From Candidatus Gottesmanbacteria bacterium (lineage in GTDB: Bacteria; Patescibacteriota; Microgenomatia; UBA10105; UBA927): DNA of 64,000 bases. The DNA is taken from contig JAHFKN010000001.1 in assembly GCA_023245355.1 (NCBI GenBank), forward strand, positions 2,057-66,056. The letters are read 5' to 3'. The translations under genes were made by a program, and so were the position numbers. Below are positions 1 to 64,000 of this stretch, in pieces. The notes beneath the pieces are model-generated. The model saw only the letters and a list, made by a program, of their open reading frames with translations. It ran no database searches and had not been told where the DNA came from. Positions within the stretch are counted from its first letter, which is position 1, and each line of letters begins with the position of its first letter.

Positions 1-656
1 AACGAAAGTTCCTCATTCGGTTTGAGGTTTTTTACATAGGAGAGATACTCTTTCGCTTTATCCAGCGGGATCCCTTTTTTCTCCATTTCCGAAAGTACGC
101 CGTCATCACCGATTTTTTTAATTTTATCGATACTGACAATCGCCTCATAGGGCATATCCTTAAAAAGTGCCCGTGAGTTTATGCGCACCAGCGCGTTTTT
201 GAATCCCATCTGTTTATAGATTTCAAGTGATAATGCTATCGTTTCCGCATCGGCATCGGGCGTTTTGACACCAAAGATGTCCGCATCCGCCTGAGTGAAT
301 TCACGGTACCGTCCTTTTTGCGGTTTTTCGGCACGGAACGCCGGCTGTATCTGGTACCGCTTAAAGGGAAATGTCAGCTGGTTCTGGTATTGGGCGATGA
401 CGCGGCAGGTAGGTACCGTCTGATCATAACGGAGTGCCACATCGCGCTCACCCTGGTCTTTAAACTTAAAGAATAGTTTTTCGTCTTCACCGATGGCGCC
501 GACAAATATTTCGAGCGGTTCCAGCGTGGGGGTTTCCAGCGGTGCAAATCCCCAGACTTCGAAAATGCCCGCAAGTTTATCGCGGAGCCATTTCCGTTTT
601 GCAGCCTCAACCGGTAAAAAATCCCGAAATCCCTTAAGCGGCAATATCGTATCCAT
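1..656 (-). CDS. hisS: Histidyl-tRNA synthetase, N-terminal part (runs off the window start)
   Basis: Manual translation from ATG at 656: MDTILPLKGFRDFLP...ETPTLE...LRYDQTVP...FRAEKPQKGRYREFTQADADIFG, which are HisRS class II motifs. Last gene of the his operon. Not in the ORF track because it is truncated. Confidence 0.9.
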   Translation of the reverse strand, partial: MDTILPLKGFRDFLPVEAAKRKWLRDKLAGIFEVWGFAPLETPTLEPLEIFVGAIGEDEKLFFKFKDQGERDVALRYDQTVPTCRVIAQYQNQLTFPFKRYQIQPAFRAEKPQKGRYREFTQADADIFGVKTPDADAETIALSLEIYKQMGFKNALVRINSRALFKDMPYEAIVSIDKIKKIGDDGVLSEMEKKGIPLDKAKEYLSYVKNLKPNEELS

Positions 657-783
657 AATTTTTTACCCGCCAACCACGTGCTCTTTGAAGCGTCTACGAA
701 TAGTAGTGAAAAGCTTCAAAGCAAACGTAGGCGAGCCTCCTTTATCGTAGCAGTCAGCCACGCTCCTCACAATAGTGAACTTT

Positions 784-1056
784 TCATTTTTTCCGTTTGT
801 CCAGCTCGCCGTATATGTCTTCGGGGGTGATTCCCAGAGCCGCCCAGAGGACAACGGAGTGAAACAGTAAATCCGCAAGCTCTTCGATCCGGCGCTGCCT
901 GTTTTCATTTTTGGCCGCGATGACGACTTCCGTCGCTTCTTCTCCGATTTTCTGAATCAGACGGTCGGAATTATCAATGAGTGACGCGACGTAGGATCCC
1001 TCAGGTTTGTTTTCCTGACGGTTTTTTATGACCGCGTAGAGATCGTCAATTGTCAT
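784..1056 (-). CDS. hisE: Phosphoribosyl-ATP pyrophosphohydrolase
   Basis: SYVASL...QKIGEEATEVVIAA...ELADLLFH motif. Start moved to the MTIDDL ATG, which overlaps the hisI stop. Confidence 0.93.
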   Translation of the reverse strand: MTIDDLYAVIKNRQENKPEGSYVASLIDNSDRLIQKIGEEATEVVIAAKNENRQRRIEELADLLFHSVVLWAALGITPEDIYGELDKRKK

Positions 1057-1349
1057 ATATTCTCCTTTCTGTAAAAGCACGATATATTTCCTGAGTGACA
1101 CGTCGGTCCCACGGGATTAACCCGAATAAGATACGCATCGTCATCACAGTCACGGTATATACTTGTGACCCGGAGACAGTTTCCCGACGATTCTCCTTTT
1201 TTCCAGAGCCTTTTTTTGGAACGGCTCCAAAACCATACCCACCCCGTGTTTTTGGTGCGTATGAGTGCCTCGTCATTCATATAGCCGACCATGAGTACCT
1301 GTCCGGTCCGGTCGTTTTGTATCACGGCGGGAATAAGTATGGTGTTCAT
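1053..1349 (-). CDS. hisI: Phosphoribosyl-AMP cyclohydrolase
   Basis: WSRSK..LWKKGESSG, DCDDDA and PTCHSG..SCF motifs. Confidence 0.95.
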   Translation of the reverse strand: MNTILIPAVIQNDRTGQVLMVGYMNDEALIRTKNTGWVWFWSRSKKRLWKKGESSGNCLRVTSIYRDCDDDAYLIRVNPVGPTCHSGNISCFYRKENI

Positions 1350-2110
1350 AAGATCTCCCGTACCGCTATGTTTTGAGCGGACAAATAGCGCTTCAATTCC
1401 GGTATTGTCAATTCACCGAAGTGGAAAAGGGAAGCCGCAAGAGCGGCATCTGCTTCGCCGTCCCGGAATATTTCCAGGAAATCTTTCATACTTCCGGCTC
1501 CTCCCGATGCGATGACGGGAACCGGCACGTCACGGGAAACCTGACGGGTAAGTTCTATGGCAAAGCCGCTTTTTGTTCCGTCGGCATCGATGCTGGTCAA
1601 AAGAATTTCTCCTGCCCCCAGCCGGGCAGCCTCTTTGGCCCACTCCACGGCAGACAAACCGGAATCTTTGGTGCCGCCGTTTATCCAGGCGTTCCACTGC
1701 CCGGGAGCCGACGCTTTGGCATCAAGCGATAATACGACGCACTGGTTTCCGAATGCGTTGGCGCAGTCGGTAATAAGCTTCGGATTTTTAACGGCGCCTG
1801 TGTTTAGCGAAACTTTATCCGCGCCGGCCAAAAGCAGCTGCCGCATGTCCGAAACACTCCGTATGCCTCCGCCCACGGAAAACGGAATGTTTACTTTCTT
1901 GGCGGTATTTGCCACGACGTCGAGTAAGATCGGCCTGTTCTCGACCGTTGCGGTAATATCCAGAAATACCAGTTCATCCGCGCCGTCGTCGCTGTATTTT
2001 TTGGCGAGCGCAATCGGGTCGCCGGCGTCACGGAACGAAACAAACTGTATGCCTTTTACTACTTTGCCCTCTGTCATATCGAGACAGGGGATAATACGTT
2101 TTGTTGTCAT
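1346..2110 (-). CDS. hisF: Imidazole glycerol phosphate synthase, cyclase subunit
   Basis: KRIIPCLD..GKVVKG, GADELVFLDI, GAGEILLTSIDADGTKSG, PVIASGGAG, ALAASLFH. Confidence 0.97.
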   Translation of the reverse strand: MTTKRIIPCLDMTEGKVVKGIQFVSFRDAGDPIALAKKYSDDGADELVFLDITATVENRPILLDVVANTAKKVNIPFSVGGGIRSVSDMRQLLLAGADKVSLNTGAVKNPKLITDCANAFGNQCVVLSLDAKASAPGQWNAWINGGTKDSGLSAVEWAKEAARLGAGEILLTSIDADGTKSGFAIELTRQVSRDVPVPVIASGGAGSMKDFLEIFRDGEADAALAASLFHFGELTIPELKRYLSAQNIAVREIL

Positions 2111-2718
2111 AAATTCTCCTTTATAAAATTGGTTAATAATATGGTTCCTGCTGCCCCGCTTTTTTCCGGATGAAATTGTGTCGCAAACAGATTTTTGTAC
2201 GCCACGGCACTGGCAAACGTTTCTCCGTATCTGGTCGTGGCCGCGACCATGTCCGGATTTTCCACGACCGGATAATAGCTGTTGACGAAATAAAACTCCG
2301 CCGCGGGAATTCCGTCAAACAAGCGCCGCGCATAGGGATTGCTGTCGGAAACGGTGACGGTATTCCAGCCGATTTGCGGGACTTTTTTTTCTGCCCGGAA
2401 TTTCCGGACGGACCCTTTGAGTATCCCCAGGCACACCGTGTCCGCCTCCTCGCTATACTCAAACAGGAGCTGCATGCCGAGACAAAATCCGATAAACGGA
2501 ATGCCGCGCAGTACCTGATTCCGGATGACCGAATCCAGGCCCCGTGTTTTCAGGTTCTGCATGCCTACCCCTGCCGCTCCTACTCCCGGCAGGAGGATAG
2601 CAGCGGCGGACCCGACGACAAAAGGATCTGAACTTACAACGCACGGCACACCGAGAGCGGTCATCGTGTTGACAACACTCCCGATGTTTCCCAGTCCGTA
2701 ATCAATAATAGTTATCAT
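2107..2718 (-). CDS. hisH: Imidazole glycerol phosphate synthase, glutamine amidotransferase subunit
   Basis: IIDYGLGN, LPGVG, GFCLGMQ, QFHPEKS (class I GATase triad). Confidence 0.96.
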   Translation of the reverse strand: MITIIDYGLGNIGSVVNTMTALGVPCVVSSDPFVVGSAAAILLPGVGAAGVGMQNLKTRGLDSVIRNQVLRGIPFIGFCLGMQLLFEYSEEADTVCLGILKGSVRKFRAEKKVPQIGWNTVTVSDSNPYARRLFDGIPAAEFYFVNSYYPVVENPDMVAATTRYGETFASAVAYKNLFATQFHPEKSGAAGTILLTNFIKENL

Positions 2719-3305
2719 AATGTTCCTTTCGTCGACGGAATCTGTCCGCCGCTTTTTTCATCCGTTTCGCAGGCCATGCGTATGGCTCTGGCCATTGCTT
2801 TCCATATCGCCTCGGCTTTGTGGTGATCGTTTCTGCCGTTTTCCACCTTTATGTACACATTCGCTTTTGCATTTTGTGCAAATGCGTCCCAAAAATCATA
2901 GACGAGTTCACTGCTCAGGTCGCCGATTTTTTCGCGGGCAAACGGACAGTCCAGCGTGAAGGCGTACCGTCCGGAAAAGTCGATTGCCACCGTGGCAAGT
3001 GCTTCGTCCATCGGCAGGATAAAAAATCCATACCGCTTGACTCCGCGTTTGTCCGCCAGTGCCTTCAAAAACGCTTCTCCCAACACAATGCCGATATCTT
3101 CCACCGTGTGGTGATCATCGATATACATGTCTCCCGTGGCCTTCATTGTGAGATCGAATGCGCCGTGTTTGGCAAAAAGATCCAGCATGTGAGTGAGGAA
3201 CCCGACCGGTGTATCTATCGACCGGATACCCGCTCCGTCCAGACAAAGTGACAGGAAAACGTCCGTTTCCGATGTTTTCCTGGTTATGGCTGCTTTCCGC
3301 TTCAT
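2715..3305 (-). CDS. hisB: Imidazoleglycerol-phosphate dehydratase (monofunctional)
   Basis: RKTSET, DDHHTVED, PMDEAL, GRNDHHKAEA, IPSTKG. No N-terminal phosphatase domain. Confidence 0.97.
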   Translation of the reverse strand: MKRKAAITRKTSETDVFLSLCLDGAGIRSIDTPVGFLTHMLDLFAKHGAFDLTMKATGDMYIDDHHTVEDIGIVLGEAFLKALADKRGVKRYGFFILPMDEALATVAIDFSGRYAFTLDCPFAREKIGDLSSELVYDFWDAFAQNAKANVYIKVENGRNDHHKAEAIWKAMARAIRMACETDEKSGGQIPSTKGTL

Positions 3306-4024
3306 AGGACCTCCTTTAGATTGTTTATATTGCGTATCCGTATGTCACCGATTTTTTCGTATCCGACAAATACACTTGTCATGCCCGCGCGCTTGGCAGC
3401 CAGGACGTCATTTATCGTGTCGCCGACATAGACGGGATTTTTCACTTTCATCCGCCGTGCCGCCTCACGCAGGGGATCGGGAAACGGTTTTTCCCTCTTC
3501 GTGTCTTCCCGGGCGACGATATAGGCAGCCGGAATACAGTCGGGCGTTATCCCGAGGTTCGAAGCGGTACACATGGCTTCTTTTTTGGGGCGGCCGGTCG
3601 CTATTCCTAACGGGTAGGCTGAGCCGAGAGAAACGAGCATCTTTTTTTCGATAAGAAGCGTTTCTTGCGCGATAAGGCCGTCATAGTCGTTGCCCAGGTA
3701 AACGGATTGGAAGCATGCCTTGATGCGGCGATACCTATCGGTTTGCCGTATGGTATCCGTAAGCAACACGATATTTTGCGCGAAATCCGACGCCGGTATG
3801 TTCCGGTTCAGAAGGTCCGTGAGCGCGTATGAAACATCCCAGTCGTTATTGAATCCGGGAATTTTTTTGACGGCGGCAATCAAATTTGCATCAACCGTTT
3901 TGTTGATCCGCCCGGTTTCTCGGAGCATGGTCTTTACGGTTTGTTTGATTGCCGCAGTGAAGCTCTCATTGGAAACGAGCACCCCGTCCATGTCAAAGAT
4001 GATTGCGTCATACGCGTTTTTCAT
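3302..4024 (-). CDS. HAD-superfamily hydrolase, probable histidinol-phosphate phosphatase
   Basis: FDMDGV, GFNNDWD, ATGRP, KPFPDPL and VGDTIND motifs. Translationally coupled between hisC and hisB. Confidence 0.8.
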   Translation of the reverse strand: MKNAYDAIIFDMDGVLVSNESFTAAIKQTVKTMLRETGRINKTVDANLIAAVKKIPGFNNDWDVSYALTDLLNRNIPASDFAQNIVLLTDTIRQTDRYRRIKACFQSVYLGNDYDGLIAQETLLIEKKMLVSLGSAYPLGIATGRPKKEAMCTASNLGITPDCIPAAYIVAREDTKREKPFPDPLREAARRMKVKNPVYVGDTINDVLAAKRAGMTSVFVGYEKIGDIRIRNINNLKEVL

Positions 4025-5079
4025 ACGATCTCCTTTAGGGCGTTTATAAGTTTGTTGTTTTCCCGCTCACTCCGGACCGTGATCCGCACGCAACCGGATA
4101 AATACGGTTTGGCACTGCGGTCCCGGATGATGATGCCGCAGGAGGTAAGGCGCGACGCTATGCTGCGTGCACGGTTGCCCATATTCACGAGCAGGAAGTT
4201 TGCTTCTGACGGATAGACAACAAATCCCAGCGCGGTAAGGGAACCAGCCAGCCGCCGGCGTTCGGCCCGGATCATGGATATTTGCTTTCGGATCCACCGC
4301 CTGTCATTTTTGAGCACCGTTTCGGCAAGACGGGAAGAAAGCGAGCTGACACCCATGGGAAACCGGACGGTATTAAAGACGCGGGAAAGATTTCGATTTG
4401 CGATAAGGTAGCCTACGCGCGCGCCGGCAAGTCCCGCGAATTTAGAAAACGTTTTCAGCACGATAAGATTGTCGTATTGCTTCGTAAGCTGTACGGCGGT
4501 TTTGCCGTAAAATTCCCCGTATGCTTCGTCGACGACGACCGCGCATGAAGCGGCGGACACGATACGTCTGAGCGTTGATTGCGGTATCACGGATCCTGTC
4601 GGGTTGTTCGGGTTTACCAGAAATATGAGTTGGGTCCGGGGTTGGCGGGACGCCTTGATGATATCAGCCGCATTGACGGCGAATGTTTTTCCGACAAGCG
4701 GAATTTCGATCGGGATGCCCCGGTTTATCCTGCACTGGATATCAAACATTTCATATGTCGGAGGGGTAATAACAAACCGGTCGCCCGGGTCTAAAAATGT
4801 TTTGGACAGGATATCGATTGCCTCATCACCGCTGTCGGTGACGGTAATCATGCTCTGCGAAACGCGTTCGTAGGACGCAAGCTCCCGTTTGAGCCCTGTA
4901 TAGTTTGGATCCCCGTATTCGTTGACGGAAACCGCGCTTACAGGAACACGTTCAGCGCTTGGCGGGGGAAAGGGAAGCGTATTCGTGTCAAACCGGAGTG
5001 TGTCTGCCACAACATACGCCTCCCATTGGTACGGGCTGGTCGTTTGTCCCACTTGTGATAACCGATAGTTCATGTTCAT
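4021..5079 (-). CDS. hisC: Histidinol-phosphate aminotransferase
   Basis: GDEAI, NPNNPTG, VVDEAYGEF, KTFSKFAGLAGARVGY (PLP lysine). Start chosen 7 nt after GGGAGG. Confidence 0.93.
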   Translation of the reverse strand: MNMNYRLSQVGQTTSPYQWEAYVVADTLRFDTNTLPFPPPSAERVPVSAVSVNEYGDPNYTGLKRELASYERVSQSMITVTDSGDEAIDILSKTFLDPGDRFVITPPTYEMFDIQCRINRGIPIEIPLVGKTFAVNAADIIKASRQPRTQLIFLVNPNNPTGSVIPQSTLRRIVSAASCAVVVDEAYGEFYGKTAVQLTKQYDNLIVLKTFSKFAGLAGARVGYLIANRNLSRVFNTVRFPMGVSSLSSRLAETVLKNDRRWIRKQISMIRAERRRLAGSLTALGFVVYPSEANFLLVNMGNRARSIASRLTSCGIIIRDRSAKPYLSGCVRITVRSERENNKLINALKEIV

Positions 5080-5094
5080 ATACATTCCTCCCAC

Positions 5095-6387
5095 TCATTT
5101 CATAAACCGTACCGATACCGAATTTTTGTGTGCCGGTAATTGTTCGATAGCGGCTACAATTTCTATTGTGTTCCGGATTGTTGATAATCCGCGTTTGGTA
5201 CATGTTTGTACCTGCATCCATTTGCCGTATGCGTCCACCCCCAGCGGAGGATACATTTTGGCCATCCCCCCGGTCGGTAAGACGTGATTGGCGCCCGTTG
5301 CATAATCTCCCGTTGCTTTAGACGTCCACGGTCCCAGAAATACGGAGCCGGCATTTCGAATGCGTCCGACAACCGTTTCCGGTCGGCGCGTCATAATTTC
5401 CAAATGCTCCGGTGCATACTCATTGGTAAACGCTATGGCTTCCGTAATCGAATCTGCGACGGCAAACAGTCCGTATTGTCTGAGTGATGCGCGTATCCTG
5501 TCTGCCGTTTTAAGAAATGGCAGTTGTTTTTGTATTTCCGCAATGGTTTTTTTTGCGACGGTTTCGCTCGTCGTAATAAGCACGCAGGCGGAATCTTCTC
5601 CGTGTTCGCCGTCAGCAAGAAGATCAGCGGCTATGAACGCTGGATTTGCAGTATCGTCGGCAATGATAAAAATTTCTGACGGTCCTGCCGGCATGTCGAT
5701 GCTTACCGTATCAAGGGCGAGCATTTTGGCGGCTGTGACGAACGCATTACCGGCCCCGAAAATTTTGTATACGTTCGGTATGGTGTTTGTGCCGTAGCAC
5801 ATGGCGGCAATTGCTTCAGCGCCGCCGACTCTGTATATGTTTGTAATTCCGATCATGTCCGCGGCAACCAGCGTAGGCGCCGGAATTTGTCCGTCTTCCC
5901 GGGGAGGAGAGCAAAGGACTATTTGCCTGCAGCCGGAAATTTGAGCGGGAATTGCCGTCATGAGGACGGAAGAAGGGTACACAGCTTTGCCTCCCGGGAT
6001 ATACAATCCGACTTTTTCTATCGGCCGCCACTCGCGCCAGACGGTGATTCCTTTTTCCGTACGGACTACAGTGTCCTTCAGGCGCGGAAGCTGTGCTTTT
6101 TGGACGGCGGTGATATTTTTTATCATTTGCCGCAAGGCCCGGATAAAATCAGGCGTCACCCTTGTATATGCGTTTTTGATATCGCCCGGTGTTACCGCGA
6201 CAGAAGAGTATGCGGCAGCGCCGTAGCGCTTTACATATTTATTCCGCAGCACAGCATCCCCGGAGGTTTTTACCGACTCCATTATTTTTTTGACCTGTGG
6301 CCGTATCCGGACGTCCATGCCCGCAGACCGGCGTACTATCCGCTGATAGTCGGTGTTGTTTAGGTCTTTCAGACGTATTGTTTTCAT
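5095..6387 (-). CDS. hisD: Histidinol dehydrogenase
   Basis: GLYIPGG..YPSSVLM, IDMPAGPSE, APEHLE, GDYATGANHVLPT. Confidence 0.97.
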   Translation of the reverse strand: MKTIRLKDLNNTDYQRIVRRSAGMDVRIRPQVKKIMESVKTSGDAVLRNKYVKRYGAAAYSSVAVTPGDIKNAYTRVTPDFIRALRQMIKNITAVQKAQLPRLKDTVVRTEKGITVWREWRPIEKVGLYIPGGKAVYPSSVLMTAIPAQISGCRQIVLCSPPREDGQIPAPTLVAADMIGITNIYRVGGAEAIAAMCYGTNTIPNVYKIFGAGNAFVTAAKMLALDTVSIDMPAGPSEIFIIADDTANPAFIAADLLADGEHGEDSACVLITTSETVAKKTIAEIQKQLPFLKTADRIRASLRQYGLFAVADSITEAIAFTNEYAPEHLEIMTRRPETVVGRIRNAGSVFLGPWTSKATGDYATGANHVLPTGGMAKMYPPLGVDAYGKWMQVQTCTKRGLSTIRNTIEIVAAIEQLPAHKNSVSVRFMK

Positions 6388-6391
6388 ATAA

Positions 6392-7261
6392 TTACGAAAT
6401 AATTTTTTCGACCGGCAGCATAACGAATTTACCTGCTCCCAGTGTCTTTAACCGTTCAAAAAGCGCCCAAAACATATCTTCTTTGACGACGCCCTGCAGA
6501 CGTATATTCGATCCTGTTTTGTCAGGAGTAATCTCCGATGACGCAAGTCCCGGAATGATTTTTGTGAGTTTCGGCGCGATTTGTTTCGGGGCGGTCATAA
6601 TGACGTATGTATAATTTGCGGCGGAAAGAACCCCTTTAAATCTCGTCAGCAGCTGATTTACCAGTGCCCGTTCTTTCAGAGAACCAGCCGACTGCTTGTT
6701 GGCAATCAGGACGGCCTCCGAACGGTAAATCGGGGCGAGGGGACGCAGGTCATTGAGTGCGAGCGTACTTCCCGTTGACGTTAAGTCGACGATGGCCGAG
6801 GCAATGCCCAACGACGGCGCAATTTCAACCGATCCGCGTATGGTAACCGTATTTACCGACACGCCGTTTTTTTGAAAATACCGCGTTGTAGATCCGGGGT
6901 ATGTTGTCGCGATAGTCTTCCCATTGAGGTCGGCTAGTGTTGTGACAGGGGATTCCTTCGGCACGGATACCGTGAGCGTACAGAATCCGTACCGGAGGTT
7001 TAACAGTTTTTTCACATCCGGACGCTCTTCATTTAACACGTTCTGTCCCAATATGCCCAAATCGACAACACCGGATTCGACAAGCCCCGGGATATCATCG
7101 TCACGGACATACAGAATTTCCATGGGGAAATTCCGGCAGGTCGAAAACAGCTTCCGTTTATAGCTTTCGAATGAAATGCCCGCGGCGCGCAAAAACGAAA
7201 GCGTTTCTTCCGTCAGACGCCCGTCTTTTTGTATCGCTAATTTAAGATATTGGTTATTCAT
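6392..7261 (-). CDS. hisG: ATP phosphoribosyltransferase (long form)
   Basis: AIQKDGRL, VRDDDIP, IATTYP, GSVEIAP..G, IVDLTSTGSTL. 289 aa including the C-terminal regulatory domain. Confidence 0.96.
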   Translation of the reverse strand: MNNQYLKLAIQKDGRLTEETLSFLRAAGISFESYKRKLFSTCRNFPMEILYVRDDDIPGLVESGVVDLGILGQNVLNEERPDVKKLLNLRYGFCTLTVSVPKESPVTTLADLNGKTIATTYPGSTTRYFQKNGVSVNTVTIRGSVEIAPSLGIASAIVDLTSTGSTLALNDLRPLAPIYRSEAVLIANKQSAGSLKERALVNQLLTRFKGVLSAANYTYVIMTAPKQIAPKLTKIIPGLASSEITPDKTGSNIRLQGVVKEDMFWALFERLKTLGAGKFVMLPVEKIIS

Positions 7262-7276
7262 ATGTTTTTCCTTTTG

Positions 7277-7349
7277 GGTGGCTGACGGGTAATGCTCCCG
7301 CTGCTTCCTGCTCCACAGGCAGGCGCTCTACTTTTGAGCTACAGCCACC
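7277..7349 (-). tRNA. tRNA-His(GUG)
   Basis: Minus strand: G-1, GTGGCTG...CCTGC-CT-GTG-GA-GCAGG...CAGCCAC-C73. The G-1:C73 identity pair is present. The T-loop is atypical (GCGGG-AGCATTA-CCCGT). CCA is not fully encoded. Confidence 0.9.
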
Positions 7350-7361
7350 ATTTTTGCCAAT

Positions 7362-7418
7362 AAAAAACCTCCCGTTCGCTACGCACCACAAAACATGTGA
7401 TACGTAAGGAACGAGAGG
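7362..7418 (-). terminator. Intrinsic terminator of the His T-box leader
   Basis: CCTCTCGTTC...GAACGGGAGG followed by TTTTTT. Its 5' arm is shared with the antiterminator. Confidence 0.85.
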
Positions 7419-7600
7419 CCAATAAAAAAGGACCTCCCGCGGTCCCATCCTTCGTTTTCCGGAGTATTTCTCTCCGGAACTCTCAGGCCGACTCCGCGTG
7501 GGCGACATCGACTGTTGTATTTGACGGTTCAACTTCCGTAAGGCTTTTTGGCCTTCAGCTCGTGGATCGTGACTCCACTGATAGCGCTTTTCTATTCAAT
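7362..7600 (-). promoter_or_regulatory. T-box riboswitch, His-specific, with a very short Stem I
   Basis: T-box AACGAAGGA-TGGGACC-GCG (7438-7456) pairs with CGT-TCCTT. The variable bulge base G complements C73 of tRNA-His. The His codon CAC (7569-7571) lies in the loop of GTGGA-GTCACGA-TCCAC. A terminator follows. Confidence 0.85.
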
Positions 7601-7610
7601 TGTATTGGGT

Positions 7611-7638
7611 ATCATACTACAAATCCTTTAAATGTCAA
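7611..7638 (-). promoter_or_regulatory. Sigma70-type promoter of the T-box/tRNA-His/his operon
   Basis: TTGACA-16 nt-TATGAT on the minus strand, just upstream of the leader. Confidence 0.65.
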
Positions 7639-7655
7639 ATTCGTATCGGGGACCG

Positions 7656-8732
7656 TTATAGGACGGGAAGCTGTTTGGAAGAGGCGGAGAGTACGTCCAC
7701 GGAGCCGTCTTTTATAAGGACAAGATCCTCGATACGGATTCCATATGAACCTTCAACATAGGCGCCCGGTTCTATGGTAACGGTCATATAAGGCAGAAGT
7801 GTTTCGGCGTGGTGTACGGTCAGTCTGGGAGCTTCATGAATATCGAGGCCTACCGAGTGCCCCAGACTGTGCGGGTACACCGGCAGGTTAGCTTCGGCAA
7901 TCACTTCGCGGGCTGCGGCATCGAGGGTGGCTCCGTTGCGCTCACCGTCCCGAAGAAGGCTCAGCGCTTTTTCGTTCGCAGAAAGCACGGCGTTGTGAGC
8001 TGCAATCCACTCGGGTTTGGGCGTACCGATAAAAGCCATCCGTGTCATATCTGCGCAGTACCCGTTTACCCTGGCTCCGAAGTCTAAAAGAACAATGTCA
8101 TTTTTCTGCAGCAGACTTTGTGTATCCGGTGCGTTGTAATAATGAGGTTGGGAGGTGTGTGGACCGAATGCGACGATCGGGGAGAAAGCGTTGCCGGCAC
8201 CGTTTGCACGGAAAAACTGCTCGATTTCCCACGCCAGGGTGTTTTCGCTTACCCCGGGGCGGATGAATTGCAGTATATGGGTGAAACACGCGTCAGTCAG
8301 CGCGGCCGCTTTCCTGATGTTGATCATTTCATCAGCGCGCTTGATCATACGCAGATTTTCTATTTTCTTTCCCGTTGGTATGAGTCGCACATGCGGAAGC
8401 GTTTGCTTCAAGTTGGACAATTCCGCGACAGTCAGATGTCGGTCTTCAAACCCCAGTTTGGATATGTGGTCGTCAGTCGTGATCGCAATGAGCGCTTCCG
8501 ACAGGGGGTGCTCCCGGCTTATTTCCGTAAACGTGAGTCGTTTTGCCTGCGTGAGGCGGCGCGCAGTCTCGGTATACAGACGGCTGGTAAAAAGTATGGT
8601 TTTATCGTGAGTCAAAAGCACGTAGGCCTCGCGTTCATGGGGTGAAACCCCCATGAATCCGGTGAGGTACCGGATATTGGAAGGATCTGTGATGAGAATT
8701 GCGCCAAGCGAGCCGAAAAACCCTTTATTCAT
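7656..8732 (-). CDS. Xaa-Pro aminopeptidase (M24B family)
   Basis: NIRYLTGF, LLDFGA..GYCADMTR, HSLGHSVGLDIHEAP, TIEPGAY, GIRIED. The true start is probably MNKGFF; the ORF-track extension overlaps the upstream gene. Confidence 0.92.
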   Translation of the reverse strand: MNKGFFGSLGAILITDPSNIRYLTGFMGVSPHEREAYVLLTHDKTILFTSRLYTETARRLTQAKRLTFTEISREHPLSEALIAITTDDHISKLGFEDRHLTVAELSNLKQTLPHVRLIPTGKKIENLRMIKRADEMINIRKAAALTDACFTHILQFIRPGVSENTLAWEIEQFFRANGAGNAFSPIVAFGPHTSQPHYYNAPDTQSLLQKNDIVLLDFGARVNGYCADMTRMAFIGTPKPEWIAAHNAVLSANEKALSLLRDGERNGATLDAAAREVIAEANLPVYPHSLGHSVGLDIHEAPRLTVHHAETLLPYMTVTIEPGAYVEGSYGIRIEDLVLIKDGSVDVLSASSKQLPVL

Positions 8733-8761
8733 TGTTGGTATCGTACCACGAAATGGGTGTG

Positions 8762-9574
8762 TTATGGGGTTTCGGCGGGCGTCGCCGTGGGTTTTGGCGT
8801 CGCCTTCACTGTCGCAGAGGGGGAAGCGTCGGGAGCGGTGGTTGTCGTAGGAGCACCTGCTGCTCCGGTAATATTGCCTAAATCCAATATTCTGGACGCG
8901 CTGATGCGGTTTTCCTTTTTGGGAACGGGAATGCCGACGATATGCACGGAGTCTCCGACCGCCAGCTTGGAAAATCCTGCCTTGGTTATGCCCGAGGCGG
9001 CGGTCCACGCAGTGGTTTTGGTAGACTTTTCGATATCAACCGTAATACTCCTGCCGTCTGCCGTATTGACGATGAGCGAAAATTCTTCGCTGTCGACATC
9101 GGCGATAACACCGGTTATGCGCGATGTCTGCACGGCGCTTTCTATAAAAATATACTGCGCTTTCAGTAAATCCAACGCTTCGTCATAGGTGCCGAATACC
9201 GTAATCGGATCTTTTACTTCCAGCTTTTCCAGATCCAGATTTACCCGTTTACCGCTTATGACCTGTGAGACGGTCACGTCGTCAGTGAGTTCGATTTTGA
9301 TGTCTTTTGTTTTTGTCTCTACAGTGGCTGAGGTAAGCGAAATTGTTTTTACCGTACCGAACATTGCGCGTTTGACGACGGACCTGAGTTCCGCAACTTT
9401 GGTAGCCAGCCGGACTTTAAGTTCCTCAAGCTGCGCACTTGCCGTTGATGTGTTTGCGGCTTTGGGAGTCGCTGAAGGAGTCGAAATTGCAGCAAATGCG
9501 GGTGTTGTCAGCATGGATACTATGCCGATACATGCGATACACAATGCAATGCGGTGCGATGTTTGTATGTTCAT
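8762..9574 (-). CDS. Secreted hypothetical protein (repeated OB-like beta domains, Pro/Thr-rich tail)
   Basis: Signal peptide ending AFA, two similar beta-rich units, low-complexity PT/AT tail. Confidence 0.7.
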   Translation of the reverse strand: MNIQTSHRIALCIACIGIVSMLTTPAFAAISTPSATPKAANTSTASAQLEELKVRLATKVAELRSVVKRAMFGTVKTISLTSATVETKTKDIKIELTDDVTVSQVISGKRVNLDLEKLEVKDPITVFGTYDEALDLLKAQYIFIESAVQTSRITGVIADVDSEEFSLIVNTADGRSITVDIEKSTKTTAWTAASGITKAGFSKLAVGDSVHIVGIPVPKKENRISASRILDLGNITGAAGAPTTTTAPDASPSATVKATPKPTATPAETP

Positions 9575-9577
9575 GTG

Positions 9578-10033
9578 TTAAAAATCCTCCGGTGTGTAAT
9601 AGACGATGACTGACTGCGTCTGTATGTTTCCTTTTGAATAACTCGTGACGATAAGTTCATTTTTTCCTTCTCCCAGGGAAATTTTGCCGGCAAATGCGCC
9701 TTCTGCGTTAGCCACGACGACGTTTTCGGTGCTTTCTCCCTCAAGAACTATCGTCGCATTCGGCGGTGCGGAGCCGGAAACCAGCGATTCGTTTTTTCCC
9801 TCTATTGCTTCCGGTAACGGGCTTTGGATTGTTAAAACTTCATTCGGTTTCGGTGTGGGGGACGGCTTCGGACCGCTTTTTTGCGAAGTAAATTTGGAAA
9901 TCAGCGACGAGAAATCAGGCATGTGAATCGGCGGAAGATTTTTAAACACCGACGGACCCAAAAAAACAAGCGCGGCAATTACGAGTCCGACTCCGAATCC
10001 GATAACAGTAGCTAGAAGCGCGTCTTTATTCAT
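9578..10033 (-). CDS. Membrane-anchored hypothetical protein with an Ig-like C-terminal domain
   Basis: N-terminal TM helix, PSPTPKP linker, G.F...I.L.EG.N.L.V pattern. Confidence 0.7.
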   Translation of the reverse strand: MNKDALLATVIGFGVGLVIAALVFLGPSVFKNLPPIHMPDFSSLISKFTSQKSGPKPSPTPKPNEVLTIQSPLPEAIEGKNESLVSGSAPPNATIVLEGESTENVVVANAEGAFAGKISLGEGKNELIVTSYSKGNIQTQSVIVYYTPEDF

Positions 10034-10154
10034 ATACAGAAATTGGAACAGTACACGTAATTATACCGTACGTACCGGGGCAGGGAAACCCTAAGCTTAT
10101 AGCGTAGGGGGTTGTTGCTTAGGATACTTAAATCTGATATAAAATGCAACTACT

Positions 10155-10790
10155 ATGGAAATACTTCCCCTGGGTCATGCATCATTTAAACTCCGCGGTA
10201 AGTTCGCTACCGTCGTAACGGATCCGTATGATGAAAAAGAAATGGGTATCAAATACCCCAAACACATCGAAGCAGATATCCTGACGATTTCCCATAATCA
10301 CTTTGATCACAACGCGAAAGGCCTTATAGGGGGCTCTCCGTTTGTCGTTGAGGGAGCAGGAGAGTACGAAATCAAAGGCGTATCCGTCATCGGTGTCGGG
10401 TCGTTTCATGATGATAAAAACGGAGAAGAGCGCGGAAAAAACACGATGTACAGGATAGAAATAGACGGAATCCGGCTGCTGCATTTAGGTGATTTAGGAC
10501 ACGTGTTGTCATCTGCGCAGGTAGATGTGGTGGACGGCGTGGACGTGCTATTTATCCCGGTCGGAGGCGTATATACGATTGATGCGGAAAAGGCAGCACA
10601 GGTTATTTCCGACATAGAGCCGCGTATTGTCATTCCGATGCACTACGGAACCGATACGTACAACAAGAGTCTTGCTCCCGTATCCGTATTTCTGAAACAA
10701 ATGGGCAAGGAATCCGTTACTCCGGGAGCGAAATTAACGATCAGCCGCGATAAACTACCTGCCGAGATGCAAGTCGTCGTACTTGAGTAA
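10155..10790 (+). CDS. MBL-fold metallo-hydrolase
   Basis: LGHASF, SHNHFDHN, HLGDLGH, IPMHY. Confidence 0.88.
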   Translation: MEILPLGHASFKLRGKFATVVTDPYDEKEMGIKYPKHIEADILTISHNHFDHNAKGLIGGSPFVVEGAGEYEIKGVSVIGVGSFHDDKNGEERGKNTMYRIEIDGIRLLHLGDLGHVLSSAQVDVVDGVDVLFIPVGGVYTIDAEKAAQVISDIEPRIVIPMHYGTDTYNKSLAPVSVFLKQMGKESVTPGAKLTISRDKLPAEMQVVVLE

Positions 10791-10793
10791 ACC

Positions 10794-12143
10794 ATGACGA
10801 GCCCCAAAGTTCCTCCGCACGACAATGTCGCCGAACAGTCGGTGTTGGGCGCTGTTCTCATCGATAAAGATACCATGGTTGATGTCGCGGAATTTTTACG
10901 TCCGCATCATTTTTACGCGCCGATTCATGGAATGATTTTTGAGGCGATGCTCGAATTGTATGAGGCGCATGAACCGATAGACGTCGTGACACTGTCTGCC
11001 CAGCTTAAGAAAAAAGGAACACTCAAGGATGTCGGGGGAGCAGCGTATTTATCGGATCTCGTAAACGTCGTCCCCACAAGCGCCCATGCCGAGCAATATG
11101 CGCGCATCATTACGGAACACGCCACGAAACGGCGGTTGGTAGAAGCGGCAGCCAAAATTACCGAGATGGCATTCCGGGATGAAGGCGGATCGGAATCCAT
11201 CGTTAATGACGCGGAAATGGAAATTTTTGCCATTGCCCAGTCGACCACCCGGCGAGATTTTTTGCCGATTAAAGACGCGCTCGCCGCATCGTTTGACCGT
11301 CTCGATGAACTGCATAAGCGGGCGGGAGGTTTGCGCGGCGTGCCGACAGGATTTAATGAAGTGGATACTAAACTGGCCGGCATGCAGGATGCAAACCTTA
11401 TTATTCTCGCCGCACGTCCGGGAACCGGCAAAACAGCCATGATATTAAACATCGCACAGCACGTGACGGTAAAAGAAAAAATTCCGACCGGCATATTTTC
11501 TCTTGAAATGAGCAAGGAAGAACTGGTCGACCGGTTGCTCGTTTCTCAGGCGGACATCGACGCTTGGAGGCTTAAGACCGGCAAACTGACGGACGACGAT
11601 TTCACCAAGTTGTCCGACGCGATGGGCGAACTCGCCGAAGCGCCGCTGTTTATCGATGATACACCGGGTATGAATATCATCGAGATGCGTACGAAAGCCA
11701 GGCGGCTCCAGGTAGAGCACGGTGTAAAGCTTATCATCGTCGATTACCTGCAGCTATGCGACCCGGGCCGGAAATTTGATAACCGTGTCCAGGAGGTGTC
11801 TATTATTTCCCAAAGTCTTAAAAATCTGGCCCGCGAATTACGGATTCCGGTCCTTGCCTGTTCACAACTTTCCCGGGCGGTCGAAACCCGCGGCACCAGA
11901 GTGCCGGAGCTGTCGGATTTGCGTGAGTCCGGATCCATTGAGCAGGACGCTGACGTTGTTATGTTTTTGTACCGGGAAGAGGCGGATCAGGCGATGTGGG
12001 GGGATCAGATTCAGACGAAACTCAGGATCGCCAAACACCGTAACGGACCTCTTGGGGAAATCGACCTTATATTCCGCGGAGACCGCATCCGGTTTTATTC
12101 CGTGGAACACAAGCATACCGACGCCCCTCCTGCTGTCCACTAG
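10794..12143 (+). CDS. dnaB: Replicative DNA helicase
   Basis: PPH..AEQSVLG, AARPGTGKT, FSLEMS, IVDYLQL, SQLSR, DLRESGSIEQDAD, IAKHRNGP. No intein. Confidence 0.98.
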   Translation: MTSPKVPPHDNVAEQSVLGAVLIDKDTMVDVAEFLRPHHFYAPIHGMIFEAMLELYEAHEPIDVVTLSAQLKKKGTLKDVGGAAYLSDLVNVVPTSAHAEQYARIITEHATKRRLVEAAAKITEMAFRDEGGSESIVNDAEMEIFAIAQSTTRRDFLPIKDALAASFDRLDELHKRAGGLRGVPTGFNEVDTKLAGMQDANLIILAARPGTGKTAMILNIAQHVTVKEKIPTGIFSLEMSKEELVDRLLVSQADIDAWRLKTGKLTDDDFTKLSDAMGELAEAPLFIDDTPGMNIIEMRTKARRLQVEHGVKLIIVDYLQLCDPGRKFDNRVQEVSIISQSLKNLARELRIPVLACSQLSRAVETRGTRVPELSDLRESGSIEQDADVVMFLYREEADQAMWGDQIQTKLRIAKHRNGPLGEIDLIFRGDRIRFYSVEHKHTDAPPAVH

Positions 12144-12188
12144 CCGTATTCCGCTTGCTGCCTCATTTGCGTTATAATACGTTCTGTT

Positions 12189-12276
12189 GCCGAGGTGGCG
12201 GAATGGCAGACGCTCAGGTCTCAAAAACCTGTGAGGTTAACCCCTCGTGGAGGTTCGACTCCTCTCCTCGGCACCA
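12189..12276 (+). tRNA. tRNA-Leu(CAA)
   Basis: GCCGAGG...CAGGT-CT-CAA-AA-ACCTG, long variable arm, GGTTCGACTCC, CCTCGGC-A-CCA. Confidence 0.95.
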
Positions 12277-12306
12277 CATGCGGGGGTATGGTATAGTGAA
12301 ACACAT

Positions 12307-13260
12307 ATGAAACTTTCCAAACTCTATTCACTGGCAGTAACGATGGGTATCGAAGCGGATCCGCGCGGGAAAGACGGTATCAAAAACCTGCTTTTGCGCC
12401 GCAAAAAAGAATTCGACGAACTCCCCAAATCCAAACGCGCGGAGTATGACGAAGAAGATCTGGTTAATCCGTACTCGGATTCGCGTATTTTCTGGGGTTC
12501 TCCTGATTTGGACGTCGATTCCATTATGGCAGGTATCGATATCAATGCCGCAGAAGTGCTGCTTGCCGACCGTCTGAACCAAAAAGGAGAGAGTATCGAT
12601 CTGCTGCTGACCCATCATCCCGAAGGCGCATCGCTTGCATCACTTCATGAAGTTATGGAAGTTCAGGCGGATATTTGGGCCAAATACGGTGTTCCGATAA
12701 ATATTGCCGAGGGCGTCATGCGGGAACGTATTCATGAAGTGCAGCGGAGATTTTCACCTGTCAATCACGCGGAAGCCATCGATGCGGCCAAACTGCTCGG
12801 GTTGGCATTTATGGGAATGCACACGGTGACGGATAATCTCGTGCATCAGTATATGGAACGCCTTTTTGAGAAGCATGTTCCCGAAACTGTCGGGGATGTC
12901 ATGGATATGTTAAAACGCGAGCCGGAGTATAAAGAAGCGATGAAAGGAAAAGCAGGTCCTATGATATTTGCCGGAGACGCAAAAAACAGAGCCGGAAAAG
13001 TTGCCCCCATTGAATTTACCGGAGGAACGGAGCCGTCCCATATTATTTACGAAAAGCTTGCCATGGCAGGAGTGGGAACCGTTATCGGCATGCATGCGGG
13101 CGAGGAGCACCGGAAAGAAGCACTCAAATACCATATTAACCTCGTGATAGCCGGGCACATGAGTTCGGACAGTCTGGGGATGAATTTATTGCTCGATGCG
13201 TTTCAAAAGCAGGGAATTAAAATTCTTCCGTGTTCCGGACTGATCCGCGTCCCCAGATAA
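12307..13260 (+). CDS. NIF3/NGG1p-interacting-factor-like dinuclear metal protein
   Basis: NPYSDSR, AGIDI, LTHHPEG, HTVTDN, AGHMSSDSLGMN. Start at MKLSK, after the tRNA. Confidence 0.75.
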   Translation: MKLSKLYSLAVTMGIEADPRGKDGIKNLLLRRKKEFDELPKSKRAEYDEEDLVNPYSDSRIFWGSPDLDVDSIMAGIDINAAEVLLADRLNQKGESIDLLLTHHPEGASLASLHEVMEVQADIWAKYGVPINIAEGVMRERIHEVQRRFSPVNHAEAIDAAKLLGLAFMGMHTVTDNLVHQYMERLFEKHVPETVGDVMDMLKREPEYKEAMKGKAGPMIFAGDAKNRAGKVAPIEFTGGTEPSHIIYEKLAMAGVGTVIGMHAGEEHRKEALKYHINLVIAGHMSSDSLGMNLLLDAFQKQGIKILPCSGLIRVPR

Positions 13261-13302
13261 GCTACGAATATTTCCGCCCGGGAATGCCGGCTTTTTTCGT
13301 TG

Positions 13303-13776
13303 TTACGAAAGAATAAATAAGAAGAATGCAACGGTTGCAACCTGCGTAATCATTCCAAGCGGCAGTTGTGCTTTCGCATGGAATATGTTCGGAAGTTTAT
13401 AGAATGCATACGTAAACCGCTCCAGGAATCCTGCGTTTTTGGACGGTTCGTGTTTTTTCTGATTAGCGTAGAAGATATACCACGGGGTTTCCAGCCAGTC
13501 CGGCATGATGCCGAACGCGACGGTAACTGCCCAAAGGGTAAACGGCAAATGCTGCCCGAAAAAATAATAGGAAAGCCCTATTCCGAACACTGTCTCCGTG
13601 ATGGCAAACACGCCGGTCGTATATTTGGGACGGTTTCTCCAGTTCGTACCGAAATCCCAATGGGGTATGCTGTCCATGACGTAGTGGGAGGTGAGTGCGA
13701 GAAGGGAAGCCGTACCGGGGTCGGAAAAACGTGATGCGATAGCTCCGGAAACGAGGGCGTGTGCGGCGGCAGTCAT
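13303..13776 (-). CDS. Membrane protein, putative metal-dependent hydrolase
   Basis: H..SH...D..PH and PD motifs within hydrophobic helices. Confidence 0.6.
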   Translation of the reverse strand: MTAAAHALVSGAIASRFSDPGTASLLALTSHYVMDSIPHWDFGTNWRNRPKYTTGVFAITETVFGIGLSYYFFGQHLPFTLWAVTVAFGIMPDWLETPWYIFYANQKKHEPSKNAGFLERFTYAFYKLPNIFHAKAQLPLGMITQVATVAFFLFILS

Positions 13777-13829
13777 GGTTCTATTGTATGATAAGATGGT
13801 TGGTGTTGCAAAGTTTCAGCCTAAAACAT

Positions 13830-15146
13830 ATGAAAGTTACCCACCTTACGAAAAAAATGGATCCGGTGCTGGAAGTGCTTTCTAACGGATTGTTCCGCAG
13901 GTTATGGATCGGTCAGATGACAAGCCAGCTTGCTGGCAACATGCTTATTTTTTTGTTAGCGCTTCTTATGTACCGGAAAACAGGGAGTAACGTTGCGGTG
14001 TCCGGATTGTTCCTGGCGTACGGGCTTCCGTCGTTATTGTTCGGGGTTATAGCAGGCACTATCGTTGACCGTCTGGACCGCCGCGCCGTGCTGCTTGTAG
14101 CCCATGCGTCACGCGCACTGCTGGTATTTGCAGTATTAGCCCTCAATGAGCGGATTTCCGCGGTGTACCTGATCGTTTTTCTTTACGCGGTGATCAATCA
14201 GCTTACGATGCCTTCCGAAGTTCCCCTGATTCCGCAATTCGTGCCGAAAAGTCATCTTGTATCAGCGAACAGTCTTTTTTCATTTACTTTTTACAGCAGT
14301 ATGGCGATCGGGCTTATTTCAGCAGGTCCCGTACTCCGGTGGCTCGGACGGGACGGCGCGCATATACTGATTTTTGCTCTGTTTCTTGTGGCGGCAATTT
14401 CCGTATTCGGTATCCCCCCGCAGGGGGAGGGGATTAAGTCCCTTAAACGTATATTTCATTATGATTTCTTTTACATCCTGAAACGATTCTTAGCAAATAT
14501 GCAGATGGGAATCCAGTATGTTGCCAAATCGCCGGTGTTACGGGATGCGGTCGTGCTGCTTACAGGTACACAGATTATGCTGGTGCTGCTGGGGACATTG
14601 GGGCCGGGATTTGCCGATACGGTGCTCCGCATTGACGTGCGGGACGCGTCGCTTCTGATTGTCGGCCCCACGATTTTCGGAATATTAAGCGGCACGGTAT
14701 GGGTCGGGAACCGCGGGTACCGGTATCCGTCTTCCAGACTCATGAATATCGGCGTGTTGTCTGCGGGTATCATCCTGATAACCACGTCGCTCCTGTTCGG
14801 GGCTGCAAATACCCTGTGGTTTTCGCTTGTTCCGCGGCCGCTTGTTTTGTCTATGGCACTGGGATTGTTTTTTATGCTGGGAGTAGCAAACAGTCTGCTG
14901 GATGTCCCGTCCAATACCATTTTGCAGAAAGAAGCCGAAGGGGATATGAGAGGAAGGGTCTACGGAATACTGTCTGCGTCCGTAGGCGGGGCAGGCATTC
15001 TGCCTGTCGTCGTAAGCGGTGTATTGGCGGATTTAATCGGCGTCGGACAGGTTATTTTTTTGTTGGGACTCGTGGTAACATTGTATGGGTTCTACCGGTG
15101 GACCGTGAACCGGCATATACCCGTTTCTGAGACGCATACCATATGA
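13830..15146 (+). CDS. MFS transporter
   Basis: About 12 TM helices, GTIVDRLDRR motif A, GRVYG. Confidence 0.88.
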   Translation: MKVTHLTKKMDPVLEVLSNGLFRRLWIGQMTSQLAGNMLIFLLALLMYRKTGSNVAVSGLFLAYGLPSLLFGVIAGTIVDRLDRRAVLLVAHASRALLVFAVLALNERISAVYLIVFLYAVINQLTMPSEVPLIPQFVPKSHLVSANSLFSFTFYSSMAIGLISAGPVLRWLGRDGAHILIFALFLVAAISVFGIPPQGEGIKSLKRIFHYDFFYILKRFLANMQMGIQYVAKSPVLRDAVVLLTGTQIMLVLLGTLGPGFADTVLRIDVRDASLLIVGPTIFGILSGTVWVGNRGYRYPSSRLMNIGVLSAGIILITTSLLFGAANTLWFSLVPRPLVLSMALGLFFMLGVANSLLDVPSNTILQKEAEGDMRGRVYGILSASVGGAGILPVVVSGVLADLIGVGQVIFLLGLVVTLYGFYRWTVNRHIPVSETHTI

Positions 15147-15187
15147 TACCGGCTCTTATTCCCATCGATCATGGAGGAATTGTCGTC

Positions 15188-15985
15188 ATGAACAGCGTTA
15201 TCGTGCTGGCATGGCTTTCGTTTTCGTTCCTGTTCTGGCGGGGGTTGCGCGCCGTCGCTGTCGAAGAAGACAGGATTTTTGATCTGACGTTTTATATGAC
15301 GCTTGTCGCGTTTGTCGCCGCCCGGTTCGGGTTTGTGCTCACACATTGGGAACTATTTTCCGGTAAATCACCGCTTCTTATTGTCGCATTATGGGTGTCT
15401 CCAGGATTATCCTGGCTCGCAGCGTTAGTGGGCGGGCTGGCTGCGTGTGTCGCGTTGAGCCGTCAGTATAAAGTGCGGCTGGGATTGGTGCTGGATACCC
15501 TTTCTGCGGCGTTACCGCTGCCGATTATTCTCGGAGAGGCGGGTTCGCTGATTACCGGTGCCGAACTCGGGGTCGCCTCCGGGCTTCCGTGGGCGCTACG
15601 CATAGGCACAGACGGGATTACCCGCCATCCGATACAGCTGTATGAAATGATAGGGCTAATTATAGTGAGCATTATCATGCTCCGTCTGAATGTACGATCC
15701 GTCAGGAATAAATGGCCGTACGGGATAACCGGAATCTGGTTTTTCCTTTTGTATGCGACAACCGCGTTCCTCCTTGAGTTTGCTAAAGATGCTCGTGTAT
15801 ACTGGAGTACGCTTAGCGCCAATCAATGGGTGTTGATTGGCATTTTTGCTGAATGTGTTGGAGTGCTCTATGTACGGGGCGGCGGCAGGGAACATCTGCG
15901 GCCATTTGCACACAGATTATTAAAATTTTTGGAAGAGAAAGGAAAGAAGTTGCATGAATCAATTTCCCGCCGACACACTGATTGA
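15188..15985 (+). CDS. lgt: Prolipoprotein diacylglyceryl transferase-like membrane protein
   Basis: ARFGFV, G..LPW, RHPIQLYE motifs. GGAGG RBS before ATG 15188. Confidence 0.65.
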   Translation: MNSVIVLAWLSFSFLFWRGLRAVAVEEDRIFDLTFYMTLVAFVAARFGFVLTHWELFSGKSPLLIVALWVSPGLSWLAALVGGLAACVALSRQYKVRLGLVLDTLSAALPLPIILGEAGSLITGAELGVASGLPWALRIGTDGITRHPIQLYEMIGLIIVSIIMLRLNVRSVRNKWPYGITGIWFFLLYATTAFLLEFAKDARVYWSTLSANQWVLIGIFAECVGVLYVRGGGREHLRPFAHRLLKFLEEKGKKLHESISRRHTD

Positions 15986-16316
15986 TATCCGAAAACATCT
16001 TGAAGAAGAGAAGGCCAGACTTCTGGCGCGAATTTCCGAACTTACGGTTCAGGATCCGTTCAGCGATCCGGACAGAACGAGTGACAATGCCGCAAGCGAT
16101 ACGGAGGCCAGTGAAGAAAGTAATCATGACCGTGTGTCTGCACTGGTCAATGAGCTGAAAACACAGGCAGCAGAAGTAGAAGCCGCCTTATCCAAAATAC
16201 AGGACGGTACATACGGATTCTGCGTCGAGTGCGGAAAGATGATCGATACCGACCGCCTGGCCATACATCCGACAGCTACCATGTGTTTGTCCTGCGAGTC
16301 GAAGAAGAAAAAGTAG
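15954..16316 (+). CDS. TraR/DksA C4-type zinc-finger protein
   Basis: AL.KI.DGTYGFCVECG..I...RL...P.A..CLSC. Confidence 0.9.
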   Translation: MNQFPADTLIDIRKHLEEEKARLLARISELTVQDPFSDPDRTSDNAASDTEASEESNHDRVSALVNELKTQAAEVEAALSKIQDGTYGFCVECGKMIDTDRLAIHPTATMCLSCESKKKK

Positions 16317-16323
16317 GCGCAAG

Positions 16324-17031
16324 ATGGATATCCCCATACTTTACGAAGACGAACATGTATTCGTCATTAACAAACCTCCGGGTATTGTCGTCAACCGCGC
16401 GGAATCAGTAAAAGAGGAGACCGTGCAGGATTGGGCAGCCCCCAAAGTCTTACGGGACGGATTTGTTCCGTCTACTGATGATGAAAAAGTGTTTGTTGAA
16501 CGCGCAGGGATCGTGCACCGGATAGACAAAGAAACATCCGGCTGTCTTATCATTGCCAAAACCGTTACGGCATTTACCGATATACAGCGGCAGTTTAAAG
16601 AGCGCATTGTCAAAAAAACATATCTTGCGATTGTGCACGGCCATCTCGTGCCGGAGTCAGGGGAGATACGGGCCCCGGTCGGCCGTCTTCCGTGGAACCG
16701 CGAACGGTTCGGGATTCTTCCCGGAGGCAAGGACGCAGTGACCAAATATACCGTTATGCGTACGGGAAATTCACACAAAACCGATATTTCATTGGTTGCC
16801 CTTTATCCCGAAACGGGGCGCACCCATCAGATTCGGGTGCACGTAAAGTACATCAATCATCCGATTATCGGGGATTGGCAATACGCCGGACGCAAAACGG
16901 CACGCGCAGACAGGGTTTGGGCGCCCCGCGTGATGCTGCATGCGTGGAAGGTCGCGTTTATGCATCCTGCCAATCATACGGAACTTGCAATTGAAGCTCC
17001 CGTACCGGATGATATGAAGAGTATCATCTGA
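16324..17031 (+). CDS. RluA/RluD-family pseudouridine synthase
   Basis: INKPPG, VHRIDKETSG, TGRTHQIRVH, HPIIGD, LHA. Confidence 0.95.
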   Translation: MDIPILYEDEHVFVINKPPGIVVNRAESVKEETVQDWAAPKVLRDGFVPSTDDEKVFVERAGIVHRIDKETSGCLIIAKTVTAFTDIQRQFKERIVKKTYLAIVHGHLVPESGEIRAPVGRLPWNRERFGILPGGKDAVTKYTVMRTGNSHKTDISLVALYPETGRTHQIRVHVKYINHPIIGDWQYAGRKTARADRVWAPRVMLHAWKVAFMHPANHTELAIEAPVPDDMKSII

Positions 17032-17049
17032 AAATACGGAGAGCCCGGG

Positions 17050-18783
17050 ATGTCCCATTCACTTTCGCTCATTACTACGTTTCTGCTGCTTCTCTCTGCC
17101 GCATTGGGCGGGGGAGCAATCGCCGTACGGCTCAAACTTCCGTCCATCGTCGGCTACATCGCGGGAGGCATACTGGTCGGAAACATATTCTCCCGGGGAT
17201 TTGATCATCAGTTGATATCCATGATTGCGGAAGCCGGGGTGACGTTGCTTCTTTTTACCCTCGGCGTCGAGTTTTCGTTTCACAGGCTCAAACGCATACT
17301 TCATGCGATTTCCTGGCCGGCGATTGCACAGATGGTCATTACGCTGCTTGTTGTGCTGCTTTCGCTCATAGCGCTCAAGATTTCATTTATTCCGGCGCTT
17401 TTTCTCTCCAGTGCAGCCGCGCTTTCCTCGACGGCAATTGTCGTGAAGCTGTTGTCTGAACGCGGAGAACTTGATTCTATTCCGGGGGAACTGGCAACCG
17501 GCTGGCTTGTCATACAGGATCTTGCCGTCGTACCGATTCTGATTCTGTTGTCTGCGGTTTCGGGAGCCAGCGGACATGAAGGCACGGTTATGGCAGTGAT
17601 GGGAGCGGTATTACTGGCCATGCTTAAAGCAGGAGTTCTCGTCACGGTTGTGTTATATCTGGGGAGCCGGGGGGTACCGGCGCTTCTTGCCACTGTTGCG
17701 GGATTCCGGAACAGGGAATTTTTTCTGTTAACGACGATCGGCATCGTATTTTTCGTCGGATTGTTAACGTATGCCGTCGGTCTGTCAGTTTCATTGGGGG
17801 CATTTATTGCCGGATTGCTGGTTGCGGAAACCAGCCAAAATCACGCGGTGTTTGCCGAAATCCGTCCGCTTCGGGATTTATTTGCCGTCGTATTTTTTGT
17901 TTCACTGGGGATGGCGCTCCCGGTAAGCGCTCTGGTGAGTTCATTACCGGCCCTCGCGGTTATGACGGTTGCGGTGGTCGCAATAAAAGGCGGCAGCATC
18001 TACACGCTGCTCCGGTTTTTGGGGTATCACCGTAAAACTGCGTTTCTTGTCGGCATTTACTTAACACAGGTCAGTGAGTTTGGTTTTGTCATCGCCGGAA
18101 CGGGAGTTGCATTAGGTGCGCTCAACGAAAGTCAGTCATCGTTACTTATCGCCGTAACATTTATCACCATTCTCATTTCCAGTCCGATGATAAGCCGCGG
18201 CCACGAGCTGTATTATTTCGTTCATTCGCTTACCAGGCGTTTTCCGAAATTATTCCGGGATAGGGCTGAAGAAGCGCCGTTGGGCGGAAACGCGGACAAC
18301 GGATATCCGATCCGCGATCACGTCGTCATCTGCGGATACGGCAGGGTAGGCCGTTACATCGGTCGGGCGCTGCAGATGAGCAGTATTCCGTTTCTGGTTG
18401 TGGACTATAACCAGCATACCTTGGCAGGGTTGCGGGGGGCAGGAGTTCAGACGGTGTACGGAGATCCTGCAGATAAAGACGTGCTGGATTTTGCCCAAGT
18501 CGATTATGCCAAGGCAATTGTCATCGCTATTCCTGACCGTCATACGCAGGAAATGGTAATCGGGAATGCACTGTCGTTAAACCGCAGAATTAAAATCATC
18601 TGCAGGACGCACCATGAGGAGGATCAGCGGCATCTGAAATCTTTAGGGGTTCAGACGATAGTCCAGCCGGAATTTGAAGCGGCGCTTTCCATCGTTTCGA
18701 AATTACTTTCGGATTTCAATATTCCGGAGGAGGAAATGGCAGGGAAAATGAGCCGCCTCAAAATTGAACACGGGATAGGGTAA
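17050..18783 (+). CDS. CPA2 cation:proton antiporter with a TrkA-N/KTN domain (KefC/YbaL-like)
   Basis: LLLFTLGVE, SSTAIV, QDL, GAFIAG, SEFGFV; C-terminal GYGRVG Rossmann motif. Confidence 0.9.
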   Translation: MSHSLSLITTFLLLLSAALGGGAIAVRLKLPSIVGYIAGGILVGNIFSRGFDHQLISMIAEAGVTLLLFTLGVEFSFHRLKRILHAISWPAIAQMVITLLVVLLSLIALKISFIPALFLSSAAALSSTAIVVKLLSERGELDSIPGELATGWLVIQDLAVVPILILLSAVSGASGHEGTVMAVMGAVLLAMLKAGVLVTVVLYLGSRGVPALLATVAGFRNREFFLLTTIGIVFFVGLLTYAVGLSVSLGAFIAGLLVAETSQNHAVFAEIRPLRDLFAVVFFVSLGMALPVSALVSSLPALAVMTVAVVAIKGGSIYTLLRFLGYHRKTAFLVGIYLTQVSEFGFVIAGTGVALGALNESQSSLLIAVTFITILISSPMISRGHELYYFVHSLTRRFPKLFRDRAEEAPLGGNADNGYPIRDHVVICGYGRVGRYIGRALQMSSIPFLVVDYNQHTLAGLRGAGVQTVYGDPADKDVLDFAQVDYAKAIVIAIPDRHTQEMVIGNALSLNRRIKIICRTHHEEDQRHLKSLGVQTIVQPEFEAALSIVSKLLSDFNIPEEEMAGKMSRLKIEHGIG

Positions 18784-18792
18784 AATAGGCAG

Positions 18793-20010
18793 ATGAAACA
18801 GTTTTCCTTCACTTCTACCCAAACCGGGATTGCTGCAGGCGCACGGATGGGAACCATCGTTACCCCGCACGGAATTATCAACACACCGGCTTTCGTGCCG
18901 GTCGGCACACAAGCGACCGTCAAGTCACTTACCCCCGATGAGCTGAGTACACTCGGCGTTCAGTTGTTTTTCGTAAACACCTATCATACGTATTTGCGGC
19001 CGGGGCTTTCCGTGATCGGCTCATTCGGCGGGCTGCATGCATTTATGGGATGGAACGGACCGATCATTACCGATAGCGGCGGATTTCAGGTTTTTTCACT
19101 TGCACGGCCGAAATATAAACCGGCAGACAGGGACGAAGAGTCTGCCGCACTCGTAAAAATTACGGAAGACGGCGTATGGTTCCGGTCCCATTGGGACGGG
19201 AGCAAACATTTTTTCAGTCCTGAGTCGTCTATGGAATACCAGTGGACGCTGGGAAGCGATATTCATATCGCGTTTGACGAATGTACCCCGTATCCGGCCA
19301 CGCCCGCGTATGCCAGAAAAGCGATGGACAGAACGCACAGGTGGGCAGAGCGGTCGCTTATTGCGCATACGAAACTCTGGCAGTCCCATAAAAAAGAGGG
19401 GAAGCCGTATCAGGCGCTGTACGGGGTTGTACAGGGGAGTGTCTACGAAGATCTGCGTATTGAATCCGCCGAAAAAATTTCCGGAATGGACGTGGACGGA
19501 ATCGCAATCGGCGGTGTGTCGGTCGGAGAAAGTAAAGAAGAAATGAAGAACGTGCTGCAGTGGGTTACTCCGCATTTGCCCCACGATAAACCCCGTCATT
19601 TATTAGGCGTCGGGGAGATAGACGATATTTTCGTACTTGTTGAGCACGGTATGGATACGTTTGACTGCGTGCAGCCGACCAGGCTTGCCCGTATGGGGAA
19701 ACTGTATGTGCCTCCGAATAAGGTTCATACCGGTACACGGGACGGATACATGATCGACATTACCGGCAAAGAATATGCCTGCGATACAAGTCCCGTACAG
19801 GCCGGGTGCGGTTGTTTTACCTGCACGCATTTTTCACGGGCGTATATCCATCATCTGTTCCGCGTTCGCGAACTGCTTTCCTACCGGTTGGCATCGATTC
19901 ATAATATTCATTTCGTAACCGAACTTGTTTCTTCCATTCGTGAGTCGCTAGGGAAGGGGACGTTCCTTGAAATGAAACAACAGTGGCTTTACAATAACCA
20001 TACGTATTAA
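18793..20010 (+). CDS. tgt: Queuine tRNA-ribosyltransferase
   Basis: TPAFVPVGT, NTYH, TDSGGFQVFSL, FDEC, QG, DTFDCV.PTR, CGCFTC..H zinc site. Confidence 0.96.
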   Translation: MKQFSFTSTQTGIAAGARMGTIVTPHGIINTPAFVPVGTQATVKSLTPDELSTLGVQLFFVNTYHTYLRPGLSVIGSFGGLHAFMGWNGPIITDSGGFQVFSLARPKYKPADRDEESAALVKITEDGVWFRSHWDGSKHFFSPESSMEYQWTLGSDIHIAFDECTPYPATPAYARKAMDRTHRWAERSLIAHTKLWQSHKKEGKPYQALYGVVQGSVYEDLRIESAEKISGMDVDGIAIGGVSVGESKEEMKNVLQWVTPHLPHDKPRHLLGVGEIDDIFVLVEHGMDTFDCVQPTRLARMGKLYVPPNKVHTGTRDGYMIDITGKEYACDTSPVQAGCGCFTCTHFSRAYIHHLFRVRELLSYRLASIHNIHFVTELVSSIRESLGKGTFLEMKQQWLYNNHTY

Positions 20011-20086
20011 TGAGTTCTATTTTGGAGGATTAGGATAACGGGATCAGGCATACGTATGTCTGATTTCGAAGTTCTACTACCGGGGT

Positions 20087-20233
20087 ATGGGTCAATTCGG
20101 CGGTTACTACAAAGGCGATAAGAAAAAAGCGAAGAAAAAGGATTTGGAGAAAAAGGCGCAGAAACAATTATCCGGCGGCTCATGGCAACTTCCTCAGGTC
20201 GAGATAATTAAAAAAGGAAAAAAAGAGTGGTGA
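20087..20233 (+). CDS. Small lysine-rich protein (48 aa)
   Basis: Manual translation MGQFGGYYKGDKKKAKKKDLEKKAQKQLSGGSWQLPQVEIIKKGKKEW. Fills the gap after tgt; below the ORF-track cutoff. Confidence 0.6.
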   Translation: MGQFGGYYKGDKKKAKKKDLEKKAQKQLSGGSWQLPQVEIIKKGKKEW

Positions 20234-20258
20234 CATTCGCCACGCATCCATCCCTGCC

Positions 20259-21221
20259 ATGAGAAACCGTACGCCACCACAGATGCGCCGGGCGGGCCGC
20301 TTGGTGCCGAAATTGATGATCGGCGCTTTTTCGTTTGTGATTGTCGTGTTGGCGGTTCTGTGGCTTCGTGTGGTGTCCCAGTCGGCGCCGTACCGGCAGA
20401 CCATCGTGATAGCCGGAAATCCTACCCATATCCTTTCCCTCAATGCCGCTAAAACCGGCATTATTCTTATCGACGTGCCGGAGGAAACCGTTATTTCGGC
20501 AGTGAAAGGCTATGGCGCGTATTCCATCCGTTCACTGACGACGCTCGATACGATAGATAAACACCGGGGGTCACTTGTTTCCGGCAGTATCAGTAATGCG
20601 TTCGGCATACCCGTTTCATGGTATGTGGCTCCGGGCGATCTGTCTTCCGGCGCGGGTTCCGTCGAGATGATACGGCGCGTATTTTCCTGGGGCAGTATCG
20701 TTCGTCGCATAAGCGGAAAGCTGGAAACCACCATACCGATGCCTACCTGGATACATTTTGTGTGGGCGCTCCGGTTTATCCCGGCCGATGCCGTAAAAAT
20801 TATCGATATCCAGCCGGCAATTGTGCCTCTCCCGTCTCCCGACGGGGGACTTGTCATGACGCTGGACGAAAGCAAGCTGGATTTTCTGCTTCAGAACGAA
20901 GTATATGACACCGGTCTCCGCGCGGAAAATCTGACCGTTGCCGTCTATAACACGACGGATGTGGCATCCATAGGGCTTCGTGCGTCACGACAGCTTTCCA
21001 GGCTGGGCGTGCAATTGGTATTTGTTGGCAACGCAGATCAGACACCGCTGACGGCGTGCGTCCTGAGCGGGACGGATACGGCGATGAAATCGAAAACTGC
21101 GAAATTTATCCGTTCATATTTCCGTTGTACAGAAGCCAAGGAACGCAGTCAGACCGGCAAGGAAACAGGGGCGGATCTTGTGGTGGAGTTAGGATCGGAC
21201 TACGCTGCCCAGTATAAATAA
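20259..21221 (+). CDS. LCP-like protein with a LytR C-terminal domain
   Basis: N-terminal TM helix; C-terminal VAVYNTT...G.....L...G.....VGNA...DLVVELGSDY. Confidence 0.7.
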   Translation: MRNRTPPQMRRAGRLVPKLMIGAFSFVIVVLAVLWLRVVSQSAPYRQTIVIAGNPTHILSLNAAKTGIILIDVPEETVISAVKGYGAYSIRSLTTLDTIDKHRGSLVSGSISNAFGIPVSWYVAPGDLSSGAGSVEMIRRVFSWGSIVRRISGKLETTIPMPTWIHFVWALRFIPADAVKIIDIQPAIVPLPSPDGGLVMTLDESKLDFLLQNEVYDTGLRAENLTVAVYNTTDVASIGLRASRQLSRLGVQLVFVGNADQTPLTACVLSGTDTAMKSKTAKFIRSYFRCTEAKERSQTGKETGADLVVELGSDYAAQYK

Positions 21222-21238
21222 GGAGAGGTAAAGAACTG

Positions 21239-21952
21239 TTATTCTTCGTTTTCAGCCTCTTTGGGTTCTGCCTCTGCATCGGTTGCGTCATCGCCGCGTT
21301 CTGACCGGGTAAACGGTACATACATGGCGGAACTTGCAAATGACGGTTGGGTTGCAAAGCGTTTGCCGCGTGAAAGTTCCCGTAAAAATACCGTGACCGT
21401 ATTTTTCCCGACCGATTTTACCAGCGCCTGATAGGTGTTTCCGACTGCCAGAAATTTGATAAGCCGGAATGAAAGATCATCAGGTAACGCAGCCAGATAC
21501 GTATTGGAAGAACTGCGTACCTCTACGACGTGATTTCTGGCTTTGAGCTCGACTTCCTCGCCGGGGAATACGGTTGCCAGCGCTGCCATGGGAGCGGCGT
21601 TGACACATTCGACGATTTTTGTTTTCCCGGGCTCTTCCAAAAACGACATGGGAACGACCTGATTTTTGTGTGTTTTTACCAGATCTTTTTGCCGTACGGT
21701 TCCTAATTTTTTCAGATTTTTGATGGCGATCTGGTTGTATTCGTCGAGTTTGGTCACTTTAAGGTACGTTTTTTTGGCGAGTGCTACGTCTCCGCTCTGA
21801 AGATAGGCGAATCCGAGGCGGTTTAGGAGGCTTATATTATTTTTATCGTTCTTAAGAAGCGCTACGTTGATGCGGATTGCCTCTTTCCAATCCTGGGCAA
21901 GGGCAGCGTTAATCGCTGACTGGTCGGAAATTATATCATCGCTCATGGTCAT
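21239..21952 (-). CDS. TPR-repeat protein
   Basis: WKEAI..N..LL..D..N..LLNRLGFAY...G....A...Y..V..LD.YN.IA. Start at MTMSDD. Confidence 0.8.
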   Translation of the reverse strand: MTMSDDIISDQSAINAALAQDWKEAIRINVALLKNDKNNISLLNRLGFAYLQSGDVALAKKTYLKVTKLDEYNQIAIKNLKKLGTVRQKDLVKTHKNQVVPMSFLEEPGKTKIVECVNAAPMAALATVFPGEEVELKARNHVVEVRSSSNTYLAALPDDLSFRLIKFLAVGNTYQALVKSVGKNTVTVFLRELSRGKRFATQPSFASSAMYVPFTRSERGDDATDAEAEPKEAENEE

Positions 21953-22010
21953 GAACTGTACCAGAGTTTCTTGAGAATTGTCAATACAGAAGATACAATA
22001 GTGAACGGTT

Positions 22011-22730
22011 ATGAGCGGACATTCCAAGTGGAGTAAAGTAAAACATCAGAAGGCGACTACCGATGCGGTAAAAAGCCGTGCGTTTACCAAAGCCTCGCGT
22101 GCTATTACCGTGTCCGTCCGGGAAGGCGGGGGGATTGCGGACCCGGATAAAAACTTCCGTCTGCGTCTTGCCGTCGAGCAGGCGAAGGCGGTTAATATGC
22201 CCAAAGATACGATAGAGCGCGCCATAGAAAAAGGGGCCGGATCAGGGGCCGCTGCATTTGAAAATTTATTGTACGAGGGGTATGGGTTGGGCGGGGTCGC
22301 ATATCTTGTGGAGGCGGCAACCGATAATCATCAGCGCACGGCGTCCGAGGTAAAACATGTGTTTGATCATGCAGGGGGAGTGCTGGCAACCCCGGGAGCA
22401 GTCAGTTACCAATTTAAACGCAGCGGTGTCGTGCTGGTGTCCAAAGAACTCCGTACGTTCGATATGATATTTGAAGCAGCGCTTGTTGCAGGAGCAGATG
22501 ACGTGATAGAGGTGGATGATGTGTTTGAAGTGTATACAAAGGCTGCACAATTATCGAACGTAAAACAACAGCTGGAATCCAAAGGAATCAGTATCGAACA
22601 CACAGGGTTTATCATGAAGGCAGATATCACGGTGAAACCGGATTCCGGCATCCGGCAAAAGAATGAATTGTTGGTAGAAGCATTGGAATCTTTGGATGAT
22701 GTACAAAATGTGTACACAACGATGGAATAG
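22011..22730 (+). CDS. yebC: YebC/PmpR family protein
   Basis: MSGHSKWSKVKH, NMPKD.IERAI, YEGYG, TDN..RT, LDDVQNVY. Confidence 0.97.
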   Translation: MSGHSKWSKVKHQKATTDAVKSRAFTKASRAITVSVREGGGIADPDKNFRLRLAVEQAKAVNMPKDTIERAIEKGAGSGAAAFENLLYEGYGLGGVAYLVEAATDNHQRTASEVKHVFDHAGGVLATPGAVSYQFKRSGVVLVSKELRTFDMIFEAALVAGADDVIEVDDVFEVYTKAAQLSNVKQQLESKGISIEHTGFIMKADITVKPDSGIRQKNELLVEALESLDDVQNVYTTME

Positions 22731-22760
22731 CGTTTTGTCATACAATAGGGGAATACCACT

Positions 22761-23600
22761 ATGTTTAACACGCTCTGGCAGCACATTCTGAAACGGTTTA
22801 AGCGGTGGGACAGGACCCAGCCGTTTACCAAGCGGCAGCAATTCGTCATCATAACCGGAGCCCTTACCGCGGTTCTTATGCTTACACAATTGGTGCCGCT
22901 GGATTTTCGGTATCCGATGGTCGGCGTGCTGGCCGTATTAAGTTATGTACTCTGCGCATTTGGTTTGCGTGAGGACCTCAAGGGCCATGAATGGGCGACC
23001 CTTCTTATTTTGCCGTCATTATTTACGGCGGCGGTTGCCGTGTTTTATTTTCTGCTGCCGACCCGGTGGCTTACCAGGTTGCCGATCGTAGGGCTGTATG
23101 CCGTCGGCATGTATGCATTGCTGTTGACCGAAAATATTTATAATGTAGCGGCTGCCCGTACGATTGCATTGCTCCGGGCTGCACATTCCGTCGGTTTTCT
23201 ACTGACATTAGCCACATTTTTCCTGCTGGTGCAGACCATACTGGCATACCGTTTTTCCGGGTGGGTGAATGCACTGCTTGTCGGGGCAGTCACGTATCCT
23301 TTGACAATTCAGATTTTATGGGCAACCAATTTGGAAACACAAATAGGGAAGTCAGTGAAGGAATTGACGCTGGTTGTTACTCTGGTCTGTATCGAAATAG
23401 CCTGGATATTTTCGCTTTGGCCTGTCAGAACGACACTTCTGGCACTTTTCCTGACGACAATTTTTTACGGCCTGGTAGGGATGGGTCAGCAGTACCTTTC
23501 GGACCGGCTCTATAAACGGACCGTATGGGAATTCTTCGGCGTTGTTGCAATTGTATTTGCAATTTTGCTTCTGACGATCAATTGGCGCGCCGCTCTTTGA
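22761..23600 (+). CDS. Conserved polytopic membrane protein
   Basis: 279 aa with about 9 hydrophobic segments and LTENIYNVA..RTI.LLRAA. Confidence 0.75.
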   Translation: MFNTLWQHILKRFKRWDRTQPFTKRQQFVIITGALTAVLMLTQLVPLDFRYPMVGVLAVLSYVLCAFGLREDLKGHEWATLLILPSLFTAAVAVFYFLLPTRWLTRLPIVGLYAVGMYALLLTENIYNVAAARTIALLRAAHSVGFLLTLATFFLLVQTILAYRFSGWVNALLVGAVTYPLTIQILWATNLETQIGKSVKELTLVVTLVCIEIAWIFSLWPVRTTLLALFLTTIFYGLVGMGQQYLSDRLYKRTVWEFFGVVAIVFAILLLTINWRAAL

Positions 23601-23607
23601 TTCTATA

Positions 23608-24358
23608 TAGCCTCAGAACGCGGGGAGTGGGAGAGTGGTAGGGTTTGATATAGTTGATATAGTTTGATACATGTCTATAAAACTATAGGATACAATGTGG
23701 ATAATTATTTTCACGGCGTTTGAGCACTATTTTCACAGCTTCGAGTTAGCCTCAACGACAGCTAAACTATAGGGTATAGCACTCCACTGTATGTCAGCCT
23801 CATCCAGCCTCGCGCAGCTTCATACCCGCTCCCTTGAGTACACAATGTGTGCGATAAAATAGCTATTTGGATTGTTGTTATGCGCTAAACTCGATATACT
23901 CCTGTGTCCGGAGTAGTGAATATCAGCCTCAAATATATGAGTTTGGAGCATAATGAGGCGCTAAATAAAGCCGAAAAGAAAACAGGCCTGGCAGTAGAGC
24001 CTGGTAAACGCTAATACCAGCCTCATATATCCCTCCGGTGAGGCATGGAGGTGCGCACGAAATAGCGTAAATGGATCGTTGTCACGCTCTATTCTCGTTA
24101 TCTACCGGCAGGAATAATATATGTATTTAGCCTCGAAAATAATAGTATGGAGCATATTAATGCGCTAAATTGCGACGTCTCGCATACAAGGCTCCGCCGC
24201 GGAGTAGGTTATCAGCCTCGAAAATGTGTAATCAGCGCATTAATACGCGCTATCTGTGACTAGCATAAAAAACCCGAATGCCCGTTCAGAACGAAGCGCA
24301 GTGCGCATCAAAGTATGCCGCCGGCAGAGCACCGGGTTTATCGCGCAGCATAGCCTCA
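23608..24358 (+). repeat. Cluster of nine co-oriented YAGCCTCR octamers within degenerate ~100-bp units
   Basis: AGCCTC cores at 23609, 23748, 23796, 23806, 23925, 24019, 24129, 24214 and 24352, all in YAGCCTCR context on +. GCGCTAAA recurs at 23882, 23958 and 24162. Confidence 0.85.
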
Positions 24359-24480
24359 CTTTAGGCGCATCACGGGGAGAGGCACCCCGTTCTTCTCCGC
24401 ATAGGTTACCCGGAGTTATATATACATATTTCTTACCCCGGGGTTTCCGGCAAATCCCTGGCAGGGCAGAAAAATCACTG

Positions 24481-24508
24481 TAGTCGCACAATAATACTTT
24501 TGCGACGT
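24481..24508. other. dif-like Xer recombination site (11-6-11)
   Basis: TAGTCGCACAA-TAATAC-TTTTGCGACGT: imperfect inverted arms around a 6-bp spacer. The left arm resembles the E. coli XerC arm GGTGCGCATAA. Lies 1.2 kb from a xer gene. Confidence 0.6.
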
Positions 24509-24813
24509 ATACAACGAGCGTGTGCCTGGCTGGCTCATTTGGCTTGCTTTGCATATCGATGGTATTTCGTGTCTTTTACATAAGAAATATTCATTGTTTC
24601 GTGCCATGTATTTTTACTATTCCTCTGCGAATGTGTCCGCCTTATCTTTTCGTTTCTCAGGGGTTTGTTACCCTGTATATTTGTTACCTGTTTTCAAAGA
24701 TTTTCTTGTCCGGAAAACCCGATTGGTTCTCCGTAGCTATTTTGAGTTGATGAATGATACGTCTTACGATAATCAGGGGCCTTCCAGGTCACTACAGAGG
24801 CGTAAAATTGAGG

Positions 24814-25512
24814 CTAAATTCGCGAGAATTGATAGGTGTCCAACATGGCGGTTTTTGAAGGACTTGCGCCTGCATTCATCGTTACCAATGAAACGTTTTT
24901 TGCCGTGTATGGCCCGATGATTATGTCTTTCATTTCCTGTAGCTTTTTAAGGAATTCCGGTGATGGTTTATGGGTATACCGGCACACGGTTATATTGGCA
25001 AACATGATTTCATCGGTAAAGTATTTTTTGTCATCGGATACGCCGGCATCCGTAAGCCGTCTACGGAAATCCCTGATGAACTTGTCATATTCAGGGCGTA
25101 TCAATGCCATAAGTAAAACACTTGTCGGCATGCTCAAAAGACCCGCAAGAGCAAATTCAAACGGTCCTGCCGGGGGCGTAATTTCCGTGAGTATCCGCTG
25201 TACTTTGGATATATCTGACGCGCTAAAATGCGGCGGATTGTTGATGACCCTGATATTTTGAATTGTCAGATGAAGCGCATTATCGGGATAATAATAAAAT
25301 TCAGGTTCAAGTTCCTGAAGCGGCCGGATTATCTGCGTTTGGATTGCTGCAGTGAGATCTTTATCGATAAAGGTAACGCATGTTAATGCAATCTGCGGGT
25401 CGTTCCTGTAATCCGTCTGCATAGGAACGATGGTTGATTCATGGCTGCCGGAGGCAAGTGTAGCCTCCATTTGGCGCATCAGAGCAAGCTGTTTTTGTTG
25501 AAATGGCGTCAC
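24814..25512 (-). CDS. 2H-phosphoesterase (2'-5' RNA ligase-like) protein
   Basis: LHLTI first motif; the second motif is degenerate (ANITV). GTG start. Confidence 0.6.
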   Translation of the reverse strand: MTPFQQKQLALMRQMEATLASGSHESTIVPMQTDYRNDPQIALTCVTFIDKDLTAAIQTQIIRPLQELEPEFYYYPDNALHLTIQNIRVINNPPHFSASDISKVQRILTEITPPAGPFEFALAGLLSMPTSVLLMALIRPEYDKFIRDFRRRLTDAGVSDDKKYFTDEIMFANITVCRYTHKPSPEFLKKLQEMKDIIIGPYTAKNVSLVTMNAGASPSKTAMLDTYQFSRI

Positions 25513-25545
25513 TATATCATTCTAGCATATTGACAACACATACTG

Positions 25546-25655
25546 ATGTCGCACATCATGGATTGTAGCGACGTTTATTAAACGTTCGTACAATCCGTCG
25601 CTATTGTTGCGACGTCTTTATGGACGTACGCAAAATAGCTTTTGTAAGGACGTCT
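25546..25655. promoter_or_regulatory. Palindromic array of GCGACGT-like half-sites upstream of xer
   Basis: Inverted repeats 25560-25596 and 25600-25639; repeated GCGACGT/GTCGCA/GGACGT motifs; TTGACA at 25530. Confidence 0.55.
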
Positions 25656-25665
25656 AAATACCTTT

Positions 25666-26628
25666 ATGGATTTGGAACAGCTGATCAAAGATTTTTTGGA
25701 ATATCTGGAAATTGAGCGGAATGTTTCGCAATTAACGATTCGGAATTACCGTCACTATCTGGAGCGGTTTTTGGGCTTTCTGATAGGCTATATCCCCTCC
25801 CCTAACGTGTCCGGCGAAGCCGGATCCCGCTACGCGGGAAAAATTTCTGACGTAAACGCCGAAAGCATACGGCAATACCGCCTGTATTTATCCAGGTTTT
25901 CCGATGCCAAAGGCATGACTCTCAAGCGCGTGACCCAAAATTATCATCTGATTGCACTGAGAAGCTTTCTCAAATACATGGCTAAACGGGATATTCCCTC
26001 TGTCTCCCCTGACAAAATAGATTTGCCGAAAGCGGAAAGCAGGTCCATCAAATTTTTGGAGCATGCCGACATGGAGCGGCTCCTGAACATGCCGGAAATC
26101 AGTACGAAAGAAGGGTTGCGGGACAAAGCGATTCTGGAGGTGTTATTTTCGACAGGACTCCGGGTATCGGAACTGGTGAGTTTAAACCGCGATCAGATAA
26201 ATCTGGACCGCAGGGAATTTTCCGTAATCGGCAAAGGCAGGCGCACCCGAATCGTGTTTTTATCGGAGCGAGCCGCCGATTGGCTACGTAGGTATACCGC
26301 AACGCGGGAAGATGACTTACGCCCTATATTTATCCGCTACAGCGGGAAAACGCCTGACGAACATGACAGGACGGGAGAATCCATCAGGCTGACGGCACGG
26401 AGTGTTCAGCGCAGCGTCGAAAAGTATGTCAAAAAAGCCAAGCTGATGATAAAAATTACGCCGCACGGACTGCGGCACACGTTTGCGACTGACCTGTTGG
26501 GAAACGGCGCTGACTTGCGCGCGATTCAGGAATTACTGGGACACAAAAATGTATCCACGACGCAGATATATACCCATATTACCAATCCGCAGCTTAAGGA
26601 AATTCACGATAAGTTTCACAGCAAGTAA
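25666..26628 (+). CDS. XerC/XerD-family site-specific tyrosine recombinase
   Basis: N-terminal SAM-like domain; RDKAILE.LFSTGLRVSEL, GKG, TPHGLRHTFAT, IQELLGH, TTQIYTH (R-K-H-R-H-Y catalytic set). Confidence 0.95.
   Translation: MDLEQLIKDFLEYLEIERNVSQLTIRNYRHYLERFLGFLIGYIPSPNVSGEAGSRYAGKISDVNAESIRQYRLYLSRFSDAKGMTLKRVTQNYHLIALRSFLKYMAKRDIPSVSPDKIDLPKAESRSIKFLEHADMERLLNMPEISTKEGLRDKAILEVLFSTGLRVSELVSLNRDQINLDRREFSVIGKGRRTRIVFLSERAADWLRRYTATREDDLRPIFIRYSGKTPDEHDRTGESIRLTARSVQRSVEKYVKKAKLMIKITPHGLRHTFATDLLGNGADLRAIQELLGHKNVSTTQIYTHITNPQLKEIHDKFHSK
25810..25839. repeat. 30-bp double-hairpin palindromic element, in frame inside xer
   Basis: TCCGGC-GAA-GCCGGA directly followed by TCCCGC-TAC-GCGGGA; encodes SGEAGSRYAG. 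Confidence 0.7.
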
Positions 26629-26643
26629 TTATCCTGTTATCAG

Positions 26644-27639
26644 ATGAAGATTACCGTGTTGTACAACAAGCCCGCCGCGCGCTTTACGCCTCATGCAAAG
26701 AACATGGAGGCGGAAGAGGATACGGAGGAATCCGCAGAAGAAGTGGCTTCCGCACTGCGCACGAAAGGTGCTGCAGTCAGATTGATTCCGATCACCGAAG
26801 ATACGATTCCCGAAACGGTTGCGGCCCTTCCTGACGATCTTATTTTTAATCTGATCGAATGGACCGGGACGGATGCCAAGTACGCCGCGCAAACGTATGA
26901 TTTGTTAAATGCCCGGCATGCCATATATACGGGTGCTACCAAGGAAAGTTATTTCCTGTCCTGCGACAAAGTGGCTATGAAAAAGCGGCTGGATGCCGAG
27001 GGATTTCCGACGGCCCCCTGGCAGGAATTTATTACCGGCGATGAAATGATCCGCACTGACTTGCCGTTTCCCGTCATTGTGAAAGTGAGTTTAGAACATT
27101 CGAGTGTCGGTTTGTCAGCGGCCGCCATTATCAACGCTCCGGAAAAACTCCGGGCGTTTGTCAAAAAACAGATTGCCGCGTTTCATCAGCCGGTGCTGGC
27201 AGAACAATTTTTGACCGGCAGGGAGTTTCAGGTGACGTTACTGGAAACGGAACGCGGACTTACCGTGCTGCCCCCGGCCGAGGTGATCTATACCAAAGGG
27301 ACCAACGTGCCGTTTTTAACATACGAAAGCCGGTGGAATGCGGATCATCCTGATTTTCAGAATTCGACCGTCGAGTTAGCGGTATTGTCAGACCGTCTTT
27401 CCAAAGATCTCGTCTCGATGTGCCGCGGCGTATTTACGACCATGGGATACCGGGATTACGCGCGGTTTGATATCCGCTCCTTGGGAGAGAAACCGATGTT
27501 TCTGGAGGTAAATTCCAATCCGGGATTAAGCGACGATGAACAGTACGGGATGACCGTTTCTTATAAAGCCTCCGGCATGACGTTTGCGGATTTTGTCTGG
27601 GAAATCGTTCTGTCTGCCCTACGTAGGAATACGGGTTAG
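26644..27639 (+). CDS. D-alanine--D-alanine ligase-like ATP-grasp protein
   Basis: IFNLIE, YTG, DK..MK, PVIVK...EHSS.G, EQFLTGREF, YARFDIR, LEVNSNPGL. Confidence 0.85.
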   Translation: MKITVLYNKPAARFTPHAKNMEAEEDTEESAEEVASALRTKGAAVRLIPITEDTIPETVAALPDDLIFNLIEWTGTDAKYAAQTYDLLNARHAIYTGATKESYFLSCDKVAMKKRLDAEGFPTAPWQEFITGDEMIRTDLPFPVIVKVSLEHSSVGLSAAAIINAPEKLRAFVKKQIAAFHQPVLAEQFLTGREFQVTLLETERGLTVLPPAEVIYTKGTNVPFLTYESRWNADHPDFQNSTVELAVLSDRLSKDLVSMCRGVFTTMGYRDYARFDIRSLGEKPMFLEVNSNPGLSDDEQYGMTVSYKASGMTFADFVWEIVLSALRRNTG

Positions 27640-28229
27640 GGTATATACACGCGGGCCGTTTCCGTCCTGAAGTACGGTAATGATTCGGGATCCCGGGCGA
27701 TGACGAGCATAAGCTGCGGCTGCCATTTCCTGACCAGACGGAATTTACTGCTGTTCTTTTTCAGTTTTTTCCGTTTGAAATCATAATCCCACCACCGGAG
27801 TCTGAATTCGCTCCACGCATATGATTTGCGTTTACCGGTTGAACTGTCCAGAAGGACGATGCGTGATTTGCTGGAAAGGTATGATGCGACCACTGCCCAG
27901 TGTCCGGATTCCTCCTGCGGCTCGTACTTGTCATCGAGGTCGTAAAGATATGATACCAGCACGGCTCTGGGTTCTTTCGGGCGGTATTTGAGCGCGCTTT
28001 GTAAATGATGCAGCGTGGCATACTCCACGACAAGAACGGATAACCCGAGTTTATTGGCCGCATCAATCATGTGTTTTGTCGAGGTGCCGTTTCTGCCGGT
28101 TTTGCACAAATTGATAAGACGCGCCATGGAAGCACGCATTCCCAAAACGCTGAGGGCGTGTTTTAAGGATGCCGGACCGCACGTTGTGTCATCCGGCTGC
28201 ATGATTGGTTTGACGTGTGATCTTCCCAT
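27636..28229 (-). CDS. C39-like cysteine peptidase (stand-alone)
   Basis: QPDDTTCGPASL, GT, GHWAVV, LLDS (Q-C-H-D arrangement). Confidence 0.8.
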   Translation of the reverse strand: MGRSHVKPIMQPDDTTCGPASLKHALSVLGMRASMARLINLCKTGRNGTSTKHMIDAANKLGLSVLVVEYATLHHLQSALKYRPKEPRAVLVSYLYDLDDKYEPQEESGHWAVVASYLSSKSRIVLLDSSTGKRKSYAWSEFRLRWWDYDFKRKKLKKNSSKFRLVRKWQPQLMLVIARDPESLPYFRTETARVYIP

Positions 28230-28342
28230 ATGAGCCTTTCGAAATGCGAGTAAGGGGCGCTGGAACAACCATTTTACCCCGTTCGGAAATGACGGGCAAG
28301 ACCTATAGTAGCAGGCTTTTTGAGGCTATTTAGCTTCAGTAG

Positions 28343-29077
28343 TTATTGAATTTCGTAGCTAAGCGTCACGCTGACGGTAAGCTCAGACGTGCCTGGCTCC
28401 ACCTGTGTCGGTGCTCCCCCGCCTGCAATCGGCACGGATTTGGCAGCATCATACATCATCGGCCGGGGCCCGGCTCCGCCGCCTTCGCTGTAGTTTATAA
28501 CGCGGCCGAGTTTAAATCCTGCAGCTTTTGCTGCTGCCTGGGCTTTTGATTTTGCGTCGTTGACTGCCTGTTCCCGGGCCTGGTTTTCTGCCTTGGTTTT
28601 ATCATCAACGTCAAAACGGACACCGCCGACTTCATTGGCTCCCTGTGCGGTTGACGCGTCAATGACAGCGTTTACCATGTCGATTTTCCTGACCTTTATC
28701 GTGAGATTGGAATCCGCCTGATATCCGGTGACCCGCTGCGTTGACGATGAATAATCATAGGTCGGCGAGATGTTGTAATAACTTGTCCTGATGTCTTTTT
28801 CATCGACGCCGAGTTTTTTGATGGCAAGGGTCACGGCATTGATTTTGGTATTTAATTCCTGCTGTACTTTGGTGACGGTCGCTCCCTGTGCGGTTACGCC
28901 TGCGGAAACGACGGCAATATCCGGCATCATGGTGACTTTTCCTTCACCGGATACGGAAAACGTGTCAGTTTTAGTCGTGGTAATGCTGTTTAAAGAAAAC
29001 GGTATGGGGCCTGCAAGTTTGGTATATGCAAACAGTAGAATGAAGAAAAGAACGACTGCTCCTGCGGAATCTTTCAT
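28343..29077 (-). CDS. SIMPL (DUF541/BP26) domain protein
   Basis: VSGEGKV...PDIA, DIRT..YNISP.Y, GAN.VGG, A..DAK.KA..AA..G..LG.V, EPG. Confidence 0.88.
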   Translation of the reverse strand: MKDSAGAVVLFFILLFAYTKLAGPIPFSLNSITTTKTDTFSVSGEGKVTMMPDIAVVSAGVTAQGATVTKVQQELNTKINAVTLAIKKLGVDEKDIRTSYYNISPTYDYSSSTQRVTGYQADSNLTIKVRKIDMVNAVIDASTAQGANEVGGVRFDVDDKTKAENQAREQAVNDAKSKAQAAAKAAGFKLGRVINYSEGGGAGPRPMMYDAAKSVPIAGGGAPTQVEPGTSELTVSVTLSYEIQ

Positions 29078-29934
29078 ATACGGCCTCCTTTACTCATCAT
29101 ACATGCTTTTATAAGGTTTTGCATAAGGCACGCGACGTTTACCGGCCCTACTCCGCCGGGCGTGGGCGTATAACAGAGTGCAACGCCGGCAATTTCATGT
29201 TCATCATAATCTCCGCGGAGTTTGCCTTCGGCATCACGCCATAGTCCGACACTTATAAGAATTGCGCCGGGTTTGACTACCGACGCCGGAACAACGCCGG
29301 CGGCTCCGACACAGGAGATGATGATATCGCTTTGCTGCATAATCGTTTTCGGGTGAACAGAAGCCGTATGAATGACAGACGTCGTACAATCCTGCTTTTC
29401 GAGGTACCGGAGGATCGGGGCTCCTGCCGTTTCTCCTCTTCCGATAACGGTGATCCGCTGATGACGGAGCCATACCGTATAATTTTTTTCAGGTGTTCCC
29501 GTCAGGGTGTACGCGTTTTGCAGTATCTCCCCTACCGCAAGAGAAACAGGCACATCAAACGGTGAATCAGGAAGGAAGCCGTCGACGTCTTTGTTTTTGG
29601 AAACAGTATTGAGAATATCAGAAACGTCTCCGAGTAGATCCGGAACCGGACGCTGGACAATGAGACCATCAACGGTTGCGTCAGCGTTATACGTTTCGAT
29701 AAGGGTTCTAAGTACGTCCCGATTGATAGTCGCCGGCTGATGGCTGAAGACGACGCGCGCACCGATTTGTTCCGCTGCTTTTTGTTTTTGCCGGATATAG
29801 GCAAGGCTTGCCGGATCATCCCCGACCAGGATAACGGCGAGCGTCGGGGTATGGCCTTTGATCTTAAGGGCTGCCACGTGTTCCGAAAGTCCCGAAAGTA
29901 AGGATTGTGCCAATAACTTGCCGTCAATGATCAT
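29074..29934 (-). CDS. folD: Methylenetetrahydrofolate dehydrogenase/cyclohydrolase
   Basis: MIIDGK, LAVILVGDDPAS..YI..K, KDVDG, TPTPGGVGP. The ORF-track 5' extension is a shadow of the opposite-strand gene. Confidence 0.93.
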   Translation of the reverse strand: MIIDGKLLAQSLLSGLSEHVAALKIKGHTPTLAVILVGDDPASLAYIRQKQKAAEQIGARVVFSHQPATINRDVLRTLIETYNADATVDGLIVQRPVPDLLGDVSDILNTVSKNKDVDGFLPDSPFDVPVSLAVGEILQNAYTLTGTPEKNYTVWLRHQRITVIGRGETAGAPILRYLEKQDCTTSVIHTASVHPKTIMQQSDIIISCVGAAGVVPASVVKPGAILISVGLWRDAEGKLRGDYDEHEIAGVALCYTPTPGGVGPVNVACLMQNLIKACMMSKGGRI

Positions 29935-30013
29935 GATACGAGTCAGTATATCAAATTCGTAATTGACAGGACGTCTCGTTTCTTCTTGAATAGTATAAGA
30001 GGAGTTATCCTGT

Positions 30014-30751
30014 ATGGAAAATAAATCCGTGAGTATGGCAATTATTCTGAGTTCGGTCATAGTGGTGTCTCTTGTGGCGCTGGGAGGGATGTTTCTCCCG
30101 TCATGGGGAAAGCTGCGGCTTCTGGCTCCCCATACCATCACGGTAGTGGGTGAAGCGAAATCACAGGAAAAGAGCCAGATTGCGATTTTTACGGCAGGAG
30201 TGAACGCGTTTAATGATGACAAAAACGCGGCTGTAAGCGACGTAAATAAAAAAGTTGAAGCGATTATCGAAGCTGTGAAGGAATTCGGCGTGACAAGTGA
30301 GGATATCAAAACGCAAAGCATGAACATTTATCAGAATCAGGATCAGTATTATGAAGACGGACGGCAGAAATACCGTCCCGGACAGTGGAATGTCGGCAAC
30401 ACGGTTGAAATTAAACTCCGTAATGTCGACCGGGCAGCGTCGCTTGCGGGGGTACTGACAAAAAGCGGAGCCACAAATGTGTACGGGCCGAACTTTACGT
30501 TTGACGATACGAGCGAGCAATCCACCGCACTTTTGGATGCCGCGTTTAAAAATGCGCAGACGAAGGCCGCAAAAGTCGCCCAAAGTACCGGACGCAAACT
30601 CGGTAAGGTCGTGAGTGTGACGGAGGCAGGCGCGATGCAGCAGCCGGTCATGTACAGGATGGAAGGCGGCGGCGGGGGCGGCGGCGGAGCGGTAGAACCG
30701 GGATCAGGCACGGTGTCAAAGACCGTAACCGTATCATTTGAACTGGACTGA
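30014..30751 (+). CDS. SIMPL (DUF541/BP26) domain protein
   Basis: ITVVGEA, DIKTQS.NIY, GATNVYGPNF, A..KA..VA..G.KLGKV, VEPG. Confidence 0.88.
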   Translation: MENKSVSMAIILSSVIVVSLVALGGMFLPSWGKLRLLAPHTITVVGEAKSQEKSQIAIFTAGVNAFNDDKNAAVSDVNKKVEAIIEAVKEFGVTSEDIKTQSMNIYQNQDQYYEDGRQKYRPGQWNVGNTVEIKLRNVDRAASLAGVLTKSGATNVYGPNFTFDDTSEQSTALLDAAFKNAQTKAAKVAQSTGRKLGKVVSVTEAGAMQQPVMYRMEGGGGGGGGAVEPGSGTVSKTVTVSFELD

Positions 30752-30765
30752 GTTTTTTCCTCCGG

Positions 30766-31035
30766 TCAGATTTTGGGCTTGCCGTTTTCATCCAGTGTCA
30801 CGATGATATCGCGGGGCAGGTTGCTTTGGGTCATGAGCCCGAATAGTCCGCGTAATTCTCCGATAACCATACCCGCCATGTAGAGAGCAATCATCCGGTT
30901 ATCCGGGTCTGTCTGGAGTTCCCGAAATATCAACCGTTTTGCGAACGATTCAGTGACGGGGGCACCGCCGTTTCGTATGCCTATGCGCACTGCTGTGCGG
31001 CCGTCCCGAATACCTTTTAGAAAGCTTTCTTTCAT
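30766..31035 (-). CDS. Small hypothetical protein downstream of gyrA
   Basis: Open frame filling the gap, co-oriented with gyrA; no recognisable motif. Confidence 0.4.
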   Translation of the reverse strand: MKESFLKGIRDGRTAVRIGIRNGGAPVTESFAKRLIFRELQTDPDNRMIALYMAGMVIGELRGLFGLMTQSNLPRDIIVTLDENGKPKI

Positions 31036-31048
31036 CGCGAATCGCGCG

Positions 31049-33571
31049 TTATTTCGTAAGACACGTTGCTGCTGCAATAGTGTCGTTTTTGTCCGTAAAC
31101 CGCATGAGAATAACGCCGCTGGTAGCTCTGGACAGCTGCGGAATCGACTTCATGGGGAGTTTGACGACCTGGCCTTTGGTAGAGGTCAGTATGACTTCCT
31201 CACTCCCGTCGGGAACCATTTGTGATAATACGATTTTTCCGGTTCTGGGTTTGATTTCCGCGACTTTTACCCCCTGCCCGCCTCGTTTCTGTTTCGGAAA
31301 CCCGGTGATATTCGTTTTTTTGCCCAGGCCTTTTTCCATAAGTGTCAGGAAGTCGGCTTTTTTATTTTCGCTTCCGATAACTTCCATCGCGACAACGAAG
31401 TCTCCCGGCTTTAAGAGGATGCCCCGCACCCCCATCGTGTCCCGGCCGGTGTGCCTGACTTCGCTTTCAGCAAACCGGATGGATTTGCCCTCATGGGTAA
31501 CCAGCAATACGTCGTCATTACCGCTGGTAAGTTTTGCCCAGATGAGTTCGTCTCCGGCGTCCAGCTTGATAGATAACAAGCCGTTTCTTCTGATGTTTTC
31601 GAATTGTGACAGTTTCGTCTTTTTTACCACTCCCTTTTTCGTTGCCATGAGGATGTATTCAATTCCCTTTTCTTTCTGTTCGGCGCGTTTGAGACTGTAG
31701 GCAAGCATCGATGTCACTTTTTCCGAGCTTTCGATATTGATCAGGTTGACGACTGCCTGGCCTTTGCTCTGTCTGCTGGCTTCCGGTATGTCCCATACGC
31801 GGACCTGATAGACTTTGCCTTTTTCCGTAAAAAACAGCATATTGTCATGCGTCTGTGCGGATACGAGGCGGTCGATCGCATCTTCATCTTTGGTTGTCAT
31901 GCCGATGACACCCTTGCCCCCGCGTTCCTGAAGCTTGAACGTGGTGCGCGGTACGCGTTTGATATACCCGGTTTCGGTCATCGTGATGATCGTTTCTTCG
32001 TTGGCGATAAGCTGCTCGTCGGAGAGCTCGCCGACGCGGCTTTTATACACGCGGGTTTTCCGGTTGTCACCGTATTTTTCCTTGAGTTTCGCCAGTTCTT
32101 CTTTGATCACTTTGAGTATTTTGTCCGGGTGTGCCAGAAGATCGTTTAAGTATGCGATTGTTTCCCGGATCATAGCGAGTTCGTCTTCAATTTTCTGCCG
32201 TTCCAGGGCGGCAAGTTTCCGGAGCTGCATGTCGAGAATGGCGGTTGCCTGCAGATCGGAAAGCTTGAACCTGTCCATGAGTTTTACCTTGGCGTCATCG
32301 GCATCTTTGGCTTTTTTGATGATGGAGATGACCTCGTCGATATGGTCGACGGCAATTTTAAGTCCTTCCAGAATATGCTCGCGGGCTTTCGCTTCCTTGA
32401 GTTCGAATTCGCTTCTTCGGTAGATCACGTCATGGCGGTGTTTCAGATATTCTTCGAGAATCTCCCGCAATGTAAGTGTGCGCGGTGTGCCGTCGACTAA
32501 TGCTACGACATTGACAGGGAACGTCGTCTGGAGTTCCGTATATTTATATAAATTATTGAGCACTTTATTCGGCTGCGCATCGCGCTTGAGTTCGACGACG
32601 ACACGGATTCCCCGGCGGTCTGATTCATCCCGGAGGTCGGAAATGCCGTCGAGTTTTTTGTCTTTTACCAAGTCTGCGATTTTAGCGACCAGGTTGGCTT
32701 TATTCACCTGGTACGGGAGTTCGGTTATGCCGATCATGCTTTTGCCGTTGCCCATTTCTTCAATTTCCGCTTTGCCGCGCATGACGATTTTGCCTTTGCC
32801 TGTTGAATAGGCGTTTCTGATTTCATTGATATCGTAGATGGCTCCCGCCGTCGGGAAGTCAGGTCCCTGGACGAATTGCATGAGATCTTCGAGTGTGACG
32901 TCAAACGTCATGCCGAATCGCTTGCTTTCTCCGACGTCGTTTTGTGAGGCTTTCCCCGCCTTGTCCACGGTTGCTTTGCTTATCATGAACGTGATGGCGT
33001 CGATAAGTTCCGATAAGTTGTGCGGCGGAATTTTGGTCGCCATACCGACTGCGATACCCTCGCTTCCCATAAGCAGAAGGTTGGGTAATTTGGCCGGCAA
33101 ATACACGGGTTCCTGGATGGATCCGTCGAAATTCGGGATGAAATTTACCGTTTCCTTTTCGATATCCAGAAGCATCTCGTCGGCGATTGCATCCAGGCGG
33201 CACTCGGTATACCGCATGGCCGCTGCAGGATCACCGTCGATAGATCCGAAATTTCCCTGTCCGTCGACTAACGTATACCGCATGGAGAAATCCTGTGCCA
33301 ACCGCACTAATGCTTCGTAGACCGATGAATCTCCGTGCGGATGATATTTACCCAGCACTTCTCCGACGACACTTGCGCTTTTTTTGTATTTGGACGAATG
33401 GTGCAGTCCTGTCTGGTGCATGGCAAACAGTATCCGGCGGTGAACGGGCTTTAGACCGTCACGCACGTCAGGAAGCGCGCGGGATACGATGACACTCATT
33501 GCATAGTCCAGATAGGACTTCTGCATTTCATCGACGATTTCACTGGGTTGGATTTTTCCGATGTTCGCCAT
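31049..33571 (-). CDS. gyrA: DNA gyrase subunit A
   Basis: [32 protein letters not shown]; GyrA-box QERGGKG in the C-terminal domain. Confidence 0.98.
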
Positions 33572-33574
33572 AGG

Positions 33575-34093
33575 TTATTTGTGGGCGATGCCGTCCATTA
33601 CTTCTTTTTGAGCGACCGCTTTGCCTTTCCATTCCTTCAGTTTGACCCATTTGCCGGGTTCCAGTTCTTTATAATGCTCGAAAAAGTGTTTAATTTTGGC
33701 CTTTACCGGTTCCGGAACGTCTCCTATATCCTTCATACTTCCGTAGAACGGATCGGATTTTTCACTCGGCACACCGATTACTTTCATATCGATGCCGGAT
33801 TCGTCTTCCATTTCCAGCATGCCGATCGGTACGACATTCACCATGACGCCCGGATGAAGCGGCTGACTGCACAGCACAATGACGTCAACGGGATCGCCGT
33901 CGCCGGATTTGGTATTCGGCACGAATCCGTAGTTTGCCGGATATCCCATTGTGGTACGCACAAACCGGTCGACCATGATAACTTCGGCTTCTTTGTCCAT
34001 TTCATACTTCACCATGCATCCTTCAGGGATTTCAATGATGACGTTGATGTCTTCCGGCGGGTTTTTTCCTGGTTTAATGGTTGATAGGTTCAT
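33575..34093 (-). CDS. ppa: Family I inorganic pyrophosphatase
   Basis: [36 protein letters not shown]. Confidence 0.97.
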
Positions 34094-34118
34094 AACTATT
34101 CCTCCTTTATGAGAGAAA

Positions 34119-36068
<1,950 letters not shown>

Positions 36069-36143
36069 CTAAACCCACGCTCTGTAATTCATTGTACAGA
36101 AAGTAATAGGCCTTGTCTAGCCATATTTTCTCTCTGTCTGTCG

Positions 36144-36818
36144 TTATGGCAGTGACAGAAATGCGTGTTCCAAAAGGAGCAGCAGATTTACGTTGTTTTC
36201 CCGGTATTTTCTTGTTTCTATCAGCGCGTGCAGCAGGGAAATCCGCGCGATAGTTTCCGTGTCATCCATCAATTCCTGCGGAGCTGTAAGATCATGTTCA
36301 AGCGTTTCTATTGCTCCGTCTGCCCATGTAGCCAGATCGTCTTTCGTTTTTCCTACGGACCCGAGCAGCTGAAGACGTTTTCCGCGCGGAGCATGGATCA
36401 GTTCATTGATCGCCTGGGTTCGTATGCGGTCCTGTTCCGGATCCCGTGCTGCGGACGGATCTTTCAGGGTAATGCATATACATCTGGATACGATGGTCGG
36501 AAGCAATACTGCACTGTTGGAAACGGCGATGATCATATACGCATGCTCAGGGGGCTCCTCGAGCGTTTTTAATAACGCTTGTTGTGCTTCAGCCGTCAAT
36601 GTATCGCCGTGTAATATGATTCCCGCTACGTGCGTTCCCTGCTGAGGTGTGAGCAGCAGTTTTTTGGTAAATGCGCGGATTTCTCCGATACCGATTGAGG
36701 GCATGTCGTCAGGCATCCCGATTCTGTCAAACGGGGAAATCTTCCAGGTGTTAAGATGCTCATCTGCGCAAAGGCCTCTTGATTCTTTTGTGCCGCCGGT
36801 AATGAGGATAGTATGCAT
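36144..36818 (-). CDS. holB: DNA polymerase III delta-prime-like subunit (short form)
   Basis: IGIGEIR, AQQALLKTLEEPP, LLPTIVSRC. Confidence 0.8.
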   Translation of the reverse strand: MHTILITGGTKESRGLCADEHLNTWKISPFDRIGMPDDMPSIGIGEIRAFTKKLLLTPQQGTHVAGIILHGDTLTAEAQQALLKTLEEPPEHAYMIIAVSNSAVLLPTIVSRCICITLKDPSAARDPEQDRIRTQAINELIHAPRGKRLQLLGSVGKTKDDLATWADGAIETLEHDLTAPQELMDDTETIARISLLHALIETRKYRENNVNLLLLLEHAFLSLP

Positions 36819-36970
36819 GGTGAGAGGTTAATACATTATTATAATACATCCGGTTTTGGCCACGATGTGTTCCCTATTATGCCGTACTCCCCTTGCAAAG
36901 CCAAGCAGTTTCTGCGAATAATTAATCTACTGGTGTTTTATTGCCGAGGTGTCATGCCGTTATATTTCGT

Positions 36971-38686
36971 ATGCCTGCCCAAGATATTGTCACAAATTTA
37001 GTCACAGCCCACAAACTATCGGAAGAGCAAGCCGAGAAACTCCGTACGGAGGCGCTCAATTCCGGTACATCCATAGAGGATCTGCTGCAGGCAAAGCATG
37101 TCGTTTCCGCAGATGATTATTCCAGGGCAAAAGCCGAATCGTTGGGTATCCCGTTTATGACGATTGCGGGGCGTGCAATCACGCCGGACGTGGTGAATTT
37201 TATCCCCGAGCCGGTCGCACGGCGGTATACGCTGGTTCCGTTTCAGATAGAACCGGAAGAACGCGGCGCACTTTCCGTCGCCATGCTTGACCCTTTGGAT
37301 TTTCAGGTGATTGAATTTTTGGAAAAGAAATCCGGCCGTCCGATCAAGCCGTTCATGGGGGTTGCCGATGATATAAAAGCGGCCATCGATGAATTATATA
37401 CGCAGAGTCTCGGTGCGGACGTGACCGCGGCACTGGAAGAGTCGGCTCCTACTATCAAAACATACGAAGCAGGACATTTAGGTGAAGTCATCCGTGAAGC
37501 ACCGATAGCGCAGATTGTGTCTGCCGTGCTGGAACAGGCGATTAGGATCCGTGCATCCGATGTGCATATAGAACCGCAAATCGGAGAAACCCGGGTGCGG
37601 TACCGCGTCGACGGAATTTTGCAGGAACGCCTCATGCTCCCCCGGAGGCTTCAGGACGCGGTCGTGTCGCGTATAAAAATTCTTGCGGATCTAAAGATTG
37701 ATGAAAAACGTATTCCGCAGGACGGCAGGTTTAATTTCAAAATGGGAGAAAGCGAAGTCGATCTCCGTGTGTCCACGTTGCCGACGGTTCACGGGGAAAA
37801 AGTCGTCATGCGGTTACTCAAAAAATCCGGCGGGATTCCGACACTGGGAGATTTGGGACTCCGGGGACTGGCGCTGAAACATCTGGAAACCGCAATCAGG
37901 CGTCCGCACGGTATTATTCTGGTCACCGGCCCTACCGGGAGCGGTAAAACGACGACACTGTATTCCGTACTCGCAATTCTCAATAACGCCAAAGTGAATA
38001 TCATGACACTGGAGGATCCGGTTGAGTATGAGATAACCGGCGTGAATCAGGTTCAGATCAACCCGGCAGCCGGACTGACGTTTGCCACGGGACTACGGAG
38101 TTTCCTGCGGCAGGATCCCAATATTATTCTGGTCGGAGAAATCCGCGACGGTGAGACAACGGAACTGGCTATCCAGGCGGCACTTACCGGACATTTGGTG
38201 TTCTCTACCCTTCACACCAATAACGCATCAGGCGCTATACCGCGGTTAATCGATCTGGGTGCCGAGCCGTTTCTGGTGGCGTCCGCGCTTAACGCAGTTG
38301 TCGGTCAGCGTATCGCCCGGCGGCTGTGCCCTACCTGTAAGGAAGAGTACGTGCCGGATGAAGCAGTGCTTGCCGACATGAGAAAAGTCGTCGGTTCTCT
38401 GTGGCCTCAAGATAAACCCATGATGCTGTACAAAGGAAAAGGGACCGTGGCAGGAGCTGCGTGTGAAACGTGCGGAGGGAGCGGGTATGTCGGACGGCTG
38501 GGTGTGTTCGAGGTGTTCCCGGTTACCGACGCGATCAGCAAATTAACGCTGACGCGCGCGCCGATGAAGGATATAGAAAATCAGGCAATAGCAGACGGGA
38601 TGATTTCCATGAAACAGGACGGATATCTTAAGGCACTGGAAGCGGTGACAACGATCGAGGAAGTGCTGAGGGTCGCACAGGACTAA
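36971..38686 (+). CDS. pilB: Type IV pilus assembly ATPase (PilB/GspE)
   Basis: ASDVHIEP, PQDGR, GPTGSGKTTTLY, EDPVE, LRQDP, TGHLVFSTLHTN, C..C/C..C zinc motif. Confidence 0.95.
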   Translation: MPAQDIVTNLVTAHKLSEEQAEKLRTEALNSGTSIEDLLQAKHVVSADDYSRAKAESLGIPFMTIAGRAITPDVVNFIPEPVARRYTLVPFQIEPEERGALSVAMLDPLDFQVIEFLEKKSGRPIKPFMGVADDIKAAIDELYTQSLGADVTAALEESAPTIKTYEAGHLGEVIREAPIAQIVSAVLEQAIRIRASDVHIEPQIGETRVRYRVDGILQERLMLPRRLQDAVVSRIKILADLKIDEKRIPQDGRFNFKMGESEVDLRVSTLPTVHGEKVVMRLLKKSGGIPTLGDLGLRGLALKHLETAIRRPHGIILVTGPTGSGKTTTLYSVLAILNNAKVNIMTLEDPVEYEITGVNQVQINPAAGLTFATGLRSFLRQDPNIILVGEIRDGETTELAIQAALTGHLVFSTLHTNNASGAIPRLIDLGAEPFLVASALNAVVGQRIARRLCPTCKEEYVPDEAVLADMRKVVGSLWPQDKPMMLYKGKGTVAGAACETCGGSGYVGRLGVFEVFPVTDAISKLTLTRAPMKDIENQAIADGMISMKQDGYLKALEAVTTIEEVLRVAQD

Positions 38687-38692
38687 CATACT

Positions 38693-39751
38693 ATGGATAT
38701 ACAGCAATTATTTTCGGAAGCTGCACGCAAAGAGGCATCAGATCTTCATTTGGTTGTGGGTTTTCCGCCCATGCTCAGGGTTTCAGGGGTACTGTTTCCG
38801 GTAGAGGGAACCTCTATCCTTACCGACGAAGAAGCGAAAAGTTTAATATACGGAACGTTTACTGCTGATCAGAAAGATATTTACGAAACAAACCGTGAGA
38901 TCGATTATTCCCTGCCGACGTCCGTCGGGCGTTTCCGGGTAAATGTGTACATGCAAAAGACGACGATTGCAGGAGCGTTCCGGTTGATCCCCCAACAAAT
39001 TAAATCGATAGAAGCATTAGGTTTGCCCGAAATATGTCACCAGTTTGTAAAACTGCGTCAGGGACTTGTGCTGGTGACGGGGCCTACCGGGCATGGGAAA
39101 TCGACCACATTAGCGTCGATGATCAACGTGATAAATCAGGGGAAAGCAACACACATCGTTACCATCGAAGACCCGATAGAGTACGTGTATCCCCCGGGTC
39201 AGTCCATTGTCTCCCAGCGGGAGATGCACAGCGACACGCATTCGTACAACGTCGCACTCCGGAGTGTTCTGCGCGAAGATCCCGATGTTGTGCTGATCGG
39301 AGAAATGCGGGATTTCGAAACAATTCAGTCAGCTATCACGATTGCTGAAACCGGCCACTTGGTGTTTGCGACGCTGCACACGAATTCTGCCGCCCAGACC
39401 ATAGACCGTATTGTGGACGTGTTTCCGGAGAATCAACAGACGCAGGTGCGGTTGCAGTTATCCAATGTGTTGGAAGGAGTGCTTTCGTTGCGTCTTATCC
39501 CGGCTCTTTCCGGCGGCCGCGTGCCCGCGTCAGAAATTCTTACCGCCACCCCCGCCGTCCGTACACTTATCCGTGAAGGGAAAACACATCAGATAGATAA
39601 CATTATTCAGACGAGCGCTGAATTCGGCATGATGACGCTGGAAACATCGCTCGCGCAGCTGGTAAAAGCAGGAGTACTCGGACTTGATATCGCGTCATCG
39701 TATGCGTTGCGGCCGGAAGAACTCGGCCGGCTTCTCAAACGGACAACCTGA
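38693..39751 (+). CDS. pilT: Type IV pilus retraction ATPase
   Basis: ASDLHL, GPTGHGKSTTLA, LREDPDV, AETGHLVFATLHT, AVRTLIRE motif. Confidence 0.95.
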   Translation: MDIQQLFSEAARKEASDLHLVVGFPPMLRVSGVLFPVEGTSILTDEEAKSLIYGTFTADQKDIYETNREIDYSLPTSVGRFRVNVYMQKTTIAGAFRLIPQQIKSIEALGLPEICHQFVKLRQGLVLVTGPTGHGKSTTLASMINVINQGKATHIVTIEDPIEYVYPPGQSIVSQREMHSDTHSYNVALRSVLREDPDVVLIGEMRDFETIQSAITIAETGHLVFATLHTNSAAQTIDRIVDVFPENQQTQVRLQLSNVLEGVLSLRLIPALSGGRVPASEILTATPAVRTLIREGKTHQIDNIIQTSAEFGMMTLETSLAQLVKAGVLGLDIASSYALRPEELGRLLKRTT

Positions 39752-39777
39752 CGCCAGAAAGAGTAAGGAACTGACAT

Positions 39778-40986
39778 ATGGCATTTTTTTCCTACAAAGC
39801 ACGGGATTCCGCAGGTAAAACGGTGAACGGACTTGTGGAAGCAATATCAAAAGATGCGGCAACCAAGCTGCTGCATGAAAAACAACTGTTTATTATCGGC
39901 ATCACGGAGACCCACGGACCGTCAAAAGGATCGTCATCCAAACAGTTTCAGCGTGTGGGGTTCGGAGAAATAGTAAATTTTACCCGCCAGTTGTCGACCA
40001 TGGTGGTCGCCGGGTTATCTCTTCCGGAGTCACTTTCCATTCTGCGGGCACAAACTACTAACCCGGCGTTCGGCAGCGTGCTGATGGAAATCGAGCATCA
40101 GATTGTCGGCGGCGGAAACTTAGGTGACGCGCTTGCCAAATATCCGCAGCATTTTTCGGCAATTTATATAGCCCTTATCCGGGCCGGAGAATCGTCCGGA
40201 CAACTGGATCAGGTCCTGGCCCGGCTTGCGGACTCCATGGAATCCCAGCGCGATTTCCGCAGTAAGGTGGCCGGCGCCATGATTTATCCCGTGATTATTT
40301 TGGTCGGTATGGGTATAGTCGTGATGATCATGATGACGGTTGTCATCCCGAAGCTTACCGAACTGTACGCGGATTTCGGTGTCGATCTGCCGTTTGCCAC
40401 ACAGCTGCTTATTACGATCTCTAAGTTTTTTGTCGTCTGGTGGTGGATGATGATTGCTCTTGCCGTCGGAGGCTTTTACGGGTTTATGCGGTGGAAGAAA
40501 ACAAAAATCGGCGAATTAGTGGTCGATACCATCGTGCTGCATGTTCCCCTGTTCGGAGAACTTCAGAAAAAAATTATTCTTGTGGAATTTACCCGTACAT
40601 TATCCATGCTTATTTCATCCGGTATCCGGCTTCTGGACGCATTGCATATATTAAAGGACGCATTGGGTAACGTGTTGTTCCGGAATGCCATCGTCGATAT
40701 TTCCAAAAAAGTGGAACGCGGATTTCCGCTCGGGGAAACATTTTCCCAGTATCCCGTGTTTCCGCCGATTGTGTCGCAAATGATGAAGGTCGGAGAAGAA
40801 ACGGGAAAACTTGATGATACGCTGCTGAAGTTGTCTAAATATTTCGCGTCGGAATCAGAGAATCTTGTGAAGGGACTAACGACGGCCATAGAGCCGATCA
40901 TTATGGTCATCCTGGGAGTCGGCGTCGGGTTCATTGTCATCTCGGTAATTACTCCTATTTACAACTTGACAAGTCAATTTAAATAA
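39778..40986 (+). CDS. pilC: Type IV pilus platform protein (PilC/GspF)
   Basis: FTRQLSTM..AGL, AGESSGQL, AMIYP, VGEETGKL, IEP. Confidence 0.95.
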   Translation: MAFFSYKARDSAGKTVNGLVEAISKDAATKLLHEKQLFIIGITETHGPSKGSSSKQFQRVGFGEIVNFTRQLSTMVVAGLSLPESLSILRAQTTNPAFGSVLMEIEHQIVGGGNLGDALAKYPQHFSAIYIALIRAGESSGQLDQVLARLADSMESQRDFRSKVAGAMIYPVIILVGMGIVVMIMMTVVIPKLTELYADFGVDLPFATQLLITISKFFVVWWWMMIALAVGGFYGFMRWKKTKIGELVVDTIVLHVPLFGELQKKIILVEFTRTLSMLISSGIRLLDALHILKDALGNVLFRNAIVDISKKVERGFPLGETFSQYPVFPPIVSQMMKVGEETGKLDDTLLKLSKYFASESENLVKGLTTAIEPIIMVILGVGVGFIVISVITPIYNLTSQFK

Positions 40987-41516
40987 TGATAAACCTAAGT
41001 CATATGAGAAATTATTCTGCCGCAAATAAAGGGTTTACTCTTATCGAATTGTTAATCGTTATCGCGTTGTTAGGAGCGCTCGCGGTAGGATTACTTGCTA
41101 CCATTGATCCGTTTGAACAACTGAAAAAAGGCCGTGACACATCACTCCGGAACACGGTATCGGAATTTTACAATGCGAACCTGCGGTATTACGCTACCAA
41201 GGGACAATTCCCGTGGGGCACCAGCGCTACTGCCGGAAGTTCATACCCGGGCTTTACCAGCACGATCACCGAGCTTATCACGGTCGGAGAGCTGAAGAAC
41301 CGGTTCCAGGAATTGGCCGGAAGCGGCAATCTGGCAAAGATATATGTGAATTCGACAAGCGCCGAGCATATATCAGCCTGTTTCCGCCCGGAGTCAAAGG
41401 CATTTCAGGAAGACCTGAACACTATTTATGACTCCAGCGGTGCGACATCAGCAGTCGCATGCAAGTCCCAGACAACGGGAACTGCCGGATCAGACTGCTG
41501 GTTCTGTATCCAGTAA
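40986..41516 (+). CDS. Type IV prepilin (candidate major pilin)
   Basis: KG/FTLIELLIVI class III signal; Cys residues near the C-terminus. Confidence 0.9.
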   Translation: MINLSHMRNYSAANKGFTLIELLIVIALLGALAVGLLATIDPFEQLKKGRDTSLRNTVSEFYNANLRYYATKGQFPWGTSATAGSSYPGFTSTITELITVGELKNRFQELAGSGNLAKIYVNSTSAEHISACFRPESKAFQEDLNTIYDSSGATSAVACKSQTTGTAGSDCWFCIQ

Positions 41517-41552
41517 CCCTGGTGCAGATTCGGATTCTGCTATAATTCTTTC

Positions 41553-43565
41553 ATGATTGGTTCATGGCTGAGTGCCGCGGTTTCCGCAATACTATTCCTT
41601 TTCTTTCAGGCGCAGGGTATTTATACCGGAGACAGCGGTGACTTGGTGACTGCATCTGCAGTCGGAGGAGTCCCCCACCCTCCCGGATATCCGTTGTATA
41701 CATGGCTTGGGTGGTTAATCTCTCATATGCCCGTTCTTACGGCATCCTGGCGGCTTACGCTGCTTTCTTCTGTTCCTCACGCCATAACCGTTGGTTTGGT
41801 GTATGCCCTCATTTATCGGCTGACGAAAAAGAACGTATTAGCAAGTGTATTCGGCGCTGTTTCTCTGAGTGTTAACTATCTGTTTTTCCTTTACAGTGTC
41901 ACGCCGGAAGTGTTTGCCCTGTTTGACTTGTTTGTCGTGCTTTTGTGGTATCTGTTGTTTACCTGGCAGGAGAGCAAAAACATCCGATACCTTTACGGTG
42001 CACTCTTTGTGTTCGGTCTGTCTCTGTCTCATCATCATGTCATGTTGTTTTTTATACCGGCAATTCTTTATTTTTTGTGGGCAAACCGCGTCACGTTTAT
42101 TTCTTCCATGAAACGCCCCGCATCGATTGCGGGCGGTATCGGGCTTGTCGCATTGGGGTTTTTGCCTTACCTGTATATTCCGTTTGCAGCAGCCCGGGAT
42201 CCGATAATCAATTGGGACCGGGTCGTCAATGTAGGAGCATTCTGGCGTCTTATAAGCCGAGCTGACTACGGCACCTTTGTGTCGGGAGGATCGTTCGGCC
42301 AGACGCTCGGGGAGCGCTGGCTTTCCGTCATCGCATACGGGCAGTTTTTGGTTACGGATTGGTCGCTTGTCGGCATAGTACTTGCGGCGGCAGGGTTGTT
42401 TTCCTGGTGGCGTACCATGCGCGTACGGTTCTGGTCCTGGATTATCGCCCTGCTTTCCATCGGGCCGCTCTTCCTTTTTTATGCAAGCTTCCCTCTGGCC
42501 AGCAGATTTACACTCGGCACGTATGAGCGGTTTTTACTCCCGGAGTATACGCTGGTATCCGTACTCATCGGTGTCGGACTGGCGGCATGTATGGATTTTT
42601 TCAGCATGGCGCTGCGCCCGTATGTTGATACGAAGAAACGCCGGGCAATTATTGCGCTATTGGGACTTATATTCATGATCTATCCGGTTTCCTTAGGGAG
42701 TGTCACCTTGTGGAGGTTTTGGGGATTTTCCGGCGACCGGACGGCCGAAAATCTCGGACGCGATATTCTCGCCAATACGCCGCAAAACGCAGTGCTGCTT
42801 CTTTCTCAGGATACGGCGTTATTTACCACGCAGTATGTTCGGTACGTGCTGGGCGTGCGGACTGATACGGCTGTTATCCATGCGGCACGGTTGTCTCTTC
42901 CTGATTATCAGATCGTGCTTAAAAAACATTTTCCGCGCTTGAGATTTCCGTCCGTGTCTCAGGCGGAATTTCTTTCCGCGTTCGTAAAAGAAAACAGTGC
43001 CCCTCAAACCAGGGTGTTTAGCAATATTAATCTTCCTATCGGAGACGGATGGTATTGGGTACCGCGCGGGTTACTCTATGAAGCGATTCCCTCCGAAGAG
43101 CTTCCTTCGGTTTCTGACATGTACGGCAGGGTGCTAGCAATCAGAACACAGATACATAATCCGCGTGCCGGTATCCTGTCCCGCTATCCGCATCTTATGC
43201 TTTCCGACGTGCTCGACGTGTATGCCTCGGGACATATCGCGCTTGGGAAAACGCTGGTCCGTGCTGATAAGTGGGATGAAGCCAGGCAGGAATTTGCCCA
43301 AGCCGTGGCTTTGGACGGAGACACCAGTGTTGTGGAAGCGCTCGAGTTGTTCGGCCTTACTCAGGTATACATGAAAGACTGCCGCGGCGCACTTTTGTCA
43401 TTTGAGGAAGCGAAGCGGAAATCATTTGTAGCCTCCCCTTCGCACCTTAGGCTGGAATCCGTTACGTATGGTGAGTGCCTGGGGGATGCGGTGCGTGCCC
43501 GGGAGCTTTTTTCTGAATATGAACGGCTGAAGAAAGCATCGGAGCAACCACTAGAAGCGCTGTAA
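41553..43565 (+). CDS. DUF2723 (TMEM260-like) GT-C membrane glycosyltransferase with a C-terminal TPR-like region
   Basis: GDSGDL......GVPHPPGYPLY signature, many TM helices, LSHH, P.INW. Confidence 0.8.
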   Translation: MIGSWLSAAVSAILFLFFQAQGIYTGDSGDLVTASAVGGVPHPPGYPLYTWLGWLISHMPVLTASWRLTLLSSVPHAITVGLVYALIYRLTKKNVLASVFGAVSLSVNYLFFLYSVTPEVFALFDLFVVLLWYLLFTWQESKNIRYLYGALFVFGLSLSHHHVMLFFIPAILYFLWANRVTFISSMKRPASIAGGIGLVALGFLPYLYIPFAAARDPIINWDRVVNVGAFWRLISRADYGTFVSGGSFGQTLGERWLSVIAYGQFLVTDWSLVGIVLAAAGLFSWWRTMRVRFWSWIIALLSIGPLFLFYASFPLASRFTLGTYERFLLPEYTLVSVLIGVGLAACMDFFSMALRPYVDTKKRRAIIALLGLIFMIYPVSLGSVTLWRFWGFSGDRTAENLGRDILANTPQNAVLLLSQDTALFTTQYVRYVLGVRTDTAVIHAARLSLPDYQIVLKKHFPRLRFPSVSQAEFLSAFVKENSAPQTRVFSNINLPIGDGWYWVPRGLLYEAIPSEELPSVSDMYGRVLAIRTQIHNPRAGILSRYPHLMLSDVLDVYASGHIALGKTLVRADKWDEARQEFAQAVALDGDTSVVEALELFGLTQVYMKDCRGALLSFEEAKRKSFVASPSHLRLESVTYGECLGDAVRARELFSEYERLKKASEQPLEAL

Positions 43566-45699
43566 ATATCGTACTTACAAGACTCAGCCCTATTCCCCAG
43601 CGGATGCTGAGAGGCGTATATTCAAACGTTACAATGTGATTGCCTTTAGGGATCATAACGGCCCGCTGGGAAAGATTTGCAGTAAGAATCGGCGTGTTTT
43701 GGCCGTCGACAGCAGCTGTCCAGCCGGGATAATTGGTGTCAGAAAGTACCAGGAATGCATCAGACGCGGTATGTATATCAAGCGTTACGGATGCATGCGT
43801 GTTCTGCTTCCAGACAACGGTGTTTCCGCCGGGTAGCGCTGGCGTACCGCGTAACCCGGATATGAATGATGCAAGGTGCGGAATTTTTTTCACTTCATGA
43901 GTTTCCAACAGCACGGATGTTCCTGCCGGAAGGCTGGGTCCTGTCAGTGTTGCGACAGCTTCCGTAAGGGTTGCTGCGGTCGTTGCTTCAGAAACGAGAT
44001 ACGCCCGTGGCACATATTCCGGATTTTCGTAGAGTGTAAGATCCGTGTCCCCTTCCCGGACACTCGTGACAGGAATGAGATTGGCAGCATCTACAGGGAG
44101 AAATGAGAGGATATACCGCACGGAAAATAGATCCAGCATTTTTTCGGCTGATATCGTCGCAGTCCGGTCATTTGTTTTGATCGATTCAGATAGCAGGCTG
44201 TCGGTGATAGCAGGACGTTTAAGATATCGGCCTGCATACACATTGTGCTGCATTACCCCCCACAGCACGTTACTGTCAGGGGAGAGTCCGAGACGGAGGA
44301 ACCGGTATGGTTCAGGGGAATTCCATCCGGATTTGGTCACGAAGCGGTTGTAGATTGCACCGTGTCCGACCGTTATCACTCTGTCAGAGCCGATCAGATT
44401 GGCTATGGCGGGTTTGCTGAGCCAGGTTTGTGCCGGCTCTATCATATGATACGACCACCAGGTTGTTATTAGCTGCGTCGTGTGCAGAAGAACAATGACC
44501 GCAATCAGTATATGCACGCGTTTGTTCTGAGTTTTCCGGAGCAGATAGTCCAATACATACCCTCCTGATAATGCAATTGCAATAATCGAAAGCCAGAGAA
44601 ATCTGGACGGTACCCGAAAAAGCGTAAGCGGCCATATGCTGAAAAGAATATAAGAAGGCGCGTATTTGCCGCCGGCAAGTACCAGACTTATACCCATACT
44701 GCACAGTAATAACGGCATGAGGCGTATTTTTTTTATATATAACAACGCAAGCGGCAGCAGAAGTATGGGTAAAAGCCCTATATACGCGGTATTTTCCCAG
44801 AAGATACTGCCGTCAAACGCATAAAAAGGAGGGTATGTTCCTGTTTTCGGGTTGCCAAGTGCAAACGGCTGCAAAAAGCTGATCAGATGCTTAACCGGCA
44901 TCGAATACATGGTGGAGGTAGCAGGAGAAAATCCCGAAGGATCGGTACTGGCGCGCAAAAATTCATATGAGGGGAGTATCTGCGCGCTTCCGCCTATGAT
45001 GCCCAATATGACTCCCGCCGCCCAAATTACACAGGCTTTCCAGTTTTTTTCGACCAGCAGCGCGTGATAGAAAACAAATACGGCAGCTATCCCCAGAGTC
45101 AGAAATGTCGCCTGGGGAAATCCTGCAAAAATTTGCTGAGACAGGGCGAATGCAAGCAGTCCTGTCCAGGGAAGTGCGTTTCGGGTTACTACCAATATGC
45201 TCAGCACGGTGATGATCGGAAGCATGCTCATGCCCTGCAGGAGCGTAATGTGAGTCAGCTGTGTCATCGAAAGACCCGAAAACATGACTGACACGGCGAT
45301 AAACCAGGAAGGAAGCGGGGAAAGTTTCATGATGCGAGAAAGCCAATACATTCCTGCCCCCAAAAAAAGCACCGTTGCGGCAAGGGTTGCGTTATATGCA
45401 GCAACCGGAGAAAGCAATCGAAACAGGATAAGGTTTGGCAGGAATAACGCTCCGGTTTGTCCTTCGGCAAACACCGGAAAGCCGTCTCCTATATCATTTC
45501 TCCATAATGGCAGCGAATTGGATTTGAGTGATTCGCTCAGTATGTATTTGGTCGCGAAGCTGAAATGCCATGCGTCGCTTCTGCCGTAGTCGGGTGTGAC
45601 CAGAAGCTTGGGTTCCGGGTAAAACAACCGTGCGAAAAACAGGAGAACGAGAAAAAAAATTGCAGACAGTCCGATACAATCAGCCCACGCTCTCTTCAT
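43462..45699 (-). CDS. YfhO-family membrane protein (GT-C fold)
   Basis: PLW...G.P..A..Q, YIG, FRVPSRF; C-terminal LVLSDTNYPGWTA.VDG...RAV.IP.G.H.V.F.Y.P. Confidence 0.82.
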   Translation of the reverse strand: MKRAWADCIGLSAIFFLVLLFFARLFYPEPKLLVTPDYGRSDAWHFSFATKYILSESLKSNSLPLWRNDIGDGFPVFAEGQTGALFLPNLILFRLLSPVAAYNATLAATVLFLGAGMYWLSRIMKLSPLPSWFIAVSVMFSGLSMTQLTHITLLQGMSMLPIITVLSILVVTRNALPWTGLLAFALSQQIFAGFPQATFLTLGIAAVFVFYHALLVEKNWKACVIWAAGVILGIIGGSAQILPSYEFLRASTDPSGFSPATSTMYSMPVKHLISFLQPFALGNPKTGTYPPFYAFDGSIFWENTAYIGLLPILLLPLALLYIKKIRLMPLLLCSMGISLVLAGGKYAPSYILFSIWPLTLFRVPSRFLWLSIIAIALSGGYVLDYLLRKTQNKRVHILIAVIVLLHTTQLITTWWSYHMIEPAQTWLSKPAIANLIGSDRVITVGHGAIYNRFVTKSGWNSPEPYRFLRLGLSPDSNVLWGVMQHNVYAGRYLKRPAITDSLLSESIKTNDRTATISAEKMLDLFSVRYILSFLPVDAANLIPVTSVREGDTDLTLYENPEYVPRAYLVSEATTAATLTEAVATLTGPSLPAGTSVLLETHEVKKIPHLASFISGLRGTPALPGGNTVVWKQNTHASVTLDIHTASDAFLVLSDTNYPGWTAAVDGQNTPILTANLSQRAVMIPKGNHIVTFEYTPLSIRWGIGLSLVSTIFTALLVVAPMLSSAVHIQKKAPGHAPHPPGTHHT

Positions 45700-45777
45700 A
45701 CGTGAGATAGTCTACTTTTTTTACGCTGTTGCTGCAACGCCCTTGATTGTTAGTGCGTCTTCCCTGATACTAATTCT

Positions 45778-46527
45778 ATGGTGTACGCAATTATTGTCCT
45801 CTTCGGGTTGGTTGTCGGCTCATTCCTCAACGTGTTAATTGACCGTATTCCCCGGGGTGAAAATGTCGTGTGGAAACCCTCGCATTGCGATTATTGTAAA
45901 AAGCCGCTCCGGTGGTTTGAGCTATTTCCTGTTATTTCCTACGTGATTTTGGGCGGCAGGTGCCGGAGGTGCCGTCATACGCTTTCCATACAGTATCCGG
46001 TTATGGAAAGTATCACGGCTCTCGGATTTCTCAGCGTGTTTTTCTACACAAACACATCGGTATTCTGGTTGTTGCTTTCGTTGTGTATATTTTCTTCGCT
46101 TCTTGTCATGTTCATGATAGATATGAAGCATCAGATTATTCCGGACAGTATGCTGCTTGTCCTGCTGGTAGGTGTTGCCGTATCCGGCATCCCCCTTTCG
46201 TGGGCTGAGCGCGGACAGCATCTTGTGACCGCATTTATTTGCGGAGGGCTGTTTTTGTTTCTCTGGACGGTGACACGCGGTCGGGGTTTGGGATTCGGCG
46301 ACGTGAAATTGGTTGCAGTATTGGCGTTATTTTTGGGGTATCCGTTTTCCGTCATTATGTTATATATCGCTTTCTTGACCGGGGCAATGCTGGGTGTCAT
46401 ACTGATAGCAACCCACCGGGCAAAAATGAAAACCCGGATTGCATTCGGCCCGTTTCTTATAGCAGGATTTGCCGGTGCGATACTATTCGGTGAACCAATT
46501 CTTGTTTGGTGGCGCAGTTTATTATGA
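45778..46527 (+). CDS. pilD: Prepilin peptidase
   Basis: GSFLNV.IDR.P, SHC..C, G.CR.C, D...QIIPD, GFGDVKL, FGPFL. Confidence 0.95.
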   Translation: MVYAIIVLFGLVVGSFLNVLIDRIPRGENVVWKPSHCDYCKKPLRWFELFPVISYVILGGRCRRCRHTLSIQYPVMESITALGFLSVFFYTNTSVFWLLLSLCIFSSLLVMFMIDMKHQIIPDSMLLVLLVGVAVSGIPLSWAERGQHLVTAFICGGLFLFLWTVTRGRGLGFGDVKLVAVLALFLGYPFSVIMLYIAFLTGAMLGVILIATHRAKMKTRIAFGPFLIAGFAGAILFGEPILVWWRSLL

Positions 46528-46988
46528 AGATACACCGTACAAAAAAACGCACAGGGTTCTCACTCGTCGAACTGCTTATCACCGTTTCAATTATTGCTAT
46601 TTTGATAGCTATCGGCGTTGCTTCATACGGTACCATTAACAGACAATCCCGCGATACGAAGCGTAAAAGCGATTTGGAACAGATCCGTTCGGCGCTTGAA
46701 ATGTATCGGGCGGACATCGGGTCATATCCTTCAGCCGGCAGCGGTAGTTTTGTGGCAGCCTCCAGCGCGACGGACGCTCTTGTAGGGTTGACGCCTTCAT
46801 TGGTATCTACCTATTTGCCTGTCATACCGTCAGATCCGAAATCAACACAAAGCTACATGTACAAGGCTACGAATCCTTCCGGAGGAACCTATTATGGATA
46901 TTGCTTAAGTGCCTTATTGGAAAGTGAAGATCCGCTAGATACCTGCACACCATCGGTCGGGCAAACGTACGGTGTGAAAAATCCATGA
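46524..46988 (+). CDS. Type IV prepilin (GspG-like)
   Basis: G/FSLVELLI, RD.KRK.DL..I..ALE.Y..D.G.YP, P.DP. Confidence 0.9.
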   Translation: MKIHRTKKRTGFSLVELLITVSIIAILIAIGVASYGTINRQSRDTKRKSDLEQIRSALEMYRADIGSYPSAGSGSFVAASSATDALVGLTPSLVSTYLPVIPSDPKSTQSYMYKATNPSGGTYYGYCLSALLESEDPLDTCTPSVGQTYGVKNP

Positions 46989-47452
46989 CGAAGCACGGAT
47001 TCACGCTTATCGAGCTCCTTGTCGTTGTTTCCGTATTAGTGACTATCCTGGGGTTGGGAGTGGCCAGTTTTAACAGCTTTAACCGGCGTGAACGCATTAA
47101 ACAAACGGCCCTGACGCTAAAATCCACGTTGCGTTTCAGTCAGACTAAGGCCATTTCAGCCCAAAAACCTACCTCCAATTGTACGACATACGTAGGTATG
47201 CGCGTAAGTTTTACCGCCTCAACGTATTCGATGCAGCATGAATGTAATCCTGAGGGTGTGGTGGGGTCGGTGGAAACCGTTACATTACCGCGGGGTATTA
47301 CGTTCTCCCCTATTCCGACGTCATTTACGTTTCTTACCCGTTCAAATACGGACAGGATTACAACGGATACCCCGATAACGATGACGAACGGAACGCTGAA
47401 TTACAGTCTGATAATATCCCCCAACGGGGGCGTGCGGGCGAGCGGATTTTAA
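46985..47452 (+). CDS. Minor pilin (FimT/GspH-like)
   Basis: G/FTLIELLVV signal. Confidence 0.88.
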   Translation: MTKHGFTLIELLVVVSVLVTILGLGVASFNSFNRRERIKQTALTLKSTLRFSQTKAISAQKPTSNCTTYVGMRVSFTASTYSMQHECNPEGVVGSVETVTLPRGITFSPIPTSFTFLTRSNTDRITTDTPITMTNGTLNYSLIISPNGGVRASGF

Positions 47453-47455
47453 TCT

Positions 47456-47902
47456 ATGAAACGCAAGGATAGTTCTGAATCAGGGCAGACGCTGCTGGAA
47501 TTGGTCGTTGCCATAGGTGTGGTTGCGATTGTCATCACTGCATTGGTTGCAGCAGTTACCGCGTCACTGCGGTACAGTCGGGCCACACAGTTACGGAGCC
47601 GCGGGGTGAAATATGCGCAGGAAGGATTAGAATTGGCGCGTAAACTCCGGGATATCAGCACCTGGGACGTGTTTCAGGGATATGCGGTCGGCGGAGGTGA
47701 TTGGTGTCTGGATGAATCGGGTACCTGGACGGTCGATGCATCAAGCGGAGCCTGTCCCTTAAGTGCATCGAATAATTTCTGGAGAACCATTCATTTTGCA
47801 TGGAACGACCCGACGATGGATGTAACCGTTAGGGTAAGCTGGGGAGAACGGAACGTGCCGTCTACCGTCGAACTTAAGACATATTTTACTCATTGGAAAT
47901 AA
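47456..47902 (+). CDS. Minor pilin (PilV-like)
   Basis: G/QTLLELVVA signal; V.V.VSW near the C-terminus. Confidence 0.85.
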   Translation: MKRKDSSESGQTLLELVVAIGVVAIVITALVAAVTASLRYSRATQLRSRGVKYAQEGLELARKLRDISTWDVFQGYAVGGGDWCLDESGTWTVDASSGACPLSASNNFWRTIHFAWNDPTMDVTVRVSWGERNVPSTVELKTYFTHWK

Positions 47903-47907
47903 TTACT

Positions 47908-48459
47908 ATGAAACATAAGCCTACCCAAACCGGTTTTACATTGCTTGAAATGGTTGTCTCCATTGCGATCGTTGCGATGGTGTCCGTCGTATTAAGCCAG
48001 GTGTTTATTTCCACATTGCGGACGAATACAAAGTCTGAAATCCTCAAAGATATGAAGCAAACCGGAGAAATTGCTCTGGAAACCATGGTGCGATTAATTC
48101 AGAATGCAAAAAGCGTTACGACTGCGTGCGATTACGCGGGCTCTGCAAGCCAGTCACTGATACTCATCAATTCCGATGACGGGCAGACGACACTCGAGTG
48201 TATATATGACGGATCCATAACCCGTCTGGCATCCACAAGCGCGCAGGGCGTGGAGTATCTGACAACTCCGAACGTGACGATGGGCGGTGCCTCATGTGCG
48301 GCGAGCACGCTTTCTTTCGTGTGTAAGGGCGGAGCGGGAGTGTCGTCCAGCGTTACCATAAGTTTCCGTCTGGCCCAATCAGGGGTAGCAGCCGGAGTGT
48401 TTGAACAATCCAGTGAAACGTTTCAGACGTCGGCCGGCATGCGCAATATCGCACAATAA
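47908..48459 (+). CDS. Minor pilin (PilW/PulJ-like)
   Basis: G/FTLLEMVV signal. Confidence 0.85.
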   Translation: MKHKPTQTGFTLLEMVVSIAIVAMVSVVLSQVFISTLRTNTKSEILKDMKQTGEIALETMVRLIQNAKSVTTACDYAGSASQSLILINSDDGQTTLECIYDGSITRLASTSAQGVEYLTTPNVTMGGASCAASTLSFVCKGGAGVSSSVTISFRLAQSGVAAGVFEQSSETFQTSAGMRNIAQ

Positions 48460-48480
48460 TTTGGTTCCCTTGCCAAGGTA

Positions 48481-49374
48481 ATGAAAATATATAACAATAG
48501 ATATATGAAGATGCACAGGGGAAAATCATACAGGCATCAGCAGGGACAGATACTGCTTATTACGCTTCTTGTTCTGACAGTTGCAACCACGATTGCACTT
48601 TCCCTTATCGGCAGAGCAACAATCGATTTATCCATGAGCAACCAGCTGGAAGAATCGACGCGCGCGTTTAATGCAGCCGAGGCCGGAGTTGAACAGGCCC
48701 TCAAATCCGGTTTGGGTACGAACGGGCCGGCGGTGTTAACCAACGGAGTGACGTATGACGTAACGGTGAATACGATAGGAGGAGCTGCCGGTGTATATCA
48801 GCTTCCGCATCAGACTCCGCAGAATGTGACGGAGACAATATGGCTGGTAGAACATGATCCGATTACCAATGAGGTGGTTGAATCTAAGTTTTACACCTCA
48901 CCGACCATTAATCTTTGCTGGAGTCAGGGGGTTAATCCGAATCCGAGCGCAGGACTCGTTGTCGCCGTTTTGTATAAATCAGGTGTAGATAATTCGTATC
49001 AGGTAGCCCGGATGGCAGTGGATCCGAACGCAGCGACGAACAATAATAATTTTGACGCTACGGGAATCACTGCTGCAGGATGCGGACTCGGGTATTTACA
49101 GAAACAGGTTAATTTTACGACGCTGGGAATTACCGTCGGAGTAGGTGTCGGAGCCGATACGCTGATCGCTCTCCGCGTGCGTCCGGTATATGCGGATACG
49201 ACTATTGCCCTCGACGGAGGGGCCGCCGTGTTGCCAAAGCAGGGAAATGAAATTCAGTCAACCGGAGCGACGGGGACGGGTGTCAGCCGCAAAGTGGTTG
49301 TATTTCAGCAGTATCGCGCTCCCCTTTCGATATTCGATTCGGTCATATACAGTCAGTCATCGTTTGGACATTAG
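48481..49374 (+). CDS. PilX-like minor pilin
   Basis: G/QILLITLL (no Glu5) and AFNAAEAGVE.AL, typical of a PilX N-terminus. The true start may be 48505 or 48511. Confidence 0.82.
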   Translation: MKIYNNRYMKMHRGKSYRHQQGQILLITLLVLTVATTIALSLIGRATIDLSMSNQLEESTRAFNAAEAGVEQALKSGLGTNGPAVLTNGVTYDVTVNTIGGAAGVYQLPHQTPQNVTETIWLVEHDPITNEVVESKFYTSPTINLCWSQGVNPNPSAGLVVAVLYKSGVDNSYQVARMAVDPNAATNNNNFDATGITAAGCGLGYLQKQVNFTTLGITVGVGVGADTLIALRVRPVYADTTIALDGGAAVLPKQGNEIQSTGATGTGVSRKVVVFQQYRAPLSIFDSVIYSQSSFGH

Positions 49375-49531
49375 AGATGCTGCCCAGCGCCTGGTCATAG
49401 AGTTTTGTACGCCGTATACGTCATTGGTACATAAGGATACGGAAATATGCCTCGCTTTGGGTAGTGTGTTTATAAAGAAAGGATACGGAATATTCTGATT
49501 GCCATACAACAATCGGAAGTTCACACGCACT

Positions 49532-50557
49532 ATGAAATCCCTGATAGGTCTTGATATAGGATCCCACAGTATTAAGCTTATTGAAATCGGCTCTTCCGGT
49601 TCAGAACGGCATCTGCTTGCTGCCGGAAGTATTCCTACACCTCCGAAAGCGCTGCAGTCTACGCTTGAAGCGGATCATCAGGCTGTGGGCATGGCAATCA
49701 AACAGCTTATGAAAGAGACGGGAGCCAAATCAAGCTCCGTAGCGTTTGCGCTGCCGGAATCTCAGGTATTTACCCGTGTCATCGAAGTGCCGGCGCTTTC
49801 CCAGCGGGAATTGTCCAGCGCTATCGGGTGGGAAGCCGAGCAATATATTCCCTTGCCGCTCGATCAGGTGAATTTGGATTATTCGGTGCTGCGGGATGCT
49901 AAAGAGACCGGGACGAATAAAATGGATGTATTGCTGGTTGCCAGCCCGAAGACATTACTGGAGAAATATTTATCCATTATTGAAATGGCAGAATTAATTC
50001 CTGTTGCCGCCGAAACGGAAATCATCGCAACCGCACGGGCATTAGTCCGCTCGGTTGCATCTATCAAAAATGCAGCCCTTCTTGTCTCTCTCGGCGCACA
50101 GACGACCGATCTGGCGATTCTGCGCGGAGGAGTATTGGCCTTTACCCGTTCCATAGCTGCCGGAGGGGAAGCATTGTCACGTGCGCTCGTATCCGGACTG
50201 GATTTCAATGTAAATCAGGCCGAGGAATTTAAGCGGACGTACGGTTTGGAACAGGATAAACTGCAGGGTAAAATCGTGACCGCCGTTAAACCCATTATGG
50301 ATACGATTATCGGGGAAATGAAACGCGCACTCGCCTATTACGGGGAAAAACACAAAGATGAACGCGTGGAAGTAACGTTGTTATCCGGCGGTACCGCAAA
50401 ACTTCCGGGTATGGTGGTATACATCGCGCAAAACGTCGGCGTCGAAACTCAACTGGCTAATCCATGGGTCGGGATCAAACGTGATGCCCGGTTTGCGGTT
50501 TTGGATAAGGAAGGCGCGACATTCACCGTGGCGGTCGGACTCGCTCTTCGGGAGTAG
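49532..50557 (+). CDS. pilM: Type IV pilus assembly protein PilM
   Basis: IGLDIGSHSIK, EAEQYIP, LSGGTAKLPG, NPW, VAVGLALR (actin-like fold). Confidence 0.93.
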   Translation: MKSLIGLDIGSHSIKLIEIGSSGSERHLLAAGSIPTPPKALQSTLEADHQAVGMAIKQLMKETGAKSSSVAFALPESQVFTRVIEVPALSQRELSSAIGWEAEQYIPLPLDQVNLDYSVLRDAKETGTNKMDVLLVASPKTLLEKYLSIIEMAELIPVAAETEIIATARALVRSVASIKNAALLVSLGAQTTDLAILRGGVLAFTRSIAAGGEALSRALVSGLDFNVNQAEEFKRTYGLEQDKLQGKIVTAVKPIMDTIIGEMKRALAYYGEKHKDERVEVTLLSGGTAKLPGMVVYIAQNVGVETQLANPWVGIKRDARFAVLDKEGATFTVAVGLALRE

Positions 50558-50564
50558 ATGGCGC

Positions 50565-51107
50565 ATGAGTAACTCACCAATCAATCTCATCAAGAAAGAC
50601 GTCAGCAGTTTTCGGAAGTTATCTGTTATCGAAGATAAACTGAGACTTGCCACCTGGTGGTTTTTGGGGGTGCTGTTCGTTATAGGACTCGGAATCGGCA
50701 TCAGCTTTTTTCTTATCAGCGCACGGATGAGAGATCTGGAAAGCAGGAAAGTCGAGCTTACGAAACAGATAAACCTTCAGAATGTAAAAGAAGGCATTCT
50801 GCTTTCACTCAAGGAACGCACGTCTATTGCCGGTAAGGCGCTTGATGCCGCAAAACCCTGGGGTAAACTGTTTACCCTGCTTGTCGCTATTGCCGATGAG
50901 ACGAACTATAACTCACTGAGCATCGAAGAATCGGGCAGAGTTACGACGGTGTTAAATCTCGTGAATATCGATGATGCGGTCTTAGTGATTTCCAATACCA
51001 TGAGTTTGGTGCAGGAAAAGTCGCTGCGTTCACCGCAGCTTGTGTCTTTTACGTTTAAAGATGACGGGACGGTGCAGGTCAGCTTATCGTTTGTTCCGGT
51101 TTTTTAA
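50565..51107 (+). CDS. PilN-like protein
   Basis: INLI motif at the N-terminus, one TM helix and a coiled coil; follows pilM. Confidence 0.7.
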   Translation: MSNSPINLIKKDVSSFRKLSVIEDKLRLATWWFLGVLFVIGLGIGISFFLISARMRDLESRKVELTKQINLQNVKEGILLSLKERTSIAGKALDAAKPWGKLFTLLVAIADETNYNSLSIEESGRVTTVLNLVNIDDAVLVISNTMSLVQEKSLRSPQLVSFTFKDDGTVQVSLSFVPVF

Positions 51108-51112
51108 CACAT

Positions 51113-51853
51113 ATGCCGCCACTGGATAAATTTTTTCGGACATATCAGAATATTCTTGTTTCCTCAGCACTTCTTGTGTTTTGTGTTATCGGTGTGATAT
51201 TCGGAGTCGCCCCGTCCGCGTTGAAAATTCAGGAACTTGCCGCACAAGCAAAGGATGTTTCCGAGCAGACGAGCGGACTTCAGAAAAAGCTTGATACGTT
51301 AATCAATCTGGATGAAGACACGCTCCGCAGGCAGTTAACGGACGTCCTCTCTGCTGTTCCTGCCGAACGGTCGTTTCCTACGCTTTTTGAGACGGTAGAA
51401 GGTATTGCCGCACGGAGCGGGGCAACCGTGTTACAGATGCATCTTTCAGGAGGAACCACGCTTGCCACCCCGTCAGCCGCAAAGGTTTCTGCTGCCGATA
51501 AAAAATTGGGAACGCGTACCATCCCGTTCTCGGTCACGATCAGCGGCTCACTTCAGGCAGTGCAGGAGTTTATCACGTTGGCTCCGAAAGTCAGGAGACT
51601 TCTTCGGATCCGTACATTTTCCATTTCATTCCCGCGTGATGTTCGGCCGTTGTCCGTCGCCATAGAAATGGACGCGTTTTATGAGCCGCTCCCGACGAGT
51701 TTAGGAACCGCCAAGGCTATCTTGCCGCAGCTTACTGCCGCAGACGAGGATATTATCAGTAAACTCGGCCAACTTCCGCTTATAGCGCAGGAGAACGGGG
51801 AATTGCCTCCTCCGCTTATCGGCCGCGTGAAAGACGATCCTTTTGCGCCTTGA
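51113..51853 (+). CDS. PilO-like protein
   Basis: TM helix plus coiled coil, G....V..FI....RLL.I, C-terminal DPF; follows pilN. Confidence 0.7.
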   Translation: MPPLDKFFRTYQNILVSSALLVFCVIGVIFGVAPSALKIQELAAQAKDVSEQTSGLQKKLDTLINLDEDTLRRQLTDVLSAVPAERSFPTLFETVEGIAARSGATVLQMHLSGGTTLATPSAAKVSAADKKLGTRTIPFSVTISGSLQAVQEFITLAPKVRRLLRIRTFSISFPRDVRPLSVAIEMDAFYEPLPTSLGTAKAILPQLTAADEDIISKLGQLPLIAQENGELPPPLIGRVKDDPFAP

Positions 51854-52526
51854 GGAGATCCGGCCGCCGCTTTTTTGTGCGGGCCATGGCTTCTTTTATT
51901 TTCCACGCTTCAATCTTGGCGTGATTTCCGGATAAAAGGATGGCAGGTACGCGTTGATCCCGGTATGCTTCCGGTCTGGTATAGTGCGGATATTCCAGTA
52001 TTCCCGATTCAAACGATTCATTTACGGTGGCATCTTCCTTGAGCAGTACGCCCGGCAGCAAACGTGTTACGGAATCGGTCAATACCATAGCAGGAATTTC
52101 CCCGCCGGTCAGGACGTAATCTCCTATGGAAATTTCTTCGTCGACCAAATCCCGTACACGCTCATCGACTCCTTCATAGTGGCCGCAAAGCAGGATAAGG
52201 TGCGTATACCGGCTCAGGTCTCTGGCTTTTTTCTGTGCGTACGGAGCGCCTTGAGGGGTGAGCAGGATAACCCGCTCTGTTTTGGCGGTTTCTTTGCCGC
52301 TTCTGGCAGATTGGATTGCCCGGTCCATAACATCAACCCGCAGCACCATGCCTGTACCCCCGCCGTACGGGTGGTCGTCTACCGATCCGTATGCGTCGAT
52401 AGCAAAATCCCGCAGTTGTATAAGATTAATCTCAAGTTTTCCGCGCTGAATTGCCCGTTTGACAATGGAAGAGTCAAATACTCCGGAAAACATTTCCGGG
52501 AATAAGGTGATAATGGAGATACGCAT
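51816..52526 (-). CDS. trmD: tRNA (guanine37-N1)-methyltransferase
   Basis: TLFPEMF, DDHPYGGG.GM, CGHYEGVDER, SIGDYVLTGGE, LEYPHYTRP, LLSGNH. Confidence 0.98.
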   Translation of the reverse strand: MRISIITLFPEMFSGVFDSSIVKRAIQRGKLEINLIQLRDFAIDAYGSVDDHPYGGGTGMVLRVDVMDRAIQSARSGKETAKTERVILLTPQGAPYAQKKARDLSRYTHLILLCGHYEGVDERVRDLVDEEISIGDYVLTGGEIPAMVLTDSVTRLLPGVLLKEDATVNESFESGILEYPHYTRPEAYRDQRVPAILLSGNHAKIEAWKIKEAMARTKKRRPDLLKAQKDRLSRGR

Positions 52527-52529
52527 ATC

Positions 52530-52778
52530 TCACTCTTGAGGAGGCGCGTCTTCTGCTATTTCGACATCGACGTAAATGTTGCGTTTGGCTGCGATTACTT
52601 TCATGAGGTCACGCAGGGCACGGATTATGCGGCCGCTTTTGCCGATAACTTTCCCGATATCATCCTGATGCGTGTGGATCGTAAGAATCGTCGCTTCGCC
52701 GTCTACGCGCTCATCAATGACGATGCTTTCGGGATGATCGACCAGCGAACGGATGAAGAAATCGAGTGTGTCTTTCAT
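52530..52778 (-). CDS. khpA: KH-domain RNA-binding protein
   Basis: LVDHPE, DIGKVIGKSGRIIRALR; rpsP-khpA-trmD synteny. Confidence 0.9.
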   Translation of the reverse strand: MKDTLDFFIRSLVDHPESIVIDERVDGEATILTIHTHQDDIGKVIGKSGRIIRALRDLMKVIAAKRNIYVDVEIAEDAPPQE

Positions 52779-53009
52779 TTAGATTTTTTCGATCAGGCGC
52801 GAAACTCCGGTCGTTACCACGGCTCCCTGGCTCTGCCAATAGGACAAGCGTGCGCGGTCAACGGAAAATTGTGCAGGTTTGACGAGCGGGTTATAAAATC
52901 CCAGGACTTCCACAGGCGTTCCGTTGCGTCTTTTGCCTTCTTCTATAGCCACAATCCGATATGTGCGTCGGTTTTTGGCTCCGTATTGTGCTAAACGAAT
53001 CTTTACCAT
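52779..53009 (-). CDS. rpsP: 30S ribosomal protein S16
   Basis: MVKIRL...G.K....YRIV......R.G..VE.LG.YNP. Confidence 0.97.
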   Translation of the reverse strand: MVKIRLAQYGAKNRRTYRIVAIEEGKRRNGTPVEVLGFYNPLVKPAQFSVDRARLSYWQSQGAVVTTGVSRLIEKI

Positions 53010-53024
53010 AGAGGTATTATTCTA

Positions 53025-53711
53025 TCAGATATCCCCGTTCTTCTCAAGCGCATTCTGAGCTGCGTGCTGTTCGGCATCCTGTTTGGACTTTCCCACACCC
53101 TCTCCGAGGATTTTATCGCCCGTGCTGACTTCTATCCAGAAGGTTTTATTGTGATCCGGTCCCTCGCTTTTTGTGACGCGGTAGGTAGGAGAAACCTTGA
53201 GTTTTTCCTGCGTCAGTTCCTGCAACAGGCTTTTGAAATCTACATAGCTTTTTGTCGCGATGATCGTCTCGGCCTTGTACAGAAGATGCGTTAACAGGAA
53301 TTGTTTTGCAGGCTCGATACCCTGATCCAGAAAAATTGCTCCTAAGAGGGCTTCGAAACAGTCAGCCAGAAGTGATTCGTTGATACGACCTCCGGAAGAC
53401 TCCTCCCCCCGGCTTAACAGCAGCAGGTTCCCTAGTCCCAGGTCGGAGGCAACCGTTCCTAGACTTTTGGTTTTCACGAGGGTTGAGCGGATGTTTGTGA
53501 GCGTACCTTCCGGGTACTGCGGATAGGTTGTATACAGATATTGTGACGTAATAAATGATAATACCGCGTCCCCTAAAAACTCCAACCGCTCGTTTGATTC
53601 CTTGAATTCTTTGGATTCATTGAGGTGCGAACGGTGGATAAATGCCTGCTGAAGAAGGTTTGCGTTTGTAAACGTAACGCCGATTTTTGCCTGTAAATCA
53701 TCAAGAGTCAT
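53025..53711 (-). CDS. rnc: Ribonuclease III
   Basis: NERLEFLGDAVL, ADCFEALLGA, dsRBD GPDH.K.F. Confidence 0.97.
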   Translation of the reverse strand: MTLDDLQAKIGVTFTNANLLQQAFIHRSHLNESKEFKESNERLEFLGDAVLSFITSQYLYTTYPQYPEGTLTNIRSTLVKTKSLGTVASDLGLGNLLLLSRGEESSGGRINESLLADCFEALLGAIFLDQGIEPAKQFLLTHLLYKAETIIATKSYVDFKSLLQELTQEKLKVSPTYRVTKSEGPDHNKTFWIEVSTGDKILGEGVGKSKQDAEQHAAQNALEKNGDI

Positions 53712-54072
53712 GGGTTTTTCCCTCCGTTTCTTTGATAATGGTGCCGAGTACGCCGTTTATAAATTTGGCGCTGTGTTCATTGCCGAACGATTTGGCGAGT
53801 TCCACCGCTTCATCGATGACGACTTTTGGAGGAGTTGAGCCGTCGAACACGATTTCCCATACGGCAAGACGCAAAATTGCCAGATCGATTTTTGCTATTT
53901 TCGGTAATGGCCATTCGGAAGCGGCTTTTTCGATATATCCGTCAACGTCAGAAAGCCGTTCGATAATCGGTGCCGTTTCTTCGTGCGGAGGCACAGGGCG
54001 GAAGCTGTAACTGAATAGTTGCTGCATCCTCGTTATGCGCTTTTGATGTCGGGGGTCATTTGCGGTTTTCAT
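53701..54072 (-). CDS. nusB: Transcription antitermination factor NusB
   Basis: IDLAILRLA..E, PPKVVIDEAVELAK.FG...S.KFINGVL. Confidence 0.95.
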   Translation of the reverse strand: MKTANDPRHQKRITRMQQLFSYSFRPVPPHEETAPIIERLSDVDGYIEKAASEWPLPKIAKIDLAILRLAVWEIVFDGSTPPKVVIDEAVELAKSFGNEHSAKFINGVLGTIIKETEGKTHDS

Positions 54073-54155
54073 GAAACCTAATATCGCGAATTAGTGTATT
54101 GATACGCGTTAATTTCCGGGTGGGTAATGAACAAATACCAATCAACTATTCGTGT

Positions 54156-54356
54156 TTATGAGCTTTTCGCTTTTTTCTCTTTTTTGATGACGACGGCCTT
54201 GCCTGCATAGAATCCGCAAAATTTACATGCGCGGTGAGACATTCTGGGTTTGCCGCAGTTTGAGCAAACCAATAAGCCCGGCAATTTCATACGGATGCTG
54301 GCATCCCGTTTGCCCTGGCGTCGTGTACTGTGTCTTCGTTTTGGTAGTGGTGTCAT
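54156..54356 (-). other. rpmF: 50S ribosomal protein L32
   Basis: PKRRHS..R..KR, CSNCG....HRAC..CG.Y. Confidence 0.95.
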
Positions 54357-54379
54357 AAGAAAACAATACAACCCCGTTA

Positions 54380-56440
54380 TCAGGATTGGATATTGTCTAT
54401 TTTACTCTCCCGGGACCATTCTCTCAAGTAGGGAAACCGCCCGAGCTCCGGATCATCCTCCAGCAGGCCGGTTACGGCTGACTGGACGCGCGAAACAAGT
54501 ACCGTGTCAGACAGTGTCGCCACGGTAAATCCTGGGAGGCCATGCTGACGGGTTCCGAATAGTTCACCGGGACCGCGGAGTGTAAGATCGAGTTCCGCTA
54601 ACTCCGGTCCGCTATGTACGGACTCCAGTGCTTTAAGGCGTGTTAACACCTCCGGTGATTCATTTTCGGTAAACAATAAACAATAAGATGGTTTTTCCCG
54701 CCTGCCTACTCTCCCCCGGAGCTGATGGAGTTGGGAAAGGCCGAACCGCTCGGATGCTTCGATGACCATAATGGTTGCTTCGGGGATATCTATGCCGACC
54801 TCTACCACGGGAGTTGCAACCAGCAGATCAATGTGCCGGTCGTGCATGCGGGTTAACGTGTCCGTTTTTTCTTCGGCCTTCATTCTCCCGTGCAACAGTC
54901 CTACCCGGAGCGGCGCGAAAACATCTTTCAGTTTGGCAAATTCGGTTGTTGCCGCTTTTACCGACGTAAGCGTTTCCGATTCTTCAATAAGCGGGCAGAT
55001 GATGAATGCCTGTGAATGCGTAGATTCAAGCTCTTTTTTCATCCACTGATAGGCCGATTCCCGCTTGGATTTCGGAACCACCCAGGTTTTTACTGTTTTG
55101 CGGCCGCTGGGCATAGTATGGAGCACGCTCATATCGAGATTGCCGAATGCCGTCTGTGCAATTGTTCTGGGGATGGGAGTCGCCGTCATGGAAAGCTGGT
55201 GCGGTACGAGGTTTCCGTGAGTATGTTCCCGCAGTGCCGCCCGCTGAGCCACTCCGAACCGCTGCTGTTCATCGATGACGATACATCCGAAATTCGGCAG
55301 CTTGCGGTCTTTTGAAAGAAGCGCATGCGTTCCTACATATACTCCCGGCGTTTTAGGAAATGTGTGAACGCCCTGCTTTTTCGTGCCTCCGAGAATTAAA
55401 TGAACGGGAATACCGTGCGCTTTTTCCAATATCAGCTGCAGCGTTTTGGCATGCTGCTCTGCAAGTATCTGAGTAGGTGCCAGAAGCGCAGAGTTATCCC
55501 CATGGATAAACGCGGCATACATGCCTGCCGCTGCAACTACAGTTTTCCCGGCCCCCACGTCTCCCTCCAACAGTCTGTTCATGGGTACCGGGTGAGCCAT
55601 GTCGGATGTAATTTCACTGATTGCCTGATTCTGATCGGACGTCAACGTAAACGGCAGCAGACTGACAAAACGCTGCAGCTGCGTTTTGCTTATAGGCAGT
55701 GCTTTTGCTTTGAGAGTAGTTTTCCACAGGTGCTTCTGTCGGCGGCTCCGCAGAATAAGAAGGAATAATTCGTCGAATGCGAGCCGCTCCCGTGCACGGG
55801 CTGCTGTTTCTGCGGAATCCGGAAAATGGATAATCCGTATCGCCTCACTAAGACTCAGGAGGTTCTGTTTTGTCCGTATGGTTTCCGGTATCCGGTCGGT
55901 AACCTGCGGCAGACATTGTTCAAGGACGAACGCGATTCTGCCGCGGAGCCATTTTGATGACAATCCCTCTGTTTCCGGATATACCGGAACCAAGCGGCCT
56001 GTGTGCAGGCTCGTGTGTTCCTCCCCTGCTGTTTTGAGCACTTCATATTCCGGAGAGGAGAGGACGATTTTTTGTCCGAACCAGTCAATTTTACCCGAGG
56101 CGCTTAACATATCTCCGGTGTGAAGTGTTTTGACTAAATACATCTGGTTAAACCATGAAATATCAATTGCCCCGCTCTCGTCACGCAGGCGTCCCATTAC
56201 CAGGCGTTTGCCGTTTTTTGTAATAAACGCGCGTATGTACTCAAGCGTGCCGACGACAGTTACAATTTCTCCCGGCTGTACCCGGGAGATAGGAGAAACC
56301 AATGAATAGTCTTTGTACCGGAACGGTACATAGGTAAGCAGGTCGTAAACGGTTTCTATGCCGATTCTTTTAAGCAATGTGGCCATGCGGGGACCCACCC
56401 GGGGAACGTACTGTACGGGGGAAGTTAGGGTTAAATCCAT
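54380..56440 (-). CDS. recG: ATP-dependent DNA helicase RecG
   Basis: LLEGDVGAGKT, APTQILAEQH, DEQQRFG, MTATPIPRT, ERFGLSQLHQLRGRVGR, DL.LRGPGE..G.RQHG. Confidence 0.97.
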   Translation of the reverse strand: MDLTLTSPVQYVPRVGPRMATLLKRIGIETVYDLLTYVPFRYKDYSLVSPISRVQPGEIVTVVGTLEYIRAFITKNGKRLVMGRLRDESGAIDISWFNQMYLVKTLHTGDMLSASGKIDWFGQKIVLSSPEYEVLKTAGEEHTSLHTGRLVPVYPETEGLSSKWLRGRIAFVLEQCLPQVTDRIPETIRTKQNLLSLSEAIRIIHFPDSAETAARARERLAFDELFLLILRSRRQKHLWKTTLKAKALPISKTQLQRFVSLLPFTLTSDQNQAISEITSDMAHPVPMNRLLEGDVGAGKTVVAAAGMYAAFIHGDNSALLAPTQILAEQHAKTLQLILEKAHGIPVHLILGGTKKQGVHTFPKTPGVYVGTHALLSKDRKLPNFGCIVIDEQQRFGVAQRAALREHTHGNLVPHQLSMTATPIPRTIAQTAFGNLDMSVLHTMPSGRKTVKTWVVPKSKRESAYQWMKKELESTHSQAFIICPLIEESETLTSVKAATTEFAKLKDVFAPLRVGLLHGRMKAEEKTDTLTRMHDRHIDLLVATPVVEVGIDIPEATIMVIEASERFGLSQLHQLRGRVGRREKPSYCLLFTENESPEVLTRLKALESVHSGPELAELDLTLRGPGELFGTRQHGLPGFTVATLSDTVLVSRVQSAVTGLLEDDPELGRFPYLREWSRESKIDNIQS

Positions 56441-56485
56441 GAATCGTATTATATACTCTTATGCGGCTGCGGCGGCAAAAACGTA

Positions 56486-56596
56486 TCAGCGGAGTCCGCC
56501 GGCCAGAAACGGAACAAATGACGTCGCAACAAGTGCCACGCTGGAGAGTATGACGATGATTTTCCAGAATTTTTCGTGTTTGCGGAAAAAATTCAT
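56486..56596 (-). CDS. Small single-TM protein (36 aa)
   Basis: Manual translation MNFFRKHEKFWKIIVILSSVALVATSFVPFLAGGLR; starts 1 nt after the tyrS stop. Confidence 0.55.
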   Translation of the reverse strand: MNFFRKHEKFWKIIVILSSVALVATSFVPFLAGGLR

Positions 56597-56597
56597 A

Positions 56598-57785
56598 TCA
56601 GGATTCAATTTTAACAGCTTTTCGTCCGACTTCAATGGTGTCCCCTGCCCGTAACGCCGGCTCATCTTTGGGATTTGAAACCACGGCGCCGTTTATTTTT
56701 ACTGCTTTCTGCTCCACAAGACGCTTGGCTTCGGATTTGCTGGACAGAAGTCCGAATGCGACCAGTGTATCGGCAATCGTGCTCCGGGTTTTGAGCGTCC
56801 GCAATGAAACGACAGGTAATCTGGAATCGGCTACTCTGCCTTTCTGGAACCGTGTTTCAAATTCGGTCTGAGCCAAATCTGCGGCAGGCTGTGAATGCAG
56901 CTCCGTCACCATGCGGTGTGCGAGCTGCTTTTTGAGCGTCATGGGATTTTCTCCGTTTTTCAGGCGTGCTGCTATCGCTTCTATTTCCTCATGCGGAACG
57001 CTTGTCGCCAATGTGAAATACTGTTCAATCAGTTCATCCCGAAGCGACATGACCTTGCCGAACATTTCGTCGGGTTCATCAGTAAGCCATATGGCATTGC
57101 CCCAGCTTTTGCTCATTTTTCTGCCGTCGGTACCCTCTAAGAATCCGTTTGCGATGATAAAGGACTCTTTATTGCGGAGATCCTTCTGCAGAATACGGCC
57201 GGCCTGCATGTTAAACGTCTGGTCAGTGCCCCCGAGTTGGATATCCGTATCCATGAAATAACTGTCATATCCCTGCATTACCGGGTACAGTAATTCATGG
57301 AGACCTACTTTTTTTCCCTCCGTGAGGCGTTTTTTGATAAGCTCGCGCCCGACAAACTCACCGGCCGAAAAATGCTGAGTAAGTTTTACGATTTCCGTAA
57401 ACGCCAGTTTTTGGAGCCATTCGCTGTTAAACCGGACGGTTATCCTGGAAAAATCCAGTACTTTTTCCGCCTGCTTTTTGTAGGTTTCGAAGTTTGACCT
57501 GATTTGTTCGCTTGTCAGGACCGGGCGCTCGGCATCTTTATCCGACGTGTCCCCGATAAGCGCGGTGAAGTCTCCGATAAGAAACGTCACATTATGCCCG
57601 AGTTGGGAAAACGCGTTTAGTTTCCTCAAGGGGACCGCATGTCCGATATGAATATGCGTGGCGGTCGGATCAATCCCTAAATACACATTCAGCTTTTTTC
57701 CGCTGGCAAGAAGCTTCCGGAGCTTTTCCTTATCCGGAATAATATTTTCGACTCCCCGCGTGAGCAATTCTTCAATAGTGTCCAT
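56598..57785 (-). CDS. tyrS: Tyrosyl-tRNA synthetase
   Basis: GIDPT..HIHIGH, YPVMQGYD, GGTDQTFN, KMSKS, C-terminal S4 domain. Confidence 0.98.
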   Translation of the reverse strand: MDTIEELLTRGVENIIPDKEKLRKLLASGKKLNVYLGIDPTATHIHIGHAVPLRKLNAFSQLGHNVTFLIGDFTALIGDTSDKDAERPVLTSEQIRSNFETYKKQAEKVLDFSRITVRFNSEWLQKLAFTEIVKLTQHFSAGEFVGRELIKKRLTEGKKVGLHELLYPVMQGYDSYFMDTDIQLGGTDQTFNMQAGRILQKDLRNKESFIIANGFLEGTDGRKMSKSWGNAIWLTDEPDEMFGKVMSLRDELIEQYFTLATSVPHEEIEAIAARLKNGENPMTLKKQLAHRMVTELHSQPAADLAQTEFETRFQKGRVADSRLPVVSLRTLKTRSTIADTLVAFGLLSSKSEAKRLVEQKAVKINGAVVSNPKDEPALRAGDTIEVGRKAVKIES

Positions 57786-57818
57786 AGATTACCTCCTTTA
57801 TCTATATCACAGCCTATC

Positions 57819-58946
57819 CTATTCTTCCAGAGCCTGTTTCAGATCGTTTACTATATCGTCCGGGTGTTCCAGTCCAACGGACAGGCGAAACAAATGCATA
57901 TCCGGTCGAAACTGTTCCGAAACGTCAGACCAATCCATCATAGACGCCGGATGCTGAATAATTGTTTCGACGCCTCCGAATGAATGGCTTATCAGGATGA
58001 GTTTTAGTTTTTTTGCGACAGATGCGGAATCAACATCGTGTTTCAGTACGAAAGAAACAAGCTGTCCTTTCCCGGACATTTGCTGCCGCACCAATAGCCG
58101 TTCAGCAGGGGTGTGGATTCCCGGCGTCATCACGTGTGTGACAAGCGGATGGTGATTGAGCCATTTTGCAACGATTTTGGCGGTTTGCTGCTGAGCCTTC
58201 ATCCGCACGGGTGCTGTTTTTATACCGCGCAATATAAGCGATGCCGAAACAGGGTCCAATACAGAACCTGTGGTCTGGGCAAGAAACCGTAATCTATCTG
58301 CCAATTGTTTATCGTTTGTGCCTATGAATCCGCCGAGCGCATCACTATGACCATTGAGGCCCTTCGTAAGGCTTTCTACAACGATATCAGCGCCATGCAT
58401 CAACGGATTTTGCAGCACTCCCGAGCATATAGTCGTATCCACGGCAAGCAGAGCGCCGTTGGTGTGAGAAAGCGACGCTATTTTACTGATATCTAGCACC
58501 CGAAGCGACGGATTTGTCGGTGTTTCTATCCACACGAGCGCAGGTTTCATTGTTCGTATTTGTTCTTCGGCGAGTATCAGGTCATGGAAGTTGACGGGAA
58601 CGCCCGTTACTCCAAAGGGTCGCATGACCGTATGCAGAATGCGCCGCGTCCCCTCATATAATTCGGTGTGGTGCAGTATCGTGCTGTGTTGCGATAACAG
58701 CAGACACGTCATGGTGATTGCCGCTGACCCGTTTGTCGTGGCAATGCCAAACGCGGCATGATGGATGCCCGCTACTACACGCTCTAAATCAGCCCTTGTC
58801 CGGTTATGAATTCTCCCGTACTGCGGTCCTGTGTCAGAAGAGAGCGTATCCATGGCAAAAATAACCGACGTATGGATGGGGGTAACAATATCCCCATCGG
58901 GCATAACCGGATTGTTCTGCTGGACACAAAATGACTGCATTTTCAT
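57819..58946 (-). CDS. Cys/Met-metabolism PLP enzyme (cystathionine gamma-lyase/synthase family)
   Basis: YGR..N.T, ETPTNP.L...DI, SLTKGLNGHSD, SFGGVETII.HPA.M, RLSVGLE...D...DL.QAL. Confidence 0.88.
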   Translation of the reverse strand: MKMQSFCVQQNNPVMPDGDIVTPIHTSVIFAMDTLSSDTGPQYGRIHNRTRADLERVVAGIHHAAFGIATTNGSAAITMTCLLLSQHSTILHHTELYEGTRRILHTVMRPFGVTGVPVNFHDLILAEEQIRTMKPALVWIETPTNPSLRVLDISKIASLSHTNGALLAVDTTICSGVLQNPLMHGADIVVESLTKGLNGHSDALGGFIGTNDKQLADRLRFLAQTTGSVLDPVSASLILRGIKTAPVRMKAQQQTAKIVAKWLNHHPLVTHVMTPGIHTPAERLLVRQQMSGKGQLVSFVLKHDVDSASVAKKLKLILISHSFGGVETIIQHPASMMDWSDVSEQFRPDMHLFRLSVGLEHPDDIVNDLKQALEE

Positions 58947-58952
58947 ATGTGT

Positions 58953-59879
58953 TTACTCCTTTTTGGTAAGAACTATGTTGTGCCGCATGCACATAAGCGG
59001 CGGCGTATGACTGTCATTCCCGAACCTGCTTTTTAGATCACTGACGATAAACCCCAGGCGCTGCCAAAGGCCGATGTGATCCCCCAGCCCCCGGAACCAT
59101 TCCCCGTGTCCGTTTGGGTCTTCACCGAATACGACAAATCCGCCCGGGTGCTCAATTTCGATTAGTTTTCCCCGCACGCTTTCCATATCATTGCCGAATT
59201 CACGTTTAAATTGCGCCAAATCATATATATGATTTTGCAGTGCATCAGTGACGGCCGTGCTTTTTCGGGTGCCATGGGAAAGATCTATACCCTGCCGGTT
59301 TTCTGATATCGGCAACAATTCGCTTGTCGATATGTTGACGATAGACGTGCCACCCGGTTTAAGAATCCGGAATGTTTCCGCATCAATCTCCCTGTCAATA
59401 TTGGGAGGACAGCAGTTGCCGGTATGATCCCTGATGACAATGTCTACGGATCCGTCAGCTAGATCGGTATGGCGTGCATCGATAAGGTGCGGAAAAACGT
59501 GGGAAAGTGACTTTTCCCGTTTCAGCCTGCTCACCTCGTTTATAATATCCTCATCAATATCGATGATATGAAAGTTACTAAGCGTAGTGTTTAGCGCATG
59601 ATGGACAAAGCGCTGTGTATCTTCCACTCCGTCAACACTTGCAAGCCCCAGCATCGCAACCGAAAGCGGACGCCGGTTTATCCGCTTTGAGAGCAGATGA
59701 ATGCCGGACATTTCTGATAAAAGCTGCAGATTGAGGCCGACGGGCGGCGTCCGGTTCAGGAGTTCTTCTGACAAGCCCTCCGCATCCATACGCGCCCTCG
59801 TTTCTTCGTAACCGCTTGTTCTGCGTAATCCCCTACCGAACTCATTGCCCAACGACCGCGATATTTCTTTATCATTCAT
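58953..59879 (-). CDS. Class I SAM-dependent methyltransferase-like protein
   Basis: MLG, IIDID, DAR..DL.DGSVDIVI and FRILKPGG strands; GGAGG RBS. Confidence 0.6.
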   Translation of the reverse strand: MNDKEISRSLGNEFGRGLRRTSGYEETRARMDAEGLSEELLNRTPPVGLNLQLLSEMSGIHLLSKRINRRPLSVAMLGLASVDGVEDTQRFVHHALNTTLSNFHIIDIDEDIINEVSRLKREKSLSHVFPHLIDARHTDLADGSVDIVIRDHTGNCCPPNIDREIDAETFRILKPGGTSIVNISTSELLPISENRQGIDLSHGTRKSTAVTDALQNHIYDLAQFKREFGNDMESVRGKLIEIEHPGGFVVFGEDPNGHGEWFRGLGDHIGLWQRLGFIVSDLKSRFGNDSHTPPLMCMRHNIVLTKKE

Positions 59880-59918
59880 ATATACCTCCTAATCCGTGCT
59901 AAATATTAGGTACACGGG

Positions 59919-60003
59919 TGCTGAGGGGAGGATTCGAACCTCCGTAGCCCTTCCGGGCATCCCGTTTACAGCGGGACGCATTTGTCCACTTTGCTAACTC
60001 AGC
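59919..60003 (-). tRNA. tRNA-Tyr(GUA)
   Basis: Minus strand GCTGAG...TCCCG-CT-GTA-AA-CGGGA, long variable arm GCCC-GGAA-GGGC, GGTTCGAATCC, CTCAGC-A73. Confidence 0.93.
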
Positions 60004-60010
60004 TTTTTTA

Positions 60011-60066
60011 AAAACAAAAAACCCCGACCTCATCCCTGACTAGCTCAGGAACAAGGGCGGGGTTTT
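60011..60066 (-). terminator. Intrinsic terminator of the Tyr T-box leader
   Basis: AAAACCCCGCCCTTGTTCCTGA...TCAGGGGATGAGGTCGGGG followed by TTTTTTGTTTTT. Confidence 0.85.
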
Positions 60067-60345
60067 GACACCACGCGGTACCACCTTGGTTTGCTAAGGT
60101 ATTTTAGCCACAAAAAAACCGACCCAGAGGTCGGTTCTACCTTAGCCTCGTTTGTGAGCTCCGCAGATGGCGACACTCACATTCTGCTGTTACGGGCTTA
60201 CCCGGATCGGTTTACTTTTTCCTATTCAACCTTTCGGCTCCAGAGAGTATTTCGTAAGTAATTTATCGGGAGATCTTGCACCAACCGTCTCCTCTCTCTT
60301 GTCTCAAATTACCCGCTACTTCGTCTCTTTCTATGCCTTTCCTAT
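60011..60345 (-). promoter_or_regulatory. T-box riboswitch, Tyr-specific, with a canonical long Stem I
   Basis: T-box AAACCAAGG-TGGTACC-GCG (60074-60092) pairs with CGC-CCTT. Stem I carries AGTA, AGAGAG and GGTGCAA motifs and the specifier GAAA-TAC (60247-60249). Stem II AGTA and CCCGTAA elements present. The U in the bulge complements A73. Confidence 0.93.
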
Positions 60346-60361
60346 TCAATTGTTGATTGAA

Positions 60362-60390
60362 ACTGTATCATAATTTGTCATTTTTGTCAA
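60362..60390 (-). promoter_or_regulatory. Sigma70-type promoter of the T-box/tRNA-Tyr/tyrS operon
   Basis: TTGACA-17 nt-TACAGT with an extended TGn on the minus strand. Confidence 0.55.
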
Positions 60391-60401
60391 TCCTCGCTAC
60401 A

Positions 60402-63005
60402 ATGGATTCCGTGATAGAAATGTCAGATTTATTCAGTGAGAGGCAGAGGAGAAAGCTATTCGGCACTTCTGTGTCGCGCATAAAACTCTGGAGTATCGTA
60501 GCGTACGGCGGGTTTATCGGATTCGTTGTTCTCATATTATTTACCGGTATTTTATTTGCCTGGTATGCCAAAGATTTGCCCCGTCCCGACAAAGTACAGC
60601 GGCGTGAAGGACTCTCTACGGTCGTGCTCGACAGAAACGGAGAAAAGCTCTACGACATTTTCGAGGAAGCAAACCGGATACCGGCCAAATGGGATGAGAT
60701 ACCCCAATATTTAAAAGATGCGACGGTCGCCGTAGAAGACAAGGATTTCTACCGGCATCAGGGATTGTCCACGACAGGTATCATGCGCGGACTGTTGGCC
60801 TGCGTTTTTTTGCGGAGGTGTCAGGGAGGATCCACGCTGACACAGCAGCTGGTCAAAAACGTACTCCTGAGTCAGGAGCGTACGCTGCCGCGCAAGATGA
60901 AAGAGGCAGTGCTTGCCATTCAGATCGAGCGCAAATACAGCAAGAACGATATTCTTCTCATGTATCTGAACGAAGCTCCGTACGGAGGCACGGCGGTAGG
61001 GGTAAAAACTGCGGCCGAGCATTATTTTGACAAGCCGGTAAAAGATCTCTCTCTTATCCAGTCTGCGATTTTGGCCGGACTACCTCAGTCGCCGAGTTAC
61101 TATTCTCCCTTTACCGGTACGGAAGGAGCATATAAGGACCGCACGGCACATGTATTGCGCAGGATGCGAGAAGAAGGATTTATCACGCCGGCTCAGGAGA
61201 GCGAGGCCCGGAAACAAATGGACACTATAACATTTGCCGCCGGAGATGCCAGCCTGCGCGCACCGCATTTCGTCGCGTATATCAAAGAATTGTTAATTGA
61301 CCGGTTCGGCGAAAAACTGGTTAATGCCGGAGGTCTTACCGTTACGACGACGCTCGACTGGAAACTTCAGGAAGCAGCCCAGCTTGCCGTGAAAGAGGAA
61401 GTGGATAAAGCCAAAAAACTGAAAGTGAGTAACGGAGCTGCGGTCGTTTTGGATCCTGCTACCGGAGAAATCCTCGCTATGGTGGGAAGCAAAGATTACG
61501 CTGCAACAGACAGTTCAGGGCTCAAATTTAATGTCGTCACCCAGGGGTTACGCCAGCCGGGTTCTACCCTCAAGCCGATTATTTATGCGGCAGCGCTCAC
61601 ACGCGGGTACACGGCCTCGTCCATGCTGATGGACGTGGAAACGAAATATCCGTCCGGCGATCCTGCAAAACCTGAATACAATCCGAAAAATTATGATAAT
61701 AAATACCGCGGTCCCATGCAGCTCCGGTATGCGCTTGCCAATTCCATTAACACGATTGCGGTAAAAGTAGCTGCATTGGACGGAGTCAAAGACGTGCTGA
61801 AATTGGGCTACGCGATGGGACTTAAAACGTGGGAGCCCACTGATGAGAATTTGAAACGGGTCGGGCTGTCTCTGCCGCTGGGAGGAGCCGAGGTGACGAT
61901 GATGGATATGGCAACTGCCTACGGTGTATTAGCAACCGGAGGCAAGCGTATGGATTCCGTGGCCATTCTCAAAGTGGTGGATACAAGCGGGAAAACGCTG
62001 TATGAATATACTCCTGCTGCTGCCCGCGATGAGCTGGAGCCGGAAGTTTCCTTTATCATATCAAGCATATTATCCGATAATGACGCCCGCAAAGAAGTGT
62101 TCGGATTCAAATCCTACCTGGTTATTCCCGGTAAAACGGTAGCGGCCAAAACCGGTACGACGGATGACAAACGGGATAACTGGACGGCAGGATATACCAA
62201 GAACCGCGTCGTCGTGACGTGGGTAGGCAATAACGATAATACCCCGATGAGCCCGACGCTCGCCTCCGGTGTGACAGGGGCTGCTCCCATATGGAACCGG
62301 ATTATGCGCGAGGCACTCAAATCTATGACTGACCAGCCGTTTGACCGGCCCGACAATGTAATCGAAATGGATATCGACGCATTCGGCGGCGGGCTTCCGT
62401 TCGAAAATCAGCCGACCCGTAAGGAATTTTTTGTGAAAGGAACGGAGCCTACCGGTCCGGCAGCCATTTACCAGAAGCTCAAGATTTCCAGAAAAGATAC
62501 TAACAAACTCGCAAACAGCGTAGAAGTGGCAACCGGCGACTATGACGAAAAGCTTTTTATCGTTCTGCGTGAAGATGACCCCGTATCCGGTGACGGAAAA
62601 AACCGCTGGCAGGACGGTATCAACGCATGGATACAAACGGCCGACAGCAAATATAAGGCTCCGACGGAAACATACAGCGGCGGTGATTCCAATCAGGTCG
62701 TATTGCAGGTTAAAAAGCCCAATGATAATGAGCGGATAAACAACAATAATATAACGGTGGAAGCAACGGCTATTTCAACTGCCGATATCGAGCGGTTTGA
62801 AATTTTTGTCGACGGCAGTAAGGTGAAGGAAAAGAGCAATGAAAAATCTATTTCCGAATCGATAAACGTGCCGAACGGTTCACACATTATCAAGGTGAAA
62901 GCCATTGATAAGCGGGGTACCTCTGCGGAGCGGGAACTGCACGTAGGGATCAATCAGGATTATGCGGCACCGACATCCACTCCAACTCCTCTCCCTACTC
63001 CGTGA
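60402..63005 (+). CDS. Class A penicillin-binding protein (transglycosylase/transpeptidase) with an Ig-like C-terminus
   Basis: EDKDFY.H.G, QGGSTLTQQLVKN, RK..E, YLN; QPGSTLK (SxxK), SIN (SxN), KTGT. Confidence 0.95.
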   Translation: MDSVIEMSDLFSERQRRKLFGTSVSRIKLWSIVAYGGFIGFVVLILFTGILFAWYAKDLPRPDKVQRREGLSTVVLDRNGEKLYDIFEEANRIPAKWDEIPQYLKDATVAVEDKDFYRHQGLSTTGIMRGLLACVFLRRCQGGSTLTQQLVKNVLLSQERTLPRKMKEAVLAIQIERKYSKNDILLMYLNEAPYGGTAVGVKTAAEHYFDKPVKDLSLIQSAILAGLPQSPSYYSPFTGTEGAYKDRTAHVLRRMREEGFITPAQESEARKQMDTITFAAGDASLRAPHFVAYIKELLIDRFGEKLVNAGGLTVTTTLDWKLQEAAQLAVKEEVDKAKKLKVSNGAAVVLDPATGEILAMVGSKDYAATDSSGLKFNVVTQGLRQPGSTLKPIIYAAALTRGYTASSMLMDVETKYPSGDPAKPEYNPKNYDNKYRGPMQLRYALANSINTIAVKVAALDGVKDVLKLGYAMGLKTWEPTDENLKRVGLSLPLGGAEVTMMDMATAYGVLATGGKRMDSVAILKVVDTSGKTLYEYTPAAARDELEPEVSFIISSILSDNDARKEVFGFKSYLVIPGKTVAAKTGTTDDKRDNWTAGYTKNRVVVTWVGNNDNTPMSPTLASGVTGAAPIWNRIMREALKSMTDQPFDRPDNVIEMDIDAFGGGLPFENQPTRKEFFVKGTEPTGPAAIYQKLKISRKDTNKLANSVEVATGDYDEKLFIVLREDDPVSGDGKNRWQDGINAWIQTADSKYKAPTETYSGGDSNQVVLQVKKPNDNERINNNNITVEATAISTADIERFEIFVDGSKVKEKSNEKSISESINVPNGSHIIKVKAIDKRGTSAERELHVGINQDYAAPTSTPTPLPTP

Positions 63006-63011
63006 CGCAGA

Positions 63012-64000
63012 TCAGAGCGTTTTGAGTGATACGTTATATTGTGTCTGTGCAACTTCAATAAGTTTGTTCCGTACGGGAATAATTTCCTCTCCGGAAAGAT
63101 TCCGTTTCGGATCCTGATACGTGATATGAAAGGTTCTGGTATTTTTGTGGACATCCAACAGCGTTACGGCGTACACCAGCGGATGTGCATGTTGTAATGC
63201 ATCGATAAGCGGCCCTACCTGAAACCGGTCCGGTACGGTAAACGCCAGATCTTCAACAACCGGCGGGTATTTGGGGACAGGTATATATACTTTTGCCGCG
63301 TTGCTGCGTGCTGCCAGAGCGCCCACATCAAGATGCAGGACGGTTACCGGCGAACTGATGCCCAGGCGTTCCAATAATCCCCTGTGTAGCTGTCCGAGAG
63401 ACCCGAATTCAGCCAGGGAAAGGAAATTGTTGTCGTACCACAAGGCATGCTCTTTTTTTGGGTTGCTGCTGTCAGCGGGAAGTGGTATGCCGGAGAGCGC
63501 AAACAACGCCTCCGCAACCCCTTTTGCTTCGAGGAACGCGTTACTCGTCCATGCGACAATAAGCGTCGGGGATTCGATCGGCAAATCCTGCTTCCGGAAT
63601 GTGTACTGCATGCTCAGCTCAAACAGTTTCAGGTTGTTTTTGAGTTTGAGGTTTTCTCGGACAACCGGAAGCATCGTCATAAGTAAATCGGGCCGCATGT
63701 AGACCCATTCGCTGGAAAGCGGATTGGCTATTTTGTATGCATCGCCTGCGTCATAACCGAACATATGCATGCTTTCCTCCGGAACCATGGAATACGTAAT
63801 GCATTCGGTAAATCCCCAGTCACGCAGCCGTATTTTTATCTCCTCTTCGGTTTTGAGCTGCGTATCGGGAATAGTAACCGGAGGAGCGTGGTCAGGAAGT
63901 TTGGCTTCTATTGTGTGGTACCCATACACCCTGGCGATTTCTTCTATCACATCAACGTCGATTGTGACATCACGACGGAAACTCGGTACCGTTACCGTAA
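63012..64000 (-). CDS. pheT: Phenylalanyl-tRNA synthetase beta subunit, C-terminal part (start outside window)
   Basis: VPSFRRDV..DVDVIEEIARVYGY, NPLS.E..YMR, KYPPV.EDLAF (FDX-ACB domain). Confidence 0.93.
   Translation of the reverse strand, partial: TVTVPSFRRDVTIDVDVIEEIARVYGYHTIEAKLPDHAPPVTIPDTQLKTEEEIKIRLRDWGFTECITYSMVPEESMHMFGYDAGDAYKIANPLSSEWVYMRPDLLMTMLPVVRENLKLKNNLKLFELSMQYTFRKQDLPIESPTLIVAWTSNAFLEAKGVAEALFALSGIPLPADSSNPKKEHALWYDNNFLSLAEFGSLGQLHRGLLERLGISSPVTVLHLDVGALAARSNAAKVYIPVPKYPPVVEDLAFTVPDRFQVGPLIDALQHAHPLVYAVTLLDVHKNTRTFHITYQDPKRNLSGEEIIPVRNKLIEVAQTQYNVSLKTL

What the first reader, a model, noticed from the sequence alone, without database searches (positions are those of the whole stretch)
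59919..60390. Second independent case: Tyr T-box directly upstream of tRNA-Tyr, then tyrS
Seen in sequence: a canonical T-box (AAGG-TGGTACC-GCG, specifier UAC, terminator) ends about 7 nt before tRNA-Tyr(GUA), followed by two genes and tyrS. The specifier matches the anticodon and the bulge base matches the discriminator of the adjacent tRNA. Two such loci for different amino acids in one 64-kb window suggest a lineage-wide 'T-box, cognate tRNA, synthetase' design in which tRNA gene expression is set by its own charging state (inference). The tRNA-Leu gene at 12189 has no such leader, so the design is selective.
Basis: partly seen in the sequence, partly recalled or inferred. Interest (0 to 1): 0.88.

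Follow-up and report, generated by a model that had tools for sequence, protein, structure and literature searches.

The report
T-box riboswitch upstream of cognate tRNA
A tyrosine-sensing T-box riboswitch in a tiny groundwater bacterium sits directly in front of an extra tyrosine tRNA gene and the tyrosyl-tRNA synthetase gene, so the switch probably controls production of the very tRNA it senses, an arrangement not described before.

Summary
A full-length T-box leader lies at 60342..60050 (Rfam 94.7 bits, cut-off 93). It has specifier UAC, bulge UGGU and a strong terminator. Six bases after the terminator's U tract comes tRNA-Tyr(GUA), at 60003..59917. A methyltransferase-fold gene, a cystathionine-synthase-family gene and the genome's only tyrS follow.

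New findings:
- The tRNA is a second, diverged copy; a housekeeping tRNA-Tyr lies elsewhere.
- The linked copies keep a cloverleaf through compensatory changes in 13 species.
- In 401 genomes of the same class, 17 loci have a T-box terminator followed by an intact tRNA: Tyr 13, Trp 2, Phe 1, Arg 1. The specifier names the tRNA's amino acid in all 17.
- None was found in 373 other Patescibacteria.
- Some relatives keep only a tRNA-like acceptor/T-arm element.
- In many relatives the next gene's start codon abuts the tRNA's 3' end.

Best reading: uncharged tRNA-Tyr induces one transcript. That transcript yields extra tRNA-Tyr and, once the tRNA is excised, a leader-free mRNA ending in tyrS. Expression was not tested because no RNA data exist. 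The "lineage-wide" claim is overstated: the design is patchy even within the genus. Six literature searches found no report of it.

The parts
60362..60390 (-). Promoter-like site: TTGACA, 17 nt, TACAGT, with TG before the -10 hexamer. About 20 nt upstream of the T-box.
   Evidence: 10 of 12 matches. It is the only minus-strand site in 59700-60500.
60050..60342 (-). T-box leader: Stem I, Stem II region, Stem III, and antiterminator/terminator 5' half.
   Evidence: RF00230, 94.7 bits (gathering score 93), E 1.8e-19, model 1-219. Homologous leaders in relatives score 49.5-93.8 bits.
60247..60249 (-). Specifier UAC (Tyr) in the specifier loop GAAAUACU.
   Evidence: alignment. UAC stands in the same column in all 31 distinct related leaders aligned.
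60112..60134 (-). Nested hairpin CCGACC-UCUG-GGUCGG followed by U7, inside the loop of Stem III. It looks like a terminator or pause site.
   Evidence: Read. The stem sequence differs among relatives while the pairing and the U run are kept.
60074..60087 (-). T-box sequence AAGGUGGUACCGCG. The bulge UGGU (60083-60080) pairs with the tRNA 3' end A73-C-C-A.
   Evidence: alignment. The tRNA discriminator is A at 59919.
60010..60066 (-). Terminator hairpin (60066-60018) plus U6GU5. Its 5' strand is the 3' strand of the antiterminator.
   Evidence: -40.3 kcal/mol, z -4.62. One search gives the antiterminator pairs.
59917..60003 (-). tRNA-Tyr(GUA), bacterial type with a long variable arm. Discriminator A73 at 59919. 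It has a U7.C66 mismatch and is followed by CC, with no encoded CCA. It is a second, diverged copy.
   Evidence: 53.2 bits; housekeeping copy at G000 C10 73950-74035, 69% identical; cloverleaf covariation across 13 linked copies.
59885..59917 (-). Short hairpin CCGUG...CACGG (59917-59913 / 59898-59894), then the Shine-Dalgarno sequence AGGAGG (59890-59885) and ATG at 59879. This is the predicted 5' end of the mRNA after the tRNA is removed.
   Evidence: Read. The same CCCGTG...CACGG+GAGGAGG is seen after the tRNA or tRNA-like element in G009, G001, G005 and G014.
58953..59879 (-). 308-aa protein with a class I SAM-methyltransferase fold. Substrate unknown.
   Evidence: Methyltransf_11, 24.7 bits; model pLDDT 88.2. 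Foldseek best hits are assorted SAM methyltransferases, E about 1e-9. No NCBIfam match.
57819..58946 (-). 375-aa PLP enzyme of the cystathionine gamma-synthase/lyase family.
   Evidence: Cys_Met_Meta_PP, 323 bits; best match is cystathionine gamma-synthase at 280 bits, below every equivalog cut-off.
56598..57785 (-). tyrS, tyrosine--tRNA ligase. The only copy in the genome.
   Evidence: TIGR00234, 342.9 bits against a cut-off of 113.8; one match in G000.

Best explanation
This is a transcriptional, tyrosine-specific T-box riboswitch heading an operon. The first product of that operon is an extra copy of the riboswitch's own ligand, tRNA-Tyr(GUA). A methyltransferase-fold protein, a cystathionine-synthase-family PLP enzyme and the sole tyrosyl-tRNA synthetase follow.

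Proposed course of events:
1. Transcription starts at the promoter-like site at 60390-60362.
2. If uncharged tRNA-Tyr pairs its anticodon with UAC in Stem I and its free ACCA end with the UGGU bulge, the antiterminator forms and RNA polymerase reads through the terminator at 60066-60010. This tRNA can come from the housekeeping gene or from this copy.
3. The tRNA, which begins 6 nt after the U tract, is then cut out. RNase P cuts at G1 (60003). An unidentified activity makes the 3' cut after A73, and CCA is added.
4. This yields additional tRNA-Tyr. It also removes the structured leader and leaves an mRNA that begins with a small hairpin and a Shine-Dalgarno sequence.

Low charging of tRNA-Tyr therefore raises synthetase and tRNA together.

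Shown: the sequence elements, their order and spacing, the copy number, and conservation and covariation in relatives.
Inferred: transcription start, antitermination, co-transcription and processing.
For: T-box call and anatomy:
- 94.7 bits, E 1.8e-19, specifier UAC, bulge UGGU.
- terminator at -40.3 kcal/mol.
- one promoter-like site on this strand, upstream of the leader. None lies between leader and tRNA or between tRNA and the first ORF.
- promoter- and terminator-like sites in the operon body are at shuffle level (7 against 6.5; 9 against 6.9).
- Gaps are tight: 6 nt from U tract to tRNA, 39 nt from A73 to ATG, then 6 nt and 33 nt between ORFs.

The tRNA is a maintained extra gene:
- G000 has two tRNA-Tyr genes among 50 tRNAs.
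- All 5 of 5 congeners tested also hold a housekeeping copy.
- Across 13 linked copies, 96.6% of cells are paired and 15 of 25 pairs change on both sides. 0 of 500 shuffles reach this.
- 12 of 13 keep a GUA anticodon.

The association is cognate and recurrent:
- The specifier UAC is kept in 31 of 31 aligned leaders.
- In 401 class genomes the pattern 'T-box core ... tRNA T loop' gave 31 matches. Of these, 17 are T-box plus terminator plus intact tRNA, and the tRNA's amino acid matches the specifier in 17 of 17: Tyr 13, Trp 2, Phe 1, Arg 1.
- The Arg case also matches its UGGC bulge to the G73 of tRNA-Arg(UCG).

Processing role:
- In 8 of 10 relatives examined, the next ORF's ATG lies within about 2 nt of the annotated tRNA end.
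- Three different degenerate tRNA-like elements keep the acceptor stem and T arm right after the terminator.
- G000 encodes an RNase P RNA candidate (72.7 bits, E 1.9e-22) and a CCA-adding-enzyme family protein (104.5 bits).
Against: - No expression data of any kind exist.
- The T-box score is only just above Rfam's cut-off, and the base after the specifier is U instead of a purine.
- A terminator-like hairpin plus U7 inside Stem III (60134-60112) could stop transcription before the T-box decision. Its role is unknown.
- The linked tRNA has a U7.C66 mismatch. Linked copies diverge more than housekeeping ones: 75-91% against mostly 82-99% identity within the genus.
- In G009 the anticodon loop reads CGGUUAG. 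In G005 and G014 only a tRNA-like remnant is left, and in G007 and G013 there is none. Supply of tRNA-Tyr from this locus is therefore dispensable.
- No RNase Z equivalog was found (best 23 bits), and the RNase P RNA match is below Rfam's gathering score.
Confidence: 0.68

Rival explanations
1. The tRNA is kept mainly as a built-in processing signal ('punctuation'). Its excision removes the T-box leader and defines the 5' end of the mRNA. Any tRNA-Tyr released is a by-product with little role in translation.
For: - Degenerate elements keep the acceptor stem and T arm but not the anticodon arm. They sit at the same place in G005/G014 (type 1), in L043/L047/L058/L169 (type 2) and in L163 (type 3).
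- The start codon abuts the tRNA end in 8 of 10 relatives examined.
- Linked copies evolve faster than housekeeping ones.
- G009's copy lost its anticodon, yet the element is retained.
Against: - If only a cleavage site were needed, any tRNA would do. Yet the tRNA is cognate to the specifier in 17 of 17 loci over four amino acids.
- D, anticodon and variable arms are maintained by compensatory changes in the 13 linked copies, including 5 of 5 anticodon-stem pairs.
- 12 of 13 keep GUA.
- G004 and L043 carry a housekeeping-like copy at this place, which suggests fresh recruitment of a full tRNA.
Confidence: 0.17
2. Adjacency without control. The tRNA gene, or the genes after it, has its own promoter, and the T-box only attenuates transcripts that end at its terminator.
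For: - Promoters of these organisms are not characterised, so the consensus scan could miss them.
- In some relatives 60-130 nt of structured spacer, or whole ORFs, lie between terminator and tRNA (core-to-tRNA distances of 153-214 nt, and 455-1007 nt).
Against: - Only 6 nt separate the U tract from the tRNA here. In 5 of 13 loci the distance from T-box core to tRNA is 84-92 nt.
- There is no promoter-like site on that strand downstream of the leader.
- In relatives the next ORF starts at the tRNA's 3' end, which leaves no room for a promoter.
- A T-box that regulated nothing would not stay conserved with its specifier in 31 of 31 leaders.
Confidence: 0.06
3. The linked tRNA is a dedicated substrate for a tRNA-dependent enzyme of the operon rather than for translation. 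In relatives the candidate is the TyrRS-like protein without a HIGH motif that directly follows the tRNA. Here it might be the methyltransferase.
For: - In at least five families a 275-315-aa protein with no Pfam family starts at the tRNA-Tyr 3' end.
- Its AF2 model (pLDDT 93.6) matches archaeal TyrRS structures at Foldseek E about 2e-8, TM about 0.6.
- A distant relative (28% identity, E 4e-4) follows the T-box-linked tRNA-Trp.
- Methyltransferases follow the tRNA in three different modules: the window, L161/L164/L168 and the Arg locus L158.
Against: - The TyrRS-like protein is not found in this genome (95% complete).
- The window's methyltransferase matches many unrelated SAM methyltransferases, and nothing points specifically to tRNA.
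- No biochemical evidence exists.
Confidence: 0.07
4. A decaying duplicate or an assembly artefact with no function.
For: G009 shows a 27-nt-plus-tRNA-5'-fragment duplication and a mutated anticodon loop. Remnants exist in several species.
Against: - The same arrangement appears in independent assemblies of at least 15 species in 7 families.
- Strong covariation keeps the cloverleaf.
- The remnants keep the same sub-structure in three independent forms.
Confidence: 0.02

Closest known systems
Bacillus subtilis tyrS T-box leader, the founding T-box (recalled; described in the abstract of PMC2879506, seen in the listing)
   Same: Transcription antitermination leader with a UAC specifier, a UGGN bulge that reads the tRNA acceptor end, and competing antiterminator and terminator. 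It controls tyrS.
   Different: - The first gene after the terminator here is the cognate tRNA itself.
- Two unrelated enzymes lie between the tRNA and tyrS.
- Stem III carries a nested hairpin plus U7.
- The base after the specifier is U.
- The host is a Patescibacteria (CPR) member, not a Firmicute.
Surveyed T-box regulons (Wels et al. 2008, PMC2494555, passages read; TBDB, PMC7778990, passages read)
   Same: T-box specificity matches the amino acid of the downstream genes.
   Different: The survey lists targets as tRNA ligases 62%, biosynthesis 18%, transport 12% and other 8%. The words 'tRNA gene(s)' occur 0 times in it and 0 times in the 2020 review PMC7583486. tRNA genes as targets are not mentioned.
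tRNA-mRNA co-transcripts in bacteria, such as the E. coli tRNA-tufB operon (recalled, not checked in a call)
   Same: tRNAs and a protein gene share one transcript and are separated by RNase P and other nucleases.
   Different: Those operons are not under a riboswitch that senses the same tRNA.
Mitochondrial 'tRNA punctuation' of polycistronic transcripts (recalled)
   Same: Excision of a tRNA defines the ends of neighbouring mRNAs, which are often leaderless. In relatives of this locus the ATG lies within about 2 nt of the tRNA end.
   Different: This is a bacterial chromosome with a single tRNA, coupled to a T-box. In the window itself the mRNA keeps a 39-nt leader with a Shine-Dalgarno sequence.
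Processing of the B. subtilis thrS T-box leader, which stabilises read-through transcripts (recalled)
   Same: Removal of most of the T-box leader from read-through RNA, leaving a 5' hairpin on the mRNA.
   Different: There an endonuclease cuts inside the leader. Here the cut would be made by tRNA-processing enzymes at an embedded tRNA.

Membership tests
T-box leader (Rfam RF00230) | Covariance-model score at or above the curated gathering score over the full model | tested here: met
   94.7 bits against 93, model 1-219, E 1.8e-19. The margin is small. 13 of 14 related loci also match, at 49.5-93.8 bits.
T-box leader (Rfam RF00230) | Stem I specifier loop shows a codon for the regulated amino acid, normally followed by a purine | tested here: met
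   UAC stands at the specifier position and is kept in 31 of 31 related leaders. The following base is U or C in this clade, not a purine, which is a deviation.
T-box leader (Rfam RF00230) | Conserved T-box sequence whose UGGN bulge is complementary to the NCCA end of the cognate tRNA | tested here: met
   AAGGUGGUACCGCG. UGGU pairs with A73 of both tRNA-Tyr genes.
T-box leader (Rfam RF00230) | Mutually exclusive antiterminator and intrinsic terminator | tested here: met
   The antiterminator pairs in the model alignment share CCCCGCCCUU with the 5' strand of the terminator hairpin, which folds at -40.3 kcal/mol and is followed by U6GU5.
T-box leader (Rfam RF00230) | Downstream genes concern the same amino acid | tested here: met
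   tRNA-Tyr and the only tyrS lie in the unit. The two genes in between have no evident link to tyrosine.
T-box leader (Rfam RF00230) | Read-through depends on uncharged cognate tRNA | not testable with these tools
   Needs in vitro transcription or a reporter. No RNA runs hold the locus.
Bacterial tRNA-Tyr | Cloverleaf with GUA anticodon, long variable arm, G1-C72 and A73 | tested here: met
   (53.2 bits). Sequence. There is one U7.C66 mismatch. The cloverleaf is kept by covariation in 13 linked copies.
Bacterial tRNA-Tyr | Aminoacylated by TyrRS and used in translation | not testable with these tools
tRNA-punctuated transcript (works-like comparison only) | tRNA or tRNA-like element flanked directly by other functional RNA, with processing enzymes present | tested here: inconclusive
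   The flanks fit. An RNase P RNA candidate is below the gathering score. A CCA-adding enzyme family protein is present. No RNase Z equivalog was found. No RNA ends were mapped.

The most novel reading that the evidence does not exclude
In one class of Patescibacteria (the Microgenomates group), T-box riboswitches have repeatedly captured the gene of their own ligand: Tyr, Trp, Phe, Arg and probably His. This creates a self-referential module in which the charging state of a tRNA controls synthesis of more of that tRNA. The embedded tRNA also serves as the processing site that strips off the riboswitch and releases short-leader or leaderless mRNAs. Among these mRNAs are ones for a previously unrecognised TyrRS-like protein without a HIGH motif, which may use the co-encoded tRNA.
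Probability: 0.45. Interest if true: 0.88.

Novelty: new variant of a known kind. Interest (0 to 1): 0.8.

Why it matters
T-boxes are the textbook case of an RNA that senses a tRNA. Their known targets are synthetases, amino-acid biosynthesis genes and transporters. A T-box that also drives the gene of the tRNA it senses adds a new target class and a feedback loop on the ligand itself. That loop bears on how cells with very small genomes, one housekeeping tRNA gene and one synthetase balance tRNA against synthetase.

The embedded tRNA and tRNA-like elements also suggest a bacterial use of tRNA excision to remove a riboswitch and to make leaderless mRNAs. The loci give concrete constructs for testing both ideas. 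They also point to an uncharacterised TyrRS-like protein family tied to tRNA-Tyr.

Tried and rejected
- RNA evidence: the look-up of sequencing runs listed 20 DNA holders and no RNA holder. This says nothing about expression.
- Vitreschak 2008 and Gutierrez-Preciado 2009 are not held. Supplementary files and the TBDB database itself could not be seen and might list tRNA genes as downstream features.
- Rfam at E<=1 does not find the His leader.
- Rfam at E<=0.01 finds no T-box in five tyrS loci of close relatives that lack an nhmmer hit (L114, L044, L046, L048, L075).
- A PDB sequence-profile search with the TyrRS-like family gave only chance-level hits. Pfam gave only weak tRNA-synt_1b hits, E 0.05-0.16, in 3 of 5 members. 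Only the fold search was informative.
- The fold search for the window's methyltransferase gave a generic SAM-methyltransferase fold and no substrate.
- I looked for a leader peptide in the Stem III insert (GUG/AUG after the U run). The reading frames are not conserved, so I dropped the idea.
- I considered an alternative pairing between the Stem II 3' strand and the nested hairpin. It fits in the window but not in L014 by eye, so I dropped it.
- I considered whether the tRNA serves as an integration site that explains the variable cargo. No integrase was seen among the cargo ORFs listed. This was not pursued.
- The pattern search outside the class gave 13 matches, none of them a T-box.
Full report
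WHAT IS THERE

All features are on the minus strand. Rfam finds one T-box leader in the window, at 60342..60050. It covers the full model at 94.7 bits against a gathering score of 93, E 1.8e-19. The only other gathering-level matches in the window are three tRNAs.

- Promoter. A promoter-like site (TTGACA, 17 nt, TACAGT, preceded by TG) lies at 60390-60362. It is the only such site on this strand between 59700 and 60500.
- Specifier. In the model alignment the 3' side of the specifier loop reads GAAAUACU, with UAC (60249-60247) at the specifier position.
- T-box sequence. AAGGUGGUACCGCG lies at 60087-60074, with bulge UGGU.
- Antiterminator and terminator. The 3' strand of the antiterminator is also the 5' strand of a long terminator hairpin (60066-60018). 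U6GU5 follows, ending at 60010. The terminator region folds at -40.3 kcal/mol, z -4.6, and 0 of 200 shuffles fold as well.
- tRNA. Six A's later, tRNA-Tyr(GUA) begins at 60003 and runs to its discriminator A73 at 59919. CC follows, but not CCA. It has the long variable arm and G1-C72 of bacterial tRNA-Tyr, and one U7.C66 mismatch.
- First ORF. After the tRNA come a small hairpin (CCGUG...CACGG), AGGAGG, and the ATG of a 308-aa ORF at 59879.
- Remaining genes. A 375-aa ORF follows after a 6-nt gap and tyrS after a 33-nt gap.

Gene identities:
- The 308-aa protein has weak methyltransferase Pfam hits and a class I SAM-methyltransferase fold (model pLDDT 88.2). Foldseek hits are to many unrelated methyltransferases.
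- The 375-aa protein is a Cys/Met-metabolism PLP enzyme (323 bits). It scores below every NCBIfam equivalog cut-off.
- The 395-aa protein passes the tyrS equivalog (342.9 bits against 113.8). It is the only tyrS in the 95%-complete genome.
- recG follows after a 157-nt gap that holds a terminator-like hairpin.

The small corrections are the strand, a gap of 6 rather than 7 nt, and a pyrimidine where T-boxes usually have a purine after the specifier.

THE tRNA IS AN EXTRA COPY

The genome is G000: 1.275 Mb, 12 contigs. Titles of the closest public records name Candidatus Gottesmanbacteria, Microgenomates group, Patescibacteria. It has 50 tRNA genes.

Two of them are tRNA-Tyr(GUA): this one, and one in a Thr-Tyr-Thr cluster on another contig. 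They are 69% identical. They share the acceptor stem, the anticodon loop and A73, and differ by paired changes in the other stems.

Five congeners that have the T-box-linked tRNA were searched for a housekeeping copy, and all five have one.

Within the genus:
- Linked copies of G000, G001, G008, G009 and G012 are 75-91% identical to each other.
- They are 62-75% identical to the housekeeping copy of the same genome.
- Housekeeping copies are mostly 82-99% alike.
- The linked copy of G004 is of housekeeping type, 88-90% identical to the housekeeping genes of G001 and G008.

The linked gene is therefore an older, faster-evolving paralogue that has been replaced at least once.

It is not junk. 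In an alignment of 13 linked copies the cloverleaf holds in 96.6% of cells. 15 of 25 pairs show changes on both sides, including all five anticodon-stem pairs. 0 of 500 shuffles, and no slid register, come near this. Twelve of 13 keep GUA. The exception is G009, which has CGGUUAG and a partial duplication just upstream.

RELATIVES: CONSERVED BUT PATCHY

A DNA search of 40 relatives, followed by Rfam on 14 loci, found the homologous T-box in 13 loci. An adjacent tRNA was found in 6 of those (G001, G004, G008, G009, G012 and, 973 nt away, G023).

Eighty tyrS-centred loci from named Microgenomates assemblies show a fixed frame: a penicillin-binding-protein gene on the opposite strand, then tyrS and recG. 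In Gottesmanbacteria-like records 1-4 kb are inserted between the PBP gene and tyrS. These loci overlap in part with the G genomes.

- A profile of the leader finds it upstream of tyrS in 19 of the 80 loci, and downstream of tyrS in 3.
- 8 of the 19 have an ARAGORN tRNA between leader and tyrS.
- UAC and UGGU are kept in all 31 distinct leaders aligned.

The cargo between tRNA and tyrS varies:
- The window's methyltransferase plus PLP enzyme.
- Another methyltransferase plus a MetE-like protein.
- An Asp/Glu racemase.
- A TyrRS-like protein (see below).
- In one close relative that has no detectable T-box (L114), aromatic amino-acid biosynthesis genes.

Several loci first scored as 'T-box without tRNA' carry, right after the terminator, a 69-96-nt element. 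It keeps a 6-7-bp acceptor stem, a T arm with GGTTCGAA and the discriminator. The D and anticodon arms are replaced by another hairpin. Three unrelated forms exist. G005 and G014 have form 1, followed by the same small hairpin, Shine-Dalgarno sequence and methyltransferase gene as in the window. G007, G013, G018, G026 and G027 have nothing of the kind.

BEYOND TYROSINE

I searched 401 genomes drawn evenly from the class for GGTGGNACC, 80-250 nt, GGTTCRAWTCC. There were 31 matches in 28 genomes. The reversed-pattern control gave 1, but it does not model the abundance of tRNA T loops.

Inspection with ARAGORN, Rfam and the leader profile sorts the 31 matches as follows:
- 17 are a T-box, then a terminator, then an intact tRNA (15 genomes, 7 families).
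- 3 are a T-box, then a terminator, then a degenerate tRNA-like element.
- 11 are chance.

The same pattern in 373 genomes of other classes of the phylum gave 13 matches, none a T-box. This sets the background at about 0.03 per genome.

The 17 loci are Tyr 13, Trp 2, Phe 1 and Arg 1.
- Tyr: the specifier context reads UAC in all 13.
- Trp: UGG occurs in the short specifier region, read by eye. One of the two Trp leaders is below E 0.01 in Rfam.
- Phe: the specifier reads UUC, followed by A.
- Arg: the specifier reads CGA, followed by G, with bulge UGGC. This T-box is followed by tRNA-Arg(UCU, A73) and tRNA-Arg(UCG, G73). The second fits both the specifier and the bulge exactly.

In the window's own genome, about 10 extended T-box cores exist and only two precede a tRNA, namely Tyr and His.

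The His leader escapes Rfam. It has a conserved hairpin loop GUCACGA, the sequence AAGGAUGGGACCGCG and two terminators. Six species share it, and four of them have a tRNA-His-like gene after it. That tRNA is again a second copy, with an aberrant D loop and T loop.

It fails, because the adjacency is cognate throughout.

HOW IT MOST LIKELY WORKS

What is shown:
- All parts of a transcriptional T-box are present, with the cognate tRNA in the position of first gene.
- No promoter-like sequence or room for one lies between them.
- The following ORFs are tightly packed.
- Both the leader and the tRNA structure are conserved.

What is inferred:
- Uncharged tRNA-Tyr stabilises the antiterminator.
- Read-through transcripts contain the tRNA and the mRNA.
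- RNase P cuts at G1, a 3' activity cuts after A73, and CCA is added. An RNase P RNA candidate exists (E 1.9e-22 but below the gathering score), as does a CCA-adding-enzyme family protein.

The result would be more tRNA-Tyr together with more TyrRS when charging is low, and an mRNA freed of the 340-nt structured leader.

Two observations suggest that the processing role is itself under selection. First, remnants retain exactly the part of a tRNA that processing enzymes are known to recognise; that recognition is recalled, not tested here. Second, in 8 of 10 relatives examined the next ORF's ATG lies within about 2 nt of the annotated tRNA end, which would give a nearly leaderless mRNA.

Cognate identity across four amino acids, and covariation in the anticodon and variable arms, argue that the full tRNA is also wanted. 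I put 0.68 on this combined reading.

RIVALS

- Processing signal only, 0.17. The remnants and the faster evolution favour it. Cognate identity and the maintained anticodon arm count against it.
- Separate promoter, 0.06. There is no room for one, and the conserved leader would then have no target.
- Dedicated substrate for an operon enzyme, 0.07. This is attractive in relatives, where a 275-315-aa protein starts at the tRNA's end. That protein has no Pfam family, forms 59 clusters at 90% identity, and is named only 'hypothetical'.
  - Its model (pLDDT 93.6) matches archaeal TyrRS structures at E about 2e-8.
  - A weak profile alignment to the window's TyrRS places non-HIGH residues opposite HIGH and GHDE opposite GYDS (probability only 7%).
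  - The protein is not found in this genome.
- Decay or artefact, 0.02.

COMPARISON WITH WHAT IS KNOWN

As an RNA, this is a member of the T-box family; every sequence-level criterion is met. What differs is the target.

Six full-text searches found no paper that describes a tRNA gene as a T-box target, and none on T-boxes in Patescibacteria.
- Passages of the 2008 regulon survey list ligases, biosynthesis, transport and 'other'.
- That paper and a 2020 review never use the words 'tRNA gene(s)'.
- In the TBDB paper the phrase occurs only for choosing the ligand tRNA.
- Two older surveys are not held, and supplements and the TBDB tables could not be seen, so a listing there cannot be excluded.

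Co-transcription of tRNAs with mRNAs, mitochondrial tRNA punctuation and nucleolytic trimming of the thrS leader are the nearest functional parallels. All three are recalled from memory, not tested.

VERDICT

The feature is real, and it is a new variant of a known kind.

The scope was overstated. The design is patchy, confined in my samples to one class, concerns an extra tRNA copy, and has variable cargo.

The main gap is the complete lack of RNA or biochemical evidence.

Noticed in passing
window 7276-7640 (-): His counterpart. A leader invisible to Rfam at E<=1 has a conserved hairpin GUGGA-GUCACGA-UCCAC (CAC), the sequence AAGGAUGGGACCGCG (UGGG fits C73) and two terminator-like hairpins. 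A second tRNA-His copy follows, lacking the usual D-loop GG and with T loop AGCAUUA. Then comes a hisG-like ORF. The leader is shared by 6 species, and a tRNA-His-like gene follows in 4 of them.
   Followed up: partly
window 60112-60134 (-): A textbook-looking intrinsic terminator (6-bp GC-rich stem, 4-nt loop, U7) sits inside the loop of Stem III, upstream of the T-box sequence. Hairpin plus U run is kept, with different stem sequences, in the related Tyr leaders. It is also visible in the Phe and Trp leaders and in Tyr leaders of other families. It may be a pause site or a first checkpoint; its role is unknown.
   Followed up: partly
L167:605-1486 (-), L151:1634-2461, L171:657-1487 (-), L173:1663-2577, L054:1692-2639: An uncharacterised protein family of 275-315 aa directly follows the T-box-linked tRNA-Tyr in several families. 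It has no Pfam family and forms 59 clusters. The predicted fold is TyrRS-like (pLDDT 93.6; Foldseek E about 2e-8 to archaeal TyrRS), and the HIGH position is not conserved. A distant relative follows the T-box-linked tRNA-Trp (L153, L178). It is absent from G000.
   Followed up: partly
L151, L153, L154, L167, L171, L173, L178, L179: The start codon of the next ORF lies within about 2 nt of the annotated tRNA 3' end (typically ...GCAC-T-ATG; in L178 ACCATG). There is no Shine-Dalgarno sequence. This implies leaderless or nearly leaderless mRNAs made by tRNA 3' processing.
   Followed up: partly
L014, L015, L041, L042; L043, L047, L058, L160, L169; L163: Degenerate tRNA-like elements of 69-96 nt lie immediately after the Tyr T-box terminator. 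The acceptor stem, T arm and discriminator are kept, and the D and anticodon arms are replaced. Three unrelated forms exist. In L043 such a remnant is followed, two ORFs later, by a housekeeping-type tRNA-Tyr.
   Followed up: partly
L039-L118 (tyrS loci); L114:1813-5971: The space between the PBP gene and tyrS is a variable cargo bay. In L114 it holds DAHP synthase, prephenate dehydratase, chorismate mutase-like, prephenate dehydrogenase and aminotransferase genes, with no detectable T-box. Elsewhere it holds methyltransferase plus MetE-like, an Asp/Glu racemase or a cupin. Many Levybacteria-type records have tyrS right next to the PBP gene.
   Followed up: partly
G000 C5:26562-26759, C4:213809-214173, C11:3317-3518, C4:259352-259468, C5:72796-72921, C4:288372-288486: Seven further T-box-like leaders score below Rfam's cut-off (22.5-47.8 bits), most with a very short Stem I. 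They lie before serS, glyA...glyS (two in tandem), argH/argG, ileS, aspS and a second glyS. In the ileS and serS leaders the terminator's U tract runs straight into the start codon (TTTTTTTATGG) without a Shine-Dalgarno sequence.
   Followed up: no
L154 (G379): The T-box-linked tRNA-Tyr(GUA) of this genome has a short variable region and an A1-U72 pair, unlike bacterial tRNA-Tyr. The same genome also has a T-box-linked tRNA-Trp (L178).
   Followed up: no
L011 / L165 (G009): The linked tRNA has the anticodon loop CGGUUAG, which ARAGORN calls Asn GTT. Just upstream is a direct repeat of 27 nt plus the first 11 nt of the tRNA. The T-box still has UAC.
   Followed up: partly
L153:2497-2754 (+): Rfam group I intron match just over its cut-off (51 bits against 50), about 1 kb from the T-box/tRNA-Trp module.
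   Followed up: no
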